64,000 bases of DNA from Zygnema circumcarinatum SAG 698-1b (lineage: Eukaryota; Plantae; Zygnematophyceae): assembly GCA_037447605.1 (NCBI GenBank), contig CM074807.1:1116001-1180000 (forward strand). Direction: 5' to 3'. Shown here one piece after another: positions 1 through 64,000 of this stretch. Both the position numbers and the translations under genes were made by a program. The notes below the pieces were generated by a model, which saw only the letters and a program-made list of their open reading frames with translations, searched no databases and was not told where the DNA came from. How positions within the stretch are numbered: position 1 is the first letter of the stretch; each line of letters opens with the position of its first letter.

Positions 1-398
1 AGTGCAAACGAAGCAGGTTCCATGCTCCCTACGTAGGGCCCAGTTCTGCAAATATGAAAAATGCGCGTTGTTGATCTGGTAAATAAGGTCTATCATCAAT
101 CCCTTTTCTTTTGAAAGAATACAATTCAAAACAAGTACACGTTTTCTTGGGAGCGCACTATAATCGTCGCTTAAAGCAAATTTCGAGAATACTCTTTGAA
201 ATTTGTCTTGAAGCGAAACGTTCAAAGCTTGAATTTTCTATTCCCTCTAGAGCCATGTTGTTGTTGTTGCCATGTTGTTGTTCATGTCCATGCCCATCTC
301 ATGCGACCCATGCGTTGTATGCGGAACCGGCCGAGGCGGTTGCGCCGTTTCGGCGAGACTTCGGGAGTCTCGGACCTGGCCATCGTTCAGTCAGCACT

Positions 399-427
399 CG
401 CCACGTGTCAAAACTGTACACGTGGCG
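399..427. promoter_or_regulatory. Inverted pair of ABRE/G-box elements (CGCCACGTGT-9 nt-ACACGTGGCG)
   Basis: The two 10-mers at 399-408 and 418-427 are exact reverse complements and contain the ACACGTGGC ABRE core. A further CCACGTGGC lies at 616-624. Confidence 0.5.
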
Positions 428-491
428 TGCTTCTATTGGAACATATGCGACAATGTTGAGCAAAGTCAAAATGTTGACCCGAAACACAGGA

Positions 492-555
492 GGGGCGGGC
501 CGGGGGGAAAGGGGCGGTCCGGGGGGAAAGGGGCGGTCGGGGGGAAAGGGGCGGT
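492..555 (+). repeat. G-rich tandem repeat (~3 x GGGGCGGTCCGGGGGGAAAG), G-quadruplex-prone
   Basis: Directly visible ~19-20 bp units with repeated G4-G6 runs. Confidence 0.75.
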
Positions 556-938
556 TGCGCGACCGCAAGTTGATACGCCCGCCAAGGTTTCGGCCTGCCC
601 TGGGAGGTACGGATACCACGTGGCGGATAGAGAGTGGCCGAACCAGAGAAGTATTCTGACCAGTAACGCGGGCAGAATAAACCATCTGCGAAAAAAGCAA
701 CGCGGATTGGCTGTCGATTATCCCGCGCGCAATTCTCTCGTGCAGGCCGTCAGGACTGCCCAGAGGGCCGATTTTTTTTTTTTTTGCGTACGGGCCGAGA
801 TTCGGTTGCAAGACGACGCGGGCCTCCTCAAAAAAAACTAGCGCTGCCCAATCAAGAGTAGCATTCACACTTGCGGGTGTGCTTCGGGCAGGACGAAACA
901 TTTTGTGCCCCTTGGAGGCGGATGCGGAGGCACAGGGC

Positions 939-1346
939 TAGGGTTGGGGACACGGGGGCACGGGCATGCCCGGGGGGGGGGCCATGCCCGGGGCACGTGG
1001 TCGGCCGTGCCCGGGGCACGGAAATCTGCAAAAGCCGTGCCCCTCGACCGTGCCCCCCTACGTCAGCGTGCCACGTCACGGTCGGGGCCGGGACTGTGAC
1101 GGCTCACATGGAACATGCATGTAGTGGCACACAGTCCGTACTTTTCGTACTATTTACACTTTCCGTACGTTTGTTCATACCGTTCGTAATTTCCGCACGC
1201 TTCCCAATACTGCAACTGGTCCGATTTTAACCGTTCTATGTGGTCACGTCACGGGGCACGAAAAGGGGCATGACCCCCTTCCCGCGGGAGGGGGGGGGAC
1301 ACGTGCCCGGGGCACCAATTTGGCCGGGGCCGTGCCCCCAACCCTT
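939..1346. mobile_element. Non-autonomous hAT-type MITE (408 bp)
   Basis: Left end TAGGGTTGGGGACACGG, right end CCGTGCCCCAACCCTTG (imperfect TIR). Flanking direct repeat CACAGGGC at 931-938 and 1347-1354 (8-bp TSD; 9 bp with the shared G). Many internal GGGCACG/CGTGCCC subterminal motifs. Confidence 0.75.
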
Positions 1347-1634
1347 GCACAGGGCTGGTGGCTGAAGGTGCCCTGCAGCAGCAGGCGCTGATAACCACCG
1401 GCAGGCAGCCATAAAAAGAAGGGGGAGCGAGAGATGGGAGAGAGCAGGGGGGAGGAGGGAGCATGGTCCCAGAGAGACGGGGAGGCGTCAAGGAGGAGGA
1501 GGCGACGGGCAGGAAGCCCTGAATGGGGGCGACAGAGGAGGGAGCGCTGGAGTCCGTGGGGACTTCAGTGTTTGCTGCTTAGGTCTTGGAGCGGAAGGTT
1601 TTGGAGGAACTCGTAGAGAAGGGCGAGTTCAGCC

Positions 1635-3846
1635 ATGAGGAAGAAGTTGGATACTCGGTTCCCGGCGGTGCGTGGTTCTTTTTTTTTTTTGGACAATAGT
1701 AGGGAGCTTGCTTTTGTGGTTCGTCCGGTTCTACTGCACGGATGTGTCATCGGAAGGGTTCTGTTGCCAGATACGGTTGTGATTTTTCTTTCATCACCCT
1801 TTCGATGTTTTCTGACGCTTATTGGTGGCTGCCTTGCAGGCCCGTATCAAGAAGATAATGCAGGCTGACGAAGATGTTGGCAAGATTGCGCTGGCAACGC
1901 CTGTCCTAGTTTGTAAGCTCACGCAAGGCCATGTTTCTCGTTGACCGCTTCTGGATGTGCCAGTCCTTTGAATAGATTTGGAACTTGATAACTATTTGAT
2001 TAGGTTTTCGACCTGCTAACCCGAATGATTTTCTTGTATATATTTGCGCGTGAGCAGCAGCGGAAGGATAGTAAATAGGATACTGACTCGTGGTGGAGTG
2101 AACCCTTCTATTTCTTTCCTAGCATGAGTCTTTTCGGAATGGAACCTGTCCTTTTAAGCTTTGGCCATGAAAACACGTGATATGTGTATTGGACTCTGGC
2201 TGCTGCAACTGCCTTTGGATTATTAGGGCTAGGGCTTCTGCAGTCCTAGTATCGAGGAGCACTTCGTGTGACTGAGTATATTACCTTCTTGCTTGTAGTC
2301 TGCAGAAGTGCTTAACTGTTTTTGCAGTTGTTCATGCCGTCACGTATTAAATTTGTACCTTTCGAGTGGCTGTTGCCTTTTGGCAGTTGGCAATTATTCT
2401 TACCATTCGATTTGTTGCTCTTTTAACAGCGAAGGCCCTTGAGCTTTTTCTCCAAGACTTATGTGACAAGACGTATGAAGTGACCGTTGGCCGAGGTGCG
2501 AAGACGATGAGCGGAGCCCATTTGTAAGTCGTCTTACGCCCTGTTGAGTTGTTCTGAAATTTCTCTCCCGCCTTTTTCTTGCGTTTTATATCAGGTAGCA
2601 TTTTGAAGCTATCCTTCTAACTACAGGTTGCTGAATTGTACATAGATACCGTTGCTTGTCCTGTCATGTCGTGGAAGTTTTTTTGGTCTCACTTCACGCC
2701 ACTTCTTTGGAGAGCCTCGTATCCTCTCACCTAGCTGCTTATCCAGGGTAAGTGACGTCTGCTGCCTTTTCTGCAGGAAACAATGTGTGGCTGCGCACAA
2801 CGAATTTGACTTTCTTCAGGAGACTGTTGCTAGAGCCGAAGATGGATGTGTCGAGGGGACTGGTTTGGAGGACAGAAACGGCGGTGGCAGAGGTCATAGA
2901 AGGTATCTCCTTTTTCCTTTCAAACATGAAACGAGATTATGACTCGAATGCTGCGGAACTGCGGCCAGCTTGGGAATCCCTTTTTGATTTGGGGTTGCAT
3001 TTGTGGAGTCGAAGTTTTTGTTCTCCATTATATTTCGAATATTATACACTATCTTTGACTGATGTTGACTACTCTGCCTGCAGAAAATTTTCTGAAGAGG
3101 AAGACGGCAGCAGTGAGGAGGCCGATGTGAAAGAACCTGATGTGAAGGAGCCTAAGCGAGCCAAAAAGGTACCCGTATTCGCTTTACTAGGTTGTCTTTG
3201 AGGTCCCGCTAAAGCTGTTTAGAGGGGTTGCACGCAACGTCATCAACTGACACACAAATTATTTTTGAATTACTCACAGGTTGGTGGAGGCGGCCGAGGG
3301 AGAGGAAGGGGGAGGGGAAATTCTGAGCAAGGATCGGGTGCTGGAAGGTCTGGAAATGGTGCTTCTCGAGGGAGACCAAGGAAAGATGCTCAGGCTAGTC
3401 AGCAGTCGGCAGCATTAGGTAGGGTGAAAGAAGATTCTACAGTGATTTCTCGTACAGCATCAGGTGCAGTGAAGGCGGAGCCTCTGGATGAACCGCAAGT
3501 AGAAGATGTGAAGCCGAAGGTGACTAATGCACCAAAGAAGAGTGAGCCGAGGGACTTTGACCTAAACATGGATTTGAATGCTGAGCCAGAGGCATTCTGT
3601 CCGAAACTGGAACAGGACGACAAATCCATTATGAAAACAGAGCCATTTGAATCTGTCGAACACCGGACGATGGTAAAGCTTGAGCAGGACAGAGGTGATG
3701 AAAGTAAACAGGACTTAGATAAGGTAGACGTTGTAAGTAGCAAGCCCCTGACAATCCATCAGTTACCTAACAGCAGTGCTGTCAGGCAACCAGTAGATGA
3801 TTACGACGACGATGACTACGACTCTCACAGTAACGAAGATGGATGA
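1635..3846 (+). CDS. DRAP1: NC2 alpha / Dr1-associated corepressor (histone-fold), 6 exons
   Basis: Spliced reading MRKKLDTRFPA|ARIKKIMQADEDVGKIALATPVLV|SKALELFLQDLCDKTYEVT...GAKTMSGAHL|KQCVAAHNEFDFLQETV..., then an acidic/RG-rich tail ending DG* at 3846. GT-AG junctions keep the frame. Confidence 0.93.
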
Positions 3847-5715
3847 GCGATGCTACTGTAGTGAGAACCGTTTCCATAGCCGAGTGGAGCGTGGGCGCAT
3901 ACTCTTTGGCATGTTCCTTACTACTTCCAAGATTTTCTCGTTTTGGTTGATTCTAAATGCGTCATTAGTCTGTGTCTGTGGTGCTTTAACTAGGTAATTT
4001 GCATGGTTTGTTGCGGAAGCCTAGGTTGAAACTGGGTGACAGGTTTCTTCTAGGTCTGTAACCTGTGCTGCGGAAGTCTTTGGGGCCTTAAAAATTAAAC
4101 GCAGTAGACATTTCTCTAGACAGAAGTAAGAAATAAATACAGAGCTAAGGCGTGACGGCAGTGGAACAGACATACAGTACTTTGTCGGTTGCCGAGTGAC
4201 CGGTGCCCACCATCTGTATATGACGGTACGATTTTTCCAAGTTTTTAGCCTGGCAGTGGAAAACACAAATTAAATGAAAAAAACATAAATTAAATGAACA
4301 AACACCTCTGGATATTGTTATATTGTACCGCTGCGAAGGGAATCTTGTTGCATGCTCGATTTTACTGGTCTTCTGCTTTCAACGAGAAACCGTGTACATG
4401 GGTGACAGGAGCACGGGCTCACATTGAGAAAAACATCCGCGTATCTAAATCTAATTAGTATACTAGCATGCGCCATAATTGAAATTCTCGAGAAGGAGGT
4501 AGAAGTAAAACTCGCTGGAATCTGATTATTGTATGTACTCTCGACCAGAACCAGTTTCATGTCTCGAGTAGACCTGCTGAAGTTATCAAACCCAAATCCC
4601 TGTCTTAAAAGTAATCGAACTTGAAACGATGACTTGAACACACTATATACACTCGTATGACAATTTTGTAAATCAGTTGGCAATTTAGCATTGGCAGGTA
4701 GACGTTTTCCTGTAGCTTTTGTAACACTTTCATGTGATTAGTTTTCAATCCAACTGTTCAGACAAATCTAGTTTTTTCACTTTTCTTTTTTATTTCAATG
4801 GTCTAACCTCTTCAAAATACTAACTTTTCAGACGCATTTGCAGCCCGCAGTAGTTACTGTTCGCACCCTGTCGTATTATGGAGTGGAATGTGAAGATGTA
4901 ACGGCTGAGCGACGAGCACAGTAGATTTCGATGTAAACAGGCACTTTCTGTCCAAATATTGGGGTGGGGCTTCATCAGGCGTTTTGGAACCCCATCCTTA
5001 GTTTAGATGAATGGCCATAATTCTGGTCGGCACGGTCAGTACCTGTTACCTGTTTCGTATGGATAAAGCCATAACTGCTCAACTGACAGAGACTGAAGTA
5101 CTGAAGTACTTCAACAAAAATAGGGACCATCCTGTCTACATGTACACGTGGCCAGAAAATTACATTAAGGAAAGGAAGAAAAAGAGAAACGTAAACTAAT
5201 TAGAAAGCGTTACAAAGTCAATATAATTCCAAAGGTCATCATTACAAGTAGAGTTTGGACTCTGCATATCCATACCAGTAGGTTCACTACTTGCGTAAGT
5301 ACTGAAGAGATCTACCCACAGCAGAACACCACTCTCTCACATGCTGCAGGTAACCCCTCCCACCTTATTCACGCCCTGCATGCCACCCTGCAAAAAATGC
5401 AAACAATATCTGCCTCCTACGTCCCTTCCATGAGGACTCTCAAACGCCCTCATCTTACTTCCTGCAACTTTACCTTCTGAGCTCCCACCCTCCCACATCT
5501 CCTCTCTTCACAAGTTGAAACTGAACAACCGTTAGGTCAGCGGTATTCATGCCCTATATGACTAAGAACCTGAAAAAAAAAAAAATAGGCATAGAAAGTA
5601 CAGTACAGTTGAATGTTCTAATGAACAGGTGTCAGGATCAGATTACTATTCAAGGCGGGTAGTTCCCTTACATTTTGATCTCTGAAAGCTATCATCATAC
5701 TCGTGACGAGCTTCC

Positions 5716-8700
5716 TCAATGAAGAACAACATGGCCCAATTGTCGTCCCGCCAGAGCATCAAAGTACGACATGATTTGGTCTCTCTTCTCCAAAAGAATC
5801 TCCATTTCATCTGCTGTCAGGGCTCCGCTCAAATTCTCCAGCAAAATCCCGCGATTGAGTCCCCGCAACCGTGAAAGTGTGATTGGGGACGCATGCTGTT
5901 TCATCGAAAACAAGATATAAGTCCAGTGTCAGTGAAATATCCTCCTTCAGCAAATTCAACGATCTTCTCATTCCCAGCTGTGAGGACTTATTCGTGTGGC
6001 TTAGAGCTAACTCCTCCCTTGCCCACCAGATGAGAGAAATCAATACACTGGCACGAACCAGTGAAAGAAACAGGGAAGTTTCTAGAAGAAACAATCCCCA
6101 GTGCAACATACCTTAACGCCTGTCATCTGCCTGCGCTTCGACCAAACAGAGTGTAGCTCTCCTAATCCAGGACCCATCGGAAAGTCCAATAACAGAGGGC
6201 GCAACTCATTTTGCATTGCCCAATGTTCTCCAGCGTGAAATGCTTCCTTGCGTCGTGGAGCACAACCAAGAAGGGCGTCCAAGATATGTGCATTGCTTAC
6301 AACAACCGCTGGAGTCGCTTCTCCCCATTGCTGCACACAAAGATGTCCAAACACATGGCCCAAGACAGTATAGCAATAAGGTACTGTCGTGCATTGAACA
6401 GTTTCAAACTTTTCTGCTGCGGAACAAAAAAGTTCAGGAAAAAGAACGTTACCCTAACTGTAATCAAGAGATCTTTGTTGCAAACCACAAAGTCGACTTC
6501 CCTATACGAACTCTAGTCAAGAAAGCTTCTTTCCTGCCTAGAGCCTGAGAAATCCTGTCTTCAGACATTCTCACACAACGTGCATCTTCAAACAAGATCT
6601 ACATCAAGTACATCTTCATGTTTCAAGGACATGTAGTGAATTTACAAGCTTGGACGCAAACCTATATCAGGACAAAAACAATCCAAACCAACTCCCCACA
6701 AGCATGCTGCAGGATAAGGAAATCCTCAATATTGACACATTCCGCCACATATCGTACTCCAAAACCTTACGAATTACACTGCCGCACCTTAGGTGGAACA
6801 TTCGCCAAAGGCCTCGCGTTTGAGACCTTATACACCATCACACCAGTCGAAAAATGGTCACTTCCAAGGCGAACGTCATTCCTGATTGCAGCAGGAGGCA
6901 CAATATCCAATCCCAAGAGGAGAGATACCTGCAAGAACGGCACTTTCGACTCAGTGGGACTGATGGAAGTTCTCGGGGCATGAGCGCACAAACTACTAAC
7001 TCAGTTGCTGTACAGATGACAGTTCAAACTTCTTACAAGCTTGTTTCTGTAAGTATGCTGCCAGATAGGGCAGATAAAAGTATAGGCTTCTAAAACTTAT
7101 TTAAAGCTTGAAGTCGTGATGCAGGAACTCATGCCTAAAGAAATATTCTTTCGTGAACTGTACGTTCTCTTTCAGCACGAGAAATAAACAGCAAACTAGG
7201 GCAAATGTCAGAAATACGACAACATTCCTGTGCTGTTCAGTGTCCCACTGGCAACAGGATATCGCAGGTCGCCGCGGACCTCATACACAATGGCTTGCAG
7301 CAGAAGTTAAAGGAGCTAACACATAATAGCTTTATCATTGCCCTGGCGTGACGGAGATATTCACACACAGCTACGCGCGAGACAACCCATCCCCCACCCC
7401 TCCCATCCATAGGCCAAGGGAGGCTAATACATGCTTAACTTACTTCTAGAGCAAGTTCAGAGGAACTCCTCAGAGGTAGATTTCAAAACCATACAGAATG
7501 CCTGGGAAAAATAGAAACCTTAAGTGTGACTCTATGGGAGGTGCAAGAAGGGACCCTAAAAGCTAAGCAAAGCATGAAATCGACTTATACTCAGACGACT
7601 AACCAAACATATGGATGCCATAACGTATCATCACCTAAATCATCATTCCTTCGTAAAGAAAACGAAGGGCCTAAGTACATCAAGATTGCAGTGCTAGATT
7701 TAATCTGACTTTAATCGGAAGCTGGTAAATTGAGACTGATGACAAGTTAACGAAAAATAGACAAATACACAATAACTGATGTATGCACTGCTGCAAACGA
7801 CAATCCACTGCACCTTTACAGCTGCACAAGGGATCTCACTCATATCGCCCACTGAAAGGCCACAGAAAAAACTAGCCTCCGTAAAAAGGAGAAAAAAAGA
7901 TGATAAAGGAACAAAGCCTCTTACCTGGTATGCTACCCAATCCATTGGGGCTCGTTTCCAGCACCCATGCACATCTCCAGGCATCCTTGGCTTAAAAAGG
8001 GCTTCCATCGTTTCTCCCTCCTCTGACCGCAAGACAACGCTAAACACCTCTCGGAATGGACTCGCGCCCGCACCTTCTGCCAAAGGCTTGAAGCTCACAA
8101 TTTCTCCAAATGCTAGGTGTCGCAGCATTTTATCATGCCTCTGCTGCTGTCTAGCGGACAAAAGGATTTCTGCTATTGGGCCTGCAACTAGAGCCGCAAG
8201 CTGCGCTTTCTCATCCAGTGCCAAACAAGTCCGCGCAAGCGCCCTTGCAGCTAGGGCTATGGTGCGCTCTGTGTACGCACCGCCTGAAATGAGCTCAGTG
8301 CCTCTGACAGTTGCGGTGACAGTGACCACGGCTGTGTGATTCTCTTCGTCGAACTGAACTGTCGTCCGCGTGCAAGTAACTGAATCCATATCTGATAACG
8401 GTTCTGACTCTTTCAACTGCTTTGTAGGCATGGAGACTATCTCTTCCAATCGCTCCGCGTTTACTGGCATAGTCTCACTCAACGCAGGTTCACTCATGGG
8501 TGCATCATCTTCAACTACTTCCTGCGGAATGCTAAGGTCTACCTCAATTTTCTGCGATATGTAGACCTCTTGCTGCTCCTCTGTGATCATTGAAGACGGC
8601 GTCGCTGCGTCAGTCACACCCTCCGGTGCTGACCTCAAAACTGTGGTTTCTGCAATCGACGGCCTTGTCTTAAGTTTGTACAAAAGATGCTTCAATTTAT

Positions 8701-9064
8701 CGATAGAAGACTTCGCCTGAAGTTCGATTCTATCAATACTGGAAGCTGCTGCTTCAGACAAAGAACCAGAAGATGGTGCCGCCAAGGGCGGCTCTGTTAT
8801 AGGATGAGGAGGGGCAGAGACTGATGAACCTCTCGGAGTCACAGGAAGAACAGTCACCCTTTCTTCCTCCGTGGCACCTTCTGCTCCACGAGTGGCAGCC
8901 AAAACAATCGGCCGCGCCACCTTCCCTGCATCTTGAAGAGGACGCCACTGCAAACCTGTGCTACACCGAAACGGCTCGTCTCCTCCGGAACGAAAGCTTG
9001 CAACGCTCGCTATGCCAGACGAGGATGACCAAACCTTAGCCATAGAAGCGAAGGGATGCGCCAT
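5716..9064 (-). CDS. Atypical kinase-fold (Fam20C/PI3-PI4-kinase-like) protein, probable pseudokinase with a plastid-type transit peptide, 4 exons
   Basis: Exons ~9064-7925, 6928-6790, ~6330-6115, ~5900-5716 join in frame: ALFKPRMPGD...DWVAYQ|VSLLLGLDIVPPAAIR...|...ILDALLGCAPRR...RPLLLDF...|HASPITLSRLRGL...EILLEKRDQI. N-terminus is Ser/Ala-rich. Confidence 0.7.
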
Positions 9065-9445
9065 TGCTGCTGCCGTTGACTCCGCCTTTCCTCCCACCTC
9101 CCTCGCACTCCTCTCCCTCTCCCTCTCTCACCCTCTCTCTCCCTCTCCCTCCCTTCCTCTTCCAGCACTTCCCCCCCTATCCCTCAAGGATGACCTGCGC
9201 CTGTTCTGACCGCTTCCTAGATTTGGAACGCTCAAGGGAAGTACGGCACATGTTATTGTTCTCACCAAACCAATCGAGCTTCGTCTTTGCGCGTGCGAGG
9301 TCTACGTGTAGAAATCCGATTAGCTGTAGGACCGGGCACAGGTTCGGGCTGCAGGTATTTTGGACGCATGCGCACGGAGGCATCCACATGGAGGCGCGAC
9401 CTTGCGCGCCGGGGCCGATAAGCGCGCGGCGCGCCACCTCAGGGC

Positions 9446-9455
9446 GCCACGTGGC
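9446..9455. promoter_or_regulatory. Perfect G-box palindrome GCCACGTGGC in a divergent promoter (TGACGTCA at 9910-9917)
   Basis: Exact motif between the head-to-head kinase-like and AIP2 genes. Confidence 0.5.
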
Positions 9456-10097
9456 GCGTTCCCAGCGGGACATGACCCGTGAATCCGGGAGGGCATCGCA
9501 CGTGCAGAGCCGTAGACCACAGGGCCGGCGGCAGAAGTATGATTTCGGAATCAGACGTGGAGGATCAACTGTTGATCTTTACTGGAGGGCCAATGAGGTT
9601 GCTGATTAGTGTAGGTTGAACTCGATTGAGATCGAGGATCCACTCAAAATTAGGTCAAGGGCAGGTGAAAAAGCCGTTGTCATGCCAGCTGGCACTTGGA
9701 CCCCTCCTGTCCAAAAACGGTGTTCCATGCACCCAAGTGGAACTGTTGTTAAAGGGATCTATGAGAAAAATATTGCTAAACTAATTCTTCATAGAACTAA
9801 TAGCCGAACATTTTCACGGAGCGCTCGACTGGAAGGATAGAATCTCGTTGTATATTTTGCACGGCCATTCGGAATACGCCTTCATGCGCCTCTGTTAGCG
9901 TGCTATTGCTGACGTCACGTGCAAGAGCTTCCAGATTCCGAAGGCGGGAGCCATGGTCGGTTGCAGACCTTCTCTCTCTACCGCTCCCTCTCGCGGGCGA
10001 GAGCGAGGCAGCCTGCTCGCTTGATCCGCGTCAGGGAGGGCGAGCGGTCGGAATAAGAAGTGACTGAGAATCTTTCGTTTTGCGCGGAACGGAGAAG

Positions 10098-12569
10098 ATG
10101 GCTTCCAGCAGCTCACAGACGCTGGAGGCGGCACTTGAGCGAGTCCAGCAGCAGCTTGGAAGAAAGGCTTCTTTTGAGGAAGGTTTAAAGCGCCTTGCGT
10201 TGATTGTGGAGCAGAATTACGCATCTGCCTTACCGGAACAGCAGCGAGAGGTGCCAACATAACCACTTTTTGCCTCTCGTTTCTCTGGCTCTGATCTTCC
10301 GTTGGTCTTCTCTGTGTTGCTCTCAAATTTGGGGCTTTAAAACTATCATGGTTTCTTGCGGGGCTGGTCTCTTACGACGAATTTGCGCAAGAAAGACAAT
10401 GATTTTATACAGGTTTCAAAGCGTCTTGTAGGATATGTAATGTTTGATTTATTACGCTGAAGTCTGCTGCATATTCACTGTGATTTTCCATGGTATGCAT
10501 CGAATCTATCCACATATCAATCCATGTCGAAAAACTGTCCATCACAATGTGAAAGGAGTTGCAAGCACGAGTTTTTTCTAGTCAGCTGGGAATGTAGAAT
10601 GGAAGTACTCCTACAAGTGGAGTGTGAACAGAAGGGATGGCATTAGATCATCAGGCCGAAACTGCAAACCTATGATCGAAAACTCGAATATGGGAATTTG
10701 CGAATTCGGAATTCGTAGCGGGAATGGGTTAGCTATGATTTGGTAATATAATACGATGCTCGTACAGACTGCAGAACATGGTGAAAAGAATATGAAAAGG
10801 GAAACTCTACTTTGTGGTACACAAGGGAATCCAACACATTGAAAAATATGATCAAGTCATAATCTTGAAACGACCATATGGTAATCCTCATCATGTTCCT
10901 CTATATTTAAGATACCCCACAATGCCTCTCGTCCGAGCTTAATCCTTACGAATTCACATGAACCAATTAGCGGCTTTTTGGATCATAGCTCCAACGGCGA
11001 TTCGCGGAAGGTGGATCCAAGCAGATGTAATTGTGCCTCTGTCTTGAAAAAAGGGGATAGACTACCCAAAAAAAGTGGGAGCCGGTGCCGCTGGACCTAT
11101 ACCATTGAAATTTTGAAATTAACAGGTCCAATTATAAATTATGCTACATTAGCTGGTTTCGGTCATCGGCTGAAATGATCTGACATGAACGCGGAAAAAG
11201 GCCTATCTGCACACGAGCTAAGTGATACATATGTGTCTCAGAACTACATGGGCACCTCATCTGACGCGAGGTATCGTCTTCTTCCTCCCTTTGTTGTGTT
11301 TTATTGATCTTGAACGGCCTTTGTCGGTTCATGCTGCAGATTTTTACCGCTGTACGGAGGGTTGGCACCCTTCTGCAAACCCGCTATACATCTCGAGGTT
11401 TCTGGACGGCAGGGCTCCGTTTGTTCTCAAAAACTCAGCCATTAGTTTGTAGTCAACTTGAAATGCGTCAACTTCGTGGCTTCATTGACCAGGCGAAAGA
11501 GATCATTGGTGAAGAACGTCCAATCATGGAGGAGCCCACCAACACAGCTTTTGCAGCACCCATGACAGGTCAACAGCAGAACAGACCCGACCTTTCTCTG
11601 TAGAGTGAAAGAAGTTTACTTTTGCGTAGGATGGAGAGACAGGAAGTGTCCATTTCAAGCACTCAGAGAACTATCACTTGCACTGAGAAACAGATAACCC
11701 TAATATCTAACCGTTCCTAATGTTTGTATAACTTTGGGGAACAGTCTGGCATGTGTGTTTGCCTGCAACCCCCTTCTCACTATGGATGGATACTCTTAAT
11801 TTCTTGTGTAGGATCTCCATTTCTATTTGAGGGCCAACTATCAGCAGGTGCTACTCCGACAACTCCTGCCTGGTTGATGGCGCAAACTGTGACCTTGTCT
11901 CTCCTTAGCGAGCAGCATGTTGAACCTCCTCATCCCGACCAGCCGGAAGAAAGGAATGTGAGGGAGAGGAACAGAGGCAGAGAGGGTGAGGGAGAGAGGG
12001 CAAGTGAGGAATCATTGAATGTGAGAGGAATACTAGACGAGTTTCTCAGGGCGGAGGAACTGAACCGGCAGGATGCGGGAACAGGAAGCATGGAGGAGGC
12101 AGATGATAGGACTGTAGATGATGTTCATAGAAACAGTGATCATCAGTCAGGAGCAATACCTTCTGAAGAAGTGCAGCCGGAGATTACTCCGACCGAACAA
12201 GACGATGCGGATATGCACCAAAATGCAGAAAACTCACCAGCTTCTAATTCAGTACGAAGCTCTCCAACGTCGGGAATAGGGAGGCAGAGAGGGCAACGTA
12301 TGGTTCGATCGGGCTCAGAAAACTCACTGATGGACAATGGTCTCCAAGATGAGCAAAATCGGCAGCGGGCCACTGAAGCTCGCCGCCGGTTGCAGGAGAT
12401 GCTGAGTGCTTGGGGGAGGCCTGTTCCGGACTACCTTCAAGTTATGCGAGCAGCTATGTTGCATGCACATGGAGAGGACATTCCCGGCCTGCAAGAAGCA
12501 CTCGACTTGACGATGCAGGTGGGTAGGGAGGGGTCGGGATCGGATCTTCAACTCTTTGCAATTGGCTGC

Positions 12570-12601
<32 letters not shown>

Positions 12602-14355
12602 AGGGATAGGGAGAGGGAGAGGGAGAGGGAGAGGGAGAGGGAGAGGGAGAGGGAGAGGGAGAGGGAGAGGGAGAGGGAGAGGGAGAGGGAGAGGGAGAGG
12701 GAGAGGGAGAGGGAGAGGGAGAGGGAGAGGGAGAGGGAGAGGGAGAGGGAGAGGGAGAGGGAGAGGGAGAGGGAGAGGGAGAGGGAGAGGGAGAGGGAGA
12801 GGGAGAGGGAGAGGGAGAGGGAGAGGGAGAGGGAGAGGGAGAGGGAGAGAGAGGGAGAGGGAGAGGGAGAGGGAGAGGGAGAGGGAGAGGGAGAGGGAGA
12901 AGGAGAGGGAGAGGGAGAGGGAGAGGGAGAGGGAGAGGGAGAGGGAGAGGGAGAGGGAGAGGGAGAGGGAGAGGGAGAGGGAGAGGGAGAGGGAGAGGGA
13001 GAGGGAGAGGGAGAGGGAGAGGGAGAGGGAAGAGGGAGAGGGAGAGAGGGAGAGGGAGAGGGAGAGGGAGAGGGAGAGGGAGAAGGAGAGGGAGAGGGAG
13101 AGGGAGAGGGAGAGGGAGAGGGAGAGGGAGAGGGAGAGGGAGAGGGAGAGGGAGAGGGAGAGGGAGAGGGAGAGGGAGAGGGAGAGGGAGGGAGAGGGAG
13201 AGGGAGAGGGAGAGGGAGAGGGAGAGGGAGAGGGAGAGGGAGAGGGAGAGGGAGAGGGAGAGGGAGAGGGAGAGGGAGAGGGAGAGGGAGAGGGAGAGGG
13301 AGAGGGAGAGGGAGAGGGAGAGGGAGAGGGAGAGGGAGAGGGAGAGGGAGAGGGAGAGGGAGAGGGAGAGGGAGAGGGAGAGGGAGAGGGAGAGGGAGAG
13401 GGAGAGGGAGAGGGAGAGGGAGAGGGAGAGAGAGGTGAGCTTGCTGGTTTGATCATTCACGTCCGATCATGCGAAATCATCGGTTTGTGTGCTGTGTGGT
13501 ATGGGAGTGAATCAAAGGAGAATCTTGACGTGTTTCTTTTTTTGTGTCTCCCTTCTTTTGGGTGCGCAGGCTCCTCCCAAGGGCCCTCCTCCCGCTTCAA
13601 AGGAAGAAGTTGCAAAATTGCCCCGCAAGCACGTGACAGCAGAATTGTCGTCCAAATTGGGTCCAGATTTGCAGTGCATCGTGTGCAGGGAGGCCTTCGC
13701 AAAGGACGAGTTGATGTTGGAGATGGAATGCAAGCATTTGTTTCACGAAGACTGCATTCTTCCGTGGCTGGTGAGTTCACTATCGGCACTTCCGTTGAAT
13801 GCCTTCAAGTTTCTGAAGTTAATGAATGACTTCAACACATCGTTAAGTTCCCAAAGTTCGTTAGGGAATGTCTCAGGGAGGCCTGCCTTGCTCCATCCAC
13901 GTTCTGATGGAACTCTGTAGATTAGCAAAATGAGGTTGAAGTCAGAAACCATTGGCTCCCTGGAGAAGAAAGTGCTTTGAAAAACCGCCGGAAATCCTTA
14001 TTCGGAAATCCAGGAAATGCAGAAACACCTGACAGCTGTTTCTCCATTGCTGGGACGACTCCTTTTCGAGCACTTGGGAATTGCAGGGAAAGTTTATGCA
14101 GGTGCTAAACAGTTGTGATCAGGCTGACATTGGTGTGAAGTTGTGTGTCATTATAGGCCCTTTGCATGCCGTGACGTTCTTTTTGATGCGTGAATGTGTT
14201 CACAGGAGCTGCACAACTCGTGCCCTTTGTGCCGGTTTGAAATGCGAACGGATGATGCGGACTATGAGCGGGCGAAGGAGCGGGAGAAAGAGGCGAGGGA
14301 GGAGAGACGTGGGGTAGAGAACGCTCTTCGAGAAGGCGAGCACATGTTCATGTGA
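10098..14355 (+). CDS. AIP2: AIP2-like RING-H2 E3 ubiquitin ligase, 5 exons
   Basis: N-terminal ...[22 protein letters not shown]..., FLFEGQL, then [25 protein letters not shown]...[15 protein letters not shown]|[13 protein letters not shown], and terminal [36 protein letters not shown], recognisably like plant AIP2. Confidence 0.9.
12571..13434 (+). repeat. (GAGAGG)n hexamer microsatellite / homopurine tract in AIP2 intron 3
   Basis: About 865 nt of G/A with a single T (near 12606). Lies between donor CAG|GT at 12519 and acceptor CAG at 13569, which join ALDLTMQ|APPKGPP in phase 0. Confidence 0.95.
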
Positions 14356-15754
14356 CGAGGTGTGACAACGAGCAGGAAAACGTTACAGTTGAAACCCGAG
14401 AGGACTCTGCTATTGCTGAAAATTGTTACCTTTCGTCGGTTGTCTGGACTCCCTTCTATGAGCTTCTATATTCGAGGCTTATTCACACGGTTCGGGTTCT
14501 GAGGAAGATGGAGGAGACGGCACAGCACTACAGGGCTCCAATAGTGATAAGGGACAGAGAGGAGATTGAGGAGAGGATGGTCTGCAACTGTTGTTCTATG
14601 CAGAATTTGAACTCTTTGTGGAGATACTTTATTGAGGGGAAGGTGGTGGCGTGGAGAAACAAATAGGAGGAGGGGATGGCGAGAGGGGTAGAGAGGTGGG
14701 GTAGAGACAGACGTGCTGAGGGTTTTTGTAGTGTTCTTGGCCCTTGAGGGCAGGAGGGGAGGGAGGGGTTCAGCTGTGCTGTTGTTCGTGGTTTCCTCAC
14801 GTTCCTACTTACAGTTCTTGCCAATGCTGTCTTGTGTGAGGCGTAGTTTTGTAGTTTGTATAACTGTTAGGAGGCCGAAAGGTTGCCCTAGTGACCGCAT
14901 GTACAGTATAAGGATTTTCAACTTTGTCTTCGTATCCTGTTTAATCATTGACTTGTTCCCTGAATTTTAGAATGTCTTCTGTTTTTAGCTTTGACTACGT
15001 CCCTGAATACCGAAATGTCCTGCGTTTGAGTTCCCTGAACCGTTAACTGTCGCGTGTTTGAGCTTCGACGTGTTTTCGAAGTTCTGTGGTGATGCGCTTT
15101 GAAGCTCAGTACAGTGACTGCAAATGATTTCAACGAATAAACGGATGCCAAGGTTCAAATCTTACGAAAACGGTGTATTGCCATCTATGCCATGTCAGGA
15201 GTTTGGTTCTGCTGCTGAGCTCATCTCCATGTGAATATATCTCTGTTCACATGACGCTTCTACTGAAGTGACTCTTCACGTGACTTCACGCGAGTGACAA
15301 TATACGGTACTGCAGCACTGGCTTCATTTGTCTTGCAGTCTGTTTTGTGGTGTTTTCACTCTCCCAAACACTGCCCAAAGAATGATTTCGAATAGAAACT
15401 GCAAATCAGACACTTCAGTGAGCACGATAACTATGACAGACACGGCATGGTCAACACTCAAATAATGACGGATACATTTTATAAGCCCTTGAACAGAGGC
15501 GCGACTGTTTGCAACATTATTCATTTTCGGCCCCACGGAAAAACGAGCACCTTGCCTACCAGGAAAACCCTAAAAACCATAAAAACCTTAAAATCACCTG
15601 TAGGTGAGCAGACTGCATCTGCCAACTCTGATACTCCAACATGCACTTCTTGCTTAGCCCTGAGGGCACTTACATATCGAATGGCAATACAACACCTGTA
15701 AACCGCGGCGTAACAGCCTTACCAATCCAACCAGTAATGTATATGACGAATGTG

Positions 15755-17313
15755 TCAGCTCTCTGCAGGTTGAATGTCCATGGCCTGCTCCTTTGCAACC
15801 TTGACCTTGATCTTCTCTGAGAGCTTGGGCAAAGTAAGGCCTGGGTCTGTCAGCATGGCCACTGGAGCCTTCACCAAGTGGATGCTCTGCTCCAACTCCG
15901 TCAAGGCCTCCCTCTTCTCTTGCGCCTTCTTGCCCTTCATCCTGTTCCTCGTACAAGCACGCATCCCAAATAAAAACTTGAGCATATGTGCATCACAATA
16001 TGAGCGTTCGGCCAGCAAACAGCTGGAAGAATCCCTAAAAACCGTTAAAGAAAACTTTAACCGCAGCCAAAAAACAAAAAAGGGCATTTCTATCATGCTG
16101 ACTGAACATGCATCAGATTAATTTCCAGGACTAGAATAGATGACATGAATGCAGGCTTTGAATATCCACTTTTGTATGTGTTGTATGTGTTCTTAGCTAG
16201 CGAGCAGGGAAGTCTGACATAGTAAGTAACAGTGCCTAAACGGCAAGGAAATTCCAATTCCCTTCAACAATTGTTGTCCTATGACAGTGAACGGAGCCTT
16301 GTGTGCTTTCAACCCTCTCTCAATGGCTCTCGTAAGAAGCAATTTCCTTGATCTCCCCAACCTATCAGTTTGAAATGCTTTTGCATAAAATCATTCAAAA
16401 GCTGAAGACCTATGTTGAGTCAGCAAATAAGTCAGGAAAATTATCTGTCACCTATTCCTATACACGACAGCTACTTCTCAGCCATAGGAAAGCACTGAAG
16501 AAATGGGCTAGAACACTCTGTATTGTACTTCAAAACACAGAAAAGGCACAATACAAGAGAAGCGAAAGAGGGTGGCATACCTCTTCTCCCAGAACTTGGC
16601 CTGCCTCTTTTCTCTAATTTCATCAATCCTCTTGATGGCCTTCAGCGTGCTCTCCACAACATTCCGGTCATACCTTTCGGGCCTGTTCCTCTTCCTCTCC
16701 AATTCAAATGTGGTGTCCTGAAAAAAACGTTCAAGTTGCTCAGAGAGGTTCTCACAACCAGTGCGAAAGCCCTTGCCTGAAAGAAGAGAAATACATCCCC
16801 TCACTTGGTCATAAGGCACTGGAATGCAACGGACTTTAAACCACTCTTAATACTAGAAGTTGCCAATTCTAGCGTGGAGGGGGGTGGCGTAAGGGCATCC
16901 TCTGTTGTGTACGCATACGAAAAGGACAAGGACTAAACATAATATGAATATGAATTATACTGACGCCAGAATAAAGCTCTCCGCCTCTCACCGTTGTCAA
17001 GTCCTTCCCGTGAACTCGCCTGTACGCTTTCGTCCACTTCACCTTCCTTGGATTTCTCTTCATCTTGAAATTTTTATGGCATTTGGAGCGGCAAAACTTA
17101 AAAACCTGCTCAATTGAATTCACAGCAAGTCAAGCAAGTCACAGCAAGTCCTGTTAGACTGCAATTCGAACTTCTACATCATGCTGCTCGAAAAGTATGA
17201 TACATCATTGGAACAGTCTTTCTGAGGCATACCTTGGCATCGTTACGTACAAAGCCGATTCCATGACCAGGGTATATAGTAGATGAGCAAAACCAACACT
17301 TTTCCAATCTCAT
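15755..17313 (-). CDS. RLP24: Ribosome biogenesis protein RLP24 (L24e family), 4 exons
   Basis: [27 protein letters not shown]|[29 protein letters not shown]...|[18 protein letters not shown]...|...[15 protein letters not shown]. Confidence 0.93.
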
Positions 17314-17734
17314 AGTGAATCCCTAAGTTATCCCACCCCCTCCCAAGAACAGTACAGGGACCCTGCCTCCCACGAAACCACCAGATAGACTCAATGAATA
17401 ATATTCAGCTTCACTGAGCCAAAAAACCCCCTGCGTTCTTCAGGCCCTAATTCTGTGAAGCCACAGAACTTGCACCTCTGAAACCTACAAACGCTCCTTC
17501 TGCTTTTCCTTCACTCTCCTGGCGGAATAGCGGTCCTTGCAACTGACTGCAACCTCCTGAGATAATTGAGATAATCAACCAGCTGATACCAGCTACGATA
17601 AGACCACTACTACTACTACTGTCTGCCTCCGTGCATCACCAAGCTCTCAGCCACGACCACAGCACGAGCCGCCTTTGCCAGCACCCATTCAGTCCAACGC
17701 CACCCCTCAAATTAGGGTTAGCTCTCAAATGCCA

Positions 17735-17812
17735 GATACGATATAAATCGATACGATATAATATGAGCATCATAAACGATACGATACGATACACCTGTTT
17801 TGCGCCGTATCG
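17735..17812. repeat. CGATA(C)-rich repeat cluster, probable degenerate TE subterminal remnant
   Basis: Multiple GATACGATA motifs. A related cluster occurs in the opposite orientation at 22705-22776. Confidence 0.5.
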
Positions 17813-18100
17813 ATTTTTTTGCGACCGCGGCCGCAACTAGGCACAGTACAGTAGTTGGAGAGGTCGTCCGTACATGCGCGTGTGACGGCTGCGTCCCATT
17901 GGCAGAGGGAAGGGTCGCACGTGCGATGGAGCTCAGTCCAAGGCCGCCGCTTATTCTTGAACGGCGCCGTTCAGAAGAGAGCCTCTCCTTTCAGAATAGG
18001 GCAAGGCAGGGCTGCACTTTTAGGGTTACTGCTGGGAAGGGCTTCAGGGTTAGCTACGGCTTCTCTCTAGTTTGACCCTTAAGATTAGTGAGTGGCAGCC

Positions 18101-18781
18101 ATGGGAGGAGGAAACGCACAGAAGGCGAAGATGGCGCGGGAGAGGAATGCGGAAAAGTTGAAGGGTGGGAAAGGTGCGCTGAGCAAAGCATACGTTTTTT
18201 GGGCTCGTTTTGAAGTCAGTGTGTACCTTTTCATGGATTCTGTGATGTTTCAGAGGAGTCCCTGCTCAGATGCCTGTTTATTTTTTCTGGTTCTGCAGTA
18301 TGCGTCGTTGTTGTCCCCTTCATATTGATTTAAAGGCAGCCTGATGGCTTGAATCTAAGTTAGCATTTAGTCTGGTGACTCGCAGGTAGTCAACTTCAGT
18401 CCAATACAAAGGCTATGACCATTCAGGTACGAAGTTTCACCTTACATGTTGCATGAACCTAAGGAACGCCGCTTGAACCTAAGGATTGTAACATAGTGGG
18501 TGCTTCTGTAGTCGTTTTGCGCCATTTTCTCTGGAGCCATTCTAGTGATTTTGAATTTTAGAGTATTGGATGTCGCTTTGCAATCATCTGACTCTCAGCG
18601 CAGTTATGTCCCGAGTGTTTGTCTAAAGACGTAGATAGCTCGATGTTTTGTTTTTGTGCAGTGTAAAGTTTGCATGCAGACGTTCATGTGCACTACGAAT
18701 GAAGCCAAGTGTAAAGAGCACGCAGAAGCCAGACACCCCAAGCAGGATCTTTTCGCCTGCTTTCCGCACTTGAAGGAGTGA
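18101..18781 (+). CDS. Small ZNF706/At2g23090-like C2H2 zinc-finger protein, 3 exons
   Basis: MGGGNAQKAKMARERNAEKLKGGK|GSQLQSNTKAMTIQ|CKVCMQTFMCTTNEAKCKEHAEARHPKQDLFACFPHLKE*. Confidence 0.88.
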
Positions 18782-20620
18782 TTGTCGCTTCTTCACTATC
18801 TGAATTCGGAATGGAAACATGATATATTCAAGAGGGTGAACCATTGAGTATTCAAAAAAATAGCGGTCCTTTTTTTGATTCTTTCAAAACTTGCTCTAAA
18901 AGCCCTCTTTCCTGGGTTATATGTATCTTAAAGTCTACCCTTGTTTGTTGAGGCGGAGAGTAGAGTACCTGTTTGTCCTTTCATCTTGTAGCATTCCAGA
19001 CTCCATAACAGCGTCACAGGTTTGGATCGGAGGACGCTCCTTATGAGAGTGTTGTGTTTCTCGCGAGGTGTGCATTACCAAGAGATTGATGGCACATTGC
19101 CAAGGGCTCATCGCTAACACATAGTTATTCAGAGCGTTGCCAGGGGTTAGGGAATGGTTTTTCAGCACTGTTCTTTTCTAGAATGTACCTCTTACAATAA
19201 GGAACGCAGTTGGATACTGCCTTTTCATGCATAGTCTATGGACTCAGCTACATCGACCGCTTGATTCCAGGTCAATTTAGAGAGAGTGTCCATTGGCTAC
19301 GATTGAGTCAGGCCGCCTACAAAGGGATTTTGACTTTTGGCAGTTTTGTGTGCGAGAAGGGGCCTATTAGTCCCACATTCTGCAACAGACAGGTTTAACA
19401 GACTAATATAAAATATTTTGTCGCTCTGTCTGGACAACCCAATTGGTGCGTTGGGAACTCATTCGATGGAAGGATTAACGCCCTCAGAATGGTTTGCTGA
19501 AATTGGATTTTGTCCGAAGTCGTGACTAGTGTGGATCTGCCTCTCACATCGCTTGCATATGCCTTGGAATTCGTGTATTGCTGTTAAGTGAAAGGAACAA
19601 CTGACCTTACTTTGTCAGCCAATTGATTGTTCTATCATCAGGCGGGTTTCTATGCATCCAGTTGGTTGCTTTTACTGGTGGGACTCTTGACGAGGGAAAA
19701 CCTCTTCAATACTTCCTTCTCCTGCAGTTGATGTTGGCTGACTGTACTCCCTGGATTTACCCGTTTGGTTTTTAGGTTCTGAATTCAGCGCAGAATTTTG
19801 ATCTTCTTCTTGATCATTTGGTTGTCCGTCGACAGAGACATTGATTTTTAATGTCATGCATGACTTTGTAGAAGGATCTTTTGTGGAATTGATGTGTTGG
19901 TAGCCATGATGGCATAGGTAGGATCTGAAAGCCAAATGCCACACCTGGGTGTAATTATGAATGGAAAGGTAGAAAACAGAGAGAAAACAATCTCGACACG
20001 AATGCGAAGGAAATGAAGCAACGCAAAACAACGTCCTTTACACCTGCTTCAGAATATTTCTTAAAACCTAGGAAAGAAAAAGCGTCACTGAGAGCAAGTG
20101 CAGTCAGGGGAAACGTCAGTAAAGGTCGCAATTTGCCATAAGACAGGGAAATCCTACTCCCAAGGTAGCTTAGCTTTCATCTCACAGTTGCAGGCAACAG
20201 GGTCGTCCCATTTAACAGGACGGCCATTCAACCGTTCAGAAACCTTGACCTGAAAGAAGCGGAACACATCACAACCCTCATTTTCATTCCTTGCTTAGAA
20301 AGAAAAGGAAGAAACGTTCACACAATTGCTGCTCCGAATCTGGACAAATTTGGAATCAGTCTTTTTTGACTCATCAAGAAAGACAAAACAACGGATTTGT
20401 TGACTAGAACAAAATTGAACCTCAAGAACCCTAAGCTGCTTACCTGCGATCTGAAAAAAACGCAGAGCAGCGGACAGCACGCATAGAGGGGAGGCCCTGG
20501 CCAGCATGCATGTCCGAAGTCCAGCAGACTAACTAGCTTGACGCCATTTCTCTTGAATGAGGCCCCTCTATCTTCCTGTACAATTAGGGAACCCCTTATC
20601 CTATGCACCCGTATCAGCAG

Positions 20621-21553
20621 CTACCTATCCCTCGGCTTCTCTGGTGGCGGTTGGGCTAAGGCTTGCGCTAATGTCTGCGCTATTCTCAGCTGAAACGCAA
20701 GAGCCATCTCCATCATGTCCTTCTTCCATTGCTTGTCTCTCTCGTCCGCCTGCATCTGCCGCTCCTCCGCCCGCGTTTGGGCCTCTAAAATTCTCTCCAT
20801 AAGCGACGCGCTTGCATCGTCCGACAGAACTTTTCTTTTCTTCTTCTTCGTCATCACCTTTAGCCCGTCCTCCTCTCCCCCGTTATTCCCGCTGCTCATA
20901 GCCTTCCGATGCTCATGTTCCGGGTTCGAGAACTCGCCGCCATTCCGCTCTCCGCCAAGCTCGTTCGCCAAGCCCACGCTCGCACCTCGGTGCTGTGAGA
21001 AGCCCATCCCTGCCAGATTCTCACTTAGGGTTAGAGATGGTTTTGTGGGATCGCTTTGCACTGCTTCCAGCGATGACCGTGCATATCCAGACTGTGCAAA
21101 GACGGCGGGATCGGGAAGAAGCGCACCTCCTGAACCAAAGTTCGGGGTACTTGACACGGCCTTGCCCTTTTTCCCAAGCGCAAGCGCCATCGCTTCGAAG
21201 TAGGGCCACTCCATGGCTGATTTCCCGATTCCGCCTTTGTACTCTTCCTTACTAACATGCGCTTTGAACGCCTTCCGGAGGTTCTGAAGCTTATCTTGGC
21301 ACTGTTTCCAGGAAATATCTAGTCCAGGATGGTTTTCTATGAGAGTTTTTGCTATCTTCTCCCAGTGAGATCGTGTCAAGTTCCCTCCTCCCAGCATGTT
21401 GAATCGCTCGCTCCAACACTCGATCAGTGAAAAAGTGAGCTCCCTGCTCCATGTCAGCGGCGCTCTCTTCTCCTCCTCCGACTGATGCCAGGTCAGCGCT
21501 GCCGCCTGCGCTGCAGCCGTACCTTCCTGGGAGGCAGCCATGGCTGCCTCCAT
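20621..21553 (-). CDS. Trihelix (Myb/SANT-like DNA-binding) transcription factor
   Basis: 310-aa ORF with WSRELTFSLIECW...HWEKIA...SWKQCQDKLQNLRKAFK...WPYFEAM, a basic NLS (KKKKRK) and a C-terminal coiled coil. The 3' end may be extended by splicing (see findings). Confidence 0.88.
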   Translation of the reverse strand: MEAAMAASQEGTAAAQAAALTWHQSEEEKRAPLTWSRELTFSLIECWSERFNMLGGGNLTRSHWEKIAKTLIENHPGLDISWKQCQDKLQNLRKAFKAHVSKEEYKGGIGKSAMEWPYFEAMALALGKKGKAVSSTPNFGSGGALLPDPAVFAQSGYARSSLEAVQSDPTKPSLTLSENLAGMGFSQHRGASVGLANELGGERNGGEFSNPEHEHRKAMSSGNNGGEEDGLKVMTKKKKRKVLSDDASASLMERILEAQTRAEERQMQADERDKQWKKDMMEMALAFQLRIAQTLAQALAQPPPEKPRDR

Positions 21554-21879
21554 CCTCCCCTCCCTCCCAACAGAGAGGAACGGACGGAGCGGTCGGCCCC
21601 GACGGACGGAACGGCGGGACGGACGGCGACGGCAAAGTTGTCCTCTCGAGGTCGTTGACGCGCGCCGCCGCCGCGCACGCGCGACCCGCCCGGACGCGTC
21701 GCCACGTGGCGGACCTTGAGCCGTCCGATCACCTCCGGAAGCCGGTTTGCGCCGTCCGATTGTGTAGTTTGGTGTACGGGAGCCCGACGTGGAAAAATAA
21801 ATAAAAATAATTTAACATAGCAGATCTGAATTTTAACAAACGGTTGCATGTGACGCGCTGGCGAGTTGTTGAACTGTAT

Positions 21880-22656
21880 CACAGATCGGACCATTAGACA
21901 AACCAGTCGACTGGTTGGCAACCAGTGGTTGCGGACCGAAACAACCATTCGACTGGTTGCCAACCAGTGGATGCCACTGGTTCGCAACCAGTCGACTGGT
22001 TGCCAACCAGTGGCATCCACTGGTTCCAAACCAGTCGACTGGTTGCCAACCAGTGGCATCCACTGGTTGGAAACCAGTCGACTGGTTGCGAACCAGTGGC
22101 GCAGGACTGAAACAACCATTCGACTGGTTCGGAACCAGTGATCAAATGGTTGGCAACCATTAAATTGTCGGTGTACGGATCCCCGTATTGTCGATATACT
22201 GTAAATATTTTCCGTACGATTTTCCGGCAATTTTTCCGGCAATTTTTGAAAATTGCCGGAAAATTGTACGGAAAATATTTACAGTATATCGACAATACGG
22301 GGATCCGTACACCGACAATTTAATGGTTGCCAACCATTTGATTTAATGGATATAACCATTAGACTGGTTGCCAACCAGTGCTGCCGGATCGAAACAACCA
22401 TTCGACTGGTTGCCAACCAGTGGATGCCACTGGTTCACAACCAGTCGACTGGTTGCCAACCAGTGCCGCCGGATCGAAACAACCATTCGACTGGTTGCCA
22501 ACCAGTGGCATCCACTGGTTCCGAACCAGTCGACTGGTTGCCAACCAGTGGCATCCACTGGTTCCAAACCAGTCGACTGGTTGCCGACCAGTAGACGTCC
22601 AACCATTGCCATCCAATGGTTGTCCAATGGTTGCCGATCCACTGGTCCGAACTGTG
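21880..22656. mobile_element. Non-autonomous TIR element filled with palindromic tandem units (hAT-like by its 8-bp TSD)
   Basis: TIRs CACAGATCGGACCA / TGGTCCGAACTGTG (13 of 14 match). Flanks AACTGTAT (21872-21879) and AACTGTTT (22657-22664). Twelve ~43-bp AACCA/TGGTT units surround a central 202-bp hairpin. Confidence 0.7.
22141..22342. repeat. Perfect 77-bp inverted repeat (hairpin/cruciform)
   Basis: 22141-22217 is the exact reverse complement of 22266-22342; the spacer is itself partly self-complementary (TCCGGCAATTTT/AAAATTGCCGGA). Confidence 0.92.
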
Positions 22657-22704
22657 AACTGTTTGTGGTTTTAGGGTTGAGTTCGGTAGGTCGTGACGTA
22701 GGCG

Positions 22705-22776
22705 TATCGTATCGCATCGTATCGTATCGTATTATTGCATTTATCGATGCTTTGCAACGATATCGGTACAGCATAT
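22705..22776. repeat. GTATCG-rich repeat cluster, reverse-oriented relative of 17735-17812
   Basis: CGTATCGTATCGCATCGTATCGTATCG...CGATATCGG. Confidence 0.5.
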
Positions 22777-24414
22777 CGGCTCGCAGATGAGAACTTCACT
22801 CTGCGATGTCGGTGGAGACTTAACTTTATGTAGCCTCATTCGTTTTTCGGGCATTGTGCATTGAAGCTTGCGGAGTAATGGTACTGGAAAAGTGATAGTA
22901 TCTCCACTGCCTGGCGAAATGGTCCGTATGGGCAAGTTCGCCAAGCTGAGTAAGGTTAACCGCCAATTAAGTCAAAAAAGGAGATAAGGAAGCCATGGCT
23001 TGGATGCAGAGCGCTTTTTACTGCTCAATAGGACTTGGTGGATAATGGCTTTGCCGGTAGGAGGAACCAGCGCTGGTAGGTGGAGTGTCTATAATGACAA
23101 CTGGAGGTTTTTGGCATTTTCCCACTGAAAGTTGAAGTGTCTTTGCTGTTCCCGAGCATTTGTGATATGAGCACACACTCACCATGTGACCTCGCGTATT
23201 TTCAGAATACTGAATACCTTCAAACGCGTTCATGCAGTAGGGCCAGATGAGTCATACGAATCCCAGTTATTTGTGATGCCTCAGCCATATGTCATGCTCC
23301 GAAAGCTACTGTGGTAAGTAATTGGAGTTAAAAGAGTCCCGTATGAAGAGGGGGGAGGGGGGTAGGGATTTCATACTAAACATTTTTGGTACGGGGTTGC
23401 AAACTGTTTTCCACCCTCAACTTATTTTTGCCGTGTAAACCGTGTCTACTACACGATTATTTGAAAAGTCTAATATATAAGTAACTGTTTCACTATAGAC
23501 ATCAGATGAGAAATATCAGAAAATTTCGTGAACACTGAAAGGCTCTCTGCGTATGGTCACACCATTTTCGAGCTCATGACATTGCATTCCATGTGGCATG
23601 TGTAGCTGTGGACCCGACTATTTGAGATGTCGACAAATTACAGTCCTGAGAATGGAATGGCATGCCTTCGACTGCATGGCAGGCCTGGGCATGGCTCATG
23701 CCTCTGTGCATGCAGGCATCCACATCCATCCATCCCATCCATGCATACATACATCCATCCATCCATTCATCAGCTCCAAATATACGAGTTCTACTCTCAC
23801 TCCTCTACTTCACGGCTTGAACCAAACAGAACCAGACTCGAAAAGCAAACCCTAAAGCAAAAGACCACATATTCCGCCATTCCCAAGAGGGTTGACGTCA
23901 CCTGTGCACACCAAAAACGAGCTGTAGGCAGGCAAGTTTGCATACAAAGGGTGACAAGATACTATACCTGATCAGACAACAACTAAAACTATGAAGCCCA
24001 CCGTGCGCCCAGCATGCTGAAGAGTCCTCCCAGGTCAACAAAGCAATTAGAGTTCTAAACACTACGCGAGCTTGAAGTCCTAAGCGCGGAAGGCGGCGGC
24101 TACTGCTCGTCTATGAAGCATATTTGCAATGAAGGCTTTGGAGGCCTCTAGAATGGTCAAACAGTACCCATTCCATGTAAGAATGATAAGAAAGTCAATG
24201 CTTCTTCATGCATTCCATCCCTGTCCTCTACTCCTATACACCTGCATGCTGTACAATAAGAAACCTGAGCAAAGGGGCCGCACAATAAGCCGTAATGGGG
24301 GCAGCGGAGCATACACATTCCTACCATTTCGAGCACACTCCTCATCCGTCGTTTCACACAGTATGTACTGACCCCTCGATAGGGGGTATAATCAGAGTTC
24401 TACAGGTTTCGGCA

Positions 24415-27400
24415 TCATCCTTGGGCTGCAACTTGGAGCCATGGCGCTTCAGCTGCAGAGGTCGACCGCCTGCGCTTAAGCTGCCCTTCACTCGCATGAG
24501 TTGCTGCTGCCCTTTTGAATTTAGTCGGCTGATCTTCTTTCTTCACGAGAGAGTAACTTTCTGTTGCAATCTTGGTCGCAGAGCTTCCCTTCATCTCTGA
24601 GCCGTCATTCGTTACTCCCTCCCCTTGGCCCTTTCCTTCCAGGGCCACACCAAAGAGTCGGGTCAATTTCAGGTCCTCCTCCTTGTCAACAATGACACCC
24701 TCTTCACACTCTTTTTTCAATACAGGAATGGATACTCTTTCCCCCAAGTCCCCTTCACGTCCTAAAGTAGGCTGAATCTCGGGACGCAGTGCAGCTGGTT
24801 TACAGAAAGAAGTTTTACGGGAAGGGTCATGTCCTCCATGAAACGGCACCACTGGGCGAAAGCCGGATGGACCATCAACAGAGACGGTATGATATCCAGC
24901 TGCATTCTGTTTCATATGAGCAACAGCATCTTCCAAAATCCGCTCTCTCACGTCTCGCTTTCCTCGGCTTTCTATCTCATCGCCTGATGATTCTGAGACC
25001 CTCGGAGATGAAGGAGGGAGACTGCTGCATGAAACCCCCACGCTTGGGGGTCCAATGGGTACAGACAATGGACTGCCTTTTTCAAGAAGCATTGGAATGC
25101 CACTCATGGCATATGGATGGTGCCACGGAACGCTACCATGAGTCCATTTTCCACTTGCAGGGTCCATCGCCATGCGTGCTTGCTGGAAGGCAGAAAAAGG
25201 AACATCTCGATACACAAGCCACGAATAAGAAAAAGAGAATTGCAACCAACATGTACTTCAGAAGTTCCGAGAACTTGACAACTTTACTGGGTAGCATTAT
25301 TGAAAGCATAATCTTCAACACCACTCACACTTACAGCACTTTGTGCTGAGAGAGTTTCTGTTAATACGAGCGAGACGACCAAAACATCCATTCGTCAGCA
25401 GGGCACCAAAGACAACAAGATATTTCACAACAGAGACCCAAGAGAAAAGTATAGTTACATCGTTGGAAAGCACCTTAGCCCTTTGAGGATTGGTTGATTT
25501 CAGACTATCTAACAAACCGAGACCCTCTGACGAAACTATATGCGAGCTATGAGAAGGAGGTTTAAGTTCAAACCTGGTGCTGCAGAATCACTACCACATC
25601 GACATAAAGATGCCGAATGCGAGCCAACTCCGTAACAAGAACAGCATTATCGCGCCTCAGTCTTTCGTTCTCCTCTGCCATTGACTCCGGTGTAACAATC
25701 TGCCGGAATGGAGAGGGTGAGGCAGGTGGAGAGCAAGTCACCTGCTACAAGATACAATAGATGTGCAAATTAAAACCAGCTGCGCTGAAACATGCCAAAC
25801 CACAGTAACTTATCACATCTCAAGGTTCCTCAAAGGCACGCATTTAGTGTTCGAGCACAGTGGATATCTCCTCACCGAGAAACTCAAGAGGATTTACAGA
25901 GAAAGACTCCTTACCACGTCTTCAGTGGACGAAGTGGGGCTAGTAGAAGATAATGATCTTTCTTCCCGTTGTAAGAGCTGCACCAGGACCTTGACACTGA
26001 GCATCAGACAGTCATCAACTTCTAAAAGACGCAGGAAAAACCACAATGAAAGGCACTAACGAATGCAAAACGTAACAAGCAACCAGAAAGATTGTGTATT
26101 AATGCATAAATACCACAGCAATAAGCTCCGTTTCACAAAAACCAGCCCACAAGACAAAGAAAGCATCGTGCAGCTTACAGGTGGAGTGGCCTGGCTGGCC
26201 ATAATAGAATTAGTGGTCGTTTTTCGGCGATGAATTTCACAGAGGAGTTGCTTTGCCCCTTTACGGAAATTATCGTTGCCAAACTCCCACCTGTCAGGGA
26301 CAGTCTTTCGAAATCCCTGGAAAAGTACAGCAATGTAGCAACACAAATTTCATGAAACTCTGCAAGGAAAATCTTTAAAGGAAACCCTAATCTGGAACAA
26401 CTCGAGTTTATAGCTTCAACTGATAGACAGACTTCTTGAACTTGCTATGTCTAGCATGATAGGAGACTTTTGCAAAAACTCTGCATCGTGGAGGACATCC
26501 ATAATTCAATACTTCTGAGGAATAACGCTCTTAGCTTGCTGCCTGGGAGCACGAAGAAACGTTTCGTATCCTGACAAACGAGCGATTTGTGCAAGATACT
26601 ACCTATCATTGGGACTGTTCATCTAGCATCACACCATGCCATCAGTACCAACAAGCCCCTGAGTGTACAGTGATGAAACTCTCACCTCCCTAATATAAAC
26701 CTCCTTAATGAACAAATGCCAACTGCGATAGGCATCTTAACTTCATGTCAACGTATCAACGGCAATCTAGACTAAACACGTCTTTTCCGCACCAGCTGGT
26801 CGAACTGCCTAGAGAATGCTTCTCTTATTAACGTGCTAAAAATTGGATGAATCACCTTCGACAGCAAAAGCAGTATGGGGAACGCCGAAAACCTGCAGAT
26901 GTGCAAACCTACGTGAACCTACTACGATGGGATAATCCGCGACCCCCAACAAACAGAGAGATGCCTGGAAGACAAACATGATTTCTCGGGGCCGAGCATC
27001 AAATTGCCTAAAACTCTCCCTGCCTTCTAGTGCCAGATGCAACTGCTTCCCATCCTACAGCTTCACCCTCTCGTCAACCCTCTTTACGCCCTGACCTAAC
27101 AATGTTCAATCGGAGGAAACATCCCAAAGCTATAGGACATAAACAAACGACTAAGGACTCTAAGGACTCTAGCCATGTCTAACCCATGGCCATAGTCGAT
27201 ATAATGGCCGGTCTATTTTCCCATACGGCCGCATCTTGTTGCCAGGCTAATCGGTAAACTAACATGTATAAGTAACCCGTGATTTCGTCAAATTGTGAAA
27301 CGAAAGCGACACGATACCTCAAGTGTCTAGTTAGCATGAAGAGAAGGCGTTAGACCAGAGGTACGATAGACATACGTAAGTATTTAACTGTCGAACAAAG

Positions 27401-27621
27401 CTGGAGAAATTATTGTGTTTGAAAAAGAGGGGCAGCAAATCTCGCGCAAACTCCATCGGCTTCCAGACGACGAACGTGCAGTCATCAGCTCCCCAGGATA
27501 CGACATCATTAGTTGGAGGGTCATCTACAAGTTGGTAAGTTTTAGTCAGAAATGGAGCCGGGACAGCCCGGTGAGGTTCCGGTGAACTTAGAGCGGGAGG
27601 AACTTCGTTATCTTGCGCCAT
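24415..27621 (-). CDS. Heat shock transcription factor, class B
   Basis: [17 protein letters not shown]...[15 protein letters not shown]|GFRK...[11 protein letters not shown]...IHRRK with the conserved plant TY|GF intron. HR-A/B ([20 protein letters not shown] at ~25600-25690). RLFGV repressor motif diagnostic of class B. Confidence 0.92.
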
Positions 27622-27839
27622 GGTGAACCAGCCGCCCTCCCCAGAATCAATGAAACGGCCGGGCACCTGCTCCGATGCATAACAACACAGCAGCATCGAA
27701 CAGAATTGAGCGTTACACACAAGAACAGCATTACCTTCCAGCATCCGCATCAAAATTGAACCATTGCATTGCTACAACAAGACAAACCATCTCCTCCTAT
27801 TCCAGAATTCTTACTGCAGCAGATGCTTCGACGGATATC

Positions 27840-27992
27840 TCAGCAGAGAGAACCCAAAACGACCTCCCCAATCCACTCTCCCTCCCGGAACTTGTGACGT
27901 CTCTCCCGACAGGTTGTCGCACTGCTGCCCTGTGGAGCCAGCTGCGGCATGGACAAGCTCTCTCCCGCTGTCAAAGGTAAGCGATAGGACAT
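27840..27992 (-). other. 50-aa upstream ORF in the HSFB 5' leader
   Basis: ATG at 27992 reads MSYRLPLTAGESLSMPQLAPQGSSATTCRERRHKFREGEWIGEVVLGSLC* to TGA at 27840. Whether it lies inside the transcript is inferred. Confidence 0.45.
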
Positions 27993-29371
27993 GACGCCTT
28001 CTTAGCCGTTGCCACTCTCTCTCCCTCCTGCTCTCCTCCACGGCCCCCCCCCGCCCGCCCGCCCCTCCCTCTCCCACTCCCTCTCCCCCTCCCTGGCCCT
28101 CTCCCTCCCCGCGAAGCCAACCTGATCCGTAGCTCCCCTCCCTGCGCGCCCTAAGCGCCGGAAAGCGCCTGCGAGCAAGCCATCACGGCACCAACCTTCT
28201 CACGCCTCTCTCTCTGAATCAGTACTCCAACACTCACGCCCAGGCATTTCACTGAGCATGCACGAAGATACGCGATGTACGTGTTTTGATTTTCGACGAA
28301 AGTGGGGCGGAAAAGGAGTCTCGGAGCGAAAAAGAGAGGCACGAAAAATTGCGTTTCCATGATTCCTGCTACGCGTCCGGCCGTACGGTAAACTTGTACC
28401 GCGATGTACGAAAACGGAATTTGTCAGAGGTCGCCGAAATTCCTCATCCACGTGGAAATTGGCCCTAGCCGCCCGCGTACGGCCGATATTATTATTATAC
28501 CATAGGTGAGCCCCATTTCGAAAGGCTCCCCGGTTTGGGCCCCAAAAGTATTTCCCCACTGCCCGCGTGTACCGTACCGTATCCGCGCGCGTCAAAAAAA
28601 GGGCCCGGCAGCGAATCGCGAGGCGGCCTGGGCCCGGCCCGGTCCGCGGGGGGATCCGCAGCTGCGGATTGACAGGCGCCCTCGCCTCCGCGCCTGCCTG
28701 AAAATTTTTTTAGGGCCGTCTGGCCAATGAGAGGCATGGAAACTGCCATGCTGGCACCATGGTCTCCCGCCAGATGGCGCCGTTCCAGTGACCGTACGGT
28801 TGTTCACGCAGATTGATTGCAACGTCCACATAGAAACGGAAAACATAAAACGGAACTGGAACTGCGACAAGGAGTGCACTGGGCACGAGCATCGGCTGTA
28901 TATGGTCCGTCCAACCCATCAAGGTACATAGAAAACGGAGCTAATATCTAAGTAACCAGTGTGGCAAGTGGCCGAGAACAAAGCATTGTGTCTGGGTTGC
29001 GTGCTTCTCTTCCTGCCTGCTCCTTTAGTCCAGGCGTTCATATCCTCGCACAGCACTGCAGGGGCAGCACACATCAATTGTTCGCGGGGTGTTGCACACC
29101 ATTTGATAGAGAAGCAATACTGCGGCAATATGCCCACATCACATGTTGTTCGTACACTTCACAGCTGGCTCCTCGTTAAGGCACTACGACTACTAATCTC
29201 ATCTGTACAATTCTCTCTACCCATCCCATCTAAGCACTTGGCTTACAACAATACCTACCGAGATATTGCCAGACCAGCATGGCTTTGTGCCCTTATCCGC
29301 CCGAAGGCTTTGCACGCTGGTATATCACTCGGAGTAAAGCGCGCTTTCACCTCATGCCACGCCTCATTCCT

Positions 29372-32266
29372 TCACGAGTCCAGTTTGAAATAATCATCGC
29401 CGCAGGGCATCACCTTGCTTGGCTTCCTCTTCCAGCCAAAAAAACCTTTCTTTTCGTCGGATGGAGGATTCCTCCGTACCAAAAACGCAATGAGCTCGTC
29501 CCACTTCTCCCCAGGGGAAAAGTTTCCTTTGTGTTTCCTATTCTCCTCCTCCACCAGCCTCTCTTCAGCCTCACTCCACCTATCTCCTCCCACTTTCCTC
29601 TCCCTCTTAGGATCCTCGAACTTCTCGTCGTGGTCAATTGTAAGTTTGACGCCTTCACTGCCGACCTCGGGAGTCTCAGCAATACTACTCGAAGAGCCGT
29701 CATATGAATTTTCAGCCGGATCCTTCATTCGTTGGATTTGGTTAGACCCAAAAGTTTGAAAGGGTCCACTCCCACCTTCCAAACTGCAATTGTTTTTACT
29801 GCCATTCTGTGAAACCCTTTCATCACATTGAACGACAGTGACGGTCTGCTGTCCTGTAGACGACGTCTTACCTTCCGTCTCCCCTTCGTCGAGCCACGGT
29901 GCATCATCTAACTGCATCCAAGACCTGAGCTTGCTTTCATCCATATCGCCGCCAACATAATTTGATGCCGTACCATCTCCAACCCCGCTTAAAAGTGGCG
30001 TGGACTCGTCTAATGGCTTGCCAGGACCTCCAGAGTCAAGAGTATTGCTGTTTTCCACACGTCTTTTCAAGACATCCTCCGGTTCCTGCGCATTATAGAC
30101 TCCCATTGACACTGCGTGATGTAAGGCTTGATCATACTCGTCCTTCTGTTCCTTCTCGAGTGCCATTGCTCGAGTCGCCTGCTCCATTACAGAAATCTCC
30201 TCCATTCCCTCCGCTCGCTGCATCAACTGCAAATTCACAGATCATTTACACAAAAACATTAACTCAGACGATAAAGCGTGTCTTCACCATTCACCATGGC
30301 TTATAACAGCTCCCAAGACGGAGTCAAGATGGTCAAGCAGACACCGCTATTTCTAGACACGATGAAAAAGCCTTTCTGTGCTTTCCCTAAAGCTTCAGAC
30401 CGGTTGTAAGCAAGAAATTCAGCTATTGTAAGGGAGGGTTATCAACAGCGACTCATTGTTTGAAAGCTTTGCTTAAATTGAATTAAATTCTCGGTGTACC
30501 TGCAGGATCTATGAAAGCATGGCGGCAGTACTTCAATTGATCGCTACACCTATGGATGAACTCACCTCTAACGCTTCCGTGATTTTTCTTTCCACGTTTA
30601 CGAGTGAATGATCCTCTGTGGCATTCCGAGAACACACGATGTGCTCAAAACGACCTTCCACTGGAATCGCCGTTCGCACATTTGGCGGCATCCTCTTGCA
30701 ACTGCCAAAGAAAACCAGATTCTAAGAGGTTTGCTTGAGGACGTTCAGAGAGTACGGCAGCCTGGGCTATTTATGAACCACAACAAGTTCTCAGCATATA
30801 GAAGACCAACCTGCCAAACTCTGTGTAAACAATGTGGTAGAGGCGACCAGGAGCGTACAGGCGGCGTGGATCAGAGAGCCTTTTCTTCTCGGGGATGAAT
30901 GTGTCCTTGATGCATGAAATTGCAAGGAGGCAAGGGAGACTGCAGACCCACATACACTGCTTGGCTTCAGCATTTGGAAAAACGAAAAAACGAAACTAGT
31001 GGGAGAAATCCAACATTAAGGTGTCGAAACGAAACGACCTGAAGCAACGACTTGACAGATGTCCAAGGAGAAACTCAACAACAACAACAACAATATGAAA
31101 AAAAACAGCAGTCGAGCAGAGAAAACTTAGCACTTGAGCGGTTACCAAAACATGGAGCCAAAAATAATTTGGAGAGGTACGGACGTTCGGGGGAGGAAGT
31201 CGTCCTGTTTCACCACGATCCCAGGCAGTTACAATGCCAATCAAGCCCTAGAAAAAACAGTGGACCACAATGGTGGTTCTTGAAGCAGCTCCGAGCAATC
31301 AAGTACTGCACATGCCAGAAAATGGTGCCTATGCGAGTACTGGCTTCATACTCAGCAGAATACCTGCATTACAATAGACTTTATGCAGTCAGAGTAACGA
31401 ATAGCAAGGTTCATGGAGGTCGAGCGCGCAGGTGCAATTGCTATGCATCGTATTCGTTTTGTCGAAATCGGAGCCAACTTTTTTCTGCTATTGACCAGGA
31501 TGATCGTCATGATGGCAGCAATCCCACTGCCAAGTGAATGACCAGTCAAGGTGAGGGTATAGTCGCAATGCTTCACAAGGAGAGCCTTTAAAGTATCAAA
31601 TTCCTTCTCCAAAAGCCATCCCGCGACCTTCAGGAGGCCGTGGTGGACATAGCCGCCATCCAAAATCTGTAACAACACGCAGCAGGAATGCAAATTCCAG
31701 AAACAAAATCGATCAGTCGCGAATGAACGTAGCTTCAAGTGAGAACAGCTAAGAAGGACCAGCTAAGAATGAATATGCACGGATCGGGCTAATATACATT
31801 TTCTGTAAGGTTCGTTATTGAAAAGATGATGGTACTATTGTAAACTTGCAAAGTACTCAGTTCCTACCTGCTGGCCCTTCTTGTTATCTAACAGAAGCTG
31901 ATAGTCAGGCTTTTGCCCTAAATGAAGTCCGCGAATAGCTAGAACCACGTCCTTTGCAGTATGATCGACATATATTAGATAAGGAGGACATTTCCCTTTG
32001 TTGTCGTCATAAGTTGCTTTCCGAATCACCCATTCTGGAACCAAACGATCTGCGTATCGAGGGTGAGATATATCTTCTTCATATACACCAAGGATCATTC
32101 GACATGCTCGAGGGACGTCTTTAAGCTCATTGTAAGTTGCTTCCGGCCAGTCTTCACTCGCCATGGATCCATGGAGCATGCAGCGCTTTGCCATCCAATG
32201 GGAGCATCCTGCTATGCACATGATTTCTGCTGCAGGAACGCAGAAGGGGGGCAAGCAGCACGTCAT
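29372..32266 (-). CDS. Class 3 lipase (Lipase3_N + Lipase_3, DAG-lipase-like), ~6 exons
   Basis: PPYLIYVDH...VVLAIRGL, GGYVHHGLLKVA, nucleophile motif LTGHSLGSG, DDFLPR, RLYAPGRLYHIV, VRTAIPVEGRFEHIV. An in-frame upstream ATG at 32404 makes the start uncertain. Confidence 0.9.
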
Positions 32267-32922
32267 GGCTCTCAACAAACGATGCTCCACACGGCGGATT
32301 TCCACCCTGAGAATGAAAATGAACAACGAGAGTCGAGGATAGTGTTTCTGGATTGTATTCAGGCCAAGATATCTACTGTCAAGGAGGGGATTTTCATCCT
32401 GCATCCGAGTAGCAGTGTTTTAATGGATCTCCGTTTTCTACCAACATTACTTTGGAACTTCAAGCAACTTGAAGTGCGGAAGAATTCATTCGTGAATTGT
32501 ATTCAGGCCAGGCTATCTATGGCAAGAACAGAACTTTCGACCTGCCTCCCAAATAGACGATCCATGCTTCGACCCACCCGTACGTGCTCAGTAAAGATTG
32601 TTAAAATGCTTGATTTTTTCTGTGCAGTGTTTTTTACATCAAGATTTCAAAGACACCTCCAAACTTGCCAATCCCTTCTCTCACTTAATGCGGACCGCGG
32701 AACAGCAGGAAGCTTAGAGCTGACAAAAATCTGAGTCAGTTTTGCAGGTCCATCCTATTATTGCCGAGACCTGCTAACCGCCATAGCAGATTTCCAAACC
32801 ACTTCATCTATATAATTTGGCAAGGACGCGTGCAGCCACAGCCATGGCCGCGAGAGAAGCCGCGGCGGCGACTAAGAGAAAGCGAGGCGGCACGCACGGC
32901 TCCAGGGAGGCGGGACGGGCCT

Positions 32923-33049
32923 GCCACGTGGCATGCGGAGACTGCTGCTAAGTAACAGACGGCCAAACGCAGGCCCAGCAGCCGCCACGTGGCGAAAAAG
33001 GCTTAACAGCTGTTTACATGTAAAAAGTTCGTTGACAACAATGACGTCA
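32923..33049. promoter_or_regulatory. Two GCCACGTGGC G-boxes plus TGACGTCA in the lipase/ATP5O divergent promoter
   Basis: Exact motifs at 32923-32932, 32984-32993 and 33042-33049. Confidence 0.5.
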
Positions 33050-33396
33050 CGATCGCAACTGAAAACTGTTGCCGGTGCCGGTTCGCGCGATTTAGGCCTA
33101 TTTGTACCCCAATGCGGCACCCGCTTGTCGCATTCGCAAAGTTCAATTTGTACCCCAATTTCGAAGCCAGAACAAGTCCAGACGGGACCTGTTCACACGT
33201 GTCGCAGACCCGTACCTGCCGAGGCACGTTCACACCTGGTTCGATCTTTTAGGGTTCGGCAGGATGGAGCAGCCTTGAGGGGGAAGGCTGTCTCCTTGGG
33301 AGCGCCTGGGGCTGTGCTAGAAAGCCCTGTAGGCACCTTCTGCTGCAAGCAGCAGAAAAAGAAGAAGGAGCGGAAGCAGGAGGAGAAGTGGCAGCC

Positions 33397-35674
33397 ATGT
33401 TACGGATAGCAGCGCGGAGTTTGTTCTCTCGCAAAGGAGGCGTCAGCCTGTCTGCAGGACAGTCGCAGGTATGGTCTTGTTTTGAAATGATTTGCTGGGC
33501 AGCACGGGGTGCTCTAGCTGCCCTTTCTGGATACTTTTGTCGTCTCTGGCATGCAATGTTGTGCTGCACAAAGTGCGGTGCTGGCACTATCGGAGGAATG
33601 TCTGCTTATTTGAGGGGCCCCTGATTTGGATGCAGTTAAGGAGGAGTTTTGCAGCAGATGCCGTATCAGACGACATCCGTGTAAGTTATGATCTGATTGT
33701 TGCGGCTCAATTACCATGCACTCCACCGCCAAACAGACTCCCTCATTTGTTTTTTTTCAAACTGAAGCCAATCCCTTATATTGGCATGTGAAATGCAACT
33801 TATGGATATTAGATATTATTATTCTTCCACTTTTCTGTGAACATTTCAATCCACGCCCTCTTCAATGACTGCCTTTTCTATGCATTTAATGCTTAACTCC
33901 AGTTATGTGCCTTCTCCTACATTGTTAAAGACTATACCACGACCATTCTGATATTATGCCGTCTATCATTAAGTAAATCTCCAACCGAGTTATGACACAG
34001 TTGTTTGGTTTCCATACAGCCTCCGATACAGGTGTTCGGTGTCGCAGGAAAGTATGCATCCGCTCTCTATGTTTCTGCCGCTAAAGCCAACGTTTTGGAG
34101 CAAGTAGAGAAGGAAATGCAGCAGCTCCTGGAGTTGGAGAAGGACAGTCTGGACTTCTCGAACTTTATAAAGGATCCTTCTGTCCCTAAACCAACTAGAG
34201 TGGCAGCCATTGAAGACATTTTTGGCAAAGCTGACTTCTCTGCCATCACCAAAAACTTCCTCGGTCAGTGTCTATAACCCCACTTTAATGAGAGCACGTG
34301 ATTATGTGCGATGCAAATACCCTTTTTCTTCAGCATATTTAGCAATTAGAAGATAGGAACTCCACGTTTGAGCCTGTTCCCGACGCTTCTTTTGTCGCAT
34401 CTTGGATCAGACCTTTTATAATAGCTGTAGCTGCTGAAATCAAGCTGACTTATTGCTTGTCAGTTACTAAGTTATTACCGCTAATTGGCAGTACCAAGGT
34501 ACAAGTAATAAGTTTCTAGCAGCAACTGACTCCTTCCTTCCGTTCTCTTGTTGCGTGATCCTGAACTGGTTGAATGCTGGATGTTTTGGTTGAGAAAAAT
34601 GAAGTTTATTTTGCAATGTTAAGTGGGCATCTTTGTCGTGTGCAATTGTACTAAGTATCCTACGAATCCTGCAGAGCTGGTCACGGTGCTTATTCTTATT
34701 AGTTGTTTTAAGTGATATTGATCAGCCTAATTTGTTTTTCCAGCAGGTGGATTCGTTGTCGCTTACGTGCTATTTCTTTGAATGGCCTATGCAGCGGTTC
34801 TTGCTGATGGGGGACGTCTGGCCTATCTTCCCAAGGCAGCAACGTCTTACAAGGAATTGATCAGGGCACATAAAGGCGAAGTTTTGGCCACTGTAACTGC
34901 TGCTTTGGTAAGTTTCGTTAAATGGACAATCCTGGCATGTTGGGGAAAGCGTTTATGCGTTGGGATGGAGCTGCCATACGAATTGGCTGCAGAAATATGA
35001 GATGGACCAGGCATTTTGCTGTTGAGTTTTACACGCTTTTGTTAGAAGCACAATGAACATGGCCTTTTCAATGGATGTCAACTTCTCAGGAACTTTCCCC
35101 GGAGGAGGTGTCTGAGATCAAGGAAGCTCTGAAAAGTTTCCTGAAGCCAGGCCAGACTCTGAACTTCGAACAAAAGGTGAGTCATCTTTTGGAGCTCCAT
35201 GGATGACTTGCAGTACAAGAATCACGTCTGGTCATTACATAGGTTAGATGGTCTCTTTCCATCTCTTTCTTGCTTGAATTTCTTGTCTGAGGGGTTAAAG
35301 CCATCCATTGCCGCCTCTGCATATTTCTCGTCCTATATCTTGTGATTGTATGGGCTAATATGGTATACGACCCTCAAGGTGAACACGCCAATTGCTGTCC
35401 AGTGAATTTTTTTCTTGTTTCACGGAGCACCAGCACGCTCAACTGTAAAGAGCCCCTTTTTTGGTCTGGCGATTAGGAATTGTGACGAGATGTTATGCTC
35501 ACGGAGATTTGGCTTGTTCATCACGCATGCTAGCCTGTTGTATTTTGTGAGGAATTTCAGGTCGACCGCAGCATCGTTGGTGGCTTGATCATTGACATTG
35601 GAGAGAACCACATTGATTTATCGATCGATACCAAGATCAGACAGATGGAGAAGGTCCTTACGGAAGCGGCATAG
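33397..35674 (+). CDS. ATP5O: Mitochondrial ATP synthase subunit O (OSCP), 6 exons
   Basis: Arg-rich presequence MLRIAARSLFSRK..., PPIQVFGVAGKYASALYVSA..., FIKDPSVPK, ELIRAHKGEVLATVT, VDRSIVGGLIIDIGENHIDLSIDTKIRQMEKVL. Confidence 0.95.
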
Positions 35675-36289
35675 AGATGGTCTAGTTGGTCTCCTAAGCT
35701 GGAACAGATACTGCCATGCGATGCTAATCTTGTAAAGAACTCTTCAATTATCTACCAACCAGAGCTCCACACGTGGCACATTTGGTCGCAAAAGCGCCCT
35801 TGATCTACCTCTTGACAGGGGAATTCGGTCCTGGCGGTGGATTATGGCTAGCCAGTTTAGTGGACAACTCCTACTGCGGACCCTAATTCAGTTGAATGGA
35901 AAGTTCTCTTGCAAGCATCCTTCTTGACTTGGTGAGCGGACTTCAATGAAAGGTGTGTTTGGTACTGTTTGGTTTCAAACTGCCTATTAGGAAAGCATGT
36001 GGCTTGGCTGAACATGTTCTTGTTGACTGCAGCAGGTTCTTTGCAACTGCTCTGCAAGCAGCCATTAGCCTACAGCAATCTCTTTACCAAAGAATTCGTG
36101 TAAGAGAAAGTCATTGGTTAGCTGGTATAGTAGAAAGGTTGACATGGCACAAACTTGTTGAAGGTAAAATAGAGATATGTGATGCCATGCATGGAATGCA
36201 CTTGACTAGCAGAATTTCTGCGTGGAACCTTAGGAGTTTTTGCAATCCATGTGTTCTGATAAGGCTGATCTGCCACTGTGAGGCTTTGT

Positions 36290-36600
36290 ATGACGAAATG
36301 TTCTCAGCTCTATATCCCGTTGCTTGACAAGCTTGGGCCTCGAAACATTGGACGGAAAATTTATAGTGCTGTCTGTTACCATTAAAATGATGTATATGTT
36401 GCATTAGACTGTTTTGATTGTTGCCCATGGCAATGACTTTGTTGTACAGCTCCAGATACCTGAGGTGATCTCAGCTGTTGAACAGAGAGCACTATAATTT
36501 TGCCCAGTTGGCCATTGCCCTTTTCCGTCCAATGTTTCCAGGCCCACGCTTACCAAACAATAGGGGGTATCAGACTAAGCAAAATCTTACGAAAAGCGTT
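36290..36600. repeat. Degenerate inverted repeat between convergent 3' ends
   Basis: The reverse complement of ~36290-36370 aligns to ~36488-36600; the core TTTTCCGTCCAATGTTTCnAGGCCCAnGCTT matches at 29 of 31. Confidence 0.6.
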
Positions 36601-37307
36601 ACGAAAAAAAGAGTTACGAAAGTACTTAGCCGCAGAAGGATCGCGATGTCACTGGAGTACTCGTTCTGGTGTCAAACTTACGAACACGCATACGGACGTT
36701 TTTTAATCTGACACGCCGGACGTAGAAGTGGGAGCATTCAGTCAAGCATAGCCTCAAAGTGACAAATTGGCGTAATCAAAACAGATGGATTGCAACAACC
36801 CTGTCAGTTCCGTGCAGAAATTCCGATAAAAGAACATTGAGAAAAAAACAAAAAAAAAGACAACATTGAACACAGTGAAGTGACTGTACGCTATCGAGTC
36901 AGTGTCGACATTACCAAGGGTCCAGGAATACAGGAATTCATTTCTAGTCCAGCATCATTGCGACATTGACTTATGATGGATCAAAGAAAGCCAATCACAA
37001 GTCATAGAGCCATAGTTGAGCCATGGGCCTAGTGGCTGCCTGTGCTTCATTTTCATTTCTGAAAAGCTCAATTGAGCAAGTCTTTTTCTCGAGGAAAACG
37101 ATAATAACACCAATAAATGAAAGAAAAGAAAGCAGCTTTATACAAAACAAATAAAGATTTGGAATTGTTGCAGATGAGTAGAGCCTGGCTTCCTTGTGAA
37201 ATCTCGATCATCACAAAAAGCTGGGCAAGGAATCGCGCTTTAAATCAAACCCTGAAGAATTCGAGCAAAACCGTGACCATTTAAATTAAGGAATACGGCG
37301 AACTCCT

Positions 37308-39927
37308 TCACTTTAATAACACATTGGCGGTGTGAATCCCAAGGGCAGCAGCCAAATGCCATCCCGCGTGCAGGAAGGGCTGGTGGGCACACAGTTCGTC
37401 AGCAACATAGAGCGCCCCACCAGCAATCGTTGCAGCTGCATGTAGACGGTGACTGGGCCGTAGCTTCGGCTCTCTTGTCGCCTTCCGGAAGAATGCAGTC
37501 TACATGACATGCCCCAATTATAAGCCAGCAACATTGTGACTACGATGTACTAAGCAATAAGGAAGGGCCTGGATATACTGGTTTGAGCCTCCCTTAAGTT
37601 TCACCAGGCGAACAGAACTCCCAGCTGTCTTAATTGAGGAGGGTCGGGAACCTCTGTCTGAGGGCCCCGATCCTATGCATGAGCCCTCATCAATTTGCCA
37701 CGGCATTCCCTTCATCGTGACGTTCAAGCAGAAAGTGGGACACGATAGTGGAAAAAATTGACGTATGTTTGATAGATGCTGACTCCGGGAAACTTCACAT
37801 TACAGGGCGTTTAGGACAGGTCCACAAAGAGCAAAGAACAGCACAACAATTCACACATGGGAGCGAATGCAGACCTCCATAAGGGTAGTGTGAGCCGCAA
37901 TGACAAGTAGTGGCTGGAAGGGCAGGAGGGCAGCGGAAGCCAGTGTAAAAACCATTGGGTGATTCTTGTGCAGTGCATTAGAGAGACACTGCAGTTAACA
38001 ACTGATAGGTGTTAGCCTGCACATTTGCATTTGGTAGTATGTGCTTCACTTATTGAGGTCATTGCAAACTAAGCGAAAGACTTATAAGGGCAAGGTTAAG
38101 GTGCTGAATGCAGTAAGTCTTTTCAACCCACAGGAGGGAAAAAATCAAGAATGTTTTGTGTTTCCAGTGGAAGGACCACAATGCATGTCGTTGCCACTTA
38201 GCCTTAACGATGCTCATAAAGTGTTCACATTGCAACTCAATTTAACCTCCCAAAAGTGATGACTAAAAACAATGACGAGGCAAAGGAACTGATCACGCAT
38301 CGCAGTCCATGTCACAAAAACCCAAAAGTTCAGGAATCTTCTCCTCAAGTCCTCTGCAAGTGCTAAAAGCAAGATGCGACGACACATTTTTCTTCACGCA
38401 AGCATCGCTCACATCGCTTGATGCATTAGTTCCGCATACCATGGTTGAGGTGGCAATCATCGCATAATCTCCCCACCGGAAAAACTTGCGAGACTCGCCA
38501 CGAGACATATGGTATGCTGACGAGGCCATGCCAATCCCAATAATGGATTTGCCATAAAGAGCAGCGCTCTTGTTTGTCCTGCAATCCACGGGCGAAACCC
38601 TCCACTCGATTAAAATGACTTAAATCCAAAGAACTCTCATTCTCATCATTGCCATCACCACAGCTCAACATGATCAGGAATATGCTTCCATACAATAGCT
38701 TGGTGAGCCCGGGCACGCAGTTACCTTGGCGTGCTAAGGCCAACCGCAAAAAAAGGTAGTGATGTCGCCACATTCGCAAAAGTCTCTGTGAAGGTGCGGT
38801 CACCTGCATAGCAGACATTCCCTGAAGTCAACAAACATGCATTTCCAATCTGAATTATTGACTGTATCATCATCAAGGAAACCGCTTCATCAAATTTGCT
38901 ATCAGCAGATTACATTCAGATACAAAAACATTTTTATATCATTTCATTTTGTTTTTATCGGTAGTGGCGATCACTCGAGCTTCGCATTCTGACAACAGCA
39001 AGTCACCTCAAGAAACTTCAATATGGCAACTTACGCTTTAACCAGCGCCGTCTGCCTGTGATAGCTTTTGTCACATCCTGCTCTTCAGCAGCATCATTGG
39101 CTGTTATTGTCTCCAGGCATTGTACGTTGCGGCACACTGCATCTGTCCTGGAGAAGGGCCATGCGAGCATTTCTTTAATCAGCAAATGGTCCACCATACA
39201 GCATTCTCCACACTGTAAACAAGGGACAGTCAATAAGCTCCAGACATCCCAAAGAAAGAAAAACAAAAGCAACGGGAGAGAAATTTTGCATGCGATTTTT
39301 CCCTTCGATATTTTTTCCAATCCCTTGTCCTTTTCCTTCTGCCTGAATATGTTCATCGTGGGAAGCCCAACGTAAACGTTGTACTTGCACATGCGAAGTA
39401 AGCGTAATCTAACACATACGTTACATCGCTAAGGCATTCAACTGTCCAATCGGCAATTACTGGATCGTCAAGCAAAAGACCGCATGAACTCACGCGTGGT
39501 TCGAGCGAGCATGCACCTCTGAAAGAATAACTCTATCATTCCAGCAAAAGGGTGTCAAATTCTATCAACTCAAGGCCGAAAATATGAGGTAAGCTAGAAT
39601 GATGAACACAACTATCGCGAAGTTGGACCTCAAATACTCGGCGGCGGTTCTTAAAGCTGACGATGGATTTTACGTCATCGGCGAGCCGGTTACCAATTAT
39701 TATCAAAGATACAACTGAATAATGCTGCCTGTTACAATTATCACGAGTTCCCAAACCTTTGTCCTAACCATTGTAAAACCAAAACCTAAAAACCATTGTA
39801 GCAGCAAGGTTTAATTAAAGTAAAATTACGTTATCGACGACCCTGCGCCTTCGTTCACCTTCATCAATCCTGCAACTTTCACCCCCTGCAACTCATTCAA
39901 CGCATCGACTCCTTTCCTCGAGTCCAT
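37308..39927 (-). CDS. CREST-superfamily (alkaline ceramidase/PAQR-like) multi-pass membrane protein
   Basis: Spliced ETFANVATSLPFFAVGL..., GIGMASSAYH (SxxxH), RWGDYAMI, PLLVIAAHTTLME, GGALYVADE...FLHAGWHLAAALG (HxxxH). The 5' exons are less certain. Confidence 0.8.
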
Positions 39928-40154
39928 GCCGACTTTCCTCCTCACTCGATTCCCCAATCCAGTACAGAAAGCTTGTTACTCCAACACCATAGCATCCGCT
40001 AATCGCAGCTTCATCAGCATTAAGGGCCCCAAGCACTGCCCTAGACGCCACAACCGGCGCCTTCAAGCATGTCCGCCTGCTGAAGCGCAGCAGCTTTGGC
40101 AGGATGCCGCCAGCTGTGGCAGCCATGGCTGGTGCCTGCAACAGGAGAGCAGGT

Positions 40155-40303
40155 GCCACGTGGCAGCAGAATATGCTGTCTGGATACGCCCCTAGTACAG
40201 TACCTACATACGTACGGAAAGTCCCGGTCAGCCGGATGTGATGACGTCACAAAATGGTTACAAGATGTTTCGCAAAAAAAACCTACGGTTTACGGTGACG
40301 TCA
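40155..40303. promoter_or_regulatory. GCCACGTGGC plus two TGACGTCA in the CREST/PKL divergent promoter
   Basis: Exact motifs at 40155-40164, 40242-40249 and 40296-40303. Confidence 0.5.
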
Positions 40304-40775
40304 CACGCTTGCAGTTTTCAGTTTTCAGGTTTCCTGAAAAAAACCGGGTCCCAGTTTGCCTTATTGTAAGGAGGGAGGCGACCGCTGGAGCATGGAAGGG
40401 AGGGGGGAGGCCATGGCCGCGCCCACTCCTGCAACACGCTCTGCTGTACTTAAACGTACTGCCTAAAGTTTTCGAGAGAACTCGAGTTTTTTGCGTTTTC
40501 TCGCGACGCACAAACATTTTTGGATGCATGCATATTCCGAGTTTTGAGTTTCGAGTTTTGAAGTTTTGAGCGTTGGCGGGACGCCCGGACTTTACCAACG
40601 AAATTCTGCGGGTTTGAAATTTGAGTGCAAAGCTCAGGGGGGGCTTGGAGGTGGAGGTGGTCGGTGCTCTCTCTAACGCTTTTCAAAGGTCTTGAACAGC
40701 GTCTCCTCGGCTCGCCTTGCTTTCTTGCGAATCCCTATGTTGGCGTTCCTTCCTGCCCCTTCGTAATTCGGCACG

Positions 40776-53629
<12,854 letters not shown>

Positions 53630-55815
53630 GCATCTGCCCCACCCTTCAGAGCTGAGGGAAAGTAACAGGGATGGAAAACTACTCTCCATAGTTTCTTTCC
53701 AATCCGAACCCATGCGGAGAGGCAATTAAGTGGGAAGGTGTGTTAGAAAAGATTATGGGTGGAACCCTTGCAAGCGACAGAAATTGGGATGGCTTCCGGT
53801 AGCACTTCTGTGTTTGGAGTGAAGGAAGGAGGGAGAGAGAAGAAGGGAAGCACTCAACTCCAACTGCGTTTTCTGGTGAGGGAGCCTTGCCACTAGAAGT
53901 AAGAGGTGGATTCTCAAAGAGGATCAAGTACACACTGTTACACTATTATAGATTTTGACTCCCTTGGGGGACCCTCTAGGCACACATTCGCCATGTGAAA
54001 GGGAAGTTATCCAAGCGTTACCGTTCACATGGTTGTTGTAAAGGCAGCAGGTGAGTTCATGGCATTGACTCAATGGCCGTTGTAGGCGTCTTACTTAACA
54101 TTCAAAGGGAGGGATGCTTTTACTATGGATAATACTTGGCGCAGAAAGTGTCGAGCTCCTTCGGGATTGTCCTCACAGAGTGCAGGTGTGTCTATGTGCA
54201 TTGTACAGTGATTCTTGTGACGCACTGGTTTCCAGACCCCGTTTGTTTTTACCCATTTTTTTTGTAATGGAAAACGAAGCAATAAGGATACATGTCTTGC
54301 TTGTTTGGATACCACCTTTGAGGCGGTGGCTGACAGTTCCATGCAGCAAGGATCGCCTTATTGAGTAACCCGACAAGAGGTGCTGGCAGAGCGGTTGGCT
54401 GAAAGTAGGGAAAAAGCGGTGGAAGAATCAGAAAACCACCAACGGTACCGAAGGAATCGTGACCCAAATCATGGTCCCTTGACAATTTTCTTCAAACTTG
54501 GGCATGTTTCGTCATTGGCAATGTGAACGCTTTCGAGACATTAGGGGATTTCAAAAACGATATGGAATTTGTTTTTCTAAAGAAGGGGGTACTTCGGATT
54601 TCACTGTTACTACTTATTTCGCAAGAGATTGTGCACTGATGTCGACTTGTGAAACTGCAGCTTTTATTAGGTTGAAACTCCCTAATATGTATGGTTTTTT
54701 ATGCAAAATTCAGTAACTCTGGTTGTCAATAACATTGATGACGGCGCGTCAAATGAAAACAAAGAGCATTATGAAGAATCAATGGGGAGAGGTAACAAAG
54801 GATTTCAGTGGATTAAAGAAAACTTATTAGCAGAACACGGGCCTAAAAGCAGCCATGCAAAGGCCACAGATGACCATCGAAGAGATTGAATTGCCATGGT
54901 CTTCGCATGCTGCTGCTCCTGCAATCCCTCCTTTGGCGGCGATGGCTACATTGCATGATGAATACCATCTCAATGATTTGGACTGCCCTTTCACCGTTTG
55001 TTTGAAAAAGATTGAACCGAGTCTTAAACTAGGAATGAGCTGGTGTTTTTTTTTTTTTTTTTTGTATGCTGATATGACCACTACAGATTTCGAAAATACA
55101 GGTGTGTAAGCCTTGAAGCGGACTCCATTCACGAAGAAGGCAAGAGCAACAGAGGCATCAAATTGTGGCCATTTTCTTTTTCATCCAGATATTTCTTTCG
55201 TGCAATAGGCCGAATTGACCAAGAAGGATTGCACTCATTTTCTCCGTGCCATTGGGATTGCAATTTGGAACCTTTCGTCTTTTTTTTTTTCATCTCTCCG
55301 CGATGGTGTTATCCAAAAAGAACAAAGTTCTTTACGCACACCTTCTAACCACATAGGAAGCAGCCAACCGCCGAACACAAATGCAAAGCTCAAAAAGAAA
55401 GAAAGAAAGAAATGGAGCCCCTCCTTCCCTCCCTCCCTCATTCCCTTCCCCCCGCGGCCTCCTCCGCGATCCTGCGCCGCGAATGAATATGAATGAATTT
55501 CTGCGCGCCAAAACTGCCTTTCAGTTTTGGATCGCCCGCGGGCCGCTGCTGCCTCCACTGTGTCCAGGCCCAGGGAAGGCCCACGGGGGGCTGCTGCTCG
55601 GGAGGGAGGGAGGCAGGGAGGGAGGGAGGGAGGGGGGGTTAGTGGAAATGGAGAGGCATTCCGTGAATGGGCGTGGGGCGTGGGCTTGGGAGTCCTATGA
55701 AAGGGTGAATGCGGCTTTCGAGCTGCTTCCAAGAGGACCATGTCTAGGTGCAGGTTTTGTTTCTGTATGAGGATTTCGCATCAGAGCGAGAGCTGTTAGT
55801 GGTGGCGTGGCAGCT

Positions 55816-58800
55816 ATGGGGATTCCGGGATTACTACCTTCGCTCAAGTCGATCTCAAGGCCCACGCATGTTAGAGAGTATGCTGGGAAACGGGTGGCTG
55901 TGGACACCTATTCTTGGCTCCATAAGGGAGCCCTATCTTGCAGCAAAGACCTTGTCGAAGGACGGCCTAATGAAAAGTGAGCCATTTTCACAGACTGGAG
56001 CGTGCAAAATTTTCGACTTTTGCTGCTGTATCTTATCGAAGGGCCAGTTTCTATTGCAGCACCTTTCGCTTCAAGTTTCCATTGATAGACAGAGTGGAAG
56101 CCGCTGCTCTGACTGAATTCAACGTTGGCTTTGCTGGATAAAGGTACATCAATTACTGCATGCACAGAGTGAACCTCCTGCGCCACCATGGCATCATTCC
56201 GGTACTTGTCTTCGACGGAGGCCTTCTTCCAATGAAAGCTCAGCAGGAGACAAAACGTGACAGGTAGGAATTCAACCGAAGAGCATCAGTAAGCTCAATT
56301 TTTTGAATTAAACAAAACGAGGGCTCAATTTGCATATTTCAACTGAAATGGTAACTTGAACCACCAACTTTAGGAATGCCTCCGCAAAAGAGAGCAGTTC
56401 AGTTGGAAGGTGGCAGAACGACCAATCGTGGAATGCATGGCTGCAGATTTCGACGAGAGTTCTTGGCAAAAGCGGTTGAGCACGAACGGTCAGGCAACCA
56501 CGCATCAGCATTTGATTTTTATCAGAAGGCTGTTGATATCACACCAGCAATAGCTTTTCAACTTATCAAGGTACAACCTTTGATCAAGAGGTGCATTCTT
56601 AAGAAAACCTTGCAAAGAAGTTATCTTCTGAAGATGCATGACGAGCTGTTAACTGTGACTCAACAGGTATTGAAGCAGCAACATATTGAATATATTGTGG
56701 CCCCATATGAAGCCGACGCGCAAATGGCATATTTATCTATTTATGGACATGTCCACGCGGTGATTACAGAAGATTCTGACATGATTCCTTATGCTTGCCC
56801 TAGGGTAAGCCTTGAACTACCTTTTATAGGAGTTGCAGACACCAACCTCATTGTCAGTCGCTGAGGAACTCCATAGGCATTTACTCACAGTTTGCCTGGC
56901 TAGGCACTGTATTTACGGGCACGTAATATGGGGGGGTGTCCCCATTGCAGGTGCTATATAAGATGGACAAGTTTGGCCAAGGAGTGGAAATCAAGTATGA
57001 GGATTTATCAAAAAATAAGGAGTTAAACTTCACCAATTTTACAAAACAAATGGTACTCGAAATGTGCATATTGAGCGGCTGTGACTATCTCCCCTCCCTT
57101 CCTGGACTTGGTGTCAAGAAGGCACATGCCCTTATTCGGCGGCTCAAGACTTACAAAAAGGTAAGCAACAAGACTGAACATACACTCTACTTTTCCACCC
57201 TATTTCACTAGCCTCGTGGTTTCAAACAAGATATATCTATTGGCTGTGCTTTAGTAGACTGTGAGCTGCTCTCAAATTGGCCATAACATAGCATCTTTGT
57301 TGCACAGTTACAGCCTGACCCTTCTGTATGCACACGCTCCTTTCTGAGCAGGTGATAAAAAACCTTGTTTTCAGTGGAATAACTGTGCCGAAGGACTATG
57401 AGGAATCCTTTGAGAAAGCAATTCTTACATTCCGACACCAGTGCGTTTATGATCCTGAGAAGCAAGATGTGGTCCACCTTCATCCACCCGAGTCCCATGA
57501 GAATACGGATCTCGCCTTTGCTGGCCCATATCCCTTTTTAAACAACAGAAACTAGTCTTGCTAAAAAACGGAACCAGGGACCTTAGCACAAAAATTTTAA
57601 GGACGACACTAGCAGCCTTTCGTTACTCATAAATGAATGTTTGTGAATTCCTGGCTGCAATCGACGGGATTCTATGCGTAAAACATGAATTCTCCCTTCG
57701 TTTAAGCAATATTAAGGAATTGTCCTAGCCGCTATATTGCTGTCCTGTTTGGTGATCAAACCGTTGCTTGCATTCTGTGGATGACCTTGACTATGAATAC
57801 AAAAATTGCTGTAGACCTTGCAAGGGCCATTGCCCATGGAGAGGTCGATCCACTTACAAGGAAACGCTTTCAGGTCAGCACAATTTCGGCACAACCGCTT
57901 GACCTTCCATTTAGCTACGCGTGAATGGTTAAACTCATTCTGCACATTGTGCCTTTCCAGGATGATCAACAGGAGCGGAATGCAACGGTTCCGAGAAAGC
58001 AATCTCCTGAAAGAAAAGCCCGAATGCCTTTTAAACATAAATCCAATCTGCCTGTACAGAAGAATGACCTTTCCAAATACTTTGGTAAGTTGTTCGTTGT
58101 TGTTTTTTTTTTAAGTTGTTGTTTTACTATGCAATGTTTTTTAGTGTGAGGACAGCTTTACATATGCCATTTTCAATCTAGACGTGTATTCCTTGCGTGA
58201 TGATACTCGGAATGAAGGAATCATCGTGAAGCTCTTTTTCATTGAAACGCCTGCTCCATACTCTTTCATATCATATGATGAACATGATGAAAACAGGTAG
58301 GCGAGCACGCCGATTCCAAAGTGTACGTAAAATTTGATGTTGAATGACGTTAAATGCAGTTATGCAGACGAATATGCACTCACAAGCCTTGCTGCCGGTC
58401 TGCAGTGCCTGTTTCTGCAGCTGCAAAGAGGAGCTTTATTCCTCCCCGTCCCGCAAAAGAAGACTACCCTTCAAGTCAGTCTCCTTCACCTGTTATTTCT
58501 CCATGGACTCCTTTGTTCAACTCCGTGGACTCAAGAGAGGAAGATTGCCTCGCCTTTTCTCCACCAGAGAGACGGGAAAGCCCTGACTTTGGCAGTCCAG
58601 GTAGCAGCTTCAGTCCTTTTGACAGATTCAACAAACCAACGGCACATACCTTCGCGGACTCTGGCAAGGTGAGTTATTTACTAGCATTACATCCACTTTT
58701 CTTTTTCTTGCTACTTTGTTTCAAGCCAGTTTGTGGATTTTCAATTGCCCTATTATTCGTGCTCGTCAATCAGTCTTGTCCTGACTTATTTCACTAGCAA

Positions 58801-60928
58801 TAACAAATCCTCGCCGAGAGACAGGCCTACCAGAGGGCCTACCTTCAAAGCAATCTATTTTTTCGGCCTTAACTGCGTGTAGTGTTGCTTGTCATCTTTT
58901 CATGGAGGATATGACGAATGCTGACTCACTTGTTCGCACTTGTTCACCAAACCTGACCATTTGCTTTCTTACACTCGCATCCCCCTTTTCCCCTCCCCCT
59001 CTTCTAGTTAGCAGGTAGATGGTGGGTTTTGCCATCTAAAATCAAGCTTTAAGTGTCTATGGGCAGGACCATGATTGGAATCCGAGGGTGAAACGACGCA
59101 GGCCCAGTTCAGGTAGGTCTCTCTGTCATTTCGTCCTAAAAGGTCAGAATCAAGCATTCTCTTTGTTGAACTTGGGATGATATTCTCCTTTGCTCAGCAG
59201 TTAAAAGTGCGCATGAGTCTGTCTATGTGCTACTAGTCTATCTATGTGCTACCTTTTTTCAACGCATTATGGTGAGTATTTCTCGCATGGAGCTCTCGTG
59301 TCTCATAAGCAAACGTGAACCTGCATGATAAATTTTTGGTTCATGCCTTTTTTCGCAGGTGGAAAGGTGGCAAACTTGGATATCTTTCGGCTGGGAAAGG
59401 AGAACAATTTCACTCCTCCCGCCTTACCTTTGTCTCTCAGCCCAGAATGGCGTGTAGCAGGCTCTCAAGACGAAGCAATTCTCTTCCAAGAGAGCGAACC
59501 TTTGGAAACTTTGGAGATTGCTAGCAGCGTATCTGATCTTGACGATTTTAGTGATGCATATGGGCCAAAAGGAAATGATTCTTGTGGAGATATCTTCGGA
59601 GAAGATGCCGCAGAGGAAGTAGAGCCTATTGAATCACAGGAGGTGAGCGTTCTTTTTCTCATTCTCCAGCGCATTAGGCTCAGTAGTTGGTGTGTCCTCG
59701 TACTTTCCCACAAACAGGATTCGAGTTTACCTCATGGAAGTGTGACCTTAGAAAAGTGCTCGTATTGAACCTTGTCTAGATGTACGTTTGAAGTGAGCAG
59801 ATTCAGCAGGCTTGTTTTTCTCGACCATCAGTGATGCTTGTCCCAATAAAAAATCAGCAAAAGTACCAATTTACATTGCCTAAGCTTTGTGATAATTTGT
59901 GATCACAAATTTATCTGTACATATTGTTCACCAATCATCTTTTATGGAGGCTGGACCCGGGAACATGAGTAATACCTTCTCACAGTATACTGACAGTTCG
60001 GCAACGGGTATTATCTAAAACCTTTTGTCTTTCCTGGTGTGAGCTATCATTTAGGGTGATGAAGCGGACGCTGCATGCATTGAAGCAGCCTCGCCTTTAG
60101 GTGAGTTCTCCTTTTTAACTAAAGTTTATACTGAGATCAGTTGACATCATGACCGTACTGAGTGATAAATGTCAACCTCAATAAAGCGCAGTTATTGAAA
60201 GACTACGCTGGTTACACGTCAATATTTAAGGTTTCCTTCTAAAGGGTTTGCTGCCTGCCTTAGTCACGCAGTTGAATATGAACTTCATTCTTTAGCATTT
60301 GGTTCGGAAGTTCTTATATATGGTCACACTTTTTTATACGTTTTAAGGCTAAGTCAAAGTGAAGCATTGTTCGTTTAACTAAAATGAGTTCTCTCGTGGC
60401 ATTCGTAATGTACTATCAGCAGTCAATTATAACAAAGACTTCATTGTCTGTTTGTTTGTCTTTGGTCCAGAAGGTATTGATGTTGCCGTGTAGCTGCAGT
60501 AGTCCCCGTTTTGCTTGTCTTCGCAGGGAATTGAGTGAAAAATAAACCGCAACAACATTCAGTACTCTGAATATGTTATGATATGTGACGACCATAATGG
60601 TGATGATGATGCAGGCACGCCCGATGATGTCACCCTTGTAACGCCAACCCCTTGTGGGAGCAATGGCAACAGTGTACTAAGACTTCCAGCTCTCCAAAGC
60701 TTCTCTACCAACGTGTCCCACATTCAAGAGTATAGCAAGATAGGGCACAAGGCACTTGACGCCTTCGAGTCTTCGTTAGGTCTCTCCAAGTACAGCTCGA
60801 TACCCTTCTGCGACGGCTCAGTAGGTGCAGGGCGGGACCATGGAGGCAAGACTCGGAATTCAGCCGCAAGACATGTTGGGTATGTTGGCTTTCTATGGCT
60901 GGACCATGTTTCTGATTCATCAGACTGA
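55816..60928 (+). CDS. EXO1: Exonuclease 1 (XPG/Rad2 family)
   Basis: [11 protein letters not shown]...[65 protein letters not shown] (H3TH), [10 protein letters not shown]. The 3' exon structure beyond ~60100 is unresolved, so the end is approximate. Confidence 0.9.
57528..57800 (+). other. U12-type (minor spliceosome) AT-AC intron in EXO1
   Basis: 5' end ATATCCCTTT, branch site CCTTGAC at 57785-57791, 3' end AC at 57799-57800. Removal joins GCT GGC CC|A AAA ATT GCT = [21 protein letters not shown] in frame. Confidence 0.85.
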
Positions 60929-61603
60929 GCTGTGTCCGAAAGGAGATGCAAAGCAGCCAAGATGCTTTCATTGACTGCGAGTGAAATGTGCATGCAGGCC
61001 CTCAAGTACTCTTAATCTTTCAAAGGGGGGGGCTGATCTCTACATTGAGGCCTTTGGTCGCTTTGCCCACACCGCCTCTCCTCCGAGCCCTCGCAGCAGA
61101 CATGCCCGGACGGCGCAGTGGTCGACCTGACCATTTTCGATCATTTCTAATGCAGCAAAGGGGGGTTCACAAGCATGTATTTCAGTCGTTTGACTTTTTC
61201 ATATGGCTACTCATTGAATGCGAGAGACCATTTTCACTCCCCTCTGCAGGGTGCAGCAAGATGCAGCTCTGCCGAAGTCAATGTTCAGATTGACTGACGG
61301 AATAAGCAGAAGGGGTTGATGATCAGGCCCTCAACTTTTGTTCAGGAGATCAGGAGTAAGGTTGAAGCGGAGTCAGACTAGGTCAGGGGCAGACTAGGTT
61401 GGTTTTATTCTTTCGACGTTTAATTTACTCTTTATTATTTGTCAAGGGTAGCAGTGCAGCGGTGTGGCATTCCACACATTATCACCTTCTTGGATCTCGA
61501 TTGAAATTTGACCTTCAAGCTTTACTTACATATGGCTAAGCTGCCTCAACTGGAAGTGATGAGGGGAAAAAAACATGTTGAAGCAACTATAACAGTATAG
61601 TAG

Positions 61604-61632
<29 letters not shown>
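61604..61632 (+). repeat. Poly(A)29 run
   Basis: Direct count; no flanking TSD found. Confidence 0.9.
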
Positions 61633-61635
<3 letters not shown>

Positions 61636-62930
61636 AAAAGGAAATGGTTGCGGCTGCTTCTAGGGAGGGCTGCGTTGTTCAGCCTAGGCGTAGTTTTCCG
61701 CTCTTAGCTTTTTTCTTTTGTGCTTAGGTCCTTTGCGACCAGTCCCTCGTGGTTCCACATCATGCTTTTGTCCATGTTGTACATTTGATGGCCTCGCCAT
61801 CGTGAGTTCAATGCCATTTTCTTCCTCATCATGAGTTCTATGCCATTTTCCCTTCGTACTGGCCCATGATCATTACCTATGTGGCCCCATTCCGTTGTCC
61901 ACGTGGCGAGTCGCCATTGGTCTTACTCGGTGTGGATTTTTCCAGACACGTTCACATATCATGAAATCTTCTCGCCCAATCGTCGTTGTTCACATGTGAA
62001 CAGACGCGTCCGCTCCAAAGTACAGTACTTGCCTCGGGCCGTCTTGGAAGTCACGGCAGTGCCACTGCCAGGACCTCCCGGCGGCGGCTTGCGCGACATG
62101 TCGGCCTTGCAGGGGGTGGCGCCGCCTTGTCTGGACCTTCCCGGGGTAAGCTGGCGCACCTCCTGTTGGATTATATGTGCAGGATGAGCTGGATGAAAAG
62201 CTTTTCGAGGCGATGAGGGCGGTGCTTTGCAGCAGCTTTTGGCGCCACTTTTGATTTTGGGAATCCAAGCTTTTGTGTGTCGAGATTTGGAGGGAGGACT
62301 CAATTTCGGTTAAGAACAGGAAACATGTTAAATTTGGAAGGGGCCTGAGGTTTTTATGAAGGTGTGAGAGGATCGGGTCTTAAGGGTGGCCTTTGTTCTA
62401 GTGTTGCTGCTTCCAGGACGGACGAAGAAGTCTGATATGAGAAGTCTGATATGAGACGTAGACAGAGCTAATATTGGCTCGTTTTGAAGGGGTTAACATA
62501 GTATATCTGCTAATAGAGTCGCTGTTGCGATTTAAAGGTGTGTGGAATCATCTCAGGTGAGACAAATGAAAATAATATGAACTTTGCTAGCCTGCATGAT
62601 GGCGAGGAAGAACTTCCATACTGTTTGAAGTTTGTTTGTTTTGGCCGCCTCTGGTTGTCGAGCTGCTTGCTTGGTTTTGTAGTATTTTCTACAACTGTTC
62701 GTGTGAATGTTGTTTAGTTCTCTTCATTCATCTCTGGCTAGGAGAAATCTGATAACTATTCAAATGATTCTACGCAGTCGATTTTTGAAGACAGTTGTGT
62801 GCATGCTCCAGAAATGTTTCAATTTTGGCTGGCAATGAGTGTTTTTTATCATTGATCGTGCAGATATAACTTCTTTATCATTCATAGAAAAGGTGGAACC
62901 TCATCTGACCGAAGCAGTTGTCTGACGGGA

Positions 62931-64000
62931 ATGTTTGATATTATTTGTGAGGCAGACGACATGGTAAGAACCTGGACTAAACAATTTTTGGCATCAGAAA
63001 AACATACCGTGAAGCCGTTTGAAGCACACTTTCAAATCGTTCCCTACTCTGCAGAGACCAGAGATATCAGTGAACTAGGATTGGCTTGCTTGAATGTAAG
63101 TGCAGATCGCGCGTCCTATGTCATGCAATACCAGTCACTTGGAAACATACCGTTGGATGTCCTGCAATATTGATCACTTTGGCTCTCGTACAGGCCAAGC
63201 AATTTGGAAAAGGTGGCATCGAAAAGGAGCCCGATTTTGCTGCAGAAGGAGCATACAACAAAAACATTAAACAAGATGTGAAGGAGGATTCTGCGGAGAC
63301 GTATACGAGTTATAAGCAAGCGGTGGTGAAATTTGTCGATCCTCAAGTTCGACTGCTTGCTGAAGAACCTCAGCAAACTACCTTGCGTTCTTCAGAAGAT
63401 ATTGTGCGAAAATTCAGCGATGGCCCACCTTTTCCAGATGCGACCGGAAAAGGGAGCACACGCCTCCGTAGGAAACGATGTGCAGGTGACACGTGTGCAC
63501 ATTGCAGCAGGTCAAGGGCACTTGGATGCCCTCAATGTATGATGCGTGTAGCACATCTGTATTCCCTAGACATGTTAATTCCCTCAAGGCTCAAGCACAA
63601 GAAGTAACATCAATGTACAAATTGGCGTGAACATGTTCAAAAGTGGAGAGCCGCAACAAGCTATTGACGCAAAGTAACAACTATCTGTTCTTTGCAGGCT
63701 CTTCTTGTTAGGGAGCCCTCAGCTGCCAATGCTATTGCAGCGACTAGAGATACTCCTCTACTCTGGCCAGTTCGAAATAATCAATTTAATCGTGTTAAGC
63801 TTCTTCTATCTTATGGTGCTGACAAAGGGACACTTAATCTAAGGTAAGTCACTTCGAATGTGTCGCAACTTGCAGTTTCTCCCGCGCTAGTGAATCTGTT
63901 TGGCTGTACGTCAGCTTGTCTTCATGATTGTTCCCCTTGTAAATTGACGTATGATGGTGCTCAGGGGTGAACGCATGTCAATCGATTTGGATCACACGGG
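62931..64000 (+). CDS. Ankyrin-repeat protein, partial (5' start unresolved, runs off the window end)
   Basis: Exon fragments KGAHASVGNDVQVTRVHIAAGQGHLDALN|ALLV...RDTPLLWPVRNNQFNRVKLLLSYGADKGTLNL|RGER match the ankyrin consensus spacing. Confidence 0.65.

Follow-up and report, generated by a model that had tools for sequence, protein, structure and literature searches.

A probable 777-bp non-autonomous DNA transposon of hAT type with tandem arrays of palindromic half-sites in Zygnema

Introduction

The inverted ends of the maize element Ac are 11 bp long, its target duplication is 8 bp, and its transposase binds cooperatively to subterminal AAACGG hexamers (PMC3260210). In Hermes, two BED domains bind cooperatively to a quasi-palindromic pair of repeats beside the inverted end, and the phasing of these repeats is critical (PMC10368747). 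Short subterminal repeats are likewise bound by the transposases of Tag1, Tol2 and Herves (PMC3143072). Repeats carried by a transposon can have a further fate, as tandem repeats within Tetris, a foldback-like transposon of Drosophila virilis, can seed satellites (PMC4079207).

Here we describe a non-coding element of 777 bp at positions 21880-22656 of a 64-kb stretch of Zygnema DNA (the whole of this stretch is referred to as the window). We assign a probability of about 0.7 to the reading that this element represents a single copy of a cut-and-paste DNA transposon that is non-autonomous and non-coding and that was, most probably, moved by a hAT transposase encoded elsewhere. We infer that the single copy examined is mobile. 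In general terms, it can be classed as a MITE of hAT-like character and foldback shape whose subterminal repeats are amplified; it is of a known kind and not a new system.

The element resembles Ac/Ds of maize, and especially the short non-coding Ds-like forms, in having an 8-bp duplication, short ends starting with CA and no coding capacity, as well as many copies of a short motif within the subterminal ~200 bp at both ends (PMC3260210). The Ac hexamers, however, are scattered and non-palindromic, whereas the Zygnema element has 7-bp half-sites arranged as strict dyads in 43-bp tandem units, which make up ~70% of its length. There is also a likeness to Hermes, as a half-site is present inside each end and dyads follow at a fixed spacing, all of these being candidate sites. 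In contrast, the Hermes motif is 4 bp in length (AAGT) and is present in 14-17 copies per end in an asymmetric distribution, while the Zygnema element has ~48 half-sites, near-identical on both sides. Elements of the Tetris or foldback type are similarly non-autonomous, with internal tandem repeats and strong self-complementarity (fold z of -48.8 for the Zygnema element), but have units of ~220 bp rather than 43 bp. Furthermore, the Zygnema arrays are direct and not inverted, an arrangement that is atypical of a classic foldback element. A more distant comparison is with Tc1/pogo elements, which generate a TA duplication and not one of 8 bp and are from a different superfamily to hAT. For the Emigrant MITE and the pogo-like Lemi1 of Arabidopsis, the proteins of the related autonomous element are reported to bind the ends and subterminal motifs of the MITE (PMC1636448); to this extent Emigrant, as a MITE with inverted ends and repeated subterminal motifs, resembles the element described here.

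Results

The element is delimited by inverted ends. The left terminal inverted repeat, CACAGATCGGACCA(TT), is located at 21880-21895 on the forward strand, and its inner part, GACCATT, is a variant of the half-site. The right repeat (reverse complement CACAGTTCGGACCA) is at 22643-22656 on the reverse strand and was identified by direct reading and by a pattern search. These ends match at 13 of 14 positions, or at 14 of 16 when lengthened to 16 bp, and the only zero-mismatch matches to CACAGWTCGGACCA in the 64 kb are at 21880-21893 and 22643-22656. A GACCAKT half-site begins 10 bp in from the tip of each end, and the inverted end is better read as a 16-bp sequence, CACAGWTCGGACCAKT, that includes the half-site. 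The ends are flanked by two copies of an 8-bp duplication, AACTGTAT at 21872-21879 and AACTGTTT at 22657-22664, which are identical at 7 of 8 positions. Both copies were read directly and were also assessed with a boundary scan and with shuffled sequences. An unbiased scan for inverted ends with an 8-bp duplication detected 21880/22656 as the sole such pair outside the arrays, and this combination was reproduced in 0 of 1,000 shuffles of the two flanks. Ends and flanking duplication are, therefore, beyond chance on the single copy examined. A first-pass annotation of this DNA had proposed 14-bp terminal inverted repeats, a near-perfect 8-bp target duplication and a bounded transposon; the repeats and the duplication were found where it had placed them, and the proposal of a bounded transposon is supported by this significance on a single copy.

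Most of the interior consists of repeated palindromes. A 16-bp palindrome, AACCAGTCGACTGGTT, is present at up to two mismatches in 12 copies, with 6 on the left (21901-22129) and 6 on the right (22354-22582), and in no copies elsewhere in the window (0.02 expected by chance). The units headed by these palindromes fall into three classes: six typical units of 43 bp, four 42-bp variants that have GGAYCGAAAC or GGACTGAAAC as their last bases, and two irregular units, one at the inner edge of the left array and one at the outer edge of the right array. Type A units are 42 bp long and have GGAYCGAAAC in place of the second stem, always with the AACCATT variant next. Types B and C are 43 bp long and have a 9-bp stem whose loop reads GGATGCC in one orientation and GGCATCC in the other. 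Nearly every unit has a different 3-nt spacer following its second stem. The left array (21901-22140) is made up of six units of 42/43 bp, ordered A, B, C, C, A, D, all of which begin with AACCAGTCGACTGGTT or AACCATTCGACTGGTT; Tandem Repeats Finder reported a period of 43, with 4.7 copies and 85% matches. The right array (22354-22596) has the order A, B, A, C, C, X and is in direct orientation with respect to the left array. In this array, Tandem Repeats Finder detected an 85-bp higher-order A+B repeat with 93% matches in addition to a 43-bp array, and the array is represented by repeat family D1 at 92%. Beyond it is a right subterminal stretch (22597-22642) with degenerate half-sites, namely one AACCATT and two AATGGTT. 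A shortened type-A-like unit at 22628-22648 is inverted relative to the arrays and closes in the ACTGGTC half-site of the right terminal repeat.

With 43/85-bp tandem arrays making up most of the element, it could be argued that this locus is a palindromic minisatellite that grew locally and is not mobile, or a host cis-regulatory or insulator array, and that the ends and duplication are coincidental. The boundary scan gives some substance to this argument, as spurious pairs of inverted ends and duplications are numerous inside the palindromic arrays, and a host array would be in keeping with the promoter-proximal position of the element upstream of a trihelix gene. However, the pair at 21880/22656 flanks the arrays rather than lying within them, such flanking ends together with an 8-bp duplication arose in none of the 1,000 shuffles, and the outermost 9 bp of each end have no relation to the repeat unit. 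A plain minisatellite was rejected because the arrays lie between inverted ends that are not part of them and that are flanked by an 8-bp duplication, and we consider a non-mobile origin of either sort to be highly improbable.

The orientation of the two arrays was examined by alignment. A direct alignment of left and right arrays has 90% identity and a score of 298, while an inverted alignment has 86% identity and a score of 205; the quality of the inverted alignment is due solely to the palindromic nature of the units. The asymmetric markers fit the direct reading, as the tails of the type A units are on the same strand, A followed by B opens both arrays, and loop orientation is equal at equal rank on the left and on the right. 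One array is a direct copy of the other and not its mirror image. The truly inverted parts of the element are the 16-bp terminal repeat (14/16), the type-A-like unit inside the right end (~30 bp in all for these two parts) and the central palindrome. The whole element as single-stranded DNA has a predicted fold of -334 kcal/mol (z = -48.8). With respect to the two inverted arms of a foldback element, the arms do pair at 86% in inverted orientation, but this pairing is due to the palindromic units and the direct identity is 90%. The first-pass annotation had been correct in describing twelve double-palindrome units, six on each side of a central hairpin, with a typical unit of 43 bp and variants in which the second stem is replaced. 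A mirror-image lattice is contradicted by the direct relationship of the arrays, which that annotation had missed, as it had the half-site inside each inverted end.

Between the arrays is an AT-richer palindrome (22141-22342) whose 94-nt arms (22141-22234 and 22249-22342) are 99% complementary around a 14-nt centre and which folds as one long hairpin. The outer ends of this palindrome carry AATGGTT-N3-AACCATT dyads, and the centre is therefore part of the same motif system as the arrays. Within positions 22219-22262, a 12-bp unit, TTTTCCGGCAAT, is present in two copies on the left arm and one on the right, a copy-number difference that represents a small slippage in an otherwise 99% palindrome. 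A search of Rfam gave no match at the gathering threshold, the best being MIR6140 with 77.4 bits against a threshold of 140. A miRNA precursor was rejected, as unrelated miRNA models matched both strands, all below threshold, and were read as generic hairpin matches.

These features of the centre and of the arrays bear on whether the element arose as a composite of two events, either through entry of a palindromic (foldback) element into a single 12-unit array of an older element or through a head-to-tail join of two array-bearing copies in which the inner ends were lost. The arrays, as direct copies which both open with A and then B, would fit such a history; the right array starts with AACCATTAGAC, which is similar to the left terminus GGACCATTAGAC, and the central palindrome (99%) looks much younger than the arrays (80-93%). 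Nevertheless, 22141-22342 is not flanked by a target duplication, and a nested insertion of the palindrome was rejected on this ground. In addition, the palindrome bears the family's own dyad variant at its outer ends, and no separate copy of the core is present in the window. A composite origin is, in our judgement, improbable. Under both scenarios, the whole would remain a transposon delimited by its inverted ends and a duplication.

The palindromes are built from short half-sites. There are 36 AACCAGT/ACTGGTT half-sites within the 777 bp as compared to 11 in the other 63 kb. These sites alternate in orientation with start-to-start spacings of 9, 10, 14 and 10 bp, giving a total of 43 bp; hence, there are two convergent palindrome centres at a distance of 21.5 bp, or ~2 helical turns. 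This phased lattice of AACCA/TGGTT half-sites had been noted in the first-pass annotation, and the 43-bp phasing agrees with it. The 17-bp dyad ACTGGTT-N3-AACCAGT is present in 17 perfect copies, against an expectation of 0, with perfect copies on both sides of the element and a constant geometry despite nine different N3 spacers. A further three dyads are variants, one being ACTGGTT-N3-GACCAGT, found on the outer margin of the right array, and the other two the AATGGTT-N3-AACCATT dyads of the central palindrome. Across 26 alignable columns, off-consensus cells were found in 6 of 252 for half-site columns and 6 of 60 for spacer columns (Fisher p = 0.014). The half-sites are conserved better than the spacers, although this contrast is modest and could alternatively arise from sequence conversion that maintains the palindromes. 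Short repeated motifs are present in the subterminal ~200-250 bp at both ends, with the first ones inside the inverted ends. The better conservation of half-sites than of spacers, together with the hAT precedents, leads us to interpret the array as a dense set of candidate transposase-binding sites, an interpretation with which the observations are consistent. A literature search with the half-site strings returned noise matches only.

The element is without coding capacity, and the sole mechanically called ORF across it has no Pfam match. No transposase domain was detected with Pfam among the 18 long ORFs of the window. Searches of the 64-kb window with the 16-bp palindrome and the ends, and with BLASTN for any fragment, found no second copy. 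The exact unit had no matches in metagenome and viral contig collections, while a looser pattern retrieved eight metagenome loci. These were rejected as kin of the element, none of them being a relative. Four of the eight (L002, L004, L005 and L008) look like members of a single hAT-type family, unrelated to the element, whose ends and duplications were verified for L002 and L005 only; L008 has a terminal 9-mer in common with these two, and L004 is apparently related by subterminal motifs only. The remaining four look like chance matches.

The two verified loci, on JGI metagenome contigs, are complete non-coding elements of 1.3-1.5 kb (L002, 1982-3316; L005, 2588-4066) without long ORFs. They have 19-bp TAGTG-type inverted ends, TAGTGTTTG..., perfect 8-bp duplications (GTTGTATA and ACTATAAC) and subterminal RACYRGTY motifs, including ACTGGTT-AAT-AACCAGT dyads, at 140-230 bp from one end. 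On these sequence hallmarks they are hAT-type elements and constitute an analogue of the Zygnema element, not kin. An 8-bp duplication, short inverted ends and a subterminal ACTGGTT-N3-AACCAGT dyad are common to these elements and the Zygnema element, the dyad being the motif through which they were retrieved. They differ in that their ends (TAGTGTTTGRAAG...) are unrelated to those of the Zygnema element, in their low number of dyads, and in the lack of both a 43-bp array and a central palindrome. The value of these analogues is in showing that elements with the hallmarks of hAT do have this dyad among their subterminal repeats.

Assignment to the hAT superfamily was based on the length of the duplication, the shape of the ends, which are short, and the subterminal repeats, the last by analogy; on these grounds the element is probably a hAT member. 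Elements of this superfamily have short inverted ends of about 10-25 bp with a 5'-YARNG consensus and a target preference of nTnnnnAn. The CACAG end of the Zygnema element fits four of the five consensus positions, including Y1, A2 and G5, with a C in place of R at position 3. The duplication AACTGTAT, from a single copy, fits one of the two fixed positions of the target preference (A at position 7 but A and not T at position 2). Two other superfamilies were rejected. For CACTA (En/Spm), the termini are CACAG and not CACTA, and the 3-bp flanks differ (TAT and AAC). Mutator-like elements (MULEs) have 9-11-bp duplications and long inverted ends of about 100-200 bp; the 9-bp flanks of the Zygnema element, GAACTGTAT and AACTGTTTG, are mismatched in register and its true inverted ends are ~16 bp.

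The imperfect fit of the third base of CACAG and of the duplication raises the question of whether an element of this same non-autonomous, cut-and-paste kind was moved by a transposase of a non-hAT superfamily, such as P, Novosib, Zisupton, Merlin or a short-ended MULE. Several of the non-hAT superfamilies generate duplications of 7-9 bp, and elements of foldback shape are known from both P and MULE. No transposase that can be linked to the element is present within the window, which leaves room for such a mover. However, an 8-bp duplication with 14-16-bp ends and short subterminal repeats within ~250 bp of both ends is the classic hAT combination (PMC3260210, PMC10368747). In addition, the CACTA-type 3-bp and Mutator-type 9-bp flanks are out of register, and the metagenome elements that bear the dyad have canonical hAT TAGTG ends with 8-bp duplications. 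We regard a non-hAT mover as unlikely.

Discussion

Our preferred reading, in which a hAT transposase acted on the element in trans, leads to a specific model of end recognition. The transposase would recognise the 16-bp ends, CACAGWTCGGACCAKT, with one half-site in each, as well as the 7-bp AACCAGT half-sites set as 17-bp ACTGGTT-N3-AACCAGT dyads. These dyads may be read by paired DNA-binding domains, for which Hermes, with its quasi-palindromic pair of repeats, and Ac, with its subterminal hexamers, are the models. A dense series of roughly helix-phased sites could concentrate the transposase and help to draw both ends together, and insertion would have duplicated 8 bp of the target. In this model, the subterminal transposase-binding repeats have expanded into the 43/85-bp tandem arrays, which may have grown through tandem duplication of 43-bp units and of the 85-bp A+B higher-order unit. 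The two arrays would have a common history in direct orientation, and direct arrays at both ends would be tolerated because palindromic sites read alike both ways.

It is conceivable that end recognition goes beyond that of known hAT elements, such that a dimeric or paired-domain transposase reads the 17-bp dyad as its unit and coats ~20 helix-phased dyads per element in any orientation. We consider this a doubtful proposal with a low probability. If true, this mode would explain the direct arrays at both ends and why half-sites are kept while spacers drift. Recurrence of the dyad in hAT-type elements that are unrelated and belong to another organism would, in that case, be the signature of a clade of transposases whose DNA-binding specificity is conserved.

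On its own, the element is an ordinary genome annotation, a non-autonomous DNA transposon upstream of a gene. Its value is as an unusually clean example in which the putative transposase site is described at base resolution, with a 7-bp half-site, an N3 dyad and 43-bp phasing. This defined candidate site is a ready probe for binding assays and for a search for the autonomous element. The element may also serve as an illustration of arrays that grow out of subterminal repeats.

The neighbouring gene, which is outside of the element, contains a trihelix (Myb/SANT-like) ORF at 20621-21553 on the reverse strand (PF13837, E = 3.6e-12); no relative at E <= 1e-10 was found in the protein collection searched. 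The element is 327 bp upstream of the ATG of this ORF. A G-box, CCACGTGG, is present at 21702-21709, and the distance between G-box and element is 171 bp, as compared to the ~170 bp of the first-pass annotation. The G-box core is within a perfect 12-bp palindrome, CGCCACGTGGCG, at 21700-21711, ~150 bp upstream of the trihelix ATG. From its promoter-proximal place, the element could, speculatively, affect the trihelix promoter via methylation or small RNAs. Binding of host factors to the AACCA-type cores is pure speculation.

Other features of the window, which is nuclear DNA of the plant lineage, were also observed. A (CGTAT)x6 microsatellite at 22703-22732 is ~45 bp to the right of the target duplication of the element. 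An (AGAGGG) microsatellite with 144 copies and 97% matches occupies 12570-13434, inside a mechanically called 701-aa ORF (11724-13829), and accounts for the extreme skew, in both GC and AT, seen in the bin at 12-14 kb. Finally, exons for a PHD finger, a chromodomain and a CHD-II SANT-like domain are found at 40908-52494 on the forward strand; these predicted domains indicate a CHD3/PICKLE-type chromatin remodeller gene, of which the exon at 51058-52494 has, in the protein collections searched, only land-plant relatives (the liverwort Riccia, the lycophyte Diphasiastrum and angiosperms), with 42-47% identity.
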